From contig OY760937.1 of assembly GCA_963664225.1 (NCBI GenBank), positions 4,032,001 through 4,096,000 of the forward strand: a stretch of DNA of 64,000 nt, read 5' to 3'. Under the pieces are notes generated by a model. The model did not search any database. It was given only the letters and a program-made list of their open reading frames with translations, and had not been told where the DNA came from. Numbering within the stretch: the stretch's first letter is position 1; the number at the start of each line of letters is the position of its first letter. This DNA is from Verrucomicrobiia bacterium. Its GTDB lineage: Bacteria > Verrucomicrobiota > Verrucomicrobiia > Limisphaerales > UBA1319. The position numbers and the translations under genes were made by a program. This document shows positions 1-64,000 of the stretch, in pieces.

Positions 1-423
1 CTCCTGGCTGAATTGGGCGACCATGCCGATAAGGCCGGAACGCGCATTCTGCTCGAACCGCTGAACCGTCGCGAATGTCATTTCCTGCGCCAGTTGGCCG
101 ATGCCGCCGCCATTTGCCGCGATGTGAACAGCCCCGGCATTTGCCTGATGGGCGATTTCTGGCACATGACCTGGGAGGAAACCAGCGACATGGGTGCCTT
201 TATCTCCGCGGGCAAATACCTCCACCATGTTCATATCGCCAGCCGCAAGAACCGCCAGATGCCCGGCGAGGATGAAGGGGATAATTATGTGGATGGCTTC
301 AAGGGCTTGAAGATTATCGGCTACCATGACTACGTGAGCCTTGAATGCGGTTCCAAGGGGGATCGCACGAAGACCATCCCCGCCGCAGTCAAATTGATGA
401 AGGATAACTGGCAGGCCGCCTGA
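1..423 (+). CDS. Sugar phosphate isomerase/epimerase (xylose isomerase-like TIM barrel), 5' end outside the window
   Basis: Frame open from base 1; motifs LEPLNRRE, GDFWHM, HVHIA and VSLEC match the metal-binding pattern of AP_endonuc_2-type proteins. Confidence 0.85.
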   Translation, partial: LLAELGDHADKAGTRILLEPLNRRECHFLRQLADAAAICRDVNSPGICLMGDFWHMTWEETSDMGAFISAGKYLHHVHIASRKNRQMPGEDEGDNYVDGFKGLKIIGYHDYVSLECGSKGDRTKTIPAAVKLMKDNWQAA

Positions 424-449
424 TCGAGGATTTAATCCGTTTTTAGTGC

Positions 450-482
450 AAAAGCGTCTCCGTAATTGGAGGCGCTTTTTTT
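450..482 (+). terminator. Rho-independent terminator
   Basis: AAAGCGTCTCC-GTAATT-GGAGGCGCTTT hairpin followed by a T run. Confidence 0.8.
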
Positions 483-643
483 GGCGTGAACCGCAGAAGA
501 AGGGGCGGAATTGGAGTGAGAGTAATGTCTCGCTTAGGGGGGCGGTTTTGGGGTATTGTTGGTTAAGCCAGCCGTTGGCAGGCCGACTTATATTCGATGG
601 TTAAGGCGATGAGAATTGTTAGTTGAAGATGGTAGGAAACACC

Positions 644-1012
644 ATGAAATCCCCGCGAAAACCGAGTTTGTTCATGAAAGCAATCATGGCTTTGGCGGTA
701 TTTGTCGTGGTTTTCAGAGTGACTTTTCACTTTACCCCAGAAGGACGTCGTATGGCCAGGATTCATGCGGCCGGAGTTCATGCTGAGAAAGTGGTAGATC
801 CATTGCTGGCCAAACAGATCAGGTTTGAAAGTGTCAGAGCGAATGGGTCCTGGAGGGGGCAAGGGTATCTTCTAGTGGATGGTGTTGTCGATACCGAGGC
901 TGACTTGAAAGATTTGAAGCAATTGATATCGGACACGCATCCACCCGCGCCTGTCGATTGGGCTGTAATAGTTGTAGAACAAGCCACAAACAAGAGCAGG
1001 TTGAAACGATGA
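644..1012 (+). CDS. Hypothetical protein with an N-terminal membrane helix (weak BON-like C-terminal part)
   Basis: ATG at 644 after AGGA; hydrophobic segment AIMALAVFVVVF; LLVDGVVDTEADL resembles a BON beta-alpha unit; low GC. Confidence 0.55.
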   Translation: MKSPRKPSLFMKAIMALAVFVVVFRVTFHFTPEGRRMARIHAAGVHAEKVVDPLLAKQIRFESVRANGSWRGQGYLLVDGVVDTEADLKDLKQLISDTHPPAPVDWAVIVVEQATNKSRLKR

Positions 1013-1030
1013 TCTTATCAAACACAAGAA

Positions 1031-1327
1031 GTGCTCGCGCTATTCCGGTCCCGCAGGTTTTGGATTTGGTTCGTGTTGGCATGGCGGCCAGCCCTCTGTG
1101 CGATTGGTTATAGGGCGTGGGTTGGTTGCTCTATCGACTCCATCTTTGGAAGTGCGTTTCTTTCTGCGGGATTCGCTGCGATCCTTGTGCAGTCATTTCT
1201 GAGGCGGATGGTGATTTCAAATCTTGGCGTGTATCTACGAGAGTGGGAGCCGATCCGCTTTTGGTTGACCAATCTCCTGCTTATGGGGGGATATTGTTTT
1301 GTGATTTTTGCGATATTGAAAGCATGA
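1031..1327 (+). CDS. Small hypothetical membrane protein
   Basis: 98 aa with three hydrophobic segments, co-oriented 18 bp after the previous ORF. Confidence 0.5.
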   Translation: MLALFRSRRFWIWFVLAWRPALCAIGYRAWVGCSIDSIFGSAFLSAGFAAILVQSFLRRMVISNLGVYLREWEPIRFWLTNLLLMGGYCFVIFAILKA

Positions 1328-1639
1328 GATCGCTATGTTTCGAACCAGGGCCGAAGGATGGTTCGCGCCGTTGGCGCTTGTGGTGTTTTGGAATAACGTT
1401 TTCCTGGGCCTTTGGCCCTGTTGGTTAAAATGTGCTCTCATTTTTCACGCGGACGACGACCTTTGACCACGGAGCGTTCGATTCCGTAATCCTTTCTGCT
1501 ATTCGCTAGACTCGAAATGGGCAAGCGTCAGTCCAACAAAACGCCCCCCCTCACCATTCCTCAGTCCGTCATCAAATTGCGCCTCAACCGGTCAACAAAA
1601 AGAATTGTCGGAAGGGTTGGGTCACGGCAAACTGTGGGC

Positions 1640-2965
1640 ATGATGCGGCAGGTTAATTTAGGAATGATTGGCGGGGGCACTGTGGGCAGCGGCGTTTACA
1701 AGGCGCTGCACCACAATGGGAGCCTTATGGCGTCGCGTATTGGCGTGCGGGTGAATCTTCGCAAGGTGGCGGTCAAGGCGTTTGATGAACCGCGGCCCTA
1801 TCCCATTCCGCAGGAAGTCATGTCCACGGACTGGCGTAGCGTGGTCAATGATCCGGAGGTGCATATTGTGGCCGAACTCGCCGGGGGCACCACGATCGCG
1901 CGGGAGATGATTTTGACGGCGCTGCGGTTGGGCAAACCGGTGGTCACCGCCAACAAGGCGTTGCTTTCCGCCCACGGCGAGGAATTGTTCGCGGCGGCGC
2001 AGGAGCACGGGACGAATTTGTATTATGAGGCGAGCGTGGCCGGGGGCATCCCGATCATCAAAGCGGTGAGGGAGGGTTTCGTGGGAAACCGGATCACGCA
2101 CCTTTATGGAATCGTCAACGGCACCTGCAATTACATCCTGACCCGCATGAAATTGGAGGGGGTGGAGTTTGCCGATGTGCTCAAGGAGGCGCAGAAGCTT
2201 GGATACGCGGAGGCGGAACCCTCGCTGGACGTGGATGGCTTCGATTCGATGCACAAGATCGGGATTCTGGCCTCGCTGGCGCATGGTTTTTGGGTGAACC
2301 CCAAGTCCATTATGGTGGAGGGCATCCGGCACATCAGCCGCACGGATATTCAATTTGCCGGCCAGCTTGGATATACGATCAAGCTGCTGGGGATCATCAA
2401 GAAGGTTGCCTCGAAGGCCCAGGGCGGCAAGGGATCGCGCATCCAGGTGGCGGTGTATCCGGCGCTGATTCCCTCGAGCCATGTTCTGGCCAATGTGAAT
2501 CATGTGTTCAATGCGGTCTTCGTTCGCGGCGACGTCGTGGGCGACACTTTGTTTTATGGCAAAGGCGCGGGCATGGACGCCACGGCAAGCGCGGTGCTCA
2601 GCGACCTGGCCGATGCGGCGCTGGATTTGGATCAGGGAACCAAGCGACGCATTCCGCCCTTTGTGCCGCATGAACGCGAGGGTTCGGTGGCGCCCATTGA
2701 GGAGGCTGTGAGCCGTTATTATCTCCGCCTGAGCGTGGAGGATCGTCCGGGTGTTCTGGCGCAGATCGCCTCCATTCTGGGCGAATTGAATATCGGTATT
2801 TCCTCTGTGATTCAGCCCGAGAATCGCGAAAGCGGCGGTGTGCCGTTGATTTTGATGATGCACAGCGCACCGGATGCGGCCATGTCGCAGGCGCTGAAGA
2901 AGATCGGCGCCCTGTCGGTGGTGAAAGCGCCACCCGCCATGATCCGAGTTGAGAATATCGAGTAG
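1640..2965 (+). CDS. hom: Homoserine dehydrogenase with C-terminal ACT domain
   Basis: GMIGGGTVGSG Rossmann motif, VVTANKA, YEASVAGGIPII, GIVNGTCNYIL, GYAEAEP; ACT motif DRPGVLAQIA; start moved to ATG 1640. Confidence 0.96.
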   Translation: MMRQVNLGMIGGGTVGSGVYKALHHNGSLMASRIGVRVNLRKVAVKAFDEPRPYPIPQEVMSTDWRSVVNDPEVHIVAELAGGTTIAREMILTALRLGKPVVTANKALLSAHGEELFAAAQEHGTNLYYEASVAGGIPIIKAVREGFVGNRITHLYGIVNGTCNYILTRMKLEGVEFADVLKEAQKLGYAEAEPSLDVDGFDSMHKIGILASLAHGFWVNPKSIMVEGIRHISRTDIQFAGQLGYTIKLLGIIKKVASKAQGGKGSRIQVAVYPALIPSSHVLANVNHVFNAVFVRGDVVGDTLFYGKGAGMDATASAVLSDLADAALDLDQGTKRRIPPFVPHEREGSVAPIEEAVSRYYLRLSVEDRPGVLAQIASILGELNIGISSVIQPENRESGGVPLILMMHSAPDAAMSQALKKIGALSVVKAPPAMIRVENIE

Positions 2966-2992
2966 GCCAGGAACCGCTTTCCTGCGAGTGCC

Positions 2993-3028
2993 TTGGACTC
3001 GGCGCTTCGGCGTCGGGTCCAAATTTTT
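2993..3028 (+). terminator. Probable terminator after hom
   Basis: TTGGACTCGGCGC-TTCG-GCGTCGGGTCCAA hairpin (UUCG loop) followed by ATTTTT. Confidence 0.65.
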
Positions 3029-3217
3029 GTTGATGCGCGACGACGGACGCACTAAAAGAACCTCCCATTACGGTTGTTAGCCCGCAAAGCTTCATTAATT
3101 GGCGGCCCGCGAATAATTCAACGCGGTAAGCTTTCGCCTGAGCGTTCCCGGCAATCAAACCCAGGAGAACACCACAGGTTGCCATGGGATAACAGCCAAT
3201 GGATTGTGACGGATCAG

Positions 3218-4201
3218 ATGAAAATTCGGAAATCAGCAATTAAGAGTTTGAGCAGTAAATCGGTGAATGTCGCCCGGCGCTCTGTGCCGTTGGCAGTGGT
3301 TGTTTCTGCGGCGCTGGCCCAGGGGGTCGGCGCCACTGAGAACGTGGCACGTCGCCCCTTTGCGGAATGGGCGGATCTGCCCGGGCAAGGTCAATTCGTG
3401 GTGTCGCCCTGGTATATGGAGGCCGAGGGATACCATATCTGGAGAGGCAGTACGCGCGAAGACGTCAATGTGATTCGCAAGGGTGAGGACTATGGGGTTG
3501 ATTCGATGAACGGCATCATCGGATTCCAATACGGCATCGCGCCGAAATGGGCGGCGGATTTGAATATCGGCATTGGCACCGTGGGCACGCGCTCCTTCAA
3601 CGCGGCGGGGGAATCCCAATCCACCACGGGATTGATGGACACCTCGGCGGGTGTGCGTTATCAGATTTTCAACGAGGCCGAAGCCACCTCCTGCTGGACG
3701 CCGACTCTGACCGTGCGGTTTGCCGGAATCGTGCCGGGCAGCTACGAAAAGGATTTTCCGTTTGCGCCGGGTAATCATTCGGCGGCCATTGAACCTTCTT
3801 TGCTGGCGAAGAAACATTTTGGCTGGACCGGTTTTGGCGCTTACGCTGATACCTATTTCCGCTGGATGCGCACCAGCGGCGATGACCAGTACATGGCTTC
3901 CGCCGGATTCTTCCAGGAGATCAAGAATTGGACCCTGGACGTGGGCTACCGCCATTTCCAGATGCTGTCTGGCGAGGACATCACGCGCAATGGATATGCG
4001 ATCTGCTATTCGCCCCAAATCAAGGAAATCAGCGAATCGATTCAGGCGGGCTTCAACTACCGGACCACGAGTAAAAAGTACAATTACGGCTTCCAGATGA
4101 GCAAGACAGTGGATGGCCGGAACACCGATTCAGCCTTCTGGCTGGGCGTTTATGCGGATTTCACGTTTGGTGGAATCAAAAAAAAGGACGCTGTCGAATA
4201 A
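3218..4201 (+). CDS. Putative outer-membrane beta-barrel transporter-like protein
   Basis: Signal peptide (LAVVVSAALAQGVGA); amphipathic aromatic-rich strands (GLMDTSAGVRYQ, TLDVGYRH, LGVYADFTF); start estimated. Confidence 0.65.
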   Translation: MKIRKSAIKSLSSKSVNVARRSVPLAVVVSAALAQGVGATENVARRPFAEWADLPGQGQFVVSPWYMEAEGYHIWRGSTREDVNVIRKGEDYGVDSMNGIIGFQYGIAPKWAADLNIGIGTVGTRSFNAAGESQSTTGLMDTSAGVRYQIFNEAEATSCWTPTLTVRFAGIVPGSYEKDFPFAPGNHSAAIEPSLLAKKHFGWTGFGAYADTYFRWMRTSGDDQYMASAGFFQEIKNWTLDVGYRHFQMLSGEDITRNGYAICYSPQIKEISESIQAGFNYRTTSKKYNYGFQMSKTVDGRNTDSAFWLGVYADFTFGGIKKKDAVE

Positions 4202-4228
4202 AATTGCGCGAGCCTTGATTTTAAAATG

Positions 4229-4260
4229 AAAAAACCACGCCGTTCCAAGCGTGGTTTTTT
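4229..4260. terminator. Bidirectional terminator between convergent genes
   Basis: A run-CCACGC-CGTTCCAA-GCGTGG-T run. Confidence 0.8.
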
Positions 4261-4280
4261 AATGCCCTCAAAAAATCATA

Positions 4281-6239
4281 TCACGGGTTGAGATGATACC
4301 GGCGGCCCATGTATAGGATATCGGCAATTTGATAAAGGGCCATTGCGTCCTTCGCGAACTCAACGTCTTCGGGCGTCGGAGAGGTCAGGGGGGCCATATC
4401 GACTTTTTTGGGATCGCCGGTGTAGTATTCCACGCGGTCCATTAACCCCAAAACCACGAGCCGTTCCCTTGCGTAAAGCGCGATGTCGCGATTGTGATTC
4501 AAGTAGGCCCTTGGCTGGAGATCATCCGGCTTGAGCATGTCCCTTCCGAAGAAAAGCGATGTATAGGGGCGTCCGATCAGGCCCAGAATGGTCGGGGATA
4601 CATCCAGAGAACCGCCCAGCCTGCCAATACGCTGGGGGGCTTTCACAACGGCCGGACCGGCGATGACCAGGGGGATTTCATACGAATGAATGGGAACGCT
4701 CTGGCTGCCATAAACGCGGGCCCCGTGGTCGGCGACCACGGCAAAAACCGTGTTGGTCCAGAACGCCTCCTTTTTGGCCATGGCAAAGAACTGGCCCAGG
4801 CAGTAATCGGAATATTTGACGGCGTGCTCCCGCCTGCGCATGTTCGGGTCTTCGGGAATGCGGCCTGTGGGATACGTGTAGGGCTTGTGATTTGAGACGG
4901 AGAGGATCGTGCCCAGGAAGGGTTTTCCCATTTTATTCATCTCCCGAAATTCCTCGATGGCGCGCTTGAATACATCCTCGTCGCAAACCCCCCAAATGGT
5001 GGTGAAAGTCGGTTTTTCAAAATTCTTTTGCTCGATGAACCGGTCATAGCCGTTATTCATCGTGAACGAGCGCATCCCATCGAAGAGGCCGCGCCCGCCA
5101 TACAGGAAGAGGGTGGAATAACCGTCCCGCTTGAGGACGCGGGCAATGGTTTCCACGTTGTCCGACAAATCCCGCTTCACGATGGAATCGCCCGGCAAGG
5201 GCGGGAATGATGAGAGCACGCCCTCAAAGCCGCGCACCGTGCGGTTGCCCGAAGCGAAGAGATTGGTGAAAAGCAGGCCTTGTTCGCCGGCCAGCCGATC
5301 CATTTCCGGCGTCAGATTTTCATTGGTGCTTCCCAGGGATCCCCAAAACTCCGAGCCCAGGCTTTCCTCCAGGAATATGACCACATTCAGCCGCGGCCGG
5401 GTCGGATCGCCCTCTATTTTGCGCTCGATGGACTGGCCTTCACTGGTGAACTTTGCTCCGGGTTCCTCGAAAAGCTTGCGGGCGCGTTGCCAGGCTTCCT
5501 CCTGGGGAAGCGTTTTGTAAAAGGCGGCGTAATCCAGGTGGCGAGTCCAGAAGGCGGAGAAAAACGACATGGCGCCGTTATTGGCCATTTCGTTGATGAT
5601 GCGATCCTGGCTGACATGCGGGCTTTTGAGGCTGAGTGTTGAAGCCATGGCAACAAACAAGGCGCAGCAGCCCACCACGATGGCGAAGCTGCGCAGTCGG
5701 CTCACGCGCCGCATCCACATGCCGGAAAACGTCCAGAAGGCCCAAAACACCCACGCCAGGCTCAGGGCCGCGCAGATGGCCACCACGAGAACGACCGGGT
5801 AGGTGTCCCAGATGTTGATGAACACTTCGTGAGGATAGAGCAGGTAATCCACCGCCACGGTGTTGTAGCGGGATCGAAATTCCTCGAAGAAGAAATATTC
5901 CGCGGCGACGGTGAATATCTGGATGAACCAAAAAAGGAACAGCCCGCCGCCCAGCAGAACCCGATGCCACCATTTGGGAAACCAGCGTTCCGGAACCAGG
6001 AAAAACCAGCCCAGCAGGGGCAGGGTCATCAGCAGGGCCACGGTGAAATCCCGTTGCAGGCCCGTCAGGAACATCCGGCCAATCTCGGAGGCCGCCGGCA
6101 TCACGGCCGGATGGAAAACGCCAAACAGGATCGCCCGTAGCAGGGAGAAAAAAAGGATCAGGCAGATCCCAAACGCGGTGGCCAGGCCGTAACGGGACTG
6201 ACGCCAGCCCCGGCTTTTAATTTGTGGTTCGGCGTCCAT
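4281..6239 (-). CDS. LTA synthase/phosphoglycerol transferase-family membrane sulfatase
   Basis: About 5 N-terminal TM helices, then an alkaline-phosphatase-superfamily domain: NVVIFLEES, GNRTVRG (Thr nucleophile), SNHKPY, VADHG. Confidence 0.9.
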   Translation of the reverse strand: MDAEPQIKSRGWRQSRYGLATAFGICLILFFSLLRAILFGVFHPAVMPAASEIGRMFLTGLQRDFTVALLMTLPLLGWFFLVPERWFPKWWHRVLLGGGLFLFWFIQIFTVAAEYFFFEEFRSRYNTVAVDYLLYPHEVFINIWDTYPVVLVVAICAALSLAWVFWAFWTFSGMWMRRVSRLRSFAIVVGCCALFVAMASTLSLKSPHVSQDRIINEMANNGAMSFFSAFWTRHLDYAAFYKTLPQEEAWQRARKLFEEPGAKFTSEGQSIERKIEGDPTRPRLNVVIFLEESLGSEFWGSLGSTNENLTPEMDRLAGEQGLLFTNLFASGNRTVRGFEGVLSSFPPLPGDSIVKRDLSDNVETIARVLKRDGYSTLFLYGGRGLFDGMRSFTMNNGYDRFIEQKNFEKPTFTTIWGVCDEDVFKRAIEEFREMNKMGKPFLGTILSVSNHKPYTYPTGRIPEDPNMRRREHAVKYSDYCLGQFFAMAKKEAFWTNTVFAVVADHGARVYGSQSVPIHSYEIPLVIAGPAVVKAPQRIGRLGGSLDVSPTILGLIGRPYTSLFFGRDMLKPDDLQPRAYLNHNRDIALYARERLVVLGLMDRVEYYTGDPKKVDMAPLTSPTPEDVEFAKDAMALYQIADILYMGRRYHLNP

Positions 6240-6406
6240 AGATGCAATATATCGATATACCCAGATTTGTCAGACTGTAATCTTCCCCCGTCATTTGTCC
6301 ATCTGAACAACGATATTTTGGGTGTCAAGCTCATGACGTCCTGATGCATTGTCAAGATGCGCGCTTGCCAAACGGGCTGGGATTTTTTTATATCATGGGT
6401 TCAACA

Positions 6407-7624
6407 ATGGCACTCATTGTACAAAAATATGGCGGAACGTCCGTCGGGAACCCCGACCGCATCAAAAATGTGGCGGCCCGCGTGGCGCGATATCGGGCGG
6501 CAGGCGACCAGGTGGTGGTCGTGGTGTCGGCGATGAGCGGAGTCACTGACGGGCTGATCAAAATGGCGCGGGAGATCATGCCGCTGCCGACCGAGCGTGA
6601 AATGGACATGCTGCTGGCCACGGGCGAGCAGACGACCATTGCGCTGACGGCCATGGCGCTCCAGAGCATTGGGGTCAAAGCCGTGTCGCTGACGGGCGCG
6701 CAGGCCGGTATCGTCACCGACGGGGTGCATACGAAGGCGAAGATTCAAAATATCACGCCCAGGAAAATTCATGAGTATTTGAACGCGGGCCAGGTGGTGA
6801 TCGTGGCCGGTTTCCAGGGGCAAACGTCCGAGGGACAGATCACGACACTGGGCCGTGGAGGTTCTGACCTGACGGCCATTGCGCTGGCGGCGGCATTGAA
6901 GGCCAGTTTATGCCAGATTTACACCGATGTGGATGGGGTTTACACGGCGGATCCTCGAGTGGTGCCCGCCGCCCGCAAGCTGGACGAGATTTCCTATGAT
7001 GAAATGCTCGAACTGGCCAGCCTGGGCGCCAAGGTGATGCAGTCCCGCTCCGTGGAGTTTGCCAAGAAATTTGGCGTTATTTTTGAAGTGCGGTCCAGTT
7101 TGAACGATAATCCGGGAACGATTGTGAAAGAGGAAACCAAAAACATGGAGGACGTCGTCATTCGCGGCGTCTCGCTCGACAAGAACCAGGCCAAGGTGAC
7201 GTTGGTGGGCGTGCCGGACCGGCCCGGTGTCGCTTCGCGCATATTCAACGCACTGGCCGCCGCGGCGGTGAATGTCGATATGATCGTCCAAAACGTCAGT
7301 CATGGCGCGGGGGTTCAGGCCACGGACCTGTCGTTCACAATGGATAAGCCGGACTTGTTGAAGGCGCAAAAAGTGATCGAAAGCCTCAAGGCGGAGATCG
7401 GCTACACGATGGTGAGCGCGGACGAGAAGATCGGCAAGCTCTCGATCGTGGGCGTGGGCATGCGCAGTCATTCCGGCGTTGCCGCCAAGATGTTCGAGAC
7501 CCTGGCCAAGGAAGGGGTGAACATCGACATGATCTCGACCAGCGAAATCAAGATTTCCGTGGTGATCTCACTGGCCCGTGGCGATGCGGCGATGAAAGCC
7601 GTGCATGCTGCTTTCCTGGGATAG
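6407..7624 (+). CDS. lysC: Aspartate kinase
   Basis: LIVQKYGGTSV, VVSAMSG, TTLGRGGSD, YTDVDGVYTADP, two ACT domains, ISTSEIKIS. Confidence 0.97.
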   Translation: MALIVQKYGGTSVGNPDRIKNVAARVARYRAAGDQVVVVVSAMSGVTDGLIKMAREIMPLPTEREMDMLLATGEQTTIALTAMALQSIGVKAVSLTGAQAGIVTDGVHTKAKIQNITPRKIHEYLNAGQVVIVAGFQGQTSEGQITTLGRGGSDLTAIALAAALKASLCQIYTDVDGVYTADPRVVPAARKLDEISYDEMLELASLGAKVMQSRSVEFAKKFGVIFEVRSSLNDNPGTIVKEETKNMEDVVIRGVSLDKNQAKVTLVGVPDRPGVASRIFNALAAAAVNVDMIVQNVSHGAGVQATDLSFTMDKPDLLKAQKVIESLKAEIGYTMVSADEKIGKLSIVGVGMRSHSGVAAKMFETLAKEGVNIDMISTSEIKISVVISLARGDAAMKAVHAAFLG

Positions 7625-7655
7625 TGACGGCAGGATCACGATTTGTTTTAAAGCG

Positions 7656-7698
7656 AAGAGGCCTGGCGTCTGGTGAAAACCCAGGCCAGGCCTTTTTT
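7656..7698 (+). terminator. Rho-independent terminator after lysC
   Basis: AGGCCTGGC...GCCAGGCCT stem followed by a T run. Confidence 0.8.
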
Positions 7699-7757
7699 GT
7701 TGAGTCAATTGGCTTTCCTCCTGAATAGATGACTCCTTCAGGCGTCCAATCAGTTCA

Positions 7758-10700
7758 ATGAAGCCTCATCCGATTTACTCTCTGGAGTTCCATGCCTTGC
7801 GACGTGGGCGCATGCTGATGGCCAGCGGGGTGGCGGGGCTGCTGGGAATTGGAATCGTAATGGTCTCCCTTGCCAATGCGGGCGAATCACCCGCCCGGTG
7901 GTCGTGGCAGGAACCGCAGGCAAAAGTCCTGCCAACCGGGGACATCGAGTTGGTCCAAAAACCCTTCGACTTCAAACCGGGCTCATCGATACGTTATGTC
8001 GATTTCGACCAGGGCGCCGACACCAACGACGGCCTCTCGAAGCAGTCTCCCTGGAAACACCATCCCTGGGATCCCAACGCCACCGATCAGGCGAAGACCT
8101 GCAAAAGTTCTCAAACCTACGTGTTCAAGCAGGGTGTGGTTTATCGCGGAGAATTGACCGCCAACGAGTCGGGCACTCCGGCCAGTCCAATCATTCTGAC
8201 ACGCGACCCCAATTGGGGCGTGGGGTCGGCCGTCCTCAGCGGCTCGGAAGTGATGACAGGCTGGAAGAAGGGCGCGGATAACGTGTCCATTCCTGAGCGC
8301 GAAAGGGTCTGGTATGTGGACCTCGACTGGGCGCCACGGAACGTCTGGATGGTGGGCCAGGACGATGCGGTGACGCGTGTGGCGCTGGCCCGCACCCCGA
8401 ATTGGAACATCACCGATCCGGACGACATCAAGAGCGAATGGTGGACCTGGAAGAATCCCGACAAGCCATTTGACAATTACACCACCGTGAAAGGTCAGCG
8501 GCGGCATCTCGCGTTCGACAGGGAGCGCATCAACACCAACCAGCCCCAGGATTACTACGAAGGCGCCATTGTCTGGACCACCAAGGGCTGGGTGATGGGC
8601 AGCCCGTTCCAGGCCAACGTCATCGCAGCAGACCGGGAAAAAGGTTCACTGACTTTTGCCTGTCAATGGGGCGGCGAACCCTCCTACAAAATCATCCGCG
8701 GCTGCAAGTATTATCTCGAAGACAAGCCGCATTACCTCGACAGTCCCGGCGAGTTTTGGTTCGACAAAAAGGGCGGGGGCGGTCGTCTCTATATACGCCT
8801 GCCCGGCGACCAGGATCCGAACACGGTCCGCGTCGAAGTGGCCAAACGCGTTCACATGATCGAAAGCCGGGGCATGAGCCATGTGCGCGTGAGTGGACTC
8901 ACCTTTCGCTTCCCCAATATCATCTGGAACCTGACCGCCGCGCCTTACTGGGTGTCCCACGAAAGCATCGATGCGGAACCGGGCTGTGTGCGGTTGCTGG
9001 GCAGCGGCACAAACATCATGGTGGATCACTGTGTTTTCGAGCATGTTCACAAGGGCGTTCGCATTAAGGCCGTCGGTTCTTCTGACGCCATCGACAAGGT
9101 GGCGGTGGAGGATAACGTGTTCACCGACGCGGATTCGGGCGGTGCCGAGATCGGCGATGGCACCACCTACGGGGACGTGGCCGATCCGATGGGCCGCCTC
9201 TACGACGTCCGCGTGATGCGAAACAAGTTCGACCACATCGGCATTCGTCCCGACCTCTTTGGCAAGGGCGGATCGCTCACGGTTGATTATGCCGCGACCG
9301 TGGAAGTGGCGGGAAACGTGTTTGACCGGGTGTGCGCCCAGGGAGTTGATGTCCATGGTGCCAAGGCGAATGACGCGGCCACGGACCGGCCCTTCACCCG
9401 CATTCTCATCCACCATAACAAGGCGGTCGATACATTGCTCAACGTGGACGACTTCGGCGGCATCGAAACCTGGCAGGGCGGCCCGGCTTATGTCTATGAC
9501 AACATTTCGGGCAATCCCGGCGGCTATCGCAGTTGGGATCATGAGTTGAATCCCAATGCGGAAAATCGCTTCGGTCACGCCTATTATCTGGACGGCGCGT
9601 TCAAGAATTACCACTTCAACAACATCGCCTGGGGCAAGTCCAAGGGACCTGCGGGCAAGCTGGCGAACACTGCGGCGTTTCAGGAGATCATCAGTTACCA
9701 GAACACGTTCTTCAATAACACGATTTTCAACTTTGTGACCGGATCGCGCCGCCAGGCGCCCCAGGCGGGACAGGTCAAGTTCCTGGGCAATATCTGGCAG
9801 GGCATGGGTTACCGCGTCTTCCGCGATGCCGATCCCGCCCGCACCGCCGCCGCAGGCAACGAGGCCGATGCCGGCCGTCGTGCCGATGAATATGCCATCG
9901 ATACGGATGCCTATGCGCGCAACGTCTTCCACGATCTCGGGGATGAATTCGGTGTGCTCGAATCTTCCGGGCGGTGGATCAAGACTCTTCCGGAGTTCCA
10001 GAAAACCCTGGGAAATTACAAACCGCTGGCTGCGGAGGTGGGTATCATGGCCGATCAACCGCCCCTGCGCGATGCCGCGGCTCACGACTTCCATCCTTCC
10101 ACCAACTCGGCGGCGCGCGGTCGGGGCGCAAAAGTCTTTGTTCCATGGAGCCTTTACGAGACTGTGGGCGAATGGAATTTTCATCCGATCCAGGGCGATC
10201 CGACCCGCATCCTGGACGATCATTGGTGCATGTCCGCCTATTACACGGGCAGGGACGATTATTACAAGCAGCCTGTTTATCCGCTCAAAGGCATCAACAT
10301 CGGCTTGCAGGATTACCAGAATGGTCCGCTGGAGAACTGGACCACGGGCGCCCTGCACTTCAACGGAACCAATCAATATGCCGTTTTGGGGAATGAGGAA
10401 CTCGGCCGCACGGTCAACATCGACGCACGGGGACGCAGCGGCAGCGTGAAACGCACGGTCAGCGGCGCGGAATTAAGCAGCCCGCAAATCCACACCTCAA
10501 ACTTCCTGATCGAGGCCTTCTTTAAGACAGCGGCGGGACAGACCGATGCACCATTGATCCAGAAAATGACCACCGCTGGCTGGAGCCTGGACGTGAATCC
10601 ATCCGGAGGCGTGACGTTGAAGGCGAAAACGACCAATGCCACCGCCAGTCTGGCCAGTCGCCGGGTCGTCAACGATGGCCAATGGCACCATTTAATTGCG

Positions 10701-11015
10701 GAGGCTGACCGCAAGGCGGGAACGTTCACCATTTATATCGATGGCAGGAAGGATGCCAGCGGTCCCGGACTCAGGTCGGAAGCTTCCCTGGCCAACGACG
10801 CCAATCTTTATGTGGCAGGCACTCCGCAGGGTCATTGCCTAAACGGCACAATCGATTTCTTGCGCATCGCGCGCGGCACACTGGCTGACTCGAAGACGAC
10901 GATCGAAGAACTCTATGCGTGGGAATTCAACGGGCCGTTCCTCGACGATATGACTGGTCGGCGTCGGCCCGCAGATGGCGGATACGCGGGAGCCTTGGAT
11001 GGCGCCGCGCAGTAA
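7758..11015 (+). CDS. Large secreted protein with right-handed beta-helix (pectin lyase-like) domain and C-terminal LamG/concanavalin-like domain
   Basis: Signal peptide; G-x-D-x-NDG-x-S-x-x-x-PWK start; LARTPN and YLDSPGEFWFD motifs; Asn-rich coils; VNDGQWHH...IYIDG...GTIDFLRI; start may be 7812 or 7818. Confidence 0.75.
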   Translation: MKPHPIYSLEFHALRRGRMLMASGVAGLLGIGIVMVSLANAGESPARWSWQEPQAKVLPTGDIELVQKPFDFKPGSSIRYVDFDQGADTNDGLSKQSPWKHHPWDPNATDQAKTCKSSQTYVFKQGVVYRGELTANESGTPASPIILTRDPNWGVGSAVLSGSEVMTGWKKGADNVSIPERERVWYVDLDWAPRNVWMVGQDDAVTRVALARTPNWNITDPDDIKSEWWTWKNPDKPFDNYTTVKGQRRHLAFDRERINTNQPQDYYEGAIVWTTKGWVMGSPFQANVIAADREKGSLTFACQWGGEPSYKIIRGCKYYLEDKPHYLDSPGEFWFDKKGGGGRLYIRLPGDQDPNTVRVEVAKRVHMIESRGMSHVRVSGLTFRFPNIIWNLTAAPYWVSHESIDAEPGCVRLLGSGTNIMVDHCVFEHVHKGVRIKAVGSSDAIDKVAVEDNVFTDADSGGAEIGDGTTYGDVADPMGRLYDVRVMRNKFDHIGIRPDLFGKGGSLTVDYAATVEVAGNVFDRVCAQGVDVHGAKANDAATDRPFTRILIHHNKAVDTLLNVDDFGGIETWQGGPAYVYDNISGNPGGYRSWDHELNPNAENRFGHAYYLDGAFKNYHFNNIAWGKSKGPAGKLANTAAFQEIISYQNTFFNNTIFNFVTGSRRQAPQAGQVKFLGNIWQGMGYRVFRDADPARTAAAGNEADAGRRADEYAIDTDAYARNVFHDLGDEFGVLESSGRWIKTLPEFQKTLGNYKPLAAEVGIMADQPPLRDAAAHDFHPSTNSAARGRGAKVFVPWSLYETVGEWNFHPIQGDPTRILDDHWCMSAYYTGRDDYYKQPVYPLKGINIGLQDYQNGPLENWTTGALHFNGTNQYAVLGNEELGRTVNIDARGRSGSVKRTVSGAELSSPQIHTSNFLIEAFFKTAAGQTDAPLIQKMTTAGWSLDVNPSGGVTLKAKTTNATASLASRRVVNDGQWHHLIAEADRKAGTFTIYIDGRKDASGPGLRSEASLANDANLYVAGTPQGHCLNGTIDFLRIARGTLADSKTTIEELYAWEFNGPFLDDMTGRRRPADGGYAGALDGAAQ

Positions 11016-11095
11016 GATTAGAAAGTCTGCCATCAGAACAGCTCCTGTCCTGAAGGCTGACCCATTTCGTGGCCTGCTTCAGCCCGGCTCCAGTA

Positions 11096-12289
11096 TTACT
11101 GGAATAGCTGGGGCGCGAATTCGTTGAGGTATTCGCGCCAATTGATCCAGGTGTGGGCGCCTTCTGTTTCCTTGTAAACCACGTTGAAACCGTGCTTCTT
11201 GAACATCTCCACGGTGGCGCGGGAGGTCGCCACCAGGAAATCATCCTTGCCGGTGGCGAACCAGAACAACTTGAGGCCCTCCTTCAGTTTCGAATCGTCC
11301 AGCTTTGCCTTGTTCTGCTCTTCAAAGGTGGGACTGGCGGGTGTATTGGTGGCGCCTGGACGACCGCTGCCGGTGATGCCGAACACCCCGGAACTGTAAA
11401 CACCCAGATAACCGAACTTCTCCAAATTCGGAATGCCGATGTTCAACGTCTGGCCGCCGCCCATGCTCAAGCCGGCCAGCGCACGGTTCTTCCGGTCGGT
11501 GGAAACGCGATAGTTCTTCTCAATGTAAGGCATGATGTCCGTCATGAAATCCTGTGTAAATTCATCGACTGTGGGCCGGGGGCCGCCCGAACGAAACGCG
11601 CTCGTATGCCCGGCTGGCATCACGACAAGCATGGGCCTGGCCTTCTTTGCCGCAATGAGGTTGTCGAGGATGAAACCGGCGCGTCCGACCGAACTCCACG
11701 AATCGTCGCTATCGCTCGCGCCGTGCAACAGGTAAAACACGGGAAACGTGCCGTTGCCCAACTCGTAGCCCGGAGGCGTATAGACGTGCATTCGGCGGAA
11801 TCTCTGGAGCGATGTGGAATAATACGTCACCGAAGCCACCGCACCGTGCGGCACGTCCAGCGTGTCCATCCAGTCAACACCGGACACGTTGACCAGGCTC
11901 CAGATATTGTTGTTTGATTCGCTTGTGGCCGGATTGCGGGGGTCGATCACGGACACCCCATCCACATTGAAATTATACCGATACGCGCCGGGGTTGATGG
12001 GGCCGATGGTGGCCTCCCAGACGTCGTTGGTCCCTTTGGTCATCTGCGCGCCCTGGCCCAGGCCCGGGATGTCGCCGGCGGAGAGTCGCACGCTCTCCGC
12101 CTTGGGGGCGAGAATGCGGAAGGTGACCTTGCCTTCCGCGGTGACCTCAGGCGAAACCACCTGCGGGGCCATCGGCCCGGCGGCCCTGGCCGGTCGATTG
12201 GTGAGTTGGGCGAATGTCAACGATGGAAGGGCGGACGCGGCCAGCAAGGCCACTGTCAGAAGACGGCAAATGCCGATTCGAGTTTTCAT
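11096..12289 (-). CDS. Secreted CE1-like esterase with N-terminal CBM48/E-set-like domain
   Basis: VSPEV..VTFRILAPKA, YNFNVDGV..IDPRN, VYTPPGY, YLLHG, GLSMGG nucleophile elbow, GAHTWINW. Confidence 0.9.
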   Translation of the reverse strand: MKTRIGICRLLTVALLAASALPSLTFAQLTNRPARAAGPMAPQVVSPEVTAEGKVTFRILAPKAESVRLSAGDIPGLGQGAQMTKGTNDVWEATIGPINPGAYRYNFNVDGVSVIDPRNPATSESNNNIWSLVNVSGVDWMDTLDVPHGAVASVTYYSTSLQRFRRMHVYTPPGYELGNGTFPVFYLLHGASDSDDSWSSVGRAGFILDNLIAAKKARPMLVVMPAGHTSAFRSGGPRPTVDEFTQDFMTDIMPYIEKNYRVSTDRKNRALAGLSMGGGQTLNIGIPNLEKFGYLGVYSSGVFGITGSGRPGATNTPASPTFEEQNKAKLDDSKLKEGLKLFWFATGKDDFLVATSRATVEMFKKHGFNVVYKETEGAHTWINWREYLNEFAPQLFQ

Positions 12290-12565
12290 GATCGTAGTGG
12301 TTGCGGAATGATGATGCCGAATCCTGAGTGAATCACGGAGGCCTGTCCAGAAATATTCTGACAACCAAAACCGGTCTATGCACGGCAGTGTCGGCATTTT
12401 ACGCACGCCAACTGGTGTTGGTTGAACCGCCCAATGGGAATGGTGCTTCCATCACGCGGGTGGTCCACTGGTCGAAGGGCGGAATCAACCGGTTGAAATT
12501 GGTGATTTGAACTTGCATGGCATCCGTCGCTGGACGGTTCCCGCCAAACGGGTTACTTTGGTCGC

Positions 12566-13390
12566 ATGATGCTTGAAGACCACGCTGGCGACATTGTCCA
12601 AAAATCACGGAAGGCGGCCAGGGTGAACGCCGCCGTTGCGGCCCAATCCGCCGGGTTGTCCCTTGAAGAATACGAGGTTTTCGAGAGTACTGGCGAATGC
12701 AGCCACCGGCCGAATTATGAAGTGCTGGCACCCATGCTGTCGCTGCATCCCGCGCGGTTGGACGCCATCGCCAATGGCTGGATGCCTGTGGCGCCGGATA
12801 TTTCTCAGTGGCGCCAATTGCGCCAGATTTCCACCACACTGCGTGGAAACGCCGTCAACGCATATCTGGTTTGGGACGAAATCACTCGTGAAGCCGCCTT
12901 GTTCGACACCGGCTGGGATGCCGCACCCATTCTGGCCATCATCAACGAAAACGGTTTGGATTTAAACCACGTTTTTCTTACCCACGAACATGAGGATCAT
13001 GTGGCTGGCTTGACGGGTATCCGCGATCGTTTTCCGAAAGTGCGAATTCATTCCAGCGCCGCCACTGCGCCTGCGGATCAACGCAATCGTTCCAATGACT
13101 TCATTCAATTGGGCAACCTGCGCATCACACTCCGGGCCACTCCAGGACACAGTCCCGATGGGGTGACCTACCTGGTGGGCAATTTTCCCGAGGACGCCCC
13201 CAATGCGGCGTTTGTCGGAGACGCGTTGTTTGCAGGGTCCATGGGGCGCGGATTTGAATCCACGGAACTGCTGCGCCGCTCAGTGCGCGAACAAATCCTC
13301 ACCCTTCCCGAGGATACACTGATTTGCCCTGGACATGGTCCGTTCACCACTGTGGGCCAGGAGAAGGCGCACAATCCTTTTTTTGGGTAA
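12566..13390 (+). CDS. MBL-fold metallo-hydrolase (glyoxalase II-like) with N-terminal HTH-like domain
   Basis: THEHEDH, TPGHS, GDALF, ICPGHG; the N-terminal ~70 aa look like an XRE-type helical domain. Confidence 0.88.
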   Translation: MMLEDHAGDIVQKSRKAARVNAAVAAQSAGLSLEEYEVFESTGECSHRPNYEVLAPMLSLHPARLDAIANGWMPVAPDISQWRQLRQISTTLRGNAVNAYLVWDEITREAALFDTGWDAAPILAIINENGLDLNHVFLTHEHEDHVAGLTGIRDRFPKVRIHSSAATAPADQRNRSNDFIQLGNLRITLRATPGHSPDGVTYLVGNFPEDAPNAAFVGDALFAGSMGRGFESTELLRRSVREQILTLPEDTLICPGHGPFTTVGQEKAHNPFFG

Positions 13391-13458
13391 GCTGCGGACT
13401 GCCTGGATTCTGTAAGTTGTTCGTGAGCGTAGCGCGGAGATCCTGCACGCCCCGAGTT

Positions 13459-13498
13459 TTGTCACACGATTGTAACCTGCCCGCCCTTTGTTTGTCAC
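13459..13498 (+). promoter_or_regulatory. Pho box (PhoB-type direct repeats)
   Basis: TTGTCAC (13459), TTGTAAC (13470) and TTGTCAC (13492), in 11-bp phase, directly upstream of the porin-pst-pho operon. Confidence 0.8.
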
Positions 13499-13552
13499 CG
13501 GGGTCTCTTAGATATGTCGTTGTAGGCGAGCACAACAACTCAACACAACGAC

Positions 13553-14935
13553 ATGAAGAAGAAAAAAAACAACCAATGGCGGACGATTTTGGCAGGATTG
13601 GTGGCCACAGCGGGCTTTAGTCCCATGATCCAGGGGCAATCTTCCGATGCCCTGTTGGACAAGTTGGTGGATAAAGGCGTTTTAACGGTGAAAGAGGCCA
13701 ATGACTTGCGTGAGGAATCCGACAAGGGATTCAACCAGGCTTACCAGGTCAAGAGCGGGATGCCGGATTGGGTGACGAGTCTCAAGATCAATGGCGATTT
13801 CCGCGGACGTTATGAAAACATTGGGCCCAACAGCGGCGCGGCCGCTCCAGGTAGTGCGACATTCGATCAGTATATGGCTGATCGCAATCGCTTCCGATAT
13901 CGCATGCGCCTGGGCATCACGGCGACGATTCAGGACAATTTCGAGGTGGGCATGCGCTTAACTTCGAGCGAGCCCGCCAAAGGCGGCTCAGGCAACGGGG
14001 GGGATCCCATTTCCGGCAACACCACCATGAGCAACAACGGTTCCAAGAAATTCGTCTATTTGGATCTGGCGTATGGGAAATGGACTCCGATCAACGATGG
14101 GGATTGGACAACGGCATTCACCGTGGGAAAAATGGAGAATCCGTTTACCACGTCGGACATGGTGTTCGATGGGGATTACACCCCGGAAGGCTTTGCAGAG
14201 CAATTTGGCTATAATATCAACAGCAAGCATGCGTTGAAGTTGAACCTGGGTCAGTTCGCCTTATTGGAAGCAAGCACGAAGGCGCGGGATCCTTTCCTGT
14301 TTGGTTCTCAATTGCGCTGGGATGCCACCTGGACACCCAAGTGGCAGTCTTCGATGGGTGTGGCGGGCTATCTGCTCACGGATTCAGACCGCCTGCTGAC
14401 CTCTGCGGTTCCGGACCAAAACGCCGGTAACGAACGCGACGCATCCGGCAAGCTGGCCAACGCCTACAATCCCGTCGTGGTGGATGCCTCGGTGACCTAT
14501 AACCTGAGTTCCTTTCCGCTTTACAAGGGGGCTTTCCCCATAAAGCTCGGGACCGAATACATGAATAATCCCGCCGCGAAGAATGCCAACGAAGGCTATT
14601 GGGTCGGCATGTTCCTTGGAAAATCGGGCAAAAAAGGAACTTGGGATCTAAGCTATCGCTGGAAGGAATTGCAGGGCAATGCGTGGTATGAGGAGTTTGT
14701 GGATTCCGATTACGGCGCTTATTATTCGAGCGTCAGCCCCACTCTCCCCCGGTCCTCAGCAGGAGGATATGCGGCGGGCACAAATGTGCGCGGACACATC
14801 ATCAAGGCTTCTTACTCACCATACGATTCACTCACCCTGGCGGTCACCTATTTCCTGACGGAAGTGATCGACCAACCGCTTGCGAAGTCGGAACCAACCG
14901 GACGTTTGCAGATTGATGCCACCTTGAAGTTCTAA
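13553..14935 (+). CDS. Putative (phosphate) porin
   Basis: Signal peptide, LLDKLVDKGVLT N-terminal motif, GDFRGRYE, RNRFRYRMR basic strand, C-terminal LQIDATLKF; first gene of the pst operon. Confidence 0.85.
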   Translation: MKKKKNNQWRTILAGLVATAGFSPMIQGQSSDALLDKLVDKGVLTVKEANDLREESDKGFNQAYQVKSGMPDWVTSLKINGDFRGRYENIGPNSGAAAPGSATFDQYMADRNRFRYRMRLGITATIQDNFEVGMRLTSSEPAKGGSGNGGDPISGNTTMSNNGSKKFVYLDLAYGKWTPINDGDWTTAFTVGKMENPFTTSDMVFDGDYTPEGFAEQFGYNINSKHALKLNLGQFALLEASTKARDPFLFGSQLRWDATWTPKWQSSMGVAGYLLTDSDRLLTSAVPDQNAGNERDASGKLANAYNPVVVDASVTYNLSSFPLYKGAFPIKLGTEYMNNPAAKNANEGYWVGMFLGKSGKKGTWDLSYRWKELQGNAWYEEFVDSDYGAYYSSVSPTLPRSSAGGYAAGTNVRGHIIKASYSPYDSLTLAVTYFLTEVIDQPLAKSEPTGRLQIDATLKF

Positions 14936-14957
14936 TTTCCATTTCAACCAGATTATT

Positions 14958-15806
14958 ATGAAACAATTATTATCGAAAATCGCGTGCATCGCGGCATTGA
15001 CCGTCATGGCGGTTGCCTCACAGGCCGGCAACATCACGGCCAAAGGCTCGGATACACTGGTCATTCTGGCTCAAAAATGGGCCGAGACATATATGGGCAG
15101 TCACCCCGGGGTGACCATTCAGGTGACAGGCGGAGGTTCGGGCACCGGCTTTGCTGCGCTCCAAAACCAGACGACCGATCTGGCCAACGCATCGCGCAAG
15201 ATCAAGGCCAAGGAAATCGAAGCCTGCATCAAGGCATTCAGCAAGCGGCCCACGGAATACAAGGTGTGCCTGGACGGTCTGTCGATCTATGTCAACACCG
15301 ATAACGAGATCAAGGAATTGAGCCTCGAACAGCTCGAAGGCCTCTTCACCGGGCGGATCAAGAACTGGAAGGAAGTGGGCGGGGCTGACGCGCCCGTCAC
15401 GCTCTACAGCCGCGAAAACAGTTCCGGCACCTATGAGTTCTTCAAAGAGCACGTGCTCAAAGGCAAGGATTTTGCAGCCAGCGCGCAAACGATGCCGGGC
15501 ACGGCGGCGGTTCTCCAGTCGGTGGCCAAGGATAAGAACGGCATCGGTTACGGCGGCGCCGCCTATGGCGCGGGCGCCAAACATCTGCTGGTCAAGAAAG
15601 ACGCCTCATCCCCGGCCATTGAGCCGAACGAGGAAACGGTCATCAAGGGAACCTATCCCATCTGGCGTTATCTCTACATCTACGTCAACCCCGCGCTCGA
15701 CAAAGATGAAGTGGCGGCGTATTTGAACTGGATTCGCAGCGATGAGGGTCAAAAAGTGGTCAAGGACATCGGCTACTACCCTTTGCCGGCGAACTTGCGC
15801 CAGTGA
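14958..15806 (+). CDS. pstS: Phosphate ABC transporter substrate-binding protein
   Basis: KGSDT, GGGSGTG, ANASR, SRENSSGTYEFF, YPIWRYLY. Confidence 0.95.
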   Translation: MKQLLSKIACIAALTVMAVASQAGNITAKGSDTLVILAQKWAETYMGSHPGVTIQVTGGGSGTGFAALQNQTTDLANASRKIKAKEIEACIKAFSKRPTEYKVCLDGLSIYVNTDNEIKELSLEQLEGLFTGRIKNWKEVGGADAPVTLYSRENSSGTYEFFKEHVLKGKDFAASAQTMPGTAAVLQSVAKDKNGIGYGGAAYGAGAKHLLVKKDASSPAIEPNEETVIKGTYPIWRYLYIYVNPALDKDEVAAYLNWIRSDEGQKVVKDIGYYPLPANLRQ

Positions 15807-15850
15807 TTGCTTACCACTGATCCGCAGTTCCTCCTGCGATCAATGATGGT

Positions 15851-15885
15851 CTGGACGGCCCCGGTCTTTAGCCGGGTCCGTTCAG
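15851..15885 (+). promoter_or_regulatory. Intercistronic stem-loop between pstS and pstC
   Basis: CTGGACGGCCCCGG-TCTTTAG-CCGGGTCCGTTCAG hairpin with no U tract. Confidence 0.55.
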
Positions 15886-15982
15886 TAATGACAAGAACAT
15901 CGGGCTTTAGCCCAATATTAACGTGACCAACCGGCCCTGGCATTTTGCCTGAGGCCACCACATTTTGAGCGCAATATCTGAC

Positions 15983-17170
15983 ATGCGGCCCGTCGCTCCC
16001 CGGAGCCGGATCAACCGAACCCCGGGCTGGATGGGGATCAAGCGCGGGCACAAGGCCAAACCTGTTGAGTGGATGGCTGAGAAGATGATCTTTGGGGTGT
16101 CGCTCTCGGCAATCGTGATGGTCTTTTTGATCTTCGCGTTTGTCACCCGGGAGGCGCTCCCAGTCATCATGGGCCGAACCAACACGGCTGCGGCGCGTGC
16201 GGCACGTCCAGTCGGGGACATGGACAAAATGTCGCCGCGCGAGCTTCAAGAATATCTGGAATTAACGCCCGCCGAATTTGAAAAAAAGGACAGGGAGACC
16301 ATCAAACTTCTGATGGAGGTCAAGATCGAGGCGGGACAGGAATTGCGCGCGGACAAGGACTCTGAGATCAACACCTCCGCATGGTATTACATGCTGCATC
16401 CGTATCGCTGGACCGGGTATGACAAACGGGTTTCCATCTGGCAGCCTGTTTCGCAGATTGCCAAGTACAATATCATCCCTCTGATTGTCGGAAGCTTGAA
16501 GGTGACCTTTGTGGCGCTGCTTTTTGGGGTGCCCATGGCTTTGGGCGCGGCGATATATGTTTCTCAACTGGCCTCGCCGCGAGTGCGGGAATGGCTCAAG
16601 CCGATCATTGAATTGCTGGCGGGCATTCCTTCAGTGGTGCTCGGCTTTTTCGCGCTGATGGTCATGGCCAGCGTTCTGCAATACACTTTTGGCGCTCAAT
16701 CCCGGCTCAACGCCTTTGTGGCGGGTCTGGCATTGAGTGTGGCCATCATACCGGTCGTGTTCTCCATTGCCGAGGATGCACTGACCAGCGTGCCGCGCAG
16801 TTATACGCAGGCCGCTCTGGCCCTGGGCGCGTCGCGTTGGAAGGCGGCCTGGCAGGTGGTGTTGCCGGCGGCGATTCCCGGTGTTTTTGCCGCTGTGGTG
16901 CTGGGATTTGGACGGGCCATTGGCGAAACCATGGTGGTGCTTATGGCCAGTGGAAACGCCAGCATCCTCTCATGGAGCCTGTTCGATTCAACCCGGACGA
17001 TTACTGCCACCATTGCCGCGGAACTGGCCGAAACCGTATTTGGCGGAACCCATTACCGAATCCTTTTTCTGATTGGCTCCCTGTTGTTCATAGTGACATT
17101 TTTCTCCAACATGCTCGGTGAAATGGTCATTCACAATCTGAAGCGCCGGATGGAGGGCAAGGGGCAATGA
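15983..17170 (+). CDS. pstC: Phosphate ABC transporter permease PstC
   Basis: ELLAGIPSVVLG, EDALTSVP..AALALGAS, GRAIGETM; extended periplasmic loop; start uncertain (15965-16030). Confidence 0.94.
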   Translation: MRPVAPRSRINRTPGWMGIKRGHKAKPVEWMAEKMIFGVSLSAIVMVFLIFAFVTREALPVIMGRTNTAAARAARPVGDMDKMSPRELQEYLELTPAEFEKKDRETIKLLMEVKIEAGQELRADKDSEINTSAWYYMLHPYRWTGYDKRVSIWQPVSQIAKYNIIPLIVGSLKVTFVALLFGVPMALGAAIYVSQLASPRVREWLKPIIELLAGIPSVVLGFFALMVMASVLQYTFGAQSRLNAFVAGLALSVAIIPVVFSIAEDALTSVPRSYTQAALALGASRWKAAWQVVLPAAIPGVFAAVVLGFGRAIGETMVVLMASGNASILSWSLFDSTRTITATIAAELAETVFGGTHYRILFLIGSLLFIVTFFSNMLGEMVIHNLKRRMEGKGQ

Positions 17171-18120
17171 GCGCTTTTAAGAACATACACCGTTTCAGGG
17201 CGCGCCAATGGGATGCCATTTCATTTTGTTCCACCGGCCTTACTGGTCTGGCCACCATTCTGATCATCGCGATCCTGGCCGTCATCCTGGGGAACATTCT
17301 CATTAACGGCTGGCCGCATCTATCCTGGAAATTCATGGCGGGCGGCACAGAGAAGGATATGTTCAGCGTGGGCGGTTCGGGAGTGATGCCGATGATTTTC
17401 GGCACCGCGGCTCGAGTGATTCTCATGAGCATATTTGTCATGCCTGTGGGCGTGATCACGGCCATCTACCTGACGGAATATGCCCGCACATCCTCACCGG
17501 CCACACGGATCATAAGAGGAGCGGTCAACAATCTGGCCGGCGTGCCCTCCATCGTCTTTGGATTATTTGGCCTGGGATTTTTCATCAATTTTATGGGGCA
17601 AAACATGGATGAATTGCTGCGCCCCGGAAGTCAGGAGCCATTGTGGGGCAAGCCAGCCATCGTCTGGGCATCCATGACCCTGGCGGTGATGACACTGCCG
17701 GTGGTGATTGTGGCCACCGAGGAATCATTGAAGGCGATTCCCCAGGGATTGCGGGAGGCGAGCCTCGCTTTGGGAGCGACCAAACTGGAAACGATCCTCA
17801 AGATCGTGTTGCCGCAGGCGTTGCCGGGAATCATGACGGGCGCCATTCTGGCGATCAGCCGTGCCGCGGGGGAGGTGGCGCCGATCCTTTTCACGGGCGC
17901 GGCCTATTACATGGCCCAGCTTCCGCATTCGCTCACAGACCAGTTCATGGACCTGGGTTATCATGTCTTCATTTTATCGACCCAGTCCCCCAATATTGAG
18001 CAGACCCGCCCAATCCTGTATGCCACAGTGCTGGTGCTTTTGCTGTTAACCTTTGCCCTGAACCTGGTGGCGATTGTCATTCGCGCGCGCATTCGCGCGA
18101 AAATGCGCTCACTCCAATAA
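17167..18120 (+). CDS. pstA: Phosphate ABC transporter permease PstA
   Basis: [37 protein letters not shown] overlap with pstC. Confidence 0.95.
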
Positions 18121-18131
18121 CCATTTTTATC

Positions 18132-18953
18132 ATGGCTGATGCCACACTCCAAAACCTGGTTGTCAAAGACCGCAGCACTCCCAAAATGGAACAGGCGGGC
18201 GGGCCCTTCATCACGGTCGAGAATCTCGATCTTTTCTACGGCGCATCACAAGCGCTCAAACGCATCTCCCTCAATCTGCGCGAAAAAGTGGTCACCGCGT
18301 TCATCGGGCCTTCGGGCTGCGGCAAATCGACCCTGCTGCGTTGTTTCAATCGGATGAACGATCTCATCGACAATGTCCACATCAATGGGCGCGTGACTAT
18401 CGCCGGGGAGGATATCTTTAGCGACGATGTCGATGTCATCGAACTGCGCAAGCGGGTGGGCATGGTGTTCCAGCGGTCCAATCCGTTTCCAAAATCGATC
18501 TACGAGAACATTGCTTACGGGTTGAGGCTGCACGGCATGCGTGACAAGGGGGAGATGGATGCGCGTGTCGAGCAAAGCCTCCGCCAGGCGGCTTTGTGGG
18601 ACGAAGTCAAGGATCGCCTGCATGACAGCGCATTGGGGCTTTCGGGTGGGCAGCAGCAGCGCGTTTGCATCGCGCGGGCCATTGCGATCGAACCGGACAT
18701 CATTCTGATGGACGAGCCGGCATCCGCTTTGGATCCGATCGCAACGGCCAAGATCGAAGAATTGATTCTCGACCTCAAAAAGGACTTCACGATCATCATT
18801 GTTACCCATAACATGCAGCAGGCCGCACGCATTTCCGATGAAACTGCGTTTTTTTATTTGGGTGAGCTGGTTGAGTTCGATAGCACGGTCAAAATATTCA
18901 CGAAACCTTCCAAGAGGCAGACTGAGGATTATGTGACCGGGCGGTTCGGATGA
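18132..18953 (+). CDS. pstB: Phosphate ABC transporter ATPase
   Basis: [44 protein letters not shown]. Confidence 0.97.
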
Positions 18954-19009
18954 GGCGTCGGATGCAGGCGAAGACAGGAATTTTAAGAAAAAGATAACCT
19001 TACACAGAT

Positions 19010-19696
19010 ATGCAACGGCATTTTGACCAGGACCTTTTGGTGTTGCGTGAAAAGCTGCTGACCATGGCCAGCCATGCCGAGCAATCGGTTAATTTGGCGA
19101 TCAAGGCCCTGGTGGAGCGCGATGACGATCTGGCCCGCCAGGTGAAGGCGGCGGACGCCACGCTCGATCGATTCGAGATCGACATGGACGAGTTGGCCAT
19201 CAAGCTGCTCGCCCTCAAGGCGCCCGTGGCCGGGGACTTGCGCCTGATCACCATGGGCATGAAAATCTCCCAGAACCTCGAGCGCGTGGGGGATGAGGCC
19301 ACAACCATCGCGCGCCGCGTGCTCATTTTGAACCAGGAGCCTCCGCTCAAGCCGTTTGTCGATTTGCCCAGGATGGCCGGCATCGCCGTCCAGATGCTTT
19401 GCGGTTCTCTCGAGGCTTTCATCAACATGAACACAGTATTGGCCCGCGAGATCATTGCCCGCGATCATGAGGTCGATGACCTCAACAAGCAGGTGCATCG
19501 CGAGGTGGTCAGTTTCATGATCGAAAATCCGCAGACCATCACGCGCGGTTTGAATTTAATGGTTATTTCAAAGAGTCTGGAACGCATTGCCGATCATGCG
19601 ACCAATATTGCCGAGGAAATCGTGTTTTTATGCGAAGGCCGGGATATTCGCCACGCGGCTCATCTTGCGGCCATTGAAAGCAACCAAACCTCCTAA
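19010..19696 (+). CDS. phoU: Phosphate signalling protein PhoU
   Basis: Two repeats with LERVGD and LERIADHATNIAE. Confidence 0.96.
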   Translation: MQRHFDQDLLVLREKLLTMASHAEQSVNLAIKALVERDDDLARQVKAADATLDRFEIDMDELAIKLLALKAPVAGDLRLITMGMKISQNLERVGDEATTIARRVLILNQEPPLKPFVDLPRMAGIAVQMLCGSLEAFINMNTVLAREIIARDHEVDDLNKQVHREVVSFMIENPQTITRGLNLMVISKSLERIADHATNIAEEIVFLCEGRDIRHAAHLAAIESNQTS

Positions 19697-19698
19697 GA

Positions 19699-20379
19699 AT
19701 GAAATCGAAAATATTGGTGGTGGATGATGAGCCAGATGTCGTTGAGCTGGTCGAGTTCAATCTTCGCAACGCGGGCTTCGATGTCATTACCGCCGAGGAC
19801 GGGGAGGCGGCCCTTAAGAAAGCCAAAAGCTCCGCCCCCGATCTGCTTGTTCTCGATATCATGCTGCCCGAAATCGATGGTTTCGAGGTGTGCAAACTGC
19901 TGCGTCGCGATCCCGCCACCGCCAAGATCCCGATCATCATGCTTACGGCCAAGGCTGCGGAGATCGACCGCGTCCTCGGACTCGAGTTTGGCGCCGATGA
20001 TTATTTGACCAAACCCTTCAGTCCGCGTGAATTGATTCTGCGCATCAAGAAACTCATCCAGCGCAAAACCGGGGAGGCTGAAAAGGCCGAGCAATATCGA
20101 GCCGGCGCCCTGACGCTGGACACCGCGCGGCATATGGTGGCCGTCAACGACGAGCCGGTGGTTCTGACCGCCACGGAGTTCAATCTGCTCCTGATCCTCG
20201 TTCAGCGGCGCGGGCGCGTCCAATCCCGGGATCAGCTTTTGCGAGATGTCTGGGGTTATGACCGGATCGTCGATACGCGCACCGTGGATACGCACATGCG
20301 ACGTCTGCGTGAAAAGCTGGGTCCGGTCTCGGAATTTCTGGAAACAGTGCGCAATGTCGGCTATCGGTTTACTGAGTGA
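19699..20379 (+). CDS. phoB: OmpR/PhoB-family response regulator
   Basis: VVDDE, LDIMLP, GADDYLTKPFS, RTVDTHMRRLR, TVRNVGY; pst context. Confidence 0.9.
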   Translation: MKSKILVVDDEPDVVELVEFNLRNAGFDVITAEDGEAALKKAKSSAPDLLVLDIMLPEIDGFEVCKLLRRDPATAKIPIIMLTAKAAEIDRVLGLEFGADDYLTKPFSPRELILRIKKLIQRKTGEAEKAEQYRAGALTLDTARHMVAVNDEPVVLTATEFNLLLILVQRRGRVQSRDQLLRDVWGYDRIVDTRTVDTHMRRLREKLGPVSEFLETVRNVGYRFTE

Positions 20380-20397
20380 GGCTTGGCCTTGTCCGAT

Positions 20398-21618
20398 ATG
20401 TGGATTGCACTGACGATTATTTTGGCGGCCGCCATATTGCTTTGGACGCTAGAGGAGCGGTGGCGGCGGCGTTGTCGTCTACTCCAGGAGGAGAACACAG
20501 CTCAGCAGGCAAAGCTGGATGCCCTTGCACATCAATTCGAACACGCCATCGCGCATCAAAAAGCCCAATTGGAGGCCTTTTTCGACAGCATGGTAGAAGG
20601 TGTACTCGTGCTGGATTCCGAGCAAACGGTTCGCCGGATCAATCCCGCGCTGCGCCAGATTTTCCAGATTAACGGAGAGGCCGAGGGCCTGAGTCTGATG
20701 GAAATCCTGCGCCGACATGAGTTGCTGGACCTGGTGCGGAGGGTGGAGAACGAGGGAAAAGGCGGCGGCATCGATCTGGAATGGGAGATTCCCCAACCCC
20801 GATTCCTTCGCGCCAATGCCATTCCGTTTCATGATCCCCTGGGAATCTCGAACGATGTCATCGTCATCTTTCACGATCTGACCCGCGTCAAACAGTTGGA
20901 GAGCATACGGCAGGATTTTGTCGCCAACGTGAGCCATGAATTGAGGACGCCTCTGTCCATGATCAAGGGCTACGTGGAGACGCTTCAGGACGGGGCCAAG
21001 AACGACCCCGTCTCATTGGCCCGATTTCTGAATATCATCCAAAAGCACGCCGACCGGCTTGCGTTCCTCATCGAAGATCTATTGACGCTCTCGCGGCTGG
21101 ATTCCGGCAGGATGCAGTTGAATTTTCAAAATCTCGAAATTCATGACGAGGTGGAACGCGTGGTGCGCGATCTGACCGATCGCGCCGCTCAACGAAAGAT
21201 CGCCCTCATCAACGCATTGCCCGCAGGCATTCAGATCAAGGCCGATCCCGAGCGGTTGAGCCAGATTCTGGTCAACCTCCTGGATAATGCCATCAAATAT
21301 GGTCGGCCCGAAGGCCGGGTCGAAGTGGGCGGCGGAATGGTCCAGGACGGTCTGGTGGAACTCTTTGTCCGGGACAACGGACCGGGCATTCCGGCCGAAT
21401 CCGTAAGCCGGGTATTCGAGCGGTTCTACCGCGTGGACCGCGCGCGCTCCCGAGATCAGGGCGGCACGGGCCTGGGCCTGGCCATTGTCAAACACTTGGT
21501 CCAATCCCACGGTGGCAAAGTATGGCTCGAAAGCACCCTTGGCAAAGGCTGCTGCTTCCATTTCACTTTGCCACTGGCGGCGGCGGAAAATATCCCGGCA
21601 ACACCAGTAAAATCCTGA
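20398..21618 (+). CDS. phoR: Phosphate regulon sensor histidine kinase
   Basis: One N-terminal TM helix, PAS-like region, FVANVSHELRTPL, NLLDNAIKY, DNGPGI, GGTGLGLAI; alternative TTG start at 20383. Confidence 0.9.
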   Translation: MWIALTIILAAAILLWTLEERWRRRCRLLQEENTAQQAKLDALAHQFEHAIAHQKAQLEAFFDSMVEGVLVLDSEQTVRRINPALRQIFQINGEAEGLSLMEILRRHELLDLVRRVENEGKGGGIDLEWEIPQPRFLRANAIPFHDPLGISNDVIVIFHDLTRVKQLESIRQDFVANVSHELRTPLSMIKGYVETLQDGAKNDPVSLARFLNIIQKHADRLAFLIEDLLTLSRLDSGRMQLNFQNLEIHDEVERVVRDLTDRAAQRKIALINALPAGIQIKADPERLSQILVNLLDNAIKYGRPEGRVEVGGGMVQDGLVELFVRDNGPGIPAESVSRVFERFYRVDRARSRDQGGTGLGLAIVKHLVQSHGGKVWLESTLGKGCCFHFTLPLAAAENIPATPVKS

Positions 21619-21653
21619 TGCACGCGTACTGATCCGGGGTGGAACGGTCTTCG

Positions 21654-23744
21654 TTATTCGGGATGCTCAACCACGTCTTTTTTGGAGCTTTCGATGATCT
21701 TTTTGGCCTGTTCGCCCGGCACAGGGTCGTAATGGGAAAAGGACTTGGTAAAGAAACCGCGTCCCTGTGTGATCGAACGCAGCGCCTGGCTGTAGGTTTG
21801 AATTTCGGCCTCCGGCACTTTGGCCGAGATCCTCTGAAATGATCCGTCCGGGTCCATGCCCGCGATTTTGCCCCGGCGCGAGGAGAGATCGCCCATCACG
21901 TCGCCCGTGTACTTTTCGGGAACGCTCACGTGCAAATCCACGATCGGTTCGAGCAGAATCGGCCCCGCCTTTTCAAAGGCAAGCTTGAACGCCTCCCGTC
22001 CGGCGATCTGGAAGGCAATATCCTTGGAATCGACCGGGTGGGTTTTGCCGTCCACCAAGATGACGCGCAGATCGACAATGGGATAACCGGCAAGAATGCC
22101 TATTTCCAGACGGGTGCGAATGCCTTTATCGACGCTCGGACGGAAGGATTGGTCGATGACCCCACCCACGATTTTATCCACAAATTCGTAACCCGTGCCG
22201 CGCGGCAGTGGTTCCATGTCGATGGCCACCCGTCCATATTGGCCAGCTCCGCCGGATTGCTTTTTGTGGGTATAATCCACGTAGCGAACAACTTTAGTCA
22301 CGGTTTCCCTATAGGAAATTTTCGGCGGCTTGCGATCCACCTCAACCTTGAACCTCCGTTTGAGGTTGTCGAGGATCATGTCGATGTGTACATCGCCCAT
22401 CCCTGAGAGCAGTTCCTGGCGGATATCGGAATGGTATTTGAAGGAAAAGCTGGGATCCTCCTCGTGCAGTTTGTTGATGCCCATGCCGAGCTTGTCTTCG
22501 TCGCCCTTGGTCTTGGGGGTGATGGCCACACTGACCAGCGGAATGGGAAAGGGGATGTGAGGCAGAGCGTAGGCGGCCCCTTTTTCGGCCAGGGTATCGT
22601 TGGTATGGGTGCTTTTGAGCTTGAGCAGCGCGCCGATGTCGCCGGCGGCAATCTCCGTGGTGTCCACCCGATCATGGCCGCGCAGGAAATACATGTTGCC
22701 CGGCTTCTCGACAATGTTGTGTGTGCAATTCTGGACTTCAACTCCCGTGGCCAGTTTGCCACCGAAGACGCGCACAAGATTGAATTCGCCGATATGCTCC
22801 TCGGAAATGGTCTTGAAGACAAAAGCCGCCAGCGGGGCGCCGATCTTGCAAGGAAGGGCTTTATCGCCCGTGCCGTTTTTGGCGATGATCTCGGTGCGGT
22901 GCGAGGCCGGAGGGCAATAGGCCGCCACCGCGTCCAGAACCAGGTCCGTGCCCATGTTCTGAAGCGCGCTGCCGCACAGGAGCGGTTGGATGGTGCCTTC
23001 GAGCATTCCTTTGGCGATGCCTTTCTTCAGTTCACCGGCGCTCAGCGTGCCCTTGTCGAAATAGACGTTCATGAGGGCTTCGTCCGTTTCCGCCACCGCT
23101 TCCATGAGGGTGACGCGCCATTTCTCCACCTCCTCCCGAAGGTGTGCCGGGATGCCGATTTTAACACCCGTGCCCGAACCCTCGCGGGGGTAGGAATAGG
23201 CCTCCATGCTGACCAGGTCGACAACGCCGGCGAAGGTCGCGCCCGAACCGATGGGAATCTGTATGGGTGCGAGAGAGGTTTTGAAATGCTCCTGCAAGTC
23301 GTGGAAAACGGTCTCAAAATTCGCGTTTTCCTTATCCATGCCGTTTATGAAGAACAGGATGGGCAGCTTTGCGTTGCCGGCCAGACGCAACACGATTTCC
23401 GTTCCCACCTGAATGCCGCTGACCGCATCGACGAGAACGATTGCCGCATCTGTCACGGTCAACGCTGCGTTGACATCGCCCACCAAATCGAGAAACCCGG
23501 GTGTATCCAGAAAGTTGAGCTTGGTGTCTTTCCATTCGCAAAAACCCAGCGCCATCGAGAGGGTCATCTTGCGTTCTTTTTCGTCGGGACGACTGTCGTA
23601 AATACTGGTGCCATTGGACACTTTACCCAGGCGCGTGGTTCCTTTTGAAGTGAAACTGAGGGCTTCCAGCAGGGAGGTTTTGCCCACACCACCGTGGGAT
23701 AACAAGCATGCATTCCGAATCGATTGAGCGTCGTATTTGTTCAT
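21654..23744 (-). CDS. fusA: Elongation factor G paralog (EF-G2-like)
   Basis: SHGGVGKT, DTPG, five-domain EF-G layout (EEDPS, GMGDVH, HKKQSGGAGQYG, LLEPI, LRSITQGRG); outside the str operon with diverged GTPase motifs. Confidence 0.9.
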   Translation of the reverse strand: MNKYDAQSIRNACLLSHGGVGKTSLLEALSFTSKGTTRLGKVSNGTSIYDSRPDEKERKMTLSMALGFCEWKDTKLNFLDTPGFLDLVGDVNAALTVTDAAIVLVDAVSGIQVGTEIVLRLAGNAKLPILFFINGMDKENANFETVFHDLQEHFKTSLAPIQIPIGSGATFAGVVDLVSMEAYSYPREGSGTGVKIGIPAHLREEVEKWRVTLMEAVAETDEALMNVYFDKGTLSAGELKKGIAKGMLEGTIQPLLCGSALQNMGTDLVLDAVAAYCPPASHRTEIIAKNGTGDKALPCKIGAPLAAFVFKTISEEHIGEFNLVRVFGGKLATGVEVQNCTHNIVEKPGNMYFLRGHDRVDTTEIAAGDIGALLKLKSTHTNDTLAEKGAAYALPHIPFPIPLVSVAITPKTKGDEDKLGMGINKLHEEDPSFSFKYHSDIRQELLSGMGDVHIDMILDNLKRRFKVEVDRKPPKISYRETVTKVVRYVDYTHKKQSGGAGQYGRVAIDMEPLPRGTGYEFVDKIVGGVIDQSFRPSVDKGIRTRLEIGILAGYPIVDLRVILVDGKTHPVDSKDIAFQIAGREAFKLAFEKAGPILLEPIVDLHVSVPEKYTGDVMGDLSSRRGKIAGMDPDGSFQRISAKVPEAEIQTYSQALRSITQGRGFFTKSFSHYDPVPGEQAKKIIESSKKDVVEHPE

Positions 23745-23865
23745 TTGATCTCCATCTCGAAACTGAGCTTATCGGTTGCCGGGCAGCTTTCGCGTTAAAG
23801 CGCCGGTTGCCCAAGCTACGGACCACCCTTTCGCGGGGTGGAACAACTTCAAGGGCTATGGCCTT

Positions 23866-23895
23866 ATAATATAAGGATTTGCGGTGGATTGGCAA
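23866..23895 (-). promoter_or_regulatory. Candidate sigma70 promoter for the EF-G paralog
   Basis: Minus strand TTGCCA, then TATATT (16-bp spacer) or TATTAT (18-bp spacer). Confidence 0.5.
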
Positions 23896-24025
23896 TCGAA
23901 ATCCGTTGTGGGATGAAGAAATTTTGAAGATTGATTTCAACGGGCGCAAATTGAGGGCGGTAGCGTTAAAAATATTCTATGCAAATGCGGTGTTGGGTGT
24001 ATTTTTTCAACTCGAAGCACATATT

Positions 24026-25063
24026 ATGAACAAGAACCCATTCAAATTCTCATTTGGACCCTGGAACATCAGCGAAGGCGCCGATCCCTACGGACCGACC
24101 ACGCGCCCTCTGCAAACTTTCGATTGGAAACTGGCTCAATTGAAGGAAAATGGCTTCGACGCCATGATGTTTCACGACGACGACGTGGTGCCGGACATTG
24201 ATTCCAAGTCCCCCGCCCAGGTGATCAAGGAAGCCAAAGAAGTCAAAAAGAAGCTCGACGGAGCAGGCATTATTGCCGAGATCGTGGCGCCCCGGCTGTG
24301 GTTCAGTCCCATGACGATTGATGGCGCCTACACCAGCAACGATCCCAAGGCCCGTAAATACGCCATTGAGCGTTCGCTTCAGTGCGTGGACATCGCCAAT
24401 GCCGTGGGTTGCAAGCTCATCGTTCTCTGGCTGGCCCGCGAAGGCACCTATATCCGCGAGGCCAAGAACGCCAAACGCAGCATGGAATACCTCGTTCAGG
24501 CCATCGATAAGATGCTCGGACATGACAAAAAAATCCGCATCGCCATCGAGCCCAAACCCAACGAGCCGATGGACCACGCCTACGTGCCCACCGTCGGCCA
24601 CGCGCTGGCCCTGGCTCAATTGACCCAGGATCCCAAGCGCCTCGGCGGTTTGATCGAGAGCGCCCACGCGATTCTCGCCGGCCTCGATCCCGCGGACGAA
24701 ATGGAGTTCGCCCTGACCTTCGGCAAGCTGTGGTCCGTCCATTTGAACGACCAGAACGGCCTGAAGTTCGACCAGGACAAGCCTTTTGGCAGCAACAACC
24801 TGCGCAGCGCGTTCAACCAGGTGCGCGTGCTCGCCCGCAATAATTACGGCAGCAAGGGCGAATGCGTCGCCTTCGACGTCCATTCCTTCCGCTCCACGAA
24901 GATGGAGCACGGCGTGGATCACCTGATCAACAGCCGCAAGACGTTCCTGAAGCTCCTGGACAAGGTTCAGACCTTCAACAACGCCGCCGCCGACAAACTG
25001 ATTGCGAATCGCGATTACCAGGCCCTGGACCAGATGGTGATCGAACACCTGCTGGGCAAGTAA
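24026..25063 (+). CDS. xylA: Xylose isomerase-family protein (short, class I-like)
   Basis: FSFGPW, FHDDD, W-x-x-REG, EPKPNEP, VHLNDQ, FDQD, FDVH metal ligands; substrate not proven. Confidence 0.8.
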   Translation: MNKNPFKFSFGPWNISEGADPYGPTTRPLQTFDWKLAQLKENGFDAMMFHDDDVVPDIDSKSPAQVIKEAKEVKKKLDGAGIIAEIVAPRLWFSPMTIDGAYTSNDPKARKYAIERSLQCVDIANAVGCKLIVLWLAREGTYIREAKNAKRSMEYLVQAIDKMLGHDKKIRIAIEPKPNEPMDHAYVPTVGHALALAQLTQDPKRLGGLIESAHAILAGLDPADEMEFALTFGKLWSVHLNDQNGLKFDQDKPFGSNNLRSAFNQVRVLARNNYGSKGECVAFDVHSFRSTKMEHGVDHLINSRKTFLKLLDKVQTFNNAAADKLIANRDYQALDQMVIEHLLGK

Positions 25064-25080
25064 CCTCCTCCGAATTCACC

Positions 25081-25144
25081 CGGAAGGGATGACCGCATTG
25101 AACGCCGCCAGGGCGATTGATGCGGCATCCCTTCCGTTTTTTTT
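25081..25144 (+). terminator. Long-stem terminator after xylA
   Basis: CGGAAGGGATG-ACCGCAT...ATGCGG-CATCCCTTCCG followed by T8. Confidence 0.8.
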
Positions 25145-25260
25145 GCGCCCGTGGCATTCGCCCGCGCCGCCCGCGTCACGATTTTCACATTTCCACTGAG
25201 GTTCGCCCTTTGCTTATTGCGGCTTGCATTCGGTTTTATATGTGACACTAATGGCTCATC

Positions 25261-28200
25261 ATGAACGGGATATCCATGGTTATTCTGCGGCTGTTTTCAC
25301 AGATTTCTTCATTCCAATTAATTCGTCACCCTTCAGTCGCGCGATGGAGCATCATTCCATTATTCCTTGTTCTTTCGGGCCTGCTGGGCGTCGCGAGAGC
25401 GGAGACGTTTGGCGATTTCACCTACACGACCAACAGTTCGTCGGCCACAATCACCGGCTACACCGGTCCCGGCGGCAACGTGACCATCCCGGATGTCATT
25501 GATGGCAAAAGGATCACCGGCATCGGGAGATCTGCATTCGCTTATAACACTAACCTTACGAATATTGCGATTCCTAACAGTGTCATAAGCATTGGAGATT
25601 ATGCGTTTTATGAATGTAACAGATTGACGAGTATAGACATCCCCATGAGCGTTACCAGCCTCGGAATGGGTGCATTTATGGACTGCATTGGCCTGACCAG
25701 TATCGAAATCCCCAGTAGCGTAACCAGCGTTGGGCAAAGTGCATTCGAAGGTTCCACTGGACTGCTGAATGTCGCGATACCAAATAATCTAACCGTCATC
25801 GCATACAGAATGTTCACTGGTTGCAGTGGTCTGACGAATGTCACGATTCCAAACAGTGTTGCCATTATCGATATGTCTGCATTTTCTGGCTGTAGTAACT
25901 TGACGAGCATCTGGATCCCCGAGAGCGTAACTAACATTAGAGGTGGGGTTTTCTTTGATTGCATCGGATTGGCGACCATTGAAGTGGACTCTTACAATGC
26001 AGCGTACAAGAGCATGGATGGCGTGTTATTTGCCAAAAACATGAAGACTCTCATTAAATGTCCAATAGGCAAGAGCGGTGACTATGGCGTTCCCGGCATC
26101 GTTACCAATATCGATGGTGCGGCATTCTATGGTTGCACCGGCCTGACGAATATCACAATCCCAGATGGTGTTGCTATCATCGGTGACAGTGCGTTTTATG
26201 GTTGCACCGGCCTGAAGAATGTGACGATTCCCAAGAGCGTCAGCAGTATTATGAATAGAGCATTCTCTTGGTGTACCAACCTCGCAGGTGCGTATTTTGA
26301 GGGAAATCCACCAAAAATTGCGGCCATGGATGAATTTTTCGGTGCAAACCAAGTTACAGTGTACCATCGCATAAACGCTACAGGCTGGGAAACAACATTT
26401 ACCACTCAGTCAACAGGAATATGGGACGCATCCGAAGTTACCGATTTCGTTTATCTAGACAATGGGGCAGCAGTAACAATAATCGGCTATAACGGCCCTG
26501 GAGGCCAAGTTCTCATCCCAGATATCATCCTGAACAAGCCAGTCGACAGCATCGGAAACACTGCGTTTTCTTATAACACCAACGTGACGAGCATCATCAT
26601 CCCCAACAGCGTCACCCAAATTCCGGACTCAGCATTTTCATTCTGCACCAATTTGAAGAGAGTCGCAATTCCCGACACCGTCATTTCGATCGGACACCAT
26701 GCTTTTGCTGGGTGCGCCGATCTTCTGGGTGTGAACATTGGGAGCAATGTAAAAAGCATCGGCGATTCGGCTTTTGAGGCATGCAGCAGTTTGACGGCTA
26801 TCAGTATTCCTAAAAGCGTCTCCAGCATTGGTGAACGAGCCTTTTCTTTCTGTTCAAACCTCAGCACGATTTCGGTCGATGCGCTTAATGCCGAATATGG
26901 CAGCCTTGAAGAGGCATTGTTTAATAAAAGTCAAACGAGCCTTATCCAGTGTCCAGGTGGCACATTCGGAAACTACACAATTCCCAAAACCGTAACCAGT
27001 ATCGGAGACTCCGCATTCGCGGGCTGCAATCTCCTGATAAGAGCCATTATTTCCAATAACGTCACCAACATCGGTTCTTATGCGTTTGCTTCCTGCAGCA
27101 ACCTGACAAGTGTGTATTTTGAGGGTGATGCGCCCACCTATGGACCTGATGAGATCTTCAATAATGCCAATAACGTAACGGTATATTATATCGCTGAATC
27201 CACTGGATGGAGCGCGACATTTTCAGGTCGGCCAGCAACACAATGGATGGATTCAAATGTGCTCGATTTTATGTGCCAGCAAAATGGTTCTTCGATTACC
27301 ATCACCAATTACGCAGGCCCTGGAGGCAACATTATCATACCTGATGACATTTTCGGTAAACGAGTTTACTCCATTGGGAATTCTGCATTCGCCAACAAGA
27401 CGAACCTATACAGTGTGACCATTGCTGGTGGTATCACGAAGATTGGAATTGGTGCGTTCTCAGGATGCAGTAGTTTAACAAACCTTTCGATGTCGAATGG
27501 TGTTGGCAGTATCGGCGATAACGCGTTCAAGGGCTGCCGTGCGCTGACAACAGTCATAATTCCCAACAGTGTCACCGACATTGGTTGTGTAAACGGAGGT
27601 GGGGCGTTCTCCTCGTGCACTGCTTTAACAAATGTTACCTTGCCGAACACGATCAAGGTCATTTGGGACCGTACATTTCAACGATGCACCAGCCTGACGA
27701 GCATCATCATCCCTGATGGCGTCGGTTCGATCGGGTATTTGGCGTTCGATGGCTGCTCCGCGTTAACGAGTGTTACGATCCCTAACTCCGTCACCACTAT
27801 TTACTCTGCGTTCTCAGGTTGTACTGGCTTGCTGAATCTCACCATTCCTGACGGCGTTAAGCAAATAATGTACGCGGCATTCGCAGGCTGCAATGGTATG
27901 ACGAATGTTTCCATTTCCAAAAGTGTCACACGTATTGAGGACCTCGGATTCTCCGATTGCGCCAGTCTGAAGACCATCAGCGTGGATGAGCTGAACACAA
28001 ATTATGCGAGTTTGGACGGTGTATTGTTTAATAAAAGCCAGACGGTGCTTGTTCAATTTCCCGCAGGAAAGGTTGGAAATTACGTAATTCCAAACAGCAT
28101 CACCAACATTGGAAATTTCGCTTTTTTTGGCGGCGGCAGTGTGCCAAGTGTCACCTTGCCAGGCAGCCTCACAAAAATCGGCAATAGTGCATTCAGTTGG

Positions 28201-28755
28201 TGTGCCAATCTTTTGAGTCTGTATTTTGAAGGAAACGCACCAACAATCGCTTCCCCCAATTTGTTTAACATGACCACCAATGTCACAGTCTATTACCGCG
28301 CCGGAACCACGGGCTGGAGCAACACTTTTGCAGGTAGGCCTACCGCGCTGTGGGTTGAACAGCCCACTTATCAGGAATGGGCGCAAACGACTGGATTGCT
28401 GGCCAGGTTTCCTGACGCCAGTGCGGAAACCGATGACGCCGATCAGGATGGCCTGAATAACCTCGATGAAATGCTGGCGGGCACGGATCCCACGTCTCCG
28501 AGTTCCACGCTGAAGTTTGAAACCACGCCTCGCCCTAATGATTTGGTGGAGACGGACCAAACCGCCATCGGCACGGACCAACACGCCCTCTATTTCCAGG
28601 CGGTGCCGGGGAAAAAATACGAAATCCAGAGCGTGAGCGGTATTGGCGGCATATGGCAGACGGAAACCAATGTCGCCGCCACCACCACCCAAAAGCGGGT
28701 CGTGGTCAATAAACCCGCCGATCAAAGTTTTTACCGCGTGATGCTAGTTCCATAA
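25261..28755 (+). CDS. BspA-type leucine-rich-repeat surface protein (three LRR modules plus a Ca-binding-like/C-terminal domain)
   Basis: Signal peptide; many IPxSVTxIGxxAFxGCxxL repeats; three modules each starting with GPGG.V/I.IPD and ending YFEG...VY...GW..TF; DDADQDGLNNLDEMLAGTDP. Confidence 0.92.
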   Translation: MNGISMVILRLFSQISSFQLIRHPSVARWSIIPLFLVLSGLLGVARAETFGDFTYTTNSSSATITGYTGPGGNVTIPDVIDGKRITGIGRSAFAYNTNLTNIAIPNSVISIGDYAFYECNRLTSIDIPMSVTSLGMGAFMDCIGLTSIEIPSSVTSVGQSAFEGSTGLLNVAIPNNLTVIAYRMFTGCSGLTNVTIPNSVAIIDMSAFSGCSNLTSIWIPESVTNIRGGVFFDCIGLATIEVDSYNAAYKSMDGVLFAKNMKTLIKCPIGKSGDYGVPGIVTNIDGAAFYGCTGLTNITIPDGVAIIGDSAFYGCTGLKNVTIPKSVSSIMNRAFSWCTNLAGAYFEGNPPKIAAMDEFFGANQVTVYHRINATGWETTFTTQSTGIWDASEVTDFVYLDNGAAVTIIGYNGPGGQVLIPDIILNKPVDSIGNTAFSYNTNVTSIIIPNSVTQIPDSAFSFCTNLKRVAIPDTVISIGHHAFAGCADLLGVNIGSNVKSIGDSAFEACSSLTAISIPKSVSSIGERAFSFCSNLSTISVDALNAEYGSLEEALFNKSQTSLIQCPGGTFGNYTIPKTVTSIGDSAFAGCNLLIRAIISNNVTNIGSYAFASCSNLTSVYFEGDAPTYGPDEIFNNANNVTVYYIAESTGWSATFSGRPATQWMDSNVLDFMCQQNGSSITITNYAGPGGNIIIPDDIFGKRVYSIGNSAFANKTNLYSVTIAGGITKIGIGAFSGCSSLTNLSMSNGVGSIGDNAFKGCRALTTVIIPNSVTDIGCVNGGGAFSSCTALTNVTLPNTIKVIWDRTFQRCTSLTSIIIPDGVGSIGYLAFDGCSALTSVTIPNSVTTIYSAFSGCTGLLNLTIPDGVKQIMYAAFAGCNGMTNVSISKSVTRIEDLGFSDCASLKTISVDELNTNYASLDGVLFNKSQTVLVQFPAGKVGNYVIPNSITNIGNFAFFGGGSVPSVTLPGSLTKIGNSAFSWCANLLSLYFEGNAPTIASPNLFNMTTNVTVYYRAGTTGWSNTFAGRPTALWVEQPTYQEWAQTTGLLARFPDASAETDDADQDGLNNLDEMLAGTDPTSPSSTLKFETTPRPNDLVETDQTAIGTDQHALYFQAVPGKKYEIQSVSGIGGIWQTETNVAATTTQKRVVVNKPADQSFYRVMLVP

Positions 28756-28846
28756 GGCTTGTCTTGCGTGTGTTTTATGGCAAAAGTGGCGCATCCAGTG
28801 ATCCGGGCACGCTTATGCAACAACCTCTAAAAAAGGGAAATTGGCC

Positions 28847-29716
28847 ATGATGACAATTGGTTTTCACACGGACGCCTTCAACTCCGCCTATTGGTCTTTC
28901 GATAAATGCCTCGCATGGGCCCAGACCGCCAAAGTCCATCGGATCGAATGCGGTCTGATCGATGGAGTGAGTTGGATTCACGGACTGGGCTATCAGCCGC
29001 ATCTGGCCGTGTATGAGGATACGGCCCTGCTGAAGAAAAAGCTGGAAAGCCACGGCCTGAAATTCTCGCAGATCGACGCCGCCTATCCCCTGTCCGGCGA
29101 GGATGGGCCGCTGCGCGGCGTGCCCTATGTAATGAAGGCGATCGAGTGGGCCGACCAGATGGGATGCCCCTGCGTGGACACCACCGACGGTTTGCTCAAG
29201 CCGGAGGGGCTGACCGAGAGCGAGTCGATGGAACTGATGAAACGCAGTTATCGACAAATCATCCGCGTGGCGGAGGCGCACAAGGTGATCGTGAACATCG
29301 AGCCTCACGGTTACTTCACAACCAAACCCAAAATGATGGCGCAGATGTTAAGCTTTGTGGACAGTCCCTATCTGCGTTTGAATCTGGATACTGGCAATAC
29401 GTTCATCGCCGGACAGGACCCCGTGGCATTCTTGCGGGCGTTCGTGGACAAGGTGAGCCATGTACATGTCAAGGACGTCTCCGAATCGCTGGCTCTGGCG
29501 ATGCGCGGCGGCCAGTCAGGCATTGCGGTGAGTCAATGTCCCTTGGGTGGGGGCGTCAATGCGGCCAACATCAGGGAATGCCTCAAGATATTGCGCGACT
29601 CGGGCTACCAGGGCGTCTTGAGCATCGAATGCGAAGGGCAGGGCGGCCCCATGATCAACCAGTCGCTGGACTGGTTGCGCGCCACGCTCACGGAATTGGG
29701 CATCGAGTTTAATTAG
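28847..29716 (+). CDS. Sugar phosphate isomerase/epimerase
   Basis: NIEPHG, LNLDTGN, HVHVKD, LSIEC TIM-barrel metal ligands. Confidence 0.85.
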   Translation: MMTIGFHTDAFNSAYWSFDKCLAWAQTAKVHRIECGLIDGVSWIHGLGYQPHLAVYEDTALLKKKLESHGLKFSQIDAAYPLSGEDGPLRGVPYVMKAIEWADQMGCPCVDTTDGLLKPEGLTESESMELMKRSYRQIIRVAEAHKVIVNIEPHGYFTTKPKMMAQMLSFVDSPYLRLNLDTGNTFIAGQDPVAFLRAFVDKVSHVHVKDVSESLALAMRGGQSGIAVSQCPLGGGVNAANIRECLKILRDSGYQGVLSIECEGQGGPMINQSLDWLRATLTELGIEFN

Positions 29717-29747
29717 GGCCGATCGCGTTGTAACAAGGCGTTTTCAA

Positions 29748-32700
29748 CTAAAACTGCGAGACGACTTCCCATTTGGCGGCATTCGCGGGCAGTTCAATGG
29801 TCTGCCTCAATGAATTAACCACCGCGGGCTTGCCGTTGACCGTTGCCGAACGGATCGGGCGGCCTTCGGGATGCCGCAGGCGCAGCAGGATGGTTTTGGG
29901 AAACGCGGTCTTGCTGATCGCCACCTGCGCGGTGATTTTTCCGCTGGCAACCTGGGAAACGATTTCCAGGTCCAATGGGCCGTAGTGCGTGGCGGCGCGG
30001 GTGATTTTTACGCGCTGGCCGTTCGCCATCCAGGCCCGGGGAACCCCCAGACCCAATTCGAGGGATTCGCCGCGCTCCATCACCAGCATCTGGCGCATCC
30101 ACTGGATGAACTTGGATTCATCGGGTGTTTTGTAGAGCGGGCCTTCGCCCTGGCCCATCGCGGACATCCATTCGGCAAAGCATTCGATGTCGGGGTAGAG
30201 GCTGGCCCATGCGGTGTTGTAAAATGCCCTCAGGAAATTCGGCGTCTGATCGCGCTCCAGGTAGAGAACGCTCAAATCCAGCAGGTTCGGCTGGAGGGTG
30301 AATCCGCCCAGATTGAAGAAATCCTGGTGGGCATTGGTCAGGCCATAGCCCGACTCCGCGCTCATGAACAGATTATCCTCGAGATCCTGGATCATCCAGT
30401 TGGCGTAGGGATGGTTGGCCGGGTAAACACCGGCGGTTATCAGGTGGAGCGAGGGATACAGGGCCTCCCGAATCCATCCCTCGGTCTTGTGTGTCAGCGC
30501 ATAGGCGCGGGATGGAACATACGGAACATAGTTGCCGTCACGCAATCGGACTACGGGAGTCGAGGCAACGGATTGCGCCACGCTATCCTGAAGATCGCGC
30601 AGGAAATCACTCGCCGCCGCCCGGACTTTTCCAGCTTGATCCTGCCGGCCGAGGGACAGGGCGTCCGCGGCTTCTTTCATGCCCATGTAGTAATAGGCCG
30701 ATGTGGTGTAGTAATAGAGAAACTCATCCACGTCCTCAAGATCGCCGGCGGGCGGCAGACCATATTCCACGGGTTGGCGGCCCGAAGTGGTTTTGTACTT
30801 GGTGGTCTGGCGTTCGCGCGCCACCCAATCGGATGCCTTCACGAGTTTCGCGGCGTTCTGCTCCAGATAGTTTTTGTCACGGGTCCACAGATAATGCTCG
30901 GCTGCGGCGAACATGCCGAAACCGTGATGCATGTTGTAGCCTTGCGCGGTGTAAGGGTCTGGATCCTGCGGGTGTGCCGCATAAAGAACGCCGTCCTTGC
31001 TCTTGAAATTACCCGTGAGATTCCGCACGCCTTGATTGGCCAGAAAGGTGTTCAGCAGCCGGAGCGCTTCCCGATGCTCGCCGCGCATTTCCAGCGAGCG
31101 GATCACCATGGCCGTTTCGTTGAGGTAATTCGGATAGACGTGTGTGGCGGCGCCATGCTGGGATTGTCCGGTGTCGGGATCCAGATCGGTGGAAATGAGC
31201 ACATGCCAGAGATTGGCTTTGAAAAACGAGTTCAGGTAACGATCTGGCACCTCGTAGGTCATGCTTGCGTCCGCGCGCTTCTTCCAATACCGCACCACGG
31301 TGTCATGCGTGTTGGTGAATGTGACGGTTTTCAGGGCGCGCGCCTCTTCGATGGTGAGCAGTTCAATGTAAGGAATCACCAAGTCGATGGCATGCGATTC
31401 TCCCGGGGGCAGCACGATCTGGTAACGAACCGCTTGCGGTGCCTCGGGCGGAAGCCCGGAGGCATCGACGGCGGGAGCGGTTTGCAGCGGCGCGTTGGTC
31501 AGTTCCAGTTCGCCTTTGCCGAAGGTGTTGAAGCGTCCCCGGACCGGCACCAGGCCGGGGTGTTCCAGTCCATCTGAAGCGGCGTTGAGCACCATGGCGC
31601 CATCCACGGCCAAATGAAGGGGCGTCGCGTGGTCAGGCATTAGCCAGAGCCGGGCGGTGCGCGGCGCGGAGGAGGTGTTCTTCATCTCAATGCGCGCCGC
31701 CAGCACCACAGGCTCCGTTCCCGTGGTGGATTTTAAATCGGCAATGTCCCCTTGCAGCGTCGAGACAACGCAGGTTTCCGTGTAGTTGATGCCGTCCTCC
31801 TGCCAGTCGTGGCGCACCACAGGCAGCCACCCTTCTTCAAGCTGGCGGCTGACTTGTCGTTGGGCGGGTCCGGATAAATCCGGCTTTTCCCCCGTGGCCA
31901 GACGGTACACCAGCGAGCCCCAGGTCCAGGGGCGCTGATCGGCATCCGGTCCAGGCGAACGCAGGCTGTCGGCAAATAATTCGATGTCGCCCAAGGGGGA
32001 GACGGCGATTTCCTGCCGCAAATCCGGCACGCCGAGAAAACAATGACGGGGGGCTTTTCGAGGGATCGCTTTGATTAAGGGCTCGAAACTCTGCTCCGGC
32101 ATCCGGGCGACCTGTTCCATGACCGTGCCCTCGGTCCACACTTTACCCGCAGGCCCCTTCCAGGTTGCGTGCGTGAGATTGAGGGAGGCGTCGCTGACGA
32201 ATACGCCGATGTCGCGGACAAACAGCCCCCCCTCGCGCAGCACATCGTCCACGAAGACGGAGAAGTCATGCAGGCTGCCCGTGCGGAAAAGAACATGGCC
32301 GCGGTCATTGCTCGTGCGTTCGGCCACATCGGCATATTCCACATCGACCAGCGTCGTGTTCTTCCCGCCGGAACTCGTCTTAAGAATGGTTCCATTGCGC
32401 GCTTCAAATTGCGGGTCCCATGAGCCGGAAACGGTTGATTTGATGTTCCACTCGAAGCGCAGTCGGGCTTGTTTGACTGCGGCATTTGAATTAACAGCCA
32501 GGCGCGTGAGGGTTGCGGGTTGGAGGCTCGAAATGCGCAATTTATAAGTTCGGCGGAAATCCGCGCCAGTCTTTTTGAGACCAGGCAACTCGTCGGTGTC
32601 CAGCGGATTCATTACGAAGGTGAATCCGAAAGTTCCCGGCGCCCCCACGGTCTTGGCGGTGACCCATTGGCCGTTGAACGGATCGTCGAGTTTCATCCAG

Positions 32701-33044
32701 CCTCCCGTGCCGTTATCCGGCCAGATGCGGTGCCACCATTCGATGACGATGTCCTCGGCTAGGATGGATTCGTTGGCGAAGCGCAATTGCACCACCCGCA
32801 CGTCCCGCGGTTGCGTCCACTCGACAAGTACCGCCTTGGATGGGGTGAGTTGAACTTGCTCGCCCGCGGTAGCCAGTTTTGGAAGCTCGGTTCGGCGGCC
32901 GGCCTGGCGTGAATCGGACACGCTCACGGTGCCATATTCCGCGATGTTCGCAGGCTTGAAGGCGCCGGATTGGGCGCTAACCGAGTGTGGCGCGAGTGCC
33001 ACAATTATTGCCAGCCAGAGAACGCCAAATTTACCGATACCCAT
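29748..33044 (-). CDS. Large secreted glycoside hydrolase-like protein, probable (alpha/alpha)6 barrel
   Basis: Signal peptide; beta-rich N-terminus; AEHYLWTRDKNYL, GLPPAGDLED, LELGLGVPRAW..G, ATHYGPL typical of six-hairpin glycosidases; family not assignable by eye. Confidence 0.7.
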   Translation of the reverse strand: MGIGKFGVLWLAIIVALAPHSVSAQSGAFKPANIAEYGTVSVSDSRQAGRRTELPKLATAGEQVQLTPSKAVLVEWTQPRDVRVVQLRFANESILAEDIVIEWWHRIWPDNGTGGWMKLDDPFNGQWVTAKTVGAPGTFGFTFVMNPLDTDELPGLKKTGADFRRTYKLRISSLQPATLTRLAVNSNAAVKQARLRFEWNIKSTVSGSWDPQFEARNGTILKTSSGGKNTTLVDVEYADVAERTSNDRGHVLFRTGSLHDFSVFVDDVLREGGLFVRDIGVFVSDASLNLTHATWKGPAGKVWTEGTVMEQVARMPEQSFEPLIKAIPRKAPRHCFLGVPDLRQEIAVSPLGDIELFADSLRSPGPDADQRPWTWGSLVYRLATGEKPDLSGPAQRQVSRQLEEGWLPVVRHDWQEDGINYTETCVVSTLQGDIADLKSTTGTEPVVLAARIEMKNTSSAPRTARLWLMPDHATPLHLAVDGAMVLNAASDGLEHPGLVPVRGRFNTFGKGELELTNAPLQTAPAVDASGLPPEAPQAVRYQIVLPPGESHAIDLVIPYIELLTIEEARALKTVTFTNTHDTVVRYWKKRADASMTYEVPDRYLNSFFKANLWHVLISTDLDPDTGQSQHGAATHVYPNYLNETAMVIRSLEMRGEHREALRLLNTFLANQGVRNLTGNFKSKDGVLYAAHPQDPDPYTAQGYNMHHGFGMFAAAEHYLWTRDKNYLEQNAAKLVKASDWVARERQTTKYKTTSGRQPVEYGLPPAGDLEDVDEFLYYYTTSAYYYMGMKEAADALSLGRQDQAGKVRAAASDFLRDLQDSVAQSVASTPVVRLRDGNYVPYVPSRAYALTHKTEGWIREALYPSLHLITAGVYPANHPYANWMIQDLEDNLFMSAESGYGLTNAHQDFFNLGGFTLQPNLLDLSVLYLERDQTPNFLRAFYNTAWASLYPDIECFAEWMSAMGQGEGPLYKTPDESKFIQWMRQMLVMERGESLELGLGVPRAWMANGQRVKITRAATHYGPLDLEIVSQVASGKITAQVAISKTAFPKTILLRLRHPEGRPIRSATVNGKPAVVNSLRQTIELPANAAKWEVVSQF

Positions 33045-33141
33045 ATATTTAACGAGGGTGATGCTTGCCGCCCATGGGGGCAAGCTCAAAGAGACCCTCT
33101 GGAGTTTGCACCCGGCAATAGACCTTAAACGTTGCCTGAAA

Positions 33142-34557
33142 TCAGACTTTCTTGAGTTTGGGGCCCTTGGTGGTGTCTTCGATTAACCACCCTTTGGCTT
33201 TGATTTCATCGCGCAACATATCCGCGCGCTTGAAATCCTTCGCCTTGCGGGCCGCTTGTCGATCCTCCAATAATTGCAGCATTTCAGCGGGGGCTTCCGT
33301 TTCAGCGGCCGTGCCGATTCCCAACACCGTGTCCGCCTGGTTCCAGGCCGCAAGCGCGTCCGCAGCCTGGACAGGCGTGAGCGTGTTTTCAGCCATCGCC
33401 CTGTTTTGCTCTCGCACCCATTCGAACACCACGCCCCACGCGGCCGACATGTTCAGGTCATCGTCGAGCGCATCCGAGAATCGGGCCAGCCATGGGGGCG
33501 TGGTTGCCGAGGGGGTGTTGCCCGCCAGAGCGCGGAGTTTGGCCAGGCATTCGTCAATGCGCCCCAGCGCCGTGCGCGAGCCTTGCAGGCCTTCCAGTGT
33601 GAAATTAAAGGATTCCCGGTAATGCGCCGTGAGCATCAGGTGACGGATTTCACGACCGGTGAAGCCCTTGGTCATCAGATCGCGCAGGGTGTAAAAGTTG
33701 CCCAGGGATTTGCTCATCTTTTTGCCTTCGACGAGCAGATGGGCGCCATGCACCCAGTATTTGACGAATCGATGACCGCATTCCTGCACCCCCGCGCCTT
33801 CGCTCTGGGCGATCTCGTCCTCGTGATGGGGAAAAGCGAGGTCCTCACCGCCCAGGTGCAGATCGAAACTTGTCCCCAGCAATTTCATGCTCATCGCGCT
33901 GCATTCGATGTGCCATCCGGGCCGGCCTTCACCCCAGGGGCTGGGCCAGAACACCGCGCCATCCTCGGGCACTCGCGCCTTCCATAACGCGAAATCCGCC
34001 ACGGATTCCTTCGCGTAATCATCGCTGCGCACGCGTTCTCCGGCTCGCATGTTCTCGAAATCCAGTTTCACCAACTGGCCATAACGGCCTCCTGTGGCCC
34101 GGTACTTTTCGATGCTGAAATAGACCGAACCGTCGCTGGCTTTGTAGGCGACACCCCGGTTCACCAGTTTCCCGATCAAGGCCACCATTTCGGGTATGAA
34201 CTGCGTGGCGTGCGGTATTTCGTGGGGCTTGCGGCAACTCAAGGCCTGGAGATCGGCGAAAAAGGCCTCCTCATATTGGGCCGTGTATTGCGTCAGGGAC
34301 GTTCCAGCCTCGCGCACCCGGGCGATGATTTTGTCCTCCACATCCGTCACGTTCATGACGTGCCGCACATTGTAGCCCTTGAATTCAAGATGGCGCCGGA
34401 CCAGGTCCGCAAAGACGAAAGTGCGGAAATTGCCAATGTGCGCCAGGTCATAAACGGTCGGCCCGCAGCAATACAGGCCCACATTTTTCCCGGCGGGATC
34501 CAGCGGCACAAATTGCTCCAGGGAGCGCGATAGTGTGTTAAATAGTTGTAAAGCCAT
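33142..34557 (-). CDS. cysS: Cysteine--tRNA ligase
   Basis: CGPTVY, HIGN, DFALWK, GRPGWHIECSAM, FPHHEDEIAQ, KMSKSLGN. Confidence 0.98.
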   Translation of the reverse strand: MALQLFNTLSRSLEQFVPLDPAGKNVGLYCCGPTVYDLAHIGNFRTFVFADLVRRHLEFKGYNVRHVMNVTDVEDKIIARVREAGTSLTQYTAQYEEAFFADLQALSCRKPHEIPHATQFIPEMVALIGKLVNRGVAYKASDGSVYFSIEKYRATGGRYGQLVKLDFENMRAGERVRSDDYAKESVADFALWKARVPEDGAVFWPSPWGEGRPGWHIECSAMSMKLLGTSFDLHLGGEDLAFPHHEDEIAQSEGAGVQECGHRFVKYWVHGAHLLVEGKKMSKSLGNFYTLRDLMTKGFTGREIRHLMLTAHYRESFNFTLEGLQGSRTALGRIDECLAKLRALAGNTPSATTPPWLARFSDALDDDLNMSAAWGVVFEWVREQNRAMAENTLTPVQAADALAAWNQADTVLGIGTAAETEAPAEMLQLLEDRQAARKAKDFKRADMLRDEIKAKGWLIEDTTKGPKLKKV

Positions 34558-34670
34558 ACGCCAAACTGCCTGCCAGACTAATCAGAGGCCGGTGAAAGTC
34601 AAACGCTGCGGAAGGATGGATCGCTGCGATCAGGGATTGCGGATTCAGCGCGCTCGATTAAAAGTGGGGC

Positions 34671-37148
34671 ATGATCATCAGGAGAACCGTGTGGCACCCA
34701 ATGTCACTTATTGTATTGGCGGGTTGGTTTCTGGCCGGCGTGGCGCTCTCGCATGCCGCACCCCAAATCACGCCATTGACAGAGGCCCATATCGGCCAGC
34801 GCACCGCCTTCCGGCTCGACCAGGTGCCTGATTCGTCCAATCCATTTGACCCGGATCTCATCCGCGTCGATGCCACATTCACCGCTCCATCGGGTCGCGC
34901 CTACAGGGTCCCCGCATTCTGGTTTCAGGACTATCAAAGGACGCTTCAAAATGGGGCGGAGAAGTTGAACGCATCGGGAACACCCTTCTGGCAAATCCGA
35001 TTCACACCCGCTGAGGTGGGCGAGCACACTCTGAGCGTTGTGGTGGCCACAAATGGCGTGTTTGCGGGTGAAGCGTCGATTTTTCACTTTACGGTCGCAT
35101 CCAATCTGGCCCCGGCCGTAACAGGCTTTGTGCGCGTGGCTGCAGACCATCAATATTTCGAGACGCGGGACGGACAGCCGCTCCCTCTCAATGGAGCCTG
35201 TGTTTGCTGGCATGGTCCGCGGGGGACGCGGGATTATGACGACTGGTTTGGCGCGATGAGCGGGGTGGGGGAGAATTACGCCCGCCTGTGGATGTGGCCC
35301 TATGCCTTTGGCATCGAGGCCGAGCCATATACGCTTCTGCATTACCGGTTGGATCGCGCATGGCAGTTGGACTATGTGTTCGACCTGGCGCAGCGGGATG
35401 GGATTTATCTGCTGCTTTGCCTGGATTACCACGGCATGTTCCAAACCCAGCCGGATATGTGGGGCGCCAATAATCTGTGGACGAACAATCCCTATTGCTC
35501 ACTTCAGGGCGGACCCTGCGCCACACCCAACGATTTCTTCACCAACGCGACCGCCCGCAAAATCTACGAGAAACGGCTACGCTACCTGATCGGACGCTAC
35601 GGGGCCTGCCCCAATTTGCTGGCCTGGGAATTTTTCAACGAAATCGACAATGTCTATTCTGTCCTCAAGCCGGCGGACGTGGCCGCATGGCACGCGGATC
35701 TGGGTGCCTGGCTTCACGCCCAGGACCCCTTTGGTCACATGGTCACCACGAGTTTGACCGGCAGCTCGGACCGCGCCGAAATCTGGAATCTGCCCCAGCT
35801 CGATTTCACGTCGTACCACAGCTACGGGGAGGCGAACCCGGCGGTCCGACTGGACACCGTGGCTCAGTCGTTTCTGACCCGATACAAAAAGCCCGTCATG
35901 ATCGGTGAATACGGGGTCAATGCCGCCGGATGGTCGCGGCCGCAGGATCCGTATTTGCGTGGATGGCGCCAGAGCCTTTGGGGCGGGGCCTTGAGTGGTT
36001 CGGTGGGCACGGGCATGTCCTGGTGGTGGGAGGAACTGCATGCCGCCAACACCTACACCTTTAATCGCTCGCTCAAAAATATTTTGAGTCCTGCGGCTTG
36101 GGGACGCGGAGCCTGGACCGCCATCCAATTTAAAACTTCTGGTTCGCCTCCCATCACGGTCACCACCCAGACGCCTGCAGCCGACGCGGCGCTCTTCGAC
36201 ATCACCCTGACTCCGGGTTCGGCCTGGGGCGGAAGCGCCTCCGGCCAGCTTGCCATTCCTAATCCCGATGCGGGAAGCTACGCCGCCACGACGTTCAACG
36301 CCTTCGTTCACGGCCAGGCGCACGCGGAGTTGCGCCGGCCGTTTATTGTGAGCGCCTGGTTCGGTTTGGGAGCCCGATTGGTCGCCCATGTCAATTCCGT
36401 TTCAACCGGCGCGATTCTTGCCGTGCGTGTGGACGGCGTCGAAAGTTACCGGATGAATCTGCCCAACCTCGATGGGGGCTACGCGGTCAACAATGAATAC
36501 AACAAGGATTTTGGAATTTCATTGCCCGGGGGAAGGCATTTGGTTGAATTGTATAATCCGGGCAGCGACTGGCTTTATGTGGATTGGGTGAGACTCGAGC
36601 GGGTGCAGCCATCCGCCTATGTCACTCCGTGGGAACCCTCGCCCACGGCCATCGGGCTTCGGCAAAACCAATCGGCGCTGATCTATGCGATCGCGCCAAA
36701 CGCGGCCTATCCCGCAGGCGCCACGAACGCCGTCCTGCCAGCTCAGAGCGGCAAATCCGTCACGCTCACCCAGTGGCCCGAAGGAGTCTTCGACGTTCAG
36801 TGGCTGGACCCCGCCACGGGAACAGCGCGGGGTCGCTCCAGTGCCACCGCACAAAACGGAATGCTCCAACTGGCACTGCCCGCATTCAGCGAGGACCTTG
36901 CGGGTCGGGTCTTGCGAAAACCGGAACTGGGTGTTTCTGAAAATGAAACCAATGGCATGCATCAACTCGTCATGAGCGCCGACCCCGGCGCGGTGTGCAT
37001 GGTGGAAACTTCCACGAATCTGGCCGCCTGGACGGATTGGAGACTCCTCACCAATTCAAGCAACACGGTGTCCGTGAAATTGCAGGCTGGCCCATTGCCG
37101 GCAATGCAGTTCTTCCGCGCGCATCGTGCGGATTCCCATGGCGAATAG
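34671..37148 (+). CDS. Secreted GH-A clan (GH5-like) glycoside hydrolase with N-terminal DUF5060-like domain and C-terminal beta domains
   Basis: NPFDPD..VDATFTAPSG..VPAFW, WQIRFTP; AWEFFNE (acid/base) and KPVMIGEYG (nucleophile); start may be 34701. Confidence 0.8.
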   Translation: MIIRRTVWHPMSLIVLAGWFLAGVALSHAAPQITPLTEAHIGQRTAFRLDQVPDSSNPFDPDLIRVDATFTAPSGRAYRVPAFWFQDYQRTLQNGAEKLNASGTPFWQIRFTPAEVGEHTLSVVVATNGVFAGEASIFHFTVASNLAPAVTGFVRVAADHQYFETRDGQPLPLNGACVCWHGPRGTRDYDDWFGAMSGVGENYARLWMWPYAFGIEAEPYTLLHYRLDRAWQLDYVFDLAQRDGIYLLLCLDYHGMFQTQPDMWGANNLWTNNPYCSLQGGPCATPNDFFTNATARKIYEKRLRYLIGRYGACPNLLAWEFFNEIDNVYSVLKPADVAAWHADLGAWLHAQDPFGHMVTTSLTGSSDRAEIWNLPQLDFTSYHSYGEANPAVRLDTVAQSFLTRYKKPVMIGEYGVNAAGWSRPQDPYLRGWRQSLWGGALSGSVGTGMSWWWEELHAANTYTFNRSLKNILSPAAWGRGAWTAIQFKTSGSPPITVTTQTPAADAALFDITLTPGSAWGGSASGQLAIPNPDAGSYAATTFNAFVHGQAHAELRRPFIVSAWFGLGARLVAHVNSVSTGAILAVRVDGVESYRMNLPNLDGGYAVNNEYNKDFGISLPGGRHLVELYNPGSDWLYVDWVRLERVQPSAYVTPWEPSPTAIGLRQNQSALIYAIAPNAAYPAGATNAVLPAQSGKSVTLTQWPEGVFDVQWLDPATGTARGRSSATAQNGMLQLALPAFSEDLAGRVLRKPELGVSENETNGMHQLVMSADPGAVCMVETSTNLAAWTDWRLLTNSSNTVSVKLQAGPLPAMQFFRAHRADSHGE

Positions 37149-37625
37149 AGTGGTATGTAAACGAAGAGCCGCAAAAGAATTTGAGAATAACGGTATCGTG
37201 TGTTAAAGTTAAAAAAGATGGAGCAAATTGGCCGCAACAAATTCGACGTTATCATCTTTTTGATAATGTGAATGGCCGGGCCATGGACTCATCAAGAACG
37301 AAGCGTTTCATGCGCATGCATTTAAATGGCATGCCTGTGAAAATGGTGATTGAGTAATGCGCTTTGGTGCGGTGGATTTTATTCAGTCAAAGGGGCTGCA
37401 TTCACAAGTGCGGCATTAGGCGGCTGAGGAATTCCGGAGTCTTGGTTTTCATTGGGAAAGGCTCTGTCTGATGGACAGTTTTGGCATGATCGACAAGGGT
37501 TTCCCTGCCGGTCTTAAGGTTGGTCGTAAATTGTTCAAAAAATTAGAGAAATTGGTCCGATTAAAAAATTATTGGGAACTAATTTTGTTCTAACAACTTA
37601 CAAACTACAAATCACTAGAGGTACT

Positions 37626-39239
37626 ATGATTCAACTGCACGTTAAACCGCTTGCCATGATATGCGTCATCGCGGCTTTGCTCTCCGCCGGGTGCTCAGTT
37701 TTCCGTGAACACCAGGTCACCGAAGTCACCAGTCCCACTCCTCCAAGCACGGATTTGACTTCCAAAGGTTATGATACGGTGGGTCGTCGTTGGGGTGAAG
37801 CCCCGGAAAAACCCGCCCCGGTGGTCACGCCTGTCGCCACTCCGGCTCCCGCAGCCGCGCCTGCCGTGGCCAAAACGGTCGATTACTCCGCCTTCGATAT
37901 CAAGGGCGGATTGGTCACCCTCACCAAGAGGGTTCCTGCCTCGGTTTCGCTCGGAGAGGAGTATGCCTACGATTTGACGGCTACAGCCAACGAGCAGGCC
38001 GGCTTTGTGGTTGTAACCGACCAGATTCCCGAAGGCGCGACTTACATCAAGAGCGAGCCTCCCGCCCAGGTGGATGGCAACCTGCTGACCTGGAAATTCC
38101 CCTCCATGGACAAGGGGGAGGTCAAGAACATCAAGGTGTGGCTCAAGGCGGACAAGGAAGGTGAGCTCCAAAGCTGCGCCACCATCACTGCGGTCCCCCG
38201 CCAATGCACCACCACGTTTGTGGGCAAGGCGGCGATCTCGATTGAAAAGACCGGTCCTGAAACGGCCAAACTGGGTTCCGACGTGACCTACACCATCGTG
38301 GTCAGCAACAAGGGAACTCTCGCGGCCAAGGATGTCGTGGTTACGGATCCGGTTCCCGAAGGGTTCAGCAATGCGGACAACTCGAAGGAGCTTAGCTTCA
38401 AGGTGGGCGATCTGGCCCCCAACCAGTCCAAGAGCATTCCCGTTACCTTCAAGGCGAACCAACGCGGCAAGATTTGCAACGTCGCCACCGTCACCACGTC
38501 CAACGCCGGCACAGCCAAAGCGGAAGCTTGCACCGTCATCATGCAGCCCGGGTTGAAGGTGAGCAAGGTTGCCCGAGAAAAACAACTCCTCATCAACCGC
38601 GTGGCGACATACGACATCGTGGTCGAGAACACGGGCGACACCAAGTTGACCGGCGTGGTTGTGTCCGACAGCGCGGCTCCTGAAACCAAGGTGGTCGAGG
38701 CGGTCGATGGCAAGGTCGATGGAAACGTGGCCACATGGAATGTCGGCGATATGGATGCGGGCTCCAAGAAGGCCCTCGTCGTCAAAATCATGTCCGCCTC
38801 GCCCGGCAACTTCTGCAACAACGTCACAGCTTCCTCCGCTGACGGTTTGAAGGAAACCAGCCAGGCCTGCTCCGAATGGATTGGCGTCTCCGGCGTCCTG
38901 ATTGAAATGGTCGATGATCCCGATCCAATTCAGGTCGGCGAAACCACGACTTACACGATTCGTGTCACCAACCAGGGCACAACGAGCAGCATCGAAGACG
39001 TGAACATCGTGGCCAGCTTCGCGGATGAAATCGATCCCACCACCGCTTCGGGTGGCGGCGTCATCAGTGGCAAGAAGGTGACCTTCCCCACAGTGGCCAG
39101 CATCGCTCCCAAGCAGGCTGTCTCCTACACCATCGTCGGCAAGAGCGTCAAGGCGGGGGATCATCGCATGCAAATCGATGTGACCACCAAGGATCGCACC
39201 AAGCCGATCAGCAAGTATGAGAGCACGACGGTTTATTAA
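37626..39239 (+). CDS. DUF11-repeat lipoprotein resembling the chlamydial cysteine-rich outer-membrane protein OmcB
   Basis: Lipobox LSAGC, Pro/Ala linker, four K.....YTI.V.N.G.....VVV.D..P repeats with paired Cys; last repeat W.G..GVLIEMVDDPDPIQVGETTTYTIRVTNQG. Confidence 0.85.
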   Translation: MIQLHVKPLAMICVIAALLSAGCSVFREHQVTEVTSPTPPSTDLTSKGYDTVGRRWGEAPEKPAPVVTPVATPAPAAAPAVAKTVDYSAFDIKGGLVTLTKRVPASVSLGEEYAYDLTATANEQAGFVVVTDQIPEGATYIKSEPPAQVDGNLLTWKFPSMDKGEVKNIKVWLKADKEGELQSCATITAVPRQCTTTFVGKAAISIEKTGPETAKLGSDVTYTIVVSNKGTLAAKDVVVTDPVPEGFSNADNSKELSFKVGDLAPNQSKSIPVTFKANQRGKICNVATVTTSNAGTAKAEACTVIMQPGLKVSKVAREKQLLINRVATYDIVVENTGDTKLTGVVVSDSAAPETKVVEAVDGKVDGNVATWNVGDMDAGSKKALVVKIMSASPGNFCNNVTASSADGLKETSQACSEWIGVSGVLIEMVDDPDPIQVGETTTYTIRVTNQGTTSSIEDVNIVASFADEIDPTTASGGGVISGKKVTFPTVASIAPKQAVSYTIVGKSVKAGDHRMQIDVTTKDRTKPISKYESTTVY

Positions 39240-39269
39240 GTCGTGATTCAAACATACCTCTAAAAGTTC

Positions 39270-39302
39270 GAGGGCTGGCAGTTTCAAATTGCCAGCCCTT
39301 TC
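39270..39302 (+). terminator. Rho-independent terminator
   Basis: AGGGCTGGCA-GTTTCAAAT-TGCCAGCCCT followed by TTT. Confidence 0.75.
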
Positions 39303-39405
39303 CTTGTACGCCGGGAACTCTTAACATTCCTGATTCGCCCGGCGATTCATTGGAACGTGGCTTGTCGTGACGGACTCTTTCTGATATCTTCGCCTGGTAC
39401 CGATC

Positions 39406-41280
39406 ATGCGCTCAACACTGAGAGAAATACTAAGGGACATTGGAGACAAGAATAAGCTCTCGACGCATCTGGACGATCACCCGCTGTTGTTGGTCCTGCT
39501 CTACTCGACCTGGTTTCGCGTCGTGTTCATTCTTTTCGTCGTCGGCTTCTTATCCTTGCCAGCCGTGATGTTGCGGCTCTGGCGAACCACGCCGGCAGGA
39601 TTTGTGCCCATCGTGCGTGTTTCAGGGATCGATCTGGCCCAATCCTGGTCGTTGCGGCGGACGGCGCGAGCACAAGCCGGGGCGGGCCGATGGGACGATG
39701 CCTTGTTTTCATTGCGGGCGGCTGTGGCCAACAATGCAGCCAATGTGGATACGGTGCGTGAGTTGCTCCTCACCAGCCTGAATGTCGAGGACAAACCCAA
39801 AAACATCGGCATGGTGGTCGGGCAGGCCTTTTGGTTGATGCGTCTCACCGCCACCAACCGCGTCGATACCGAGCTGTGTGTCCGGGCTTTCGACCATTTT
39901 CAATGTTATGAGCTTGTGGAAGACGCTGTCGCCCCTTTCGACAGGGAACTTTCGCCCCCCATTCAAGCATTAAGGCTCAAAGCTCATTTCGAACTGGGCC
40001 ACGTGGATGCTTTTCAGCGGCTTTGGGGCAAAATCGGGTCCGAATTACCTGCCGATCCCGAACTCGCCCTTTACACCGCCGCCTATCAGGCCGGTTGGGG
40101 AACTCCGGCCCAGGCCGCACAGGCGCGGCAAAAACTCGAAGCCGCCGCCGCCGACCTCCATTCGCGTCTTTTGGCCAACCGACTGCTCCTAAAGGTGAGT
40201 CGCAAACTCCTCGATGAGCCGGGATATCGCTCCGCCCTCGATCAATTGGACCAATTGCGCGCCAGTTCAGGCCTCGACCATGTCGGCTACTGGCGCCTCT
40301 TGCTCGCGCTCGGACGAAAGCCTGACGCGCTGGAATTGGCGAAAAATTACCCCTATCCGCCTAAAACACCCTTGGAGGTCGTTCAACTCTGCGATATCTT
40401 CTCCGAACTCGGTTTAAAAGACCAGACCGGCTCCATGCTCAAATCCTACGTTCCCCGTTTTCGGGGTTCGGACGCTTTGTGGCTCTATTACGCGAGTTTC
40501 CTCCTGGACAACCAACAGTGGGAGGAAGTCCGAACTCTCGCGGTCAACATCCGTAGGGATGTTTCCGTCCGGGACGATCTGGCCGCCTTCAGCTATTTTC
40601 TGGAGGGACGCGCCGAATTGGCCCTGGACCGGCGCCCGCCAGCCGAGGCTGCATTTCACAAATGCCTCGATTTCGATTTTCGCCAGCCCAAGGTGGCCTT
40701 GTTCGTGGCCAATAATTTCAACCGCCTGGGATATCCTGAAATTGCCGCGCCGATCCTGATAAAACTCCAAAAACAGTACACCGACAGCATTGGCTATTGG
40801 CAAATGGTCTTCATCTCGGCCAATGAAATGAAACAGGCCGACCTGCTCCTCACGGCCGCGAGCAACGGATTTCGCCTTCAACCGACCTCCACCGTGGCGG
40901 CTCACAATTACGCCGCCGCGCTGCTCGTCAGCCATCAGCGTCCGGAAGAAGCTGTCCGCCTGACCATGGATGTGCTGTCGAGCCGCCCCGGCTTTTACCC
41001 CGCCATCATCAACCACTCCCTGGCCCTCATTGCCAATCACCGCCTCGACGACGCCGAAAAACTGCTTCAGACCATTCCCGCCGACCGACTCGGCCCCGAA
41101 GAAGCGAGTTCCTATTACCTGGCATCGCTTGAACTGCAGACGGGGCGTCATCAGACCGCTCAACTCCAGGAGACCGCCCGCCGGATTAATCTGAGCCATC
41201 TTTTCCCCGGAGAACGCGAATTTGTCACCGCCACCATGAAAACCAACACAGCCCTCGAGGCGGTTCCCGCAAAACCGTAA
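39406..41280 (+). CDS. Membrane-anchored TPR-like helical repeat protein
   Basis: N-terminal TM segment, then ~550 aa of Ala/Leu-rich helical repeats (FLEGRAELAL..AEAAF, HNYAAALL, NHSLALI). Confidence 0.7.
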   Translation: MRSTLREILRDIGDKNKLSTHLDDHPLLLVLLYSTWFRVVFILFVVGFLSLPAVMLRLWRTTPAGFVPIVRVSGIDLAQSWSLRRTARAQAGAGRWDDALFSLRAAVANNAANVDTVRELLLTSLNVEDKPKNIGMVVGQAFWLMRLTATNRVDTELCVRAFDHFQCYELVEDAVAPFDRELSPPIQALRLKAHFELGHVDAFQRLWGKIGSELPADPELALYTAAYQAGWGTPAQAAQARQKLEAAAADLHSRLLANRLLLKVSRKLLDEPGYRSALDQLDQLRASSGLDHVGYWRLLLALGRKPDALELAKNYPYPPKTPLEVVQLCDIFSELGLKDQTGSMLKSYVPRFRGSDALWLYYASFLLDNQQWEEVRTLAVNIRRDVSVRDDLAAFSYFLEGRAELALDRRPPAEAAFHKCLDFDFRQPKVALFVANNFNRLGYPEIAAPILIKLQKQYTDSIGYWQMVFISANEMKQADLLLTAASNGFRLQPTSTVAAHNYAAALLVSHQRPEEAVRLTMDVLSSRPGFYPAIINHSLALIANHRLDDAEKLLQTIPADRLGPEEASSYYLASLELQTGRHQTAQLQETARRINLSHLFPGEREFVTATMKTNTALEAVPAKP

Positions 41281-41551
41281 GCGGGGCACTGGGAAGCCCG
41301 AGGATGTTTTTGGACGCGAAAGTTGGAAACTGGGAAAAATATTTTGCAAGAGGCGGCAAGGATGAGGTTTGCGTGAATTAGCGATGGTATGGCGGGGGAA
41401 GAGGAATTACGGAGGGATTATTGTATTGCAAAGCGTTAATTATGAATTTGTTATAAATAATTAAATGCTCGGCAGAATGGAATTTGCAGCAGGTTCCGGG
41501 AGACGGTGGGAATCGGCGACATGAGAGAGGTAAAAAAGGTTCAAAAAATGT

Positions 41552-41580
41552 TTGACTCGATAGCTCGAATCTGAGAGATT
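41552..41580 (+). promoter_or_regulatory. Candidate promoter for the secreted-protein/PEP-CTERM operon
   Basis: A-rich UP-like tract, TTGACT, 17 bp, GAGATT (weak -10). Confidence 0.35.
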
Positions 41581-41612
41581 TGAGCCACACACGGAAATAA
41601 AGGATAAAACAA

Positions 41613-42260
41613 ATGAGAACAAAGACACTGTTATTAACGGCTGCATTGAGCGCGGTTAGCGCCGCTGCCGCCATGGCGCAGACGGTTTACTCCGTCAACG
41701 CGGTTGGCTATGTCAACAAGACCATCACCAAAGGTGCTTGGACGTTGATTGCGAATCCGCTCGTAAATGGTGACAATCTGTTGGTCACCATTTTGACAGA
41801 CGCTCCTGCGAACACCGAAGTCCAGAAATGGAACGGTACGACGTTCATCAGCGCTAAGAAGCTTGGTACTGCTTGGACAGGTGCGGCAGGTGCCGTTGCT
41901 TTCAAGCCGAGCGAAGGTTTCTTCATCAAGATTCCCGGAACGGGCACACAAACGCTGACTTTTGTTGGTGAAGTGGCTCAAAACGCGGATTCGAATATCT
42001 CCTTCAATACTGGTTATAACTTGTTGGGTTCGGTGGTTCCTCAATCTGGCAAAATCCAGACGGATCTGCAATTCCCGGCCAAGGCCAATGATGAAGTCTT
42101 GACACTGAAGGCCGATGGTAGTGGTTATAATTCGGTCAAGAAACTTGGTACCGCTTGGGTTGGTACCGGTGGTGAACCCACAATCGACGTGGCTCAAGGT
42201 TTCTGGCTTAAGACAGCGGCCGCCGGAACTTGGACGCGTAATTTTAGCGTAAATCAGTAA
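41613..42260 (+). CDS. Secreted two-repeat beta-rich protein of unknown function
   Basis: Signal peptide ending AMA; mature N-terminus QTVYSVNAVGYVN; internal duplication (KKLGTAW..G..GFF/GFW twice); GGT/GCT/GTT-rich codons. Confidence 0.85.
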   Translation: MRTKTLLLTAALSAVSAAAAMAQTVYSVNAVGYVNKTITKGAWTLIANPLVNGDNLLVTILTDAPANTEVQKWNGTTFISAKKLGTAWTGAAGAVAFKPSEGFFIKIPGTGTQTLTFVGEVAQNADSNISFNTGYNLLGSVVPQSGKIQTDLQFPAKANDEVLTLKADGSGYNSVKKLGTAWVGTGGEPTIDVAQGFWLKTAAAGTWTRNFSVNQ

Positions 42261-42283
42261 AACAGACCAAATAATAAACAAAT

Positions 42284-42847
42284 ATGAAGAAAGAAATTGT
42301 CTTCTTAGCGTCGCTTGTCGCAGTTGCGGCAGGTGCACAGACGTTCCCTGCGGGAACAGTCTCTGCAGACACCAGCGGTCCTGATGTTCCCATATACTAT
42401 TTGGCGCCGGGCACCAAGGCACCGTCCACAGTGTATGCAGAACTTTTGGTAAGCGCACCTGGTGCGAATTCATTCACCACAGTTGATTTGATGAGCGATA
42501 CAGCCGGAAGCGTCATCTATTTCGACAACGGTTTCGGTAAAGGTGAAGCCTATTACTTTTATGATGGCAATCAAGTAGTTCCTGGAATTACTCCTGGAGC
42601 CTCTGCTGACTTCAAAGTTCGCGCTTGGACAGGTGCTGCAACCTATGATGCCGCAACGGCCAGAGTTGAATCGGCTGTCTTCACGCAAAACACGGCTATT
42701 TGGAATGGGCCACCGACGACAGCCACTGACAACCCCTTGACTCTGGCGGGATCGTTGACGATGACCACGACGATCGTTCCTGAACCTGCCACGATCGCGT
42801 TGCTCGCGCTCGGTGGTGCGGCTCTGTTCTTCCGCCGCCGTCAATAG
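42284..42847 (+). CDS. PEP-CTERM sorting-domain protein, paralog 1
   Basis: Signal peptide; FKVRAW core; C-terminal VPEPATIALLALGGAALFFRRRQ. Confidence 0.93.
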   Translation: MKKEIVFLASLVAVAAGAQTFPAGTVSADTSGPDVPIYYLAPGTKAPSTVYAELLVSAPGANSFTTVDLMSDTAGSVIYFDNGFGKGEAYYFYDGNQVVPGITPGASADFKVRAWTGAATYDAATARVESAVFTQNTAIWNGPPTTATDNPLTLAGSLTMTTTIVPEPATIALLALGGAALFFRRRQ

Positions 42848-42873
42848 TCTTAAGTAAGACTCTAATCTTTCAC

Positions 42874-42898
42874 AGCCGCCCTTTTGGGCGGCTTTTTT
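42874..42898 (+). terminator. Rho-independent terminator
   Basis: AGCCGCCC-TTTT-GGGCGGCT followed by a T run. Confidence 0.85.
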
Positions 42899-43294
42899 GC
42901 GTACATTTGCCACGACTGACATGATCGCTTGGCTTGGCGAAGACCACGAAACATTGTGTTGTTCGGGGCAGTCTCACTCTGGTTATTTCGATGGATTGAA
43001 CGGCTTCAGCCCAGCATTTACGATGATTGAGTTGCCCCAGGCAATTGCCCTCCTTGAGTGTCCACAGCGAAGGATCATTGTGCGGTGAAAGTCGCACCGC
43101 CTCGAAAAGGCGTCACGAACCGTATAGGAGTTTCTCCGGTCGTCAATGACGGTGATCAAGCCATAGGTGGTTATTACACAAAAAATAACGTTTGCTTAAT
43201 GTCGTAATTGTGCAACAGGTGGCTATGGGGAAACCGTTGTTGCAACCGTGAGTCTATGATCTCGTCAATAATGGGAACCCAACTCCCGGAAAAT

Positions 43295-43876
43295 ATGAAG
43301 ACAGGTATTGTGCTCCTCTCTTGTGTTGCTGCAGTTGCGGCCTGGGCGCAGACGTTTCCCCAGGCGATGGTGGTATTGGACAGCTCTGTTGGAGTTGTGC
43401 CCATTTACTATATTTCACCGGGAACCCGGGCGCCAGGCGATGTCTTTGTCGAGGTTTTGGCCAGTAAGCCAGGCGAGAACAATTTCATAAGCATCGATGT
43501 GATGAGCGAGACCAAGAACACGGTGCGGTATTTGGATTTGGGTCGGGGTCTCGGTTCTGCATATTATTTCTTTGATGGATCCGTGGATGTTAAAGGTATT
43601 CCAGCTATTCCTGGTGCATATGCCGATTTTGTGGTGCGCGCCTGGACCGGTGCGGCCTCTTATGATACGGCAACATTCAGGGCTGAATCCGCTGTAACAA
43701 CTCAAGTTACGATGCCTTGGAACGGGCCGCCGGACCTTCCTCCTGAGAATCTGCTGGCCTTCAGTCAGGGCATGACCATGGAGTCAATTGTACCTGAGCC
43801 GGGCACAATTGCGTTGATTGCAATGGGCGGGGCGGCTTTGTTCTTAAGACTTCGATTGGTTCGTCACAGCTTATAA
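43295..43876 (+). CDS. PEP-CTERM sorting-domain protein, paralog 2
   Basis: MKTGIVLL..AWAQTFPQ; VRAW; VPEPGTIALIAMGGAALFLRLR; aligns along its length with paralog 1. Confidence 0.9.
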   Translation: MKTGIVLLSCVAAVAAWAQTFPQAMVVLDSSVGVVPIYYISPGTRAPGDVFVEVLASKPGENNFISIDVMSETKNTVRYLDLGRGLGSAYYFFDGSVDVKGIPAIPGAYADFVVRAWTGAASYDTATFRAESAVTTQVTMPWNGPPDLPPENLLAFSQGMTMESIVPEPGTIALIAMGGAALFLRLRLVRHSL

Positions 43877-44263
43877 TCCATCAGCGCCTGGTTCAGTCGT
43901 GCTGACGCGGGTCTCCAACCACATCTCGCTTCAACTTCTTCGGCGAACAGATGGCTGATAAATAAAAAGGCTTGCGTTCTTGTGGGTATCGGGCGTAAAT
44001 GATGATCAAATCATACGACGCGTGGAGGTGTGATTTTGCGGGATCATCCATTAAACAAACCAATCGTTGGGAAAATATGAAGACTGGAATTGTCCTCTTT
44101 TCTTGGCTTACTGCAGTCGCAGCCTGGGCGCAGACGTTTCCACAAGGAATGGTTACGTTGGACAGTATCGCTGAAGATGTGCCCATCTACTATTTTATAG
44201 CGGGAGTCCAGTCGCCATCCTATGTCTTTGTTGAGGTTCTGGCCAGTGTTCCGGACAAGAATG

Positions 44264-45908
44264 CAGCAATTCTCATTTTGACTTCAGGCCCGAAAATTGG
44301 CGGGGTTGGTGAGATGCTGGTTGCGGAAACGTGGATGGCTGTCACATCATCGTTGCAATTGTCACTCAATTGTAACTTGTACCTTGGCGCTGGTACTGGC
44401 ATTTCTTTAGCCCGTGAATGCGCGCACTTTCGATCACCTCATCCAACGGTTGCGCATTGTCGCCGCCGGGCTGCCTGATCGGCGCACGGGCGACAATACG
44501 ATCTTCTCCATGGCTGACATCACCATGGCGGCTTTCAGCGTCTTTTTCACTCAATGCCCTTCATTTCTGAGCTACCAGCAGGCTATGGAACAGTCCCGGG
44601 GACGCAACAACGCCCGGTCCCTTTTCCAAATTCAGCGTATTCCCAGCGACAACCACATCCGCCAGACGCTCGATCCGGTGGAACCGAGCCATCTCTTCGG
44701 TCTTTTCGACGATCTACACCAGGCCTTCGATAAAACGGGCGTGCTTGAGGCCATGCGCGCGGTTGGGGGCACACGTCTGATCGCGCTGGACGCCACCTGG
44801 TATTTCAGTTCTTCCTCCAGGAACATTCACTGCCCCAATTGCTCGCAGATTGAGCATGCCAACGGACAACGGACTCATTACCACAGTGCCATCACTCCGG
44901 TCATTGTCAGTCCCGGCCATGCCCAGGTCGTGCCGCTGCGGCCCGAATTCATCACTCCGCAGGACGGGCATGAGAAGCAGGACTGCGAAATCGCGGCCGC
45001 CAAACGCTGGCTCCAGGCCCACGCCCGGCGTTACTCCACCGGCAACGACACCTTGCTGGGCGACGACCTTTACGCTCATCAACCCTTCTGCCGCCAAGTG
45101 CTGCTGCACAACTTTCACTTTTTCTTCACCTGCAAACCCACCTCTCATCCCCATCTGTCCAAGTGGGTGGAAGCCTTGGAAGCAGGCCGCGATCTGCACA
45201 TCCTCAAGGCGCGGGTCAAAGGCAAATCCAACCGCTGGGAACACCACCACTATCAGTGGGCCAATGGCGTGCCTCTGACTGAGGGAGCCGACGCCTTGAA
45301 GGTCAACTGGTGCCAGTTGACCGTCACAGAGGCCGATGGCGCGGTGCTTTACCGCAACAGCTACATTACCGACCGGGTTATCAACGCCGACAACGTGGCT
45401 GGGTGGGTGGCTGCCGGACGGGCGCGCTGGAAGATTGAAAACGAAAACAACAACGTGCTCAAGAACCGGGGATATCATTTGGAACATAACTTCGGCCACG
45501 GCAAGAAACATCTGGCCTCCCTGCTGATGACAATGAACCTGCTGGCCTTTGGCCTGCACACCTTGCTCGAACTGGCCGATGCAAACTACCGATTGATCCG
45601 CGCCACCGTGGGAGCCCGGCGCAGATTCTTTCAGCACCTCGAAGCCCTGACCACCTATCTGCATTTCGAGAGTTGGGAGCGGCTGATGGATTTCATGATG
45701 CAGGGACTGGAAACAGGTCCCTACGCCACGCAAAAAAGCTGAAACCACCCGGTCGGCAGGAATACACGCCAGAAGCGCGTGAGGGCTGCGCATGCCCTGA
45801 TCGGGCGCAACCGCTCAGGCCCACCATCCTTCACCGCATGCCCTTCCATATTTCCCAGTCCGCTTCCGCAGTTGCTCTCTTCCCACCAAGTCAAAATGAG
45901 AATTGCTG
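44264..45908 (+). mobile_element. Insertion sequence, 1,645 bp, DDE type (probably ISNCY, ISMae2-like)
   Basis: Perfect 21-bp terminal IRs CAGCAATTCTCATTTTGACTT (44264-44284; reverse complement at 45888-45908); 9-bp flanks ACAAGAATG and GCAAGAATG; single transposase; subgroup assigned from recalled CAG ends and 9-bp DR. Confidence 0.92.
44414..45742 (+). CDS. DDE transposase
   Basis: IALDAT, LLGDDLY, GRARWKIENE (YREK-like), YHLEHNFGHG; intact 442-aa ORF between the IRs. Confidence 0.93.
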   Translation: MNARTFDHLIQRLRIVAAGLPDRRTGDNTIFSMADITMAAFSVFFTQCPSFLSYQQAMEQSRGRNNARSLFQIQRIPSDNHIRQTLDPVEPSHLFGLFDDLHQAFDKTGVLEAMRAVGGTRLIALDATWYFSSSSRNIHCPNCSQIEHANGQRTHYHSAITPVIVSPGHAQVVPLRPEFITPQDGHEKQDCEIAAAKRWLQAHARRYSTGNDTLLGDDLYAHQPFCRQVLLHNFHFFFTCKPTSHPHLSKWVEALEAGRDLHILKARVKGKSNRWEHHHYQWANGVPLTEGADALKVNWCQLTVTEADGAVLYRNSYITDRVINADNVAGWVAAGRARWKIENENNNVLKNRGYHLEHNFGHGKKHLASLLMTMNLLAFGLHTLLELADANYRLIRATVGARRRFFQHLEALTTYLHFESWERLMDFMMQGLETGPYATQKS

Positions 45909-46302
45909 GCAAGAATGATTTCAGAAGCATCGATGTGATGTTCGAGGCCGAGAACACGGTACGGTATTTGGATTTGGGCGGGGGCCATGGTGCTGGATAT
46001 TATTTTTATGATGGTGCTGTGAACGTTCCGTTCGTCACCCCTGATACCTATGCTGAATTCAAGGTGCGCGCCTGGACCGGTTCGATAACTTATGATACGG
46101 CAGCATTTAGGGCTGAATCCGCTGTTACAACTCAAATAACGATGCCTTGGAATGGCCCACCGGACTTTCCTCCGGAGAATCTGCTGGCGTTCAGTCAGAG
46201 CATGACCATGGGAATCTTGCCTGAGCCGGGCACTATTGCGTTGATTGTGCTCGGTGGTGCGGCACTGTTCTTTGGTCGACGCCGTTAACAGCAGGATAAC
46301 CA

Positions 46303-47553
46303 ATGCATCTGAAAAACATGATGAGCCCTTCACAACATACGCATTATCGCTGTCTCTGGGCTGTGCTCCTGCTGCTTGGCGGACTGTTTCTTTCAGGACC
46401 GGTATGCGCGCAGAATAAACCTGCTGGCACACCCTGGGATATGATCAAGCTGGCGGAGGCACCCAAGTGGACGGCGCTGGAACGCCCCAAGGGTGATGAT
46501 GTGAAGGCGATCAGTTTTCCCGGGGTTCCGTTACATGGCAAACCGACGCGGGTATTCGCCTGGCTGGGTGTGCCGAAAGTGAAGGCTGGCGCGCAAGTGC
46601 CCGCCATGGTGCTTATTCACGGCGGGGGCGGCACGGCGTTCGAGGAGTGGGTGCGGCTGTGGGTGAGCCGTGGATATGCCGCCATTGCGATGGACACCTG
46701 CGGCCAGGTGCCGGTAGGCAATTATGGTCAATGGTTCCACGACGACCAGGGCGGGCCTGCGGGGTGGGGCGGCTTCGATCAGATAAACGGTCCACGGCAA
46801 GATCAATGGACGTATCACGCGGTGGCTGACGCGATCCTGGCGCATTCCCTGATTCGTTCTCTGCCTGAGGTGGATCCCGAACGCACCGGCGTGACTGGCA
46901 TATCCTGGGGTGGTTATCTGACGTGCATTGTGGCCGGGGTGGATCATCGTTTCAAACTGGCTGTGCCGGTTTACGGCTGCGGTTTCTATCGGGATACGGT
47001 GTTTGAGGGAGAATTGAAAAAACTGAAGCCGGAGGAGGCGGACCAATGGATGGCGTGGTGGGATCCCTCGGTTTATCTGGGCGATGCGTCGATGCCCATG
47101 CTGTGGGTCACCGGGAGCAACGATTTCGCCTATACCATGAACGCGCTGCAGGCTTCCTATCGGCTTCCCAAAGGACCGCGCTCTCTGTGCATCCGGCTGC
47201 GGATGCCGCACGGACACGGTGGCGCGGGAGAAAACCCCGAGGAAATCCGGGTGTTCGCCGACGGTATTTTGAAGGGCGGGGCAGGGCTTCCCGACATCAC
47301 AGGCACGGGACGCGAAGGGACCCAGGTCTGGGCCGCTTACACAGGATCCGTGGCCAAAGCGGAACTGAATTACACGCGGGATACGGGTCGATGGCAGGAC
47401 CGAAAATGGGAGGCGGTGGCCGCGGAAAAGTCAGATAATCGCATCACGGCCCGGCTTCCCGCGGGCACGCGCGTTTATTACTTCAATCTCATCGACGAGC
47501 GCGAGTGTGTGGTGAGCACGGAGCATGCGGAATGTGATGTGAAGGAGCAGTGA
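46303..47553 (+). CDS. Secreted alpha/beta hydrolase (acetyl-xylan-esterase-like)
   Basis: Signal peptide, VLIHGGGG, VTGISWGG nucleophile elbow, GSNDF, PHGH; start may be 46318 or 46321. Confidence 0.82.
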   Translation: MHLKNMMSPSQHTHYRCLWAVLLLLGGLFLSGPVCAQNKPAGTPWDMIKLAEAPKWTALERPKGDDVKAISFPGVPLHGKPTRVFAWLGVPKVKAGAQVPAMVLIHGGGGTAFEEWVRLWVSRGYAAIAMDTCGQVPVGNYGQWFHDDQGGPAGWGGFDQINGPRQDQWTYHAVADAILAHSLIRSLPEVDPERTGVTGISWGGYLTCIVAGVDHRFKLAVPVYGCGFYRDTVFEGELKKLKPEEADQWMAWWDPSVYLGDASMPMLWVTGSNDFAYTMNALQASYRLPKGPRSLCIRLRMPHGHGGAGENPEEIRVFADGILKGGAGLPDITGTGREGTQVWAAYTGSVAKAELNYTRDTGRWQDRKWEAVAAEKSDNRITARLPAGTRVYYFNLIDERECVVSTEHAECDVKEQ

Positions 47554-47720
47554 GGAAAAAAGGCAATCAGGCTGACCCCCCTGACTAAGGCGAGGAGACA
47601 ATATTTTCCGCGTGGGACAGTGCGAAACAGTGTGATTTGTGAAGGTCGACGAACAGGCTCCGAGCGATTCCACCCGTTCCGGGATGCCGAATCGGACGGA
47701 TGCACCAGGGAGGATGGTCG

Positions 47721-47804
47721 ATAAGCATGCCGCTCCGCTGGAGCTTGGGAATTCCATGGGGATGCCGCATGCTATAAACATGCCGCGCCTCCGGCGCTGG
47801 GAAT
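47721..47804. repeat. Pair of REP-like palindromic direct repeats
   Basis: ATAAGCATGCC-GCTCC-GCT-GGAGC-TTGGGAAT (47721-47752) and ATAAACATGCC-GCGCC-TCC-GGCGC-TGGGAAT (47774-47804). Confidence 0.7.
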
Positions 47805-48138
47805 GGGCGTGATTGAGCATTGATTGGCAGTATTGTAAATGGAAGAATAAATAATTGACGATGGACAATGTGTGAAATAAATTATAATGGGCAAATGATG
47901 GACCACAGGTTGAAGTGGGTGGTTTGGAGGGTGCCGCCGCGGGGGATTGGCGAAAGAAGGAATGAAAACGCCAAGATAATGGAAAGTGGGAATAGAGTTT
48001 AACGGCACGAAATACGCGAAAGGGAGGTTTTTTTTAGGTGTTCATTATGAAGCTTGTCATGTTTTGATGATACTCCCAAAATGGAAGCATCCATGAGCAA
48101 TGAATTTCCGTCGCGATGACTTATTCACGATCACACTT

Positions 48139-49167
48139 ATGAAAAGAACATTGAGCCAGATTTTAAAGACTGCGGCATGCATTGGCATGATCGCCGCCAG
48201 TTTCGTTTTGACCGAAACAAGGGCCAGGGGAGTCGATGCATTTGAACAGAACAAACGTCTTGGGCGAGGTGTGAATATCATCGGCTGGGATTCGATCTGG
48301 CAGAATCGGGAGCGGGGTAATTTCAAGGATGCTCATTTTAAGCTGATTCATGAGGCGGGTTTCAATCATGTGCGCATCAATCTGCATCCGCTTCGGGATG
48401 GCAAGCCCGACGCGAATGGCAAAATGCGGGATGAGTTTTTCAGCACGCTCGACTGGGCCATCGATGGCGCGCTGGCCAACAAGCTGCTGGTGATCCTCGA
48501 TTATCACGATGACCTGGCCATTTCGCCGGATCCCGCCGGCAAGAAAAAGGATTTCCTAGCGACATGGACGGCCATTGCGGAACATTGCCGGGATCGTTCT
48601 TCGGATGTGATGTTCGAGATTTTGAATGAGCCGGCGGGAAAGTTCACCAAGGAATCCTGGGATGAATACTGGCACGATGCGCTGGCGATCATTCGCAAGT
48701 CAAATCCAGACAGGACGGTCATCATCGGTCCCGCCTCGTGGAACAATTTCAAGCAGATCGGGACGCTCGAGTTCCCTGAAAACGACAAGAACATCATCGC
48801 CACAGTACACTATTACGATCCGTTTCCTTTCACGCACCAGGGCACGCCGTGGACCGGTCAGAAGGACAAGACGGGCGTTGTCTGGGAGGGGACCGAGAAA
48901 GAACGCCAGGCGGTGAAGGATGATTTTGCAGGGGTTCAAGCGTGGGCGAAGAAGAGCAACCGTCCGGTGTATCTCGGCGAGTTCGGGAGCTATGAAAAGG
49001 CGGACATGGCGTCGCGGATCCGGTGGGCGGCATTTGTGTCGCGCGAGATTGAAAAGCAGGGCTGGAGCTGGGGTGTGTGGCAGTTTGCGAATGATTTCAT
49101 GCTGTTCGATATGAAAACGCAGAAGTGGGTGGAACCGCTTCGTGACGCATTGATTCCCGCCAAATAA
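48139..49167 (+). CDS. Secreted GH5 endoglucanase/cellulase-family protein
   Basis: LGRGVN, AGFNHVRI, LDYH, FEILNEP (acid/base), HYYDPFPFTHQG, YLGEFG (nucleophile). Confidence 0.93.
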   Translation: MKRTLSQILKTAACIGMIAASFVLTETRARGVDAFEQNKRLGRGVNIIGWDSIWQNRERGNFKDAHFKLIHEAGFNHVRINLHPLRDGKPDANGKMRDEFFSTLDWAIDGALANKLLVILDYHDDLAISPDPAGKKKDFLATWTAIAEHCRDRSSDVMFEILNEPAGKFTKESWDEYWHDALAIIRKSNPDRTVIIGPASWNNFKQIGTLEFPENDKNIIATVHYYDPFPFTHQGTPWTGQKDKTGVVWEGTEKERQAVKDDFAGVQAWAKKSNRPVYLGEFGSYEKADMASRIRWAAFVSREIEKQGWSWGVWQFANDFMLFDMKTQKWVEPLRDALIPAK

Positions 49168-49178
49168 AAGGATTACGC

Positions 49179-51602
49179 ATGCGCAAAGTCATTCTGGCAG
49201 CCTTCGCTGTCTGTGTCGTCATTGCAGGTGGTCCTGCTTTCGCCAAACCGGTGGATATCACTTTGGACAGCGGCGATGTGCTGCGCGTGGAGCCGGTGGC
49301 CGATAAAATCATCCGGGTCCGACTCAGCGCGGATGGCAAGTTCGAGCCGTCGCTGATGGAACGGTATGGAATCGTCCGCACCAACTGGTCGGCCTGCGAG
49401 TTCAAAGTGAGCGAGGAAAACGGGATCACACGCATTGCCGGTGCGAGCGGTTCAGTGACGGTTCGGAAGCAGGACGGACGCATGCAATTGCTCGATGCGA
49501 ATGGCAAGAGTATTTGCGATCAAATCATTCCACAACGAACGCATTGGAACGACACGGACCTCGACGCATTCAAAAAGCGGCAGCAATCCGTGGAGGAATA
49601 TTTCAAAGGCGAAAAACGAAAAGAAGGCCAGACGCAGGTTATCGGAAGCAACACGCAGGACAAGACGGCTTACTCGGAGAGCATGCATGAGTTTTTCCTG
49701 CCGACAAACTCGTTTGGGGCCACGTTTAATTTGGGAAGTGGGGATCGGTTTTATGGATTGGGGACTGCGTCGTCGCGGAGACTGGAGTTGCGCGGGTATG
49801 CATACAGGCTTTGGACCCAATACCGGGGTAATTTTGGGTTCAAGGCGGACGGTGGCTGGGACCAAACCGAGGGGCCCATCCCGCTGCTGATTGGAACGGG
49901 AGGCTGGGGTGTATTCGTCAACACCACATGGGTTCACTATTATGACATTGGCCGGTATCAGTCGGACAAGGCGTTCTTCTGGGGACCCGGAGGCCAGCTC
50001 GATTTCTATCTGCTACTGAGCGATTCCATGCCGGAACAGATTGCGCTTTATACGGATATTACCGGGAAGCCGCGACTCCTGCCGCAGTTCGCCTACGGCC
50101 TGACGTATGTCAGCCAGATCACGCAGAACGAGCACGAAATTCTCAACGATTCCCGGCTTTTCCGCGAGAAAGGCATTCCGTGCGACATCATGGGAATTGA
50201 GCCGCAATGGATGAAGAAGAATTACGATACCTCGCACGAGAAACAGTGGAATCCGGAGAAGTTTTATATTCCCGATTGGATGGGGCCGGATTCGAAAAGC
50301 GGGACTTTCATCGGGGGACTCGACCGGACCGGATACAAGCTTTCGCTCTGGCTGGTTTGCAACGATGACATGACCATGGAAGAGGAACGTCAGGTGGCCA
50401 TTCAGCAAGGCAACGGTAAAGACTTTCCAGCGGAACCGGACGCGTGGTTCAACCATCTCAAGACCTTTGTGAGAAATGGAGCGCGCTGCTTCAAGATGGA
50501 TCCTGAAAATTTGATTCAGGAACATCCGGGCCGGAAATATTTCAACGGCCGGACCGATCTGGAAAACCATAATCTGACCGAGGTTCTCTATCACAAACAG
50601 ATGTGCCTGGGTTACGAGGAGTTTGCCAAGCAACGGGCGATGACCCACTACTGCGCCGCCTATGCGGGCGTTCAGCACTGGGGCGCGACGACCATGGGCG
50701 ATAACGGCGGAGGGGAGAAGGCGTTGATCTGGATGCTGAGCTACAGCATGAGCGGTCATATGAACACCTCATGCGACATGGAAGCGCAGGGGCTGGGGCT
50801 GCATTTTGGTTTTCTGCAACCCTGGAGCCAGCACAACAACTGGGCTTCTGCCGGGCAACCGTGGTTCCTGGGAAAAAAGCAGGAGGCGATGTTTCGCGAC
50901 TATGCACGGCTGCGGTATTCGCTGATCCCGTATATCTATTCCGCCGCGCATGTGGGCCACCTGACCAGCATGCCCATTTTACGGGCGATGCCGCTGGCTT
51001 ATCCGAACGATCTGAAGCTGGCCAACTGCGTCACCGAATACATGCTGGGCGAGAGCCTTTTAGTAACGGCGTTTACGGATAAAGTCTATTTGCCTGCCGG
51101 AAAATGGATCGACTACTGGACCGGCGAGGAGCATGTCGGGCCCAAAGAAATGGCCTGCAAATGGCCGCAGAATCGGGCGGGCGGTTTATTCATAAAAGCG
51201 GGAGCCATTTTGCCCTATTGGCCTGACATGGATTTCGTGGGCGAATTGCCCGTAGATAAACTTAAACTGCACGTCTATCCCGAAGGGCAAAGCGAATTCA
51301 CCCTGTATGAAGACGATGGGAATTCATTCGAATACATCAAAGACGCGGTGGCCAAAACGAAGATTACCTGTCAGACCAGCGAAAGCGAAGCGACACTCAC
51401 CATCGCGCCTCGCATGGGTGCGTATCGAGGCATGCCATCCAAGCGCAGTTATGAAGTCTGGATGCACAGGGATCAGCCCAAAAGTGTAATGGTCAATGGA
51501 ACCGCCGCAGACTGGACCTACGACACGGCGGCCAAAGCGGTGAAAATCAGCGTCACCGAAGACCCGGCGCGCAAAACGCCAGTCATCGTCGAGTGCAAGT
51601 AA
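49179..51602 (+). CDS. Secreted GH31-family alpha-glycosidase
   Basis: FYGLG, YTDITGKP.LLP, GIPCD, FKMD, LRYSLIPYIYS, EYMLGESLLV, VYLPAGKWIDYWTG, LYEDDG. Confidence 0.88.
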   Translation: MRKVILAAFAVCVVIAGGPAFAKPVDITLDSGDVLRVEPVADKIIRVRLSADGKFEPSLMERYGIVRTNWSACEFKVSEENGITRIAGASGSVTVRKQDGRMQLLDANGKSICDQIIPQRTHWNDTDLDAFKKRQQSVEEYFKGEKRKEGQTQVIGSNTQDKTAYSESMHEFFLPTNSFGATFNLGSGDRFYGLGTASSRRLELRGYAYRLWTQYRGNFGFKADGGWDQTEGPIPLLIGTGGWGVFVNTTWVHYYDIGRYQSDKAFFWGPGGQLDFYLLLSDSMPEQIALYTDITGKPRLLPQFAYGLTYVSQITQNEHEILNDSRLFREKGIPCDIMGIEPQWMKKNYDTSHEKQWNPEKFYIPDWMGPDSKSGTFIGGLDRTGYKLSLWLVCNDDMTMEEERQVAIQQGNGKDFPAEPDAWFNHLKTFVRNGARCFKMDPENLIQEHPGRKYFNGRTDLENHNLTEVLYHKQMCLGYEEFAKQRAMTHYCAAYAGVQHWGATTMGDNGGGEKALIWMLSYSMSGHMNTSCDMEAQGLGLHFGFLQPWSQHNNWASAGQPWFLGKKQEAMFRDYARLRYSLIPYIYSAAHVGHLTSMPILRAMPLAYPNDLKLANCVTEYMLGESLLVTAFTDKVYLPAGKWIDYWTGEEHVGPKEMACKWPQNRAGGLFIKAGAILPYWPDMDFVGELPVDKLKLHVYPEGQSEFTLYEDDGNSFEYIKDAVAKTKITCQTSESEATLTIAPRMGAYRGMPSKRSYEVWMHRDQPKSVMVNGTAADWTYDTAAKAVKISVTEDPARKTPVIVECK

Positions 51603-51669
51603 AGTCGATGCTGGAAGGCGTATGATTCGCTCTTCAGCATCAACAGTTCGTTGCGGAGATGGGTTTCGA

Positions 51670-54600
51670 TTACACCGTTGGATTGGCCGTTTTCAAGTCT
51701 GGCAGGTTTATTTGCGAAACGGCGCGGGCTTTGCGACGGAAGGTTGTGTAGAGAGTCGGGAGCACCAGCAGTGTCAGGACCGTATTGGTCACAATGCCGC
51801 CGATCACGACCGTGGCCAGCGGGCGCTGCACCTCTCCACCCACGCCGACATTCACGGCCATTGGTATGAAGCCGACCGCAGCCACCAGGGCGGTCATCAG
51901 CACCGGCCGCAAACGCACCAGGCAACCTTCACGCACGGCGGCCTCCAGAGGCGTGCCCGCATCGAGCCGTTGCTTGATGAAAGTCACCAATACCAGGCCG
52001 TTGAGAATGGCCACGCCGCTCAAGGCGATGAAGCCAATGGCCGCGCTCACCGTAAAGGGCATCCCGCGGAGCCACAGTGCGAGCACGCCGCCGACCGCGC
52101 CGAGCGGAATGCCCGTGGCAACGATGAACACATCCCGAAGGGATTTAAGACTGAAGAAGAGCAACACAAAGATCAGGCCCAGGGCCATCGGCACCACGAA
52201 TCGCAGCCTGGCGTTGGCGCGCTCCATGTTTTCGAACTGCCCGCCCCATTCGATGCTGTAGCCTTCGGGAAGATTGACCTGTTCGGCGATCTTCTTTTGT
52301 GCCTCAGCCACGAAGCTGGCGACATCGCGATCGCGCACATTGGATTGCACGGTGATCCGGCGTCGGCCCCATTCGCGATTGATGGTGGCGGGGCCTTCCG
52401 TTTCCACCACCTTCGCGACCTGGTTCAATGGCAGAACCGAGCCAGTGGCCGTGGGAATGAGCGTGGCGGCCAGCGCATCGGGATCCGTGCGCAGCCGGTC
52501 GGGCATTCGCACCACCAGGGGGAAGCGCCGCTGGCCCTCGCGGATTTCGCCGACTTTACGGGTGCCCACGGCCTCCACCACGCGGAGCACATTGCGGGTG
52601 GGCACGCCGAGACGCGCCATGGCCTTGGGATCCATCTTAACCTGCAGGATGAGCTGTCCGGTGAGTTGCTCGCCAGTCACCTCGCCAACGCCTTTGATGG
52701 AGCCAAGCACCTGTTGGACCTGGTCGGAGAGCACTCGCAATTGCTCGAGATCGTCGCCGTAAATCTTGATGGCAACGTCAGACCGCACACCGGCAATCAT
52801 TTCGTTCAGACGCATCTCAATGGGCTGGCTGAAAGACACGGTCATGCCGGGGAATTTGGCGAAGAGTTCCCGCATCTTCTCCACCAGCTCTGATTGGGTT
52901 CGCGCCTTCTTCCATTCCGCGCGGGGTTTGAGCGCGAGAAAGAAATCTGAAAGCTCGATGCCCATCGGATCGGTGGCGATTTCCGCGCTGCCCAGACGCG
53001 TCCAAATGTTGGTGATTTCGTTTGGGAATTCTGCAAGGAGAAGTTTCTCGATGCGGTCGTTGTAAGCGACGGCTTCCTCCACCGAAATTCCAGCAAGACG
53101 GACGGTTGTGCCGACGATGGCGCCTTCCCCCAGCTTCGGCAGGAATTCACCGCCCATACGCGAGGCGAGAACCGCCACGCCCACCAGCAGCGCCAATGCG
53201 CCCAGAAGTGTGAAAGCCCGAAAGCGCATCGCCAGGCCCAGCATTGGGGCGTAAAGGCGATGGGTCATCCGCACGAGCCAGGGCTCAGATTCTTTGGCGT
53301 GTTTGGGCAGGAACAAACTGGCCAGGACCGGAGTGAGCGTGAGCGCCAGAATCAATGAACCGGCCAGGGCGAAAATCATCGTCAGCGCCATCGGCTTGAA
53401 GAGTTTTCCCTCGACACCTTCCAGAGCGAGGATCGGCAGGAAAACAATGAGAATGATGCCCACGCCGAAGGCGACGGGGCGGGCCACCTCCAAGGGAGCA
53501 CTGATCAGCGTCTCCTCCCGTTCCTCGCTGGTCAAAGGCCGTCCCAGCTCATGCTGCCGGAGCGTGAGACGGCGCATGGCATTTTCCACCATCACGACCG
53601 AGCCATCCACGATGAGACCGAAGTCCACCGCGCCCAGGCTGAGCAAACTGGCCGAAATTCCGGTCTGCAACATCAGGTCGCCGGCGAACATCATCGAAAG
53701 AGGGATCGCGGCGGCCACCACGAGGCCCGCACGCAGATTGCCGAGGAAGGCGAAGAGAATTGCAATCACCAGTAAGGCGCCCGCCATCAGATTATGTTTG
53801 ACCGTCTCAATGACGTTATTGACCAGTTCGGTGCGGTCATAGAGCACCTCCACCTTCACATCCCTGGGCAGCGTTTTCTGCACCTCGGCCAGCTTATCCT
53901 TCAACCCACGGGTGACCACAGCGCTATTCTCGCCCATGAGCATGAAGCCCAGGCCCAGCACGATTTCGCCTTTGCCCGCGCCTGTGACAGCGCCGCGGCG
54001 GATTTCGTGGTCCACCTTTACCTCGGCGACGTCGCCAACGCGCACCGGCACGCCATCATAAGCCGTGATGACGATGTTGGCGATTTCCTGAACATTGGTG
54101 GTGAGACCCAGGCCATGCACGAGCAGGGATTCCCCAGCGCGAACGACCTGTCCACCGCCGACGTTCTGGTTATTGGCTTCGAGCGCCTCGACCAGTTGTT
54201 CCAGAGTGAGGCCGTATTTTACAAGGTGCTGCGGTTCAGTGACGACGTGGAACTGTTTTTCAAAACCACCCCAGGTGTTGACTTCGGCGACGCCGCGCAC
54301 CTTGCGCAACTGCGGCTTCACGATCCAATCCTGAATTTCACGGAGTTCCATGAGAGTCCGATTGGTGTTGTCCGAACGGACCACATAATGGAACACCTCG
54401 CCCAGTCCTGTGGAAATGGGGCCAAGCTGGGGCCGGGCGATGCCTGCGGGCAGTTCGACGGTTTGCAGGCGCTCGGTGATGAGCTGGCGCGCGCGAAAGA
54501 TGCTCGTGTCATCATCGAACGTGGCCACCACCTGCGAGAGGCCGAATTTCGAAACGGAGCGGATGTTGTTCAGGCCGGGCAGGCCGCTGACGGCAAGTTC

Positions 54601-54807
54601 GACAGGGAGGGTGATTTGCGCCTCGGCTTCCTCGGCATTCAGAGAGGGCACCGTGGTGTTGATTTGCACCTGCACCGGCGTGGTATCCGGGAAAGCGTCA
54701 ATGGGGAGGTTCGTGAGCGAACGTCCGCCCACAAGGATTAGCACCACGGCCAGGATGGCGATGAGCAGGCGGTTCTTGAGCGAAGTAGTGATGATCCAGT
54801 CAAGCAT
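51670..54807 (-). CDS. czcA: Heavy-metal efflux RND permease (CzcA/CusA family)
   Basis: LPIDAFPD, SLGAVDFGLIVDGSVVMVEN, EGKLFKPMA, GFIALSGVAILNG, RLRPVLMTA, EVQRPLATVVIGG. Confidence 0.94.
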   Translation of the reverse strand: MLDWIITTSLKNRLLIAILAVVLILVGGRSLTNLPIDAFPDTTPVQVQINTTVPSLNAEEAEAQITLPVELAVSGLPGLNNIRSVSKFGLSQVVATFDDDTSIFRARQLITERLQTVELPAGIARPQLGPISTGLGEVFHYVVRSDNTNRTLMELREIQDWIVKPQLRKVRGVAEVNTWGGFEKQFHVVTEPQHLVKYGLTLEQLVEALEANNQNVGGGQVVRAGESLLVHGLGLTTNVQEIANIVITAYDGVPVRVGDVAEVKVDHEIRRGAVTGAGKGEIVLGLGFMLMGENSAVVTRGLKDKLAEVQKTLPRDVKVEVLYDRTELVNNVIETVKHNLMAGALLVIAILFAFLGNLRAGLVVAAAIPLSMMFAGDLMLQTGISASLLSLGAVDFGLIVDGSVVMVENAMRRLTLRQHELGRPLTSEEREETLISAPLEVARPVAFGVGIILIVFLPILALEGVEGKLFKPMALTMIFALAGSLILALTLTPVLASLFLPKHAKESEPWLVRMTHRLYAPMLGLAMRFRAFTLLGALALLVGVAVLASRMGGEFLPKLGEGAIVGTTVRLAGISVEEAVAYNDRIEKLLLAEFPNEITNIWTRLGSAEIATDPMGIELSDFFLALKPRAEWKKARTQSELVEKMRELFAKFPGMTVSFSQPIEMRLNEMIAGVRSDVAIKIYGDDLEQLRVLSDQVQQVLGSIKGVGEVTGEQLTGQLILQVKMDPKAMARLGVPTRNVLRVVEAVGTRKVGEIREGQRRFPLVVRMPDRLRTDPDALAATLIPTATGSVLPLNQVAKVVETEGPATINREWGRRRITVQSNVRDRDVASFVAEAQKKIAEQVNLPEGYSIEWGGQFENMERANARLRFVVPMALGLIFVLLFFSLKSLRDVFIVATGIPLGAVGGVLALWLRGMPFTVSAAIGFIALSGVAILNGLVLVTFIKQRLDAGTPLEAAVREGCLVRLRPVLMTALVAAVGFIPMAVNVGVGGEVQRPLATVVIGGIVTNTVLTLLVLPTLYTTFRRKARAVSQINLPDLKTANPTV

Positions 54808-54858
54808 GGGATAAGTCTTTCAAGTGATGGCTATGATGGTTGCAATGGTTGTAATGGA

Positions 54859-56133
54859 TCAGTCATCGGCACAACCCGCGCCCAGACGCGAAATGAGGAA
54901 CGCGGATTTGAGCGGATAGGCATGGTTTATCGCCACCACTTCCCGCGACTTCAAGCCCTCGATTATTTCGACGTTTCCCTCGGACCTGGCTCCGAGACGA
55001 ACCACGCGGGCGTCAAACAAATCATCCGCCAGTTTCACGAAGACAAAATCCTTGCCGACGATGCGTTGAATGGCCGAGGTGGGCAGCAAGAGCGCGCCTT
55101 CCGCACTGCGCGTCAGGATGCGGGCCTGGGCGAACATTCTGGCTTTGAGCAAGCCATCCGCATTGGCGACTTCGGCGCGTCCACGCGCCATGCGACTTCT
55201 GTCGTCTACTTCCGCGGCAATCCATGTCAACTTGCCGGTGAAGGTCTGGCCCGGCAGCGATTCCACGCGTAATTCGACCGTCTGGCCGACTTTCACGCGG
55301 GCCAGCGCCGACTCCGGGATGTTCAGCATGGCCCACATCACCGAACGGTCCGCCACCATGAAGAGCGGCTTGCCCGCCTCCACCAGCGCGCCATGCACGG
55401 CCGTCCTCTCGATGATTTCGCCCGCGAAGGGGGCGCGCACCTCCAGAAACACGGGGTCGTTTGGTTTGGAGCCCATGCGGTCGATGTCCTCCTCGCTTAA
55501 GCCAAGCGTGCGGGCTTGCTGGCAGGCGGCGCGATGCTCGGCCTCGGCCTGCTGCAAATCCTTTTCCGAAGTCACGCGCTCCGCGCGCAACTTGCGTTCA
55601 CGGTCCAGCGTCTGATGGGTCAGAACCGCCCTGGCCACGGCTTCCGCGATGGCTGCCGACCAGAGGGTCGCAACGCACTGCCTGTCCTCAACCTTGCTGC
55701 CGAGGTCGGCTTCCACGGACTGAACTATGCCACCCACCGGTGCGGCAATCTGAGCCAGTTTGTTTTGGTTGAAGGCCAGTTCGGCGTAGCAATCCACAGC
55801 GTCGGCAATCGTCCCGATCGTTGGGGTTGCGGTTTGCACTCCCGCAATGGCGGCGGAGTCATTGGCGGCGAGACGGACCTTGAGGCCTTCCCCGGTTTTC
55901 AATTGTTCCGCGAATAGCGGTTTGCAGATGCCACACTCGTTAAGCGGGACGTTGTGCTCCGCGCATATTTTAATGCCCGCAGGCACAGGGGTTTCGCCGG
56001 TCGTTTTTTCGTGATTATGGCCGTCGCTGTCGTTTTGGACGGCAGCAGCGCCCTGTCTGGAGCAGGCGGTCAGAAGCGCCACGGCGGCGAGCAGGGCCAG
56101 GAGGTTCAATCTGAAGATCATTTTCGTGTGCAT
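54859..56133 (-). CDS. czcB: RND periplasmic adaptor (CzcB-like) lipoprotein with a Cys/His metal-binding N-terminus
   Basis: Lipobox LTAC; DGHNHE and CAEH..ECGIC; VRAPFAG biotinyl-like half-motif; C-terminal GAGCADD. Confidence 0.88.
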   Translation of the reverse strand: MHTKMIFRLNLLALLAAVALLTACSRQGAAAVQNDSDGHNHEKTTGETPVPAGIKICAEHNVPLNECGICKPLFAEQLKTGEGLKVRLAANDSAAIAGVQTATPTIGTIADAVDCYAELAFNQNKLAQIAAPVGGIVQSVEADLGSKVEDRQCVATLWSAAIAEAVARAVLTHQTLDRERKLRAERVTSEKDLQQAEAEHRAACQQARTLGLSEEDIDRMGSKPNDPVFLEVRAPFAGEIIERTAVHGALVEAGKPLFMVADRSVMWAMLNIPESALARVKVGQTVELRVESLPGQTFTGKLTWIAAEVDDRSRMARGRAEVANADGLLKARMFAQARILTRSAEGALLLPTSAIQRIVGKDFVFVKLADDLFDARVVRLGARSEGNVEIIEGLKSREVVAINHAYPLKSAFLISRLGAGCADD

Positions 56134-56151
56134 AAGGATAAATCGTTAATG

Positions 56152-57495
56152 TTACTTTGTGGGCTGGCTGGATGATGCGGATGTGGGATCGACTTGCGTT
56201 CGACCAAGCAAGGCTTCGAGTTCGGCTTGTGCGATGTTTAATTCGAGCAGCTTTTGCAGGTAGGCCAGCCGTGCCTCCGCCGCCGTGCGCTGGGTGTCCA
56301 GCAGGTCGATGAAGCCGAATTTCCCCTGCTCGAAGCCGCGTTGCACCAAGCGCAGGGCTTCGTTCGACTTGGGAAGAATACGCTCGCGGTAGCTGGCCAC
56401 TTGCTCGTTGGCGGTGCGAAGCCGGTAGCTGGCGGTTCCCCAGGCCCGCAGCAGGCGTTGCTCAATGGCCGCCGAATCGGCTTCCGCGATGGCCACGTTG
56501 GCGCGGGCTTCCTGCTTCCTTCCCTTCGAGCGGTCGATGATCGGCAGTGGCAACGAAATGCCAAACTGCACGATGGATCCCTCTCGTCCGGCCTCTTCGC
56601 CGGCAGAGACGCCAAACTTCACGTCGGGATAGGGTTCGAGCCGGGCACGACGCAACTCCAACGCAGCCCTTTCACGGCTGGTTCGGGCGGCGACCACGCT
56701 GGGATGCGTGGGCAACCATTGCGACGGCCCCTGATCCAGCAATGCCAGATTCGCGGTTTCCGAAAGCGTCCCGGACACCAACGCGTCCTCGATGTCGGCA
56801 CGTCCGAGCAGCATCGTGAGCGTTTGCCGGGCTGCGACGCGTTCGCGCTGGAACCCCGCGAGCTCAGTCCTGGCTTGCTCCAAGGGGATTTCCGCACGCA
56901 ACTGCTCCTGGTCAGGGGCGGCACCGGCGGCCACGCGTTTGCGCGCCGTGTCCGCTGACGACTCGGCCACTTTCACCAGTTCGCCTGATACCTCCACAAG
57001 GCGTTCCGCTGCGAGGACCTGGAAGAACGTTGCCTTCACGTCGCGCACCAATTCCAAACGGCGCAGGTCGTAATCCATTTCCGTAACGCGCATTCCCGCC
57101 GAGGCAATCCGGCTGTCCAATTTCTTTTTGCCGGGAAATGGGACGGATTGCGTCACGCCAACGAGCTTTTTGGCGTTGGAGAAACCCCCGCCTCCCATCG
57201 GCAAATCCTCCGCGCTCAGGGCCAGCTCGGGGTTGGACCACAGTTTCGACTGGTAAGCCCGGCCTGCGGCGGCATCGACGCGTCCGGTGGCGGCGCGCAA
57301 ATCGGGATTGTTTTCCAGCGCCAGCCGGATCGAATCGTTCAGAGTAAGGACATGGGTCGAAACCGCTGACGATGATCGCGGGGCGGGGGAGTCAGCACTT
57401 TTGGCGGCGAATCCCTGGACGCAGAGGCCGCCGCAAACCAGCGACACCGCCAACATACGAAAATGGATCGGAAATAGTTTCTGTTTCATAAACAT
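56152..57495 (-). CDS. czcC: TolC-family outer-membrane factor (CzcC-like)
   Basis: Signal peptide, ALENNPDL, HPSVVAAR, SLPLPII, GKFGFIDLLD; first structural gene of the operon. Confidence 0.88.
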   Translation of the reverse strand: MFMKQKLFPIHFRMLAVSLVCGGLCVQGFAAKSADSPAPRSSSAVSTHVLTLNDSIRLALENNPDLRAATGRVDAAAGRAYQSKLWSNPELALSAEDLPMGGGGFSNAKKLVGVTQSVPFPGKKKLDSRIASAGMRVTEMDYDLRRLELVRDVKATFFQVLAAERLVEVSGELVKVAESSADTARKRVAAGAAPDQEQLRAEIPLEQARTELAGFQRERVAARQTLTMLLGRADIEDALVSGTLSETANLALLDQGPSQWLPTHPSVVAARTSRERAALELRRARLEPYPDVKFGVSAGEEAGREGSIVQFGISLPLPIIDRSKGRKQEARANVAIAEADSAAIEQRLLRAWGTASYRLRTANEQVASYRERILPKSNEALRLVQRGFEQGKFGFIDLLDTQRTAAEARLAYLQKLLELNIAQAELEALLGRTQVDPTSASSSQPTK

Positions 57496-57598
57496 CGGGC
57501 ACTACGCAAAACACGGGCACAAAACGGTTAAAGATTGAATACGGAATTAGGCGGTGTGAGGTCACACCACGTGGAAGGGAAGCCCCGAATGGGACTGC

Positions 57599-57988
57599 TT
57601 ATGAAACGAGGGAAGGAGCGCGGACAGGGATCGCCGCGCGGATAAAGAACTGCCAGGGTCTAGGAATATCAGGAGGCGCCGCGGTAAGAACACCCACCCA
57701 GACCTCGGATGGAAGACTGTGCTCGAACTCCATCAGCGGAATACACGATACTACCACCAGAAGGCTGGGGCCTATCGACATCTCGTTTTGCGGCAATTGA
57801 TACTGGCCGGTTTCCGCAGAGCAACAGCCGGAATCAGCGCAGTGGGAAGCGGGATCGGAAGCAACCGCGCTGCCAAAATCGCATTGCAGGATGGCCAACT
57901 CAGTCACCGTCTCCAATTGACAATGCATCGACAGCGGCGCCCAACCGAGCGCCATCAGCAGAATCAGCAATGTCTTTGCAAGCCGCAC
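57599..57988 (-). CDS. Small Cys/His-rich exported protein upstream of czcCBA (CzcI-like by position)
   Basis: GTG start estimated; hydrophobic N-terminus, HC..E, HCADSGCC, C-terminal RAAIPVRAPS. Confidence 0.6.
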   Translation of the reverse strand: MRLAKTLLILLMALGWAPLSMHCQLETVTELAILQCDFGSAVASDPASHCADSGCCSAETGQYQLPQNEMSIGPSLLVVVSCIPLMEFEHSLPSEVWVGVLTAAPPDIPRPWQFFIRAAIPVRAPSLVS

Positions 57989-58040
57989 GAATACACAGGT
58001 AACTTCTAAACTGAAAATGTTCAATCCTGAATGTGGTTTT

Positions 58041-58088
58041 GTCATGCACCCCCCCCCAAAAAAAAGTTTGCATGACTTATGGCACATG
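58041..58088. promoter_or_regulatory. Putative response-regulator operator, copy 1
   Basis: GTCATG (58041) ... GCATGACTTATGGCACAT (58070-58087); the same motif recurs at 62254-62296. Confidence 0.55.
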
Positions 58089-58121
58089 GTGTTTTTCGGG
58101 GTTTGTGTTTACGATGGGTCC

Positions 58122-59447
58122 ATGAAGGGATCGATCATTCACTGGCTTGCGGGGACGCGGGCCGGAGATTTGCTCGCGACACTCTGGCCGGCCAGTGTGG
58201 CGGGGGATTCGGAATTTCAGCGGCGCAGAAAGATCGCGGTCCGCAGCGCACAACTTGCCGCCCTTGCGTTGGTTGTCGTGGCCATCATTGGGGCGATTGC
58301 GAACAATTTCGATAACTTGTCTGGAGCGCGGCTGGCGGGGTTGGTCGTTTTTGGGTTCGCCTATACGGCGTGGAATATCATCGGCACCCGGGATATTGTT
58401 CGCGTGCTTCTGTGGGAACCGGACAGCACGCCACCGGTGGAGTTGTTGCAGGATGGAAAGGGCAGGGTCATTTTCTATTTTGCGGTTCAGCTCGGACTGG
58501 CGGGCCTGATCTATTCCTGCGTCGAGCCGAGCCTCAAACTGGGGCTGCTGTGGCTGGTGCTTCTGCCGCCCGTGGCGCACGGCGTCATACTGTTGCGCGC
58601 GCCGGGCATCGGCATCGTTGCCTCGGTGACCATGGGGATCTTTGGATTCTTCTTTGTGCGCTGGCACGGGTGGGAGTTGCTGCCCAACGCCCTGCTGGCC
58701 TTTGGATTTGCGGTGTTATTCACGCTGATTTTCACACTGCTAGCGGTCAGCTCTGAAACGGCGCGGGGGGAGGTGCAGCGGCTGGCGTGCGAGCTTTCGG
58801 ACGCCAATGGCAAGCTCCGTGAGTATGCCGTGCAGGCCGAGGAACTGGCGGTGACGCGCGAACGCAACCGGCTGGCGCGGGAAATTCACGATACGCTCGG
58901 CCATTACCTGACCGTGGTGAATGTGCAGATCGAGGCCGCGCGGGCCATGCTGGACCGCGATCCCGACAAGGTGCGCGACTCCCTCCAAAAGGCCCAGTCG
59001 CTCACCCAGGAAGGGCTGCAGGACATCCGGCGTTCGGTATCGTCGTTGCGGGCATCGCCATTGGATAACAAGAATCTGGTGGATGCGCTGAGGCAGGCTG
59101 TTGAGGCCGTGCGCACCAGTGGATTAAGTGCTGAATTGGAGTTAATTGGAAAATGCCGGACATTGTCGCGACCCGCGGAATTGACCCTGTATCGCGCCGC
59201 GCAGGAAGGACTGACCAATGTTCAGAAACATGCCCAGGCTGCGAGCGTGCGGCTGGTGTTGGATTTCAGCGACACGACGAGAACACGATTAACGGTAACG
59301 GACAATGGTGTGGGAAGTGTTGAAAAAACGGGGCATGGGTTTGGTCTGCTCGGACTGCGGGAACGGGCACACCTGGTGGGAGGCGCGTTGAAGATTCGCA
59401 CCGCTCCATCGGCGGGATTTGCGCTGGAAGTGGAGGTGCCGGGATGA
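58122..59447 (+). CDS. Membrane sensor histidine kinase (HisKA_3 type)
   Basis: About 6 TM helices; ERNRLAREIHDTLGH, QEGLTNVQKHA, DNGVG, GFGLLGLRER. Confidence 0.93.
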   Translation: MKGSIIHWLAGTRAGDLLATLWPASVAGDSEFQRRRKIAVRSAQLAALALVVVAIIGAIANNFDNLSGARLAGLVVFGFAYTAWNIIGTRDIVRVLLWEPDSTPPVELLQDGKGRVIFYFAVQLGLAGLIYSCVEPSLKLGLLWLVLLPPVAHGVILLRAPGIGIVASVTMGIFGFFFVRWHGWELLPNALLAFGFAVLFTLIFTLLAVSSETARGEVQRLACELSDANGKLREYAVQAEELAVTRERNRLAREIHDTLGHYLTVVNVQIEAARAMLDRDPDKVRDSLQKAQSLTQEGLQDIRRSVSSLRASPLDNKNLVDALRQAVEAVRTSGLSAELELIGKCRTLSRPAELTLYRAAQEGLTNVQKHAQAASVRLVLDFSDTTRTRLTVTDNGVGSVEKTGHGFGLLGLRERAHLVGGALKIRTAPSAGFALEVEVPG

Positions 59448-60097
59448 AGCCCATACGTGTCTTGCTAGTCGATGACCAAGTCTTGTTTCGGGAGGGGTTG
59501 AGAACACTGCTGTCGATTCATCCAGACATCCAAGTGGTGGGTGAGGCGGCCAATGGCGAGGAGGCTGTGCAAAGTGTAAAGGCGCTGCAGCCGAGGGTGG
59601 TATTGATGGATTTGCGGATGCCGGTGATGGGCGGGGTCGAGGCCACCCGGCGCGTTCGAGCCGTCGATGCCCATTGCCAAATCATCGTGCTGACCACGTT
59701 TGACGATGACGAGGATGTGTTCGATGCGTTGCGGGCCGGAGCGGCCGGATATTTGCTCAAGGACGGGCCGTCCGGAAAGCTGGTGGAAGCGATTCGGGCC
59801 ACGGCGCGGGGTGAATCGTTTTTGGAGCCGTCGATCACGGCCAAAGTGGTGGCGGAGTTCAACCGTCTTTCCAATAACCGGCGACCCGCGATCGCGCCGC
59901 TGGTGGAACCACTTTCGGAGCGCGAATGCGAGGTGCTGAGTCACCTTGCGCAAGGCAGGAGCAACAAGGAAATTGCGGTGGCTCTGGGATTGGCGGAGGG
60001 CACGGTCAAGAATCACATGACCAACATTCTGGGCAAGCTTGGGGTGCTGGACCGGACGCAGGCGGCGCTCAAGGCCAGGGAGTACGGACTTATTTAA
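59444..60097 (+). CDS. NarL/LuxR-family response regulator
   Basis: LVDDQ, MDLRMP, GYLLKD, LSERE.EVL..G.SNKEIA..L...TVKNH; ATGA overlap with the kinase. Confidence 0.95.
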   Translation: MKPIRVLLVDDQVLFREGLRTLLSIHPDIQVVGEAANGEEAVQSVKALQPRVVLMDLRMPVMGGVEATRRVRAVDAHCQIIVLTTFDDDEDVFDALRAGAAGYLLKDGPSGKLVEAIRATARGESFLEPSITAKVVAEFNRLSNNRRPAIAPLVEPLSERECEVLSHLAQGRSNKEIAVALGLAEGTVKNHMTNILGKLGVLDRTQAALKAREYGLI

Positions 60098-60260
60098 CCC
60101 GAAATCCGAAATAGGAACGGCCCATCTGACGCAACCATTTGGCCATCCATGGTTTGAAACCGGCTGTGGATTATTGATTTAATACACCCTCGCCGATTGC
60201 AAATCATGGCTGCCTCAAAGCATTGCATCATCTTGACCCTTCTTATTTCGGATTTCGGGT
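60097..60260. mobile_element. MITE-like non-autonomous element, 164 bp
   Basis: 21-bp terminal IRs matching at 20/21 positions: ACCCGAAATCCGAAATAGGAA (60097-60117) and TTCTTATTTCGGATTTCGGGT (60240-60260); TTA on both flanks once the intron is removed (60094-60096 and 62236-62238); no credible ORF. Confidence 0.7.
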
Positions 60261-62235
60261 GTGCGCCAGTGAAATTGGTAGCCTCGTGGGTGAAAGTCCC
60301 GCCGGTCGAATTAGACGGTTCACGACCGAAATGCAGCGTCCGGGACGAGGCCGTGAGGCCGAACCACAAGCGGGACGCTGAAAGAACTGTCGGGTCGTAA
60401 CGAAAGTAAACCTCATCAAATGAGCTCCGAAACCGAAATAACCGGTAAGCCGAGCCGCTACCCGAACGGCGAAGGCAGAAACGCGGCGTCATCAAATCGT
60501 CAAATGGGCGCTGTTGATTCCGGCGGAGTCAGCGAGGGCGACACGACAGGAAGGGAAACCAAGGTAAGCTGGGAGATCTCTGGAGGCGGGGCGATAAAGC
60601 CTCAACCGCCGGTGCAAGGAGGAACACCCTCCGAGGCCGCACGGGCAGCCAGAGAAGTCGGAGTCTTCCATAGTAGCGAAGAAGCTGGGGCGACCAAAAC
60701 CCCGGCGGAGCCAAGGGAAGGCACTTGGATCGAAGCGAATCAAAACAGCGAGGGACAGGGAGATGGCCTTGAGGGAGTGGAAACACTTTTTCAACGGATA
60801 ACAACCCCGATAAAAGTTCAAAAGCTGCAGCGAGCGCTATATTGCAAAGCCAAGGCTGAGCCGAAGTATCGGTTTTACAGCCTCTACGGAGAACTGCTGC
60901 GGAAGGACGTGCTGGAAACGGCAATGGCCTCCGTGGCGCACAACAATGGCGCGGCTGGGATCGACGGGCAGACATGCGACGTCTATCTTGCCAGCGACGA
61001 AGCCTGGGACCAATGGCGGAACCAACTGCTGGAGGAGTTACGCACGAAGAAGTATCGGCCAAGCCCGGTGAAGCGTGTGTATATACCAAAAGGAGACGGG
61101 AAGCTGCGACCCCTGGGCATCCCGACAGTGAAAGACCGGGTGGTGCAGACAGCGGTGGTGATTGTATTGCTGCCGATTCTGGAAGCCGATAGTCATCCGA
61201 ACAGTTACGCCTATCATCCCAAACGCAATGCCCACCAAGCAATGGAGGCGATCAAGAAGGCTACGCTGACAGGACGCGTCGAAGTTATAGACGCGGACTT
61301 AAGCGGGTATTTTGACAGCATTCCCCACAGGCGTTTGTTGCGCATAGTGGCCAAGCGGGTCAGCGATGGAACAATTCTCAAGCTGATCGCAGGATGGCTG
61401 CGCGCGCCCGTGAATGAACCGCAAAGCGACACAGGGAAAGGCGGGACAAAGGGGGGGCAAGGTCAGAATCGACGGGGGACTCCGCAAGGCGGGGTTGTAT
61501 CGCCGATTTTAGCCAATGCATACCTCAACCAGTTGGATTGGGAAGTCAACGAACGCTGCGAACTCAAACCCGTGATGGTGAGATACGCGGATGATTTCGT
61601 GATACTCGGACAGCCGGGGCAGGGACGGGAACTGATGGAACGACTGGAACGATGGCTGAAGCAACGCGAGTTAGTGCTCAACGAGAAGAAGACCCGCTTG
61701 GTGGACCTCCGCCAGGATGGCATCAAATTCTTGGGATTCGCGCTAACAATGCGACAGGGGAAGGGGAAATGGAAATATCCGCATGTGGAACCCCATCCCA
61801 AGAGCCAGAAGAAGTTTCGAGACGGGATTCGGGAGAAACTCAACCGAAGCACGCTATGGCGTGATATCGGAGAGGTGATTCCCGAGCTCAACAAGAAACT
61901 CAAAGGTTGGAAGGGTTACTTTCACTACGGGAACAGCACCAAGGTGATGGGCCAGATGAACGAATACGTCAGCAGCAAGTTACAACGATGGTTGTGGCGC
62001 AAACACGGATGTAGTCGGGCGCAATGGTCCACATACCCCAAGGAGGATCTCTATGAGCGTTATGGTTTATACCAAATGCCGGAATATGCGGCATGGAAAC
62101 GATGACGTCGAAGCGATGCAACGTATGATCCCCGGAGAGCCGGATGCGGGAAAACCGCCTGTCCGGTTCGATGAGGGGCGAAATGCGACGGTCATTGGCC
62201 ACGGCCATTCAATCCGTCCATTTCGCCTACTCTAC
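60261..62235 (+). mobile_element. Group II intron (IIB-like, no endonuclease domain), 1,975 nt
   Basis: 5' GTGCG; EBS1 loop ACCCGAA (60460-60466) complementary to exon end TTCGGGT; domain V GAGCCGGATGCGGGAAAACCGCCTGTCCGGTTC (62137-62169, AGC triad); domain VI ending CCTACTCTAC. Confidence 0.93.
60777..62105 (+). CDS. ltrA: Group II intron reverse transcriptase/maturase
   Basis: GAAGIDG, RPLGIPTVKDRVVQ, DADLSGYFDSIPH, GTPQGGVVSPILAN, RYADD, FLGF, X domain GWKGYF; no HNH domain; true start uncertain (about 60777-60810), and the longer computed ORF runs through ribozyme domains. Confidence 0.93.
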   Translation: METLFQRITTPIKVQKLQRALYCKAKAEPKYRFYSLYGELLRKDVLETAMASVAHNNGAAGIDGQTCDVYLASDEAWDQWRNQLLEELRTKKYRPSPVKRVYIPKGDGKLRPLGIPTVKDRVVQTAVVIVLLPILEADSHPNSYAYHPKRNAHQAMEAIKKATLTGRVEVIDADLSGYFDSIPHRRLLRIVAKRVSDGTILKLIAGWLRAPVNEPQSDTGKGGTKGGQGQNRRGTPQGGVVSPILANAYLNQLDWEVNERCELKPVMVRYADDFVILGQPGQGRELMERLERWLKQRELVLNEKKTRLVDLRQDGIKFLGFALTMRQGKGKWKYPHVEPHPKSQKKFRDGIREKLNRSTLWRDIGEVIPELNKKLKGWKGYFHYGNSTKVMGQMNEYVSSKLQRWLWRKHGCSRAQWSTYPKEDLYERYGLYQMPEYAAWKR

Positions 62236-62253
62236 TTAACGGAGGTTGCCGAG

Positions 62254-62297
62254 GTCATGGGATGCACATGACCACAAGGCATGACCTCTGGCACATC
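62254..62297. promoter_or_regulatory. Putative response-regulator operator, copy 2
   Basis: GTCATG (62254), CATGAC (62267), GCATGACCTCTGGCACAT (62279-62296). Confidence 0.55.
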
Positions 62298-62336
62298 ACA
62301 AGCTTCCATTAAACTGACACACTGTGCCTATAAATT

Positions 62337-62885
62337 ATGGCGGAAGAGCATCAAAAAAAGAGAAAGAGCAGGCTCAAGATCTTCGGTTGGATTTGCGCGA
62401 TGGGCTTTGTGGTGTTTGTTGTGGCGGGGTTGGTCGTGCTGAATCGCCTGCACAACTATCCCCCCAAGGAAGCCATGCTGGATATCAAGGCGGGTCTGGC
62501 CGTGCGGCATGGACCCAGGCAGGTGGAACGATTTCTCGAGGCGCGCTATGGATCGATGACCAATGCCGCCAATCGCGAGAAAGCGTTTTTGGATTTTTTC
62601 AACGTCGATCATATCAAGGGGCTTAACTTTCTGGTCAGCCACATGCCTGCGGAGCGACGGGGTTCAAACATAACGGCGATGGCGGAGTGGGTTGCAAACT
62701 ATCGAGAGACCATGACGGCGGAAGAGAAAATGTATCTGGGCGAGCAACTAAACTCGCCGGAGGGAGTGGCCCAAGTCCGAAAGGCGACGTCGCAATACCT
62801 GCAGCAGGATGTCCGCTATCGGGCCGCCAACGCAATGGTGATCTCGGAATTGCTGACCACACTGACCACCCTCAAGAACCCTTGA
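62337..62885 (+). CDS. Hypothetical membrane-anchored helical protein
   Basis: Basic N-terminus, one TM helix, then a ~145-aa helical domain. Confidence 0.75.
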
Positions 62886-62895
62886 TTTGAACGCT

Positions 62896-63501
62896 ATGAA
62901 CCCCTGCAATGAGGAGTCGCACTGCGCTGATCTGCAGCACAGAATGGATTCGAAAATGGATTCAAAATCCGGGCATGCCTTCACATTGATCGAACTGCTG
63001 GTGGTCATCAGCATCATTGGCATCCTGGCCGGGATGCTGTTGCCGGCATTGAGCGGGGCAAAACGGAGCGCGCATTCGACGGCCTGCATCAGCAACCTTC
63101 ACCAACTCGGCCTGGCACTTCATCTCTATGTGGAAGACAACCAAGGGCGTCTGCCTTTTTGCTCGATGCTGCCCAGCCAGTTTACCAACCTGGCGCCCAT
63201 CACCACCACGCTTTACCACTATGCGCCCGCAAAGACAGTGTTTAAGTGTCCGGCAGACAAGGTGTTTTTCGATGTCGAGAAGACCAGCTACGAATGGAAC
63301 TTTTTTCTCAATGGGGCGTCCTATGATCGTCCCGAAGAATGGTCCAAAATCACCAAAGCCCTCGTGGGAACGATTTTCGGTGCAAGACAAGACACGCCCT
63401 TGATGGGGGATGCGGGTCCGTGCCATATCGCCAAGGGAACCTTGAGCGGCAAGAATGCGCTGTACTTCGATGGGCGCGTTCAAAGGGCGAAAAACAATTA
63501 G
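62896..63501 (+). CDS. Prepilin-type N-terminal cleavage/methylation protein (PVC pseudopilin-like)
   Basis: [49 protein letters not shown]; start may be 62944 or 62956. Confidence 0.9.
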
Positions 63502-63543
63502 AGGCGCAAAAATTCATCCCCGGATGCCCGGGGAATCACAACC

Positions 63544-64000
63544 ATGAAAACCATACAACTATTGCAGTGTCGCCAGTTGTTTCTGGCGCTTGTCGTATTA
63601 TTCCATGCCTGCGCGACCAGGGGCGAGTATGCGATTCGCAACGGGGATACGGTCGTGTTTTTGGGGGACAGCATTACCGCGGCGCGCGAGTACAGCAAAA
63701 TCATTGAGAATTACACGCTGCTGCGTTTTCCCGAGCGCAAGGTCAGATTCATCAACGCCGGACGCGGAGGCGAGACGGCCCGGCAGAGTCTTGCGCGATT
63801 GGACAAGGATGTTTTTGGGGCAGGCGCCACGGTGCTGACGGTGGCCTACGGAATCAACGACATTGGCTGGGGCGTCAAGGCCGACGCGGCGCACCGCAAA
63901 GAGTATCTGGATGCCATCGGGGAAATTGTGGATCGCTGCAAGGCGCATGGGGTTCGCGTTTTTATCTGCTCGGCTGCGATCACCGCGGAAGATCCGGACA
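63544..64000 (+). CDS. SGNH/GDSL hydrolase, 3' end outside the window
   Basis: Manual translation: signal peptide, VFLGDSIT, FINAGRGG, AYGIND; no stop codon before the window end. Confidence 0.88.
   Translation, partial: MKTIQLLQCRQLFLALVVLFHACATRGEYAIRNGDTVVFLGDSITAAREYSKIIENYTLLRFPERKVRFINAGRGGETARQSLARLDKDVFGAGATVLTVAYGINDIGWGVKADAAHRKEYLDAIGEIVDRCKAHGVRVFICSAAITAEDPD

Follow-up and report, generated by a model that had tools for sequence, protein, structure and literature searches.

A group II intron inserted behind the ends of MITEs and IS1380-family elements in a Verrucomicrobiia genome

The window analysed here, a stretch of 64,000 nucleotides from a Verrucomicrobiia bacterium (contig OY760937.1, assembly GCA_963664225.1, positions 4,032,001 to 4,096,000), holds a complete group II intron directly behind the terminal repeat of a small transposon-like element. 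Is the transposon end the site that the intron is programmed to enter and, if so, how is that end recognized? A preliminary description of the window had proposed that the intron homes into the terminal inverted repeat of a MITE or IS through EBS/IBS pairing, and every coordinate that it gave, including those of the intron (60261-62235), was recovered in our analysis. We consider it highly probable that the locus represents an active group II intron, IIB-like and without an endonuclease, which is spreading by retrohoming into transposon ends. The element in front of the intron and its flanks comprise the following features, numbered from the first letter of the window.

60098 to 60259, unstranded: MITE of 162 bp, CCCGAAAT...ATTTCGGG (CCCG...CGGG), with terminal inverted repeats at about 60098-60117 and 60240-60259
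60093 to 60097, unstranded: left copy of the target-site duplication, TTTAA
62236 to 62239, unstranded: rest of the right copy, TTAA; the first T of that copy (T60260) precedes the intron
59444 to 60097: upstream response-regulator ORF with Response_reg and GerE domains, the stop codon of which is the TAA of the left duplication copy

Read in inverse, the left repeat, ACCCGAAATCCGAAATA (60097-60113), matches 60244-60260 perfectly. The genome has 53 occurrences of the 17-mer with two mismatches or fewer (39 of them exact) and none of its reversed control, a result far beyond chance. The repeat is therefore not single-copy, as 18 simple MITEs, three MITEs with nested insertions and five IS1380-family IS copies were found. 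The five IS copies are identical, 1532 bp long with ends CCCGAACT...AGTTCGGG, and each is enclosed by identical 5-bp flanks. Their transposase is of the DDE type and matches NF033539 (227 bits, cut-off 180) and PF13701 (95.7 bits). Members of the IS1380 family typically start with CC and generate repeats of 4-5 bp. The terminal 12 nt of the IS (CCCGAACTCCGA) and of the MITE (CCCGAAATCCGA) differ at one base, and the MITE is short, non-coding and multicopy with the same duplication length. These features mark the MITE as a non-autonomous relative of that IS, whose transposase presumably mobilises it. Beyond this genome, the 13-mer TCGGATTTCGGGT has matches in 6 of 20 related genomes searched; at the nine loci inspected, most matches fall among repeated TTCGGAT-like motifs and a MITE-type end was not seen.

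A flank duplication had been claimed earlier and is indeed present, but it is not the 3-bp TTA then proposed: it measures 5 bp, TTTAA at 60093-60097 against T60260 plus TTAA at 62236-62239. A 3-bp duplication (TTA/TAA) was rejected on two grounds. Two copies are flanked by TTTAT/TTTAT and TTGAG/TTGAG, and once the intron is removed the 5-nt flanks are identical in 23 of the 26 elements (16 of the 18 simple MITEs). The duplicated sequence is usually TTWAA. The intron that splits it has these parts.

60261 to 62235, plus strand: complete group II intron of 1975 nt, from 5′ GTGCG to 3′ CTAC (Rfam RF02005 and RF00029)
60765 to 62105, plus strand: reverse transcriptase/maturase ORF (RVT_1 and GIIM, YADD present)
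62137 to 62169, plus strand: domain V, 33 nt with an AGC triad, placed by the RF00029 alignment
62170 to 62235, plus strand: domain VI with a large loop insertion, placed by the RF00029 alignment and the sequence
A62229, plus strand: candidate branch point, 7 nt from the 3′ splice site

Its GTGCG start lies directly 3′ of ...TTATTTCGGATTTCGGGT, the last base of which is 60260, and its end, ...CCTACTCTAC at 62235, is followed by TTAACGG. The group II ribozyme parts are all recognizable: besides the GTGCG start, the AGC of domain V and the candidate branch A of domain VI, there is a domain I-IV fold, matched by RF02005 (group-II-D1D4-6) at 60293-60538 with 54.9 bits (gathering score 49), and RF00029 covers domains V and VI at 62135-62235 with 49.3 bits (gathering score 40). 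In a consensus fold of domain I from 13 sequences (RNAalifold), compensatory changes occur in 29 of the 80 pairs. The predicted ligated-exon junction is ...TTTCGGGT/TTAAC; public runs with the locus are stored in the form of contigs, which break at repeat boundaries and contain no joints. The encoded protein, as expected for a group II intron, is an ORF in domain IV with reverse transcriptase and maturase (X) domains (RVT_1 120.5 bits, GIIM 51.9 bits), and it scores 357 bits against TIGR04416 (cut-off 300). Its start codon is uncertain, with the frame open from 60420 and a GTG at 60777. The protein stops about 25 aa past GIIM, and the domain search returned RVT_1 and GIIM only, with no DNA-binding/endonuclease domain.

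How such an intron could read a transposon end is suggested by the complementarity between the intron and the sequence in front of it. The elements concerned are as follows.

60254 to 60260, plus strand: IBS1, TTCGGGT, made up of the 6 terminal nt of the MITE and T60260
60454 to 60470, plus strand: EBS1 hairpin, GCCG-CTACCCGAA-CGGC, whose loop CUACCCGAA contains EBS1
60460 to 60466, plus strand: EBS1, ACCCGAA, exact complement of 60254-60260
60243 to 60251, plus strand: IBS2, TTATTTCGG, at -18 to -10
60433 to 60441, plus strand: EBS2, CCGAAAUAA (also written CCGAAATAA), in a domain I internal loop, with a CCGA core at 60433-60436
60381, plus strand: tentative EBS3, an A pairing with the T at +1 of the 3′ exon

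The hairpin loop displaying ACCCGAA had been put forward as EBS1, being the exact complement of the last 7 nt of the repeat. Neither the Rfam alignment nor the RNAalifold consensus pairs this loop, and it changes together with the 5′ exon in relatives about 77% identical. The pairs observed there are ACCUGAA/TTCAGGT, UCCUGAA/TTCAGGA, CCACGGAU/ATCCGTGG, GCAUCCA/TGGATGC, ACCUUAA/TTAAGGT and GCGUCAA/TTGACGC. Because of its position in a hairpin loop and this covariation across homologs, EBS1 can be taken as confirmed. The stretch 60433-60441, earlier a candidate EBS2, is likewise unpaired in both folds (columns 171-188 of the consensus) and is the exact complement of IBS2, which is separated from IBS1 by a linker of 2 nt (A60252 and T60253). 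Within IBS2 only UCGG (-13 to -10) is common to all 19 intron sites described below, and it pairs with the CCGA core. By eye, 4-5 nt at the EBS2 place of three relatives (L169, L164 and L087) complement their own -14/-13 to -10, and no such pairing was found in some others, for example L085. An alternative EBS2 register, UCCGA at 60426-60430, was ruled out, as these bases belong to a helix supported by covariation (columns 166-170 with 265-269).

The +1 position is less firmly placed. Column 122 of alignment A1, which holds 60381, is A in 12 sequences and T in one (L089). The 3′ exon begins with T in all seven of those 12 in which it was read, as it does here (T62236, the IBS3), and with A in L089. 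This single covariation event, in one sequence, hints that 60381 may be EBS3.

The relatives themselves come from metagenome bins labelled with several phyla. Among 40 related genomes no close protein relative was found (the best was 59% over a fragment), and 400 sampled genomes of the phylum yielded one relative, at 51% identity. Neither that locus nor two 57% metagenome relatives gave a domain I match, and these were left out of the comparisons. Relatives about 40% identical, from Bradyrhizobium and Nitrobacter, match another Rfam family, D1D4-4. In one metagenome contig (L163) the 3′ end of the intron is joined to an intron 5′ end at both contig ends, which may be a tandem in head-to-tail order or a wrap-around of the assembly; the exon comparisons leave this contig out.

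The genome contains 19 copies of the intron, all 100% identical. Every one of them lies behind the same 13-nt end, ...TCGGA[T/G]TTCGGGT, with the seven bases of IBS1 invariant, and is followed by TAAA or TTAA. Seventeen adjoin a recognizable element end, 13 at MITEs and four at IS copies (four of the five in the genome), so that the copies do not sit in unrelated exons. The sites of the other two carry no recognizable element, just the terminal 13 or 16 nt of the repeat. No intron follows those transposon ends that have A or C at -1 or a mutated IBS1. Recognition of the site through RNA-DNA pairing by EBS1 and EBS2 is, at the level of sequence, shown. The proposal that the homing site is a transposon end thus holds for a multicopy repeat with 17 of 19 copies at IS or MITE ends, but it needs one amendment: the insertion point lies one base inside the duplication, since T60260 closes IBS1 and at the same time opens the right-hand copy of the duplication. 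The homing site is therefore a composite of the transposon end and the preferred target of that transposon. As had also been suggested, occupation leaves the repeat intact, with the intron outside the element.

Could the insertion point instead be found by its structure? In such a case the MITE hairpin in single-stranded DNA would be recognized and the intron inserted just after it, as in class C (IIC) introns, which are described at transcription terminators and attC sites in a stem-loop-dependent manner (PMC7923331). The MITE strand does fold over its full length (-36.9 kcal/mol, z = -5.3, not equalled by any of 200 shuffles), the insertion point falls one base past the stem, and four of the six relatives for which 250 nt or more of upstream sequence were available lie at, or at most 4 nt from, the right arm of an inverted repeat. 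The position directly after a 3′ repeat arm in intergenic DNA is likewise reminiscent of IIC introns. However, four of the five full-length IS copies are occupied although their repeats are 1.5 kb apart, and two copies lie at sites that have no inverted partner. Because IBS1 and IBS2 both fall within the 3′ arm, EBS pairing would have to compete with a hairpin, and ends in which a single IBS1 base is changed and the hairpin kept are still empty. The source above gives IIC introns an IBS1 of 3-4 bp and no EBS2, whereas the intron described here has a covarying 7-nt EBS1, an EBS2 loop and a 33-nt domain V with AGC. The earlier argument against IIC is borne out by these features, and we regard recognition of the hairpin as very improbable.

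Two further alternatives concern spread at the DNA level. The intron could be a passenger, the MITE or IS having transposed together with it as a single piece of DNA, for instance when IS1380-type transposition reads through beyond the right end. The IS1380-family elements ISEcp1 and ISPme1 are reported to mobilise DNA adjoining their 3′ end (PMC9330008), and a MITE with a nested IS is present twice in this genome with differing duplications, which indicates that composite transposition occurs. The duplications of the occupied elements tell against a passenger: in 16 of the 17, deleting the intron restores an exact 5-bp duplication that surrounds just the element and that the intron had split, and among the 17 there is none that encloses element and intron together. 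In addition, the intron is found at either end of an element, the two MITE-with-IS composites bear it at different IS ends, and the orientation rule described below is not expected of DNA transposition. We therefore give this explanation next to no weight. The exact restoration in 16 of 17 cases also implies that the intron arrived after the transposon. Homologous recombination or gene conversion, carrying the intron from occupied to empty MITEs with the MITE as homology, would agree with the close similarity of the MITE copies and the identity of the introns. On the other hand, the homology is on the 5′ side only, the 3′ flanks being unique beyond 4 nt; occupied IS ends have just about 13 nt in common with MITE ends; two sites offer merely 13-16 nt of homology; and the strict strand rule and the emptiness of single-base IBS1 mutants point to RNA pairing. 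The chance that the copies spread in this way is, in our judgment, minimal.

Retrohoming, the preferred reading, also bears on which of the available sites are used. The genome has 51 perfect sites, of which 19 of the 28 in lagging-strand-template orientation are occupied, compared with none of the 23 in the other orientation. Nine perfect and favourably oriented sites are empty, and among the five empty simple MITEs two have a mutated IBS1 at the favourable end. None of the 26 elements is occupied at both ends, and the MITE-borne copies are distributed over both end types (eight at one, five at the other). The 13 plus-strand and six minus-strand copies form two blocks on the circular chromosome, the boundaries of which bracket dnaA (2.99 Mb), a GC-skew switch at about 1.4 Mb and two switches in gene-strand bias. 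The replichores were inferred from dnaA, GC skew and gene-strand bias, which gives an indirect and unusual map with arcs of about 4.2 and 1.6 Mb and a GC skew close to zero from 1.8 to 3.6 Mb. The origin boundary (2.986 Mb) was placed with knowledge of the plus-strand copy at 2986270, which lies 2-4 kb from dnaA and may belong to either replichore. An orientation tied to the inferred replication direction, together with the missing D/En domain, is the pattern of endonuclease-independent, lagging-strand homing, and a lagging-strand bias is described for endonuclease-less introns (PMC4615759; PMC8914252).

The following series of events would account for these observations. Every transposon insertion creates two sites on opposite strands, each formed by the inverted-repeat tip common to IS and MITE plus the first T of the usual TTWAA duplication. 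As the site consists of the transposon end and the first duplication base, it arises only once the transposon has inserted. The excised intron RNA with its reverse transcriptase/maturase would then reverse-splice into the DNA. EBS1 ACCCGAA pairs with TTCGGGT (-7 to -1), EBS2 CCGA, up to CCGAAAUAA, with UCGG, up to TTATTTCGG (-10 to -18), and the +1 T is probably read by the tentative EBS3 adenine. The intron comes to lie just outside the element and the transposon stays intact. As an endonuclease is missing from the protein, the likely primer of cDNA synthesis is the nascent lagging strand of a replication fork. On priming the data show one thing, namely that the occupied end is the one whose sense strand is the lagging-strand template.

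It is a tentative thought, and one that we hold to be rather less than probable, that the intron belongs to a clade (of Rfam D1D4-6 type) specialising in IS and MITE termini, in which EBS1 would track terminal-repeat variants (...TTTCGGG-T here and ...TTTCAGGT, ...TTTGAGGT and ...ATCCGTGG in relatives). On this view the target would be a post-transposition junction, at which the element end is followed by the opening base of the preferred TTWAA duplication. Lying outside the element, the intron would be a non-destructive hyperparasite whose homing sites are renewed by a host transposon that is still mobile. Reading outward, it might also exploit the outward promoters reported for the IS1380 family, or read-through transposition, for its expression or transfer; a promoter scan of 59800-60800 returned 0 sites, so that an outward promoter in the MITE is unsupported. 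With 51 near-identical sites in both orientations and natural point mutants among the ends, the locus constitutes a natural experiment on site choice by an endonuclease-less intron. It bears on the coexistence of layered mobile elements and on homing-site saturation versus selection models for intron proliferation. For retargeting beyond the usual model hosts it supplies a candidate intron and a target that is compact, non-coding and multicopy by nature.

Whether such targeting had been described before was a question left by the preliminary description. Homing into IS inverted repeats is already published: RmInt2 was reported in 2014 to home into the inverted repeats of ISRm17, with two sites per element, one of them always on the lagging strand (PMC4615759). 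Our literature search found this case and nothing on introns at MITE ends or IS1380 ends. The two introns are alike in several respects, as far as RmInt2 is described there. Both are endonuclease-less and present in multiple identical copies in one genome, both target an IS inverted repeat that offers two sites per element on opposite strands, and both show a lagging-strand-template bias, a 2-nt linker (-9, -8) between IBS1 and IBS2 and tolerance of as few as four EBS2 pairs. The lineages differ, with proteins 28% identical and RmInt2 in Rfam D1D4-2 rather than D1D4-6. The class D C-terminal motif given in the same source, LX3AX3PXLF[V/A]HW, was not found at the C-terminus of the protein here (...YGLYQMPEYAAWKR). 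By these features the intron does not belong to class D. A second, independent lineage has converged on transposon inverted repeats.

The geometry of insertion also differs. At the one RmInt2 locus compared (L243), the insertion point is about 22 nt within ISRm17; the intron reads inward, and its 5′ exon is the outer repeat tip. The intron described here, in contrast, reads outward from a position beyond the element, one base within the duplication, and a junction site of this kind leaves the host transposon undamaged. The ISRm17 transposase is of the ISNCY family, whereas here the transposase is of the IS1380 family and MITEs make up most of the hosts. The mobility of RmInt2 has been shown experimentally, while the present intron is known from sequence alone. 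Natural homing sites in multicopy IS elements with partial occupancy are shared with RmInt1, in ISRm2011-2, and with E.c.I1, E.c.I3, E.c.I4 and E.c.I9, in specific IS elements, as these are described (PMC3522654; PMC5894124). RmInt1 insertion is said to block the spread of ISRm2011-2 (PMC5894124), whereas the site used here is non-coding and outside the element.

The group II intron is complete, and its coordinates and complementarities in the preliminary description all proved right when rechecked on the window sequence. RF02005 (group-II-D1D4-6) matches 60293-60538 with 54.9 bits (gathering score 49), RF00029 (domains V/VI) matches 62135-62235 with 49.3 bits (gathering score 40), and the branch point is likely A62229. 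In the protein encoded by the domain IV ORF, a domain search found RVT_1 and GIIM, and no DNA-binding or endonuclease domain downstream of the maturase domain; its translation contains YADD and its TIGR04416 score is 357 bits against a cut-off of 300.

Features of the intron and its host element (window positions)
60093-60097 and T60260 + 62236-62239: left and right copies of the 5-bp duplication TTTAA, from flank comparison
60098-60259: MITE, within its CCCG...CGGG limits
60261-62235, plus strand: complete group II intron with Rfam matches, starts GTGCG, last bases CTAC
60433-60441, plus strand: EBS2 CCGAAAUAA, internal loop
60460-60466, plus strand: EBS1 ACCCGAA, loop of hairpin 60454-60470
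62137-62169, plus strand: domain V, AGC triad present

The genome, a single contig of 5.78 Mb on which the window spans 4032001-4096000, holds 19 intron copies, each 100% identical over 1975 nt, and all 19 have the 5′ exon end TCGGA[T/G]TTCGGGT and a 3′ exon start of TAAA or TTAA. A search for the 17-mer repeat at ≤2 mismatches gave 53 hits (reversed control, 0). These repeats belong to two related kinds of host element, the 162-bp MITE (18 simple copies and 3 with nested insertions) and a 1532-bp IS (5 identical copies) whose 473-aa transposase belongs to the IS1380 family (NF033539, 227 bits against a cut-off of 180). The multicopy transposon end proposed earlier as homing site is borne out, with 13 introns adjoining MITE ends and 4 adjoining IS ends (4/5 IS copies occupied). 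The other two lie at sites where just the final 13 or 16 nt of the repeat are present, with no partner repeat, and these are either element remnants or fortuitous sites; by arithmetic, the 13-mer is expected by chance about 0.2-0.3 times in the genome.

The intron site at 3974269 on the chromosome, which has just 16 nt in common with the MITE end, has as its 5′ flank a short dispersed repeat (3974125-3974248) that recurs near 5343432-5343552 and 4356883-4356965 (83-124 nt at 92-94% identity). A MITE with a nested IS1380-family IS is found at 828001-831676 and 2984654-2988329, in opposite orientations. The IS sits at the same internal TTWAA site in both and the outer duplications differ (TTGAG, TTTAA), and therefore the 1699-bp composite appears to have transposed whole by way of its MITE ends; each composite later gained an intron at the IS end facing the favourable strand. 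Another nested insertion (~1.86 kb, ends CACTTTACCCC.../...GGGGTAAAGTG) lies in the MITE copy at 264553-266581, whose unmatched outer flanks, TCACA vs TTAAA, suggest rearrangement between MITE copies. Contigs from metagenome runs X5 and X7 span the same repeat-intron junction (window 60240-60466) with few base differences, such as C>T at 60456 giving a G-U pair in the EBS1 stem; thus near-identical intron-at-MITE-end junctions occur in other samples.

With introns removed in silico and the element taken as CCCG...CGGG, the two 5-nt flanks agree exactly in 23 of 26 elements. Two copies carry flanks other than the usual TTWAA (TTTAT/TTTAT and TTGAG/TTGAG), so the T usually found after CGGG is part of the duplication rather than the element, and the intron therefore splits the right-hand duplication after its first base (CGGG-T/TWAA, the slash being the insertion point). 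The preliminary description had placed the intron ends correctly and read TTA as the left-flank repeat; the true duplication is 5 bp, TTTAA. Co-transposition, in which the intron travels with the element, is contradicted by this pattern, since the duplication is exact after intron removal in 16/17 occupied elements, meaning that introns came later than elements, and none of the 17 shows a duplication around element and intron together.

Upstream of the MITE (58017-60097) are genes for a histidine kinase (HisKA_3, HATPase_c) and a NarL/LuxR-type response regulator (Response_reg, GerE). The MITE is inserted exactly at the regulator stop codon, the TAA being part of the TTTAA duplication, and the intron points the same way as this operon, read-through from which could transcribe it.

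EBS1 is complementary to TTCGGGT at -7 to -1 and EBS2 (CCGAAAUAA) to TTATTTCGG at -18 to -10 of MITE ends, so that the 2 nt at -9 and -8 form the linker that separates IBS1 from IBS2. The domain I consensus structure, built on an alignment of the present intron with 12 relatives that are 76-90% identical in that region, has 80 pairs, 29 with compensatory changes, and leaves both EBS stretches unpaired. An alternative EBS2 register was ruled out because the adjacent UCCG sits in a covarying helix. EBS1 loops differ among relatives, each matching its own exon; this comparison covers relatives other than L163 (head-to-tail junction) and L086 (no upstream sequence).

EBS1 loops and exons in metagenomic relatives
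L085, L167: ACCUGAA, exon TTCAGGT
L087: UCCUGAA, exon TTCAGGA
L088: CCACGGAU, exon ATCCGTGG
L089: GCAUCCA, exon TGGATGC
L169: ACCUUAA, exon TTAAGGT
L164: ACCUUAA, exon TTGAGGT, one G-U pair
L170: GCGUCAA, exon TTGACGC
L171, L172: match at 6/7 positions

The EBS1 hairpin first proposed from the window is thus upheld by both the structure and the exon matches. The EBS2 candidate stands as an unpaired stretch complementary to MITE ends, with pairing at all 19 sites confined to the CCGA/UCGG core (-13 to -10); by eye, 4-5 bases are complementary to -14/-13 to -10 in L169, L164 and L087, a match that L085 does not show. From a single covarying relative, L089, EBS3 may tentatively be placed at A60381. 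Among the five empty simple MITEs, IBS1 is mutated at the favourable end in two and the 3′ flank is non-consensus in one, and no intron occupies ends that carry A or C at -1. These natural mutant ends agree with the pairing model. IIC-like recognition, with the intron reading the MITE hairpin, draws some support from the long hairpin into which the MITE DNA folds (z = -5.3) and from the location of relatives at repeat arms, though it is contradicted by the occupancy of IS ends that lie 1.5 kb from each other, by the two occupied sites lacking a partner repeat and by the emptiness of ends with a single IBS1 change.

Either MITE end is used (8 vs 5), and both ends are occupied in 0/26 elements. 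The 13 plus-strand copies (2.986-5.61 Mb and 0.045-0.95 Mb) and 6 minus-strand copies (1.66-2.19 Mb) form two blocks on the circle, which by our own count 19 of 27,132 arrangements would give. Block boundaries bracket dnaA (2,990,590-2,991,069), the GC-skew switch near 1.4 Mb and both gene-strand-bias switches. Given an origin near 2.99 Mb, its boundary set after the data were seen, and a terminus near 1.4 Mb, the intron sense strand coincides with the leading-strand sequence throughout (the copy at 2986270 being too near dnaA for replichore assignment), and therefore the RNA entered the lagging-strand template. Occupancy of the 51 perfect sites, defined by the core and a T at -1, is 19/28 in the favourable orientation and 0/23 in the opposite one. 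Spread at the DNA level by recombination is contradicted by this strand rule and by homology that is short and confined to one side. The two replichores seem to differ greatly in length, with almost no GC skew between 1.8 and 3.6 Mb and a clear switch near 1.4 Mb, possibly because the numerous identical repeats have given rise to inversions or because of a fault in the assembly.

All close relatives found (protein about 70-84% identical) come from short contigs of metagenomes or MAGs, labelled with several phyla. The 40 related genomes gave none, and 400 sampled genomes of the phylum gave one relative at 51% identity. An inverted repeat with its right arm ending ≤4 nt from the insertion point is present in 4/6 relatives with ≥250 nt upstream sequence: L164 (198-bp element, ends ACCTTAAAACGGCGGT.../...ACTGCCGCTTTGAGGT), L167 (36-nt arms), L088 (26 nt) and L089 (19 nt), and none in L087 and L172. 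A strict test (16-nt partner, ≤3 mismatches, within 300 nt) was passed by the window, L164 and L088, and also by 43/20,000 random genome positions. Several exons, drawn from different samples, have ...GTGGTT.AAC.GC..TTTYCAGGT in common, as a dispersed terminal repeat would lead one to expect.

Small palindromic elements, about 70-75 bp long and composed of repeated ACGGAT motifs (ends CCACGGAT...ATCCGTGG) occur at L088 2406-2480 and L172 127-197; the intron relative is exactly at the element's end in L088 and 74 nt downstream of it in L172. In L163, a 2209-nt metagenome contig with a 78% identical relative, both contig ends show the intron 3′ end running straight into the 5′ end (...CTACTCTAC followed by GTGCGCC), which would be either a tandem of head-to-tail copies like that reported for RmInt2 or a wrap-around of the assembly. 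A second group II intron family on the chromosome (protein 43-44% identical to the present one; same Rfam type, D1D4-6, 70.4 bits in L081) has four copies, L081-L084, at 1677061-1678290 (+), 2329700-2330929 (-), 5161940-5163169 (+) and 5604340-5605569 (-). Identity among them starts at ...TGGAAAGCGCC, with no obvious GUGYG there, and their upstream flanks have a loose motif in common, TGTG.TCTTTGAG.

The occurrence of the intron at transposon ends is confirmed, and its homing to them is supported by exon, copy, EBS1-covariation and strand data; its splicing, mobility and priming step we infer. Such targeting, left as a question in the preliminary description, is already on record. Homing of group II introns into IS elements is well documented (PMC3522654), and PMC4615759 and PMC5894124 describe, for RmInt2, homing into IS inverted repeats, a lagging-strand bias shown by experiment and a 2-nt IBS1-IBS2 linker. 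At the one ISRm17 locus compared (coordinates from the PMC4615759 supplement), RmInt2 matches Rfam D1D4-2 rather than D1D4-6, the two intron proteins share 28% identity, and the transposase of its host element is of the ISNCY rather than the IS1380 family. RmInt2 lies about 22 nt inside ISRm17, reading inward, whereas this intron lies outside its element, reads outward, takes one duplication base into its target and has mostly MITE hosts. The present case is therefore an independent lineage with a different geometry on the known theme of IS-repeat homing.
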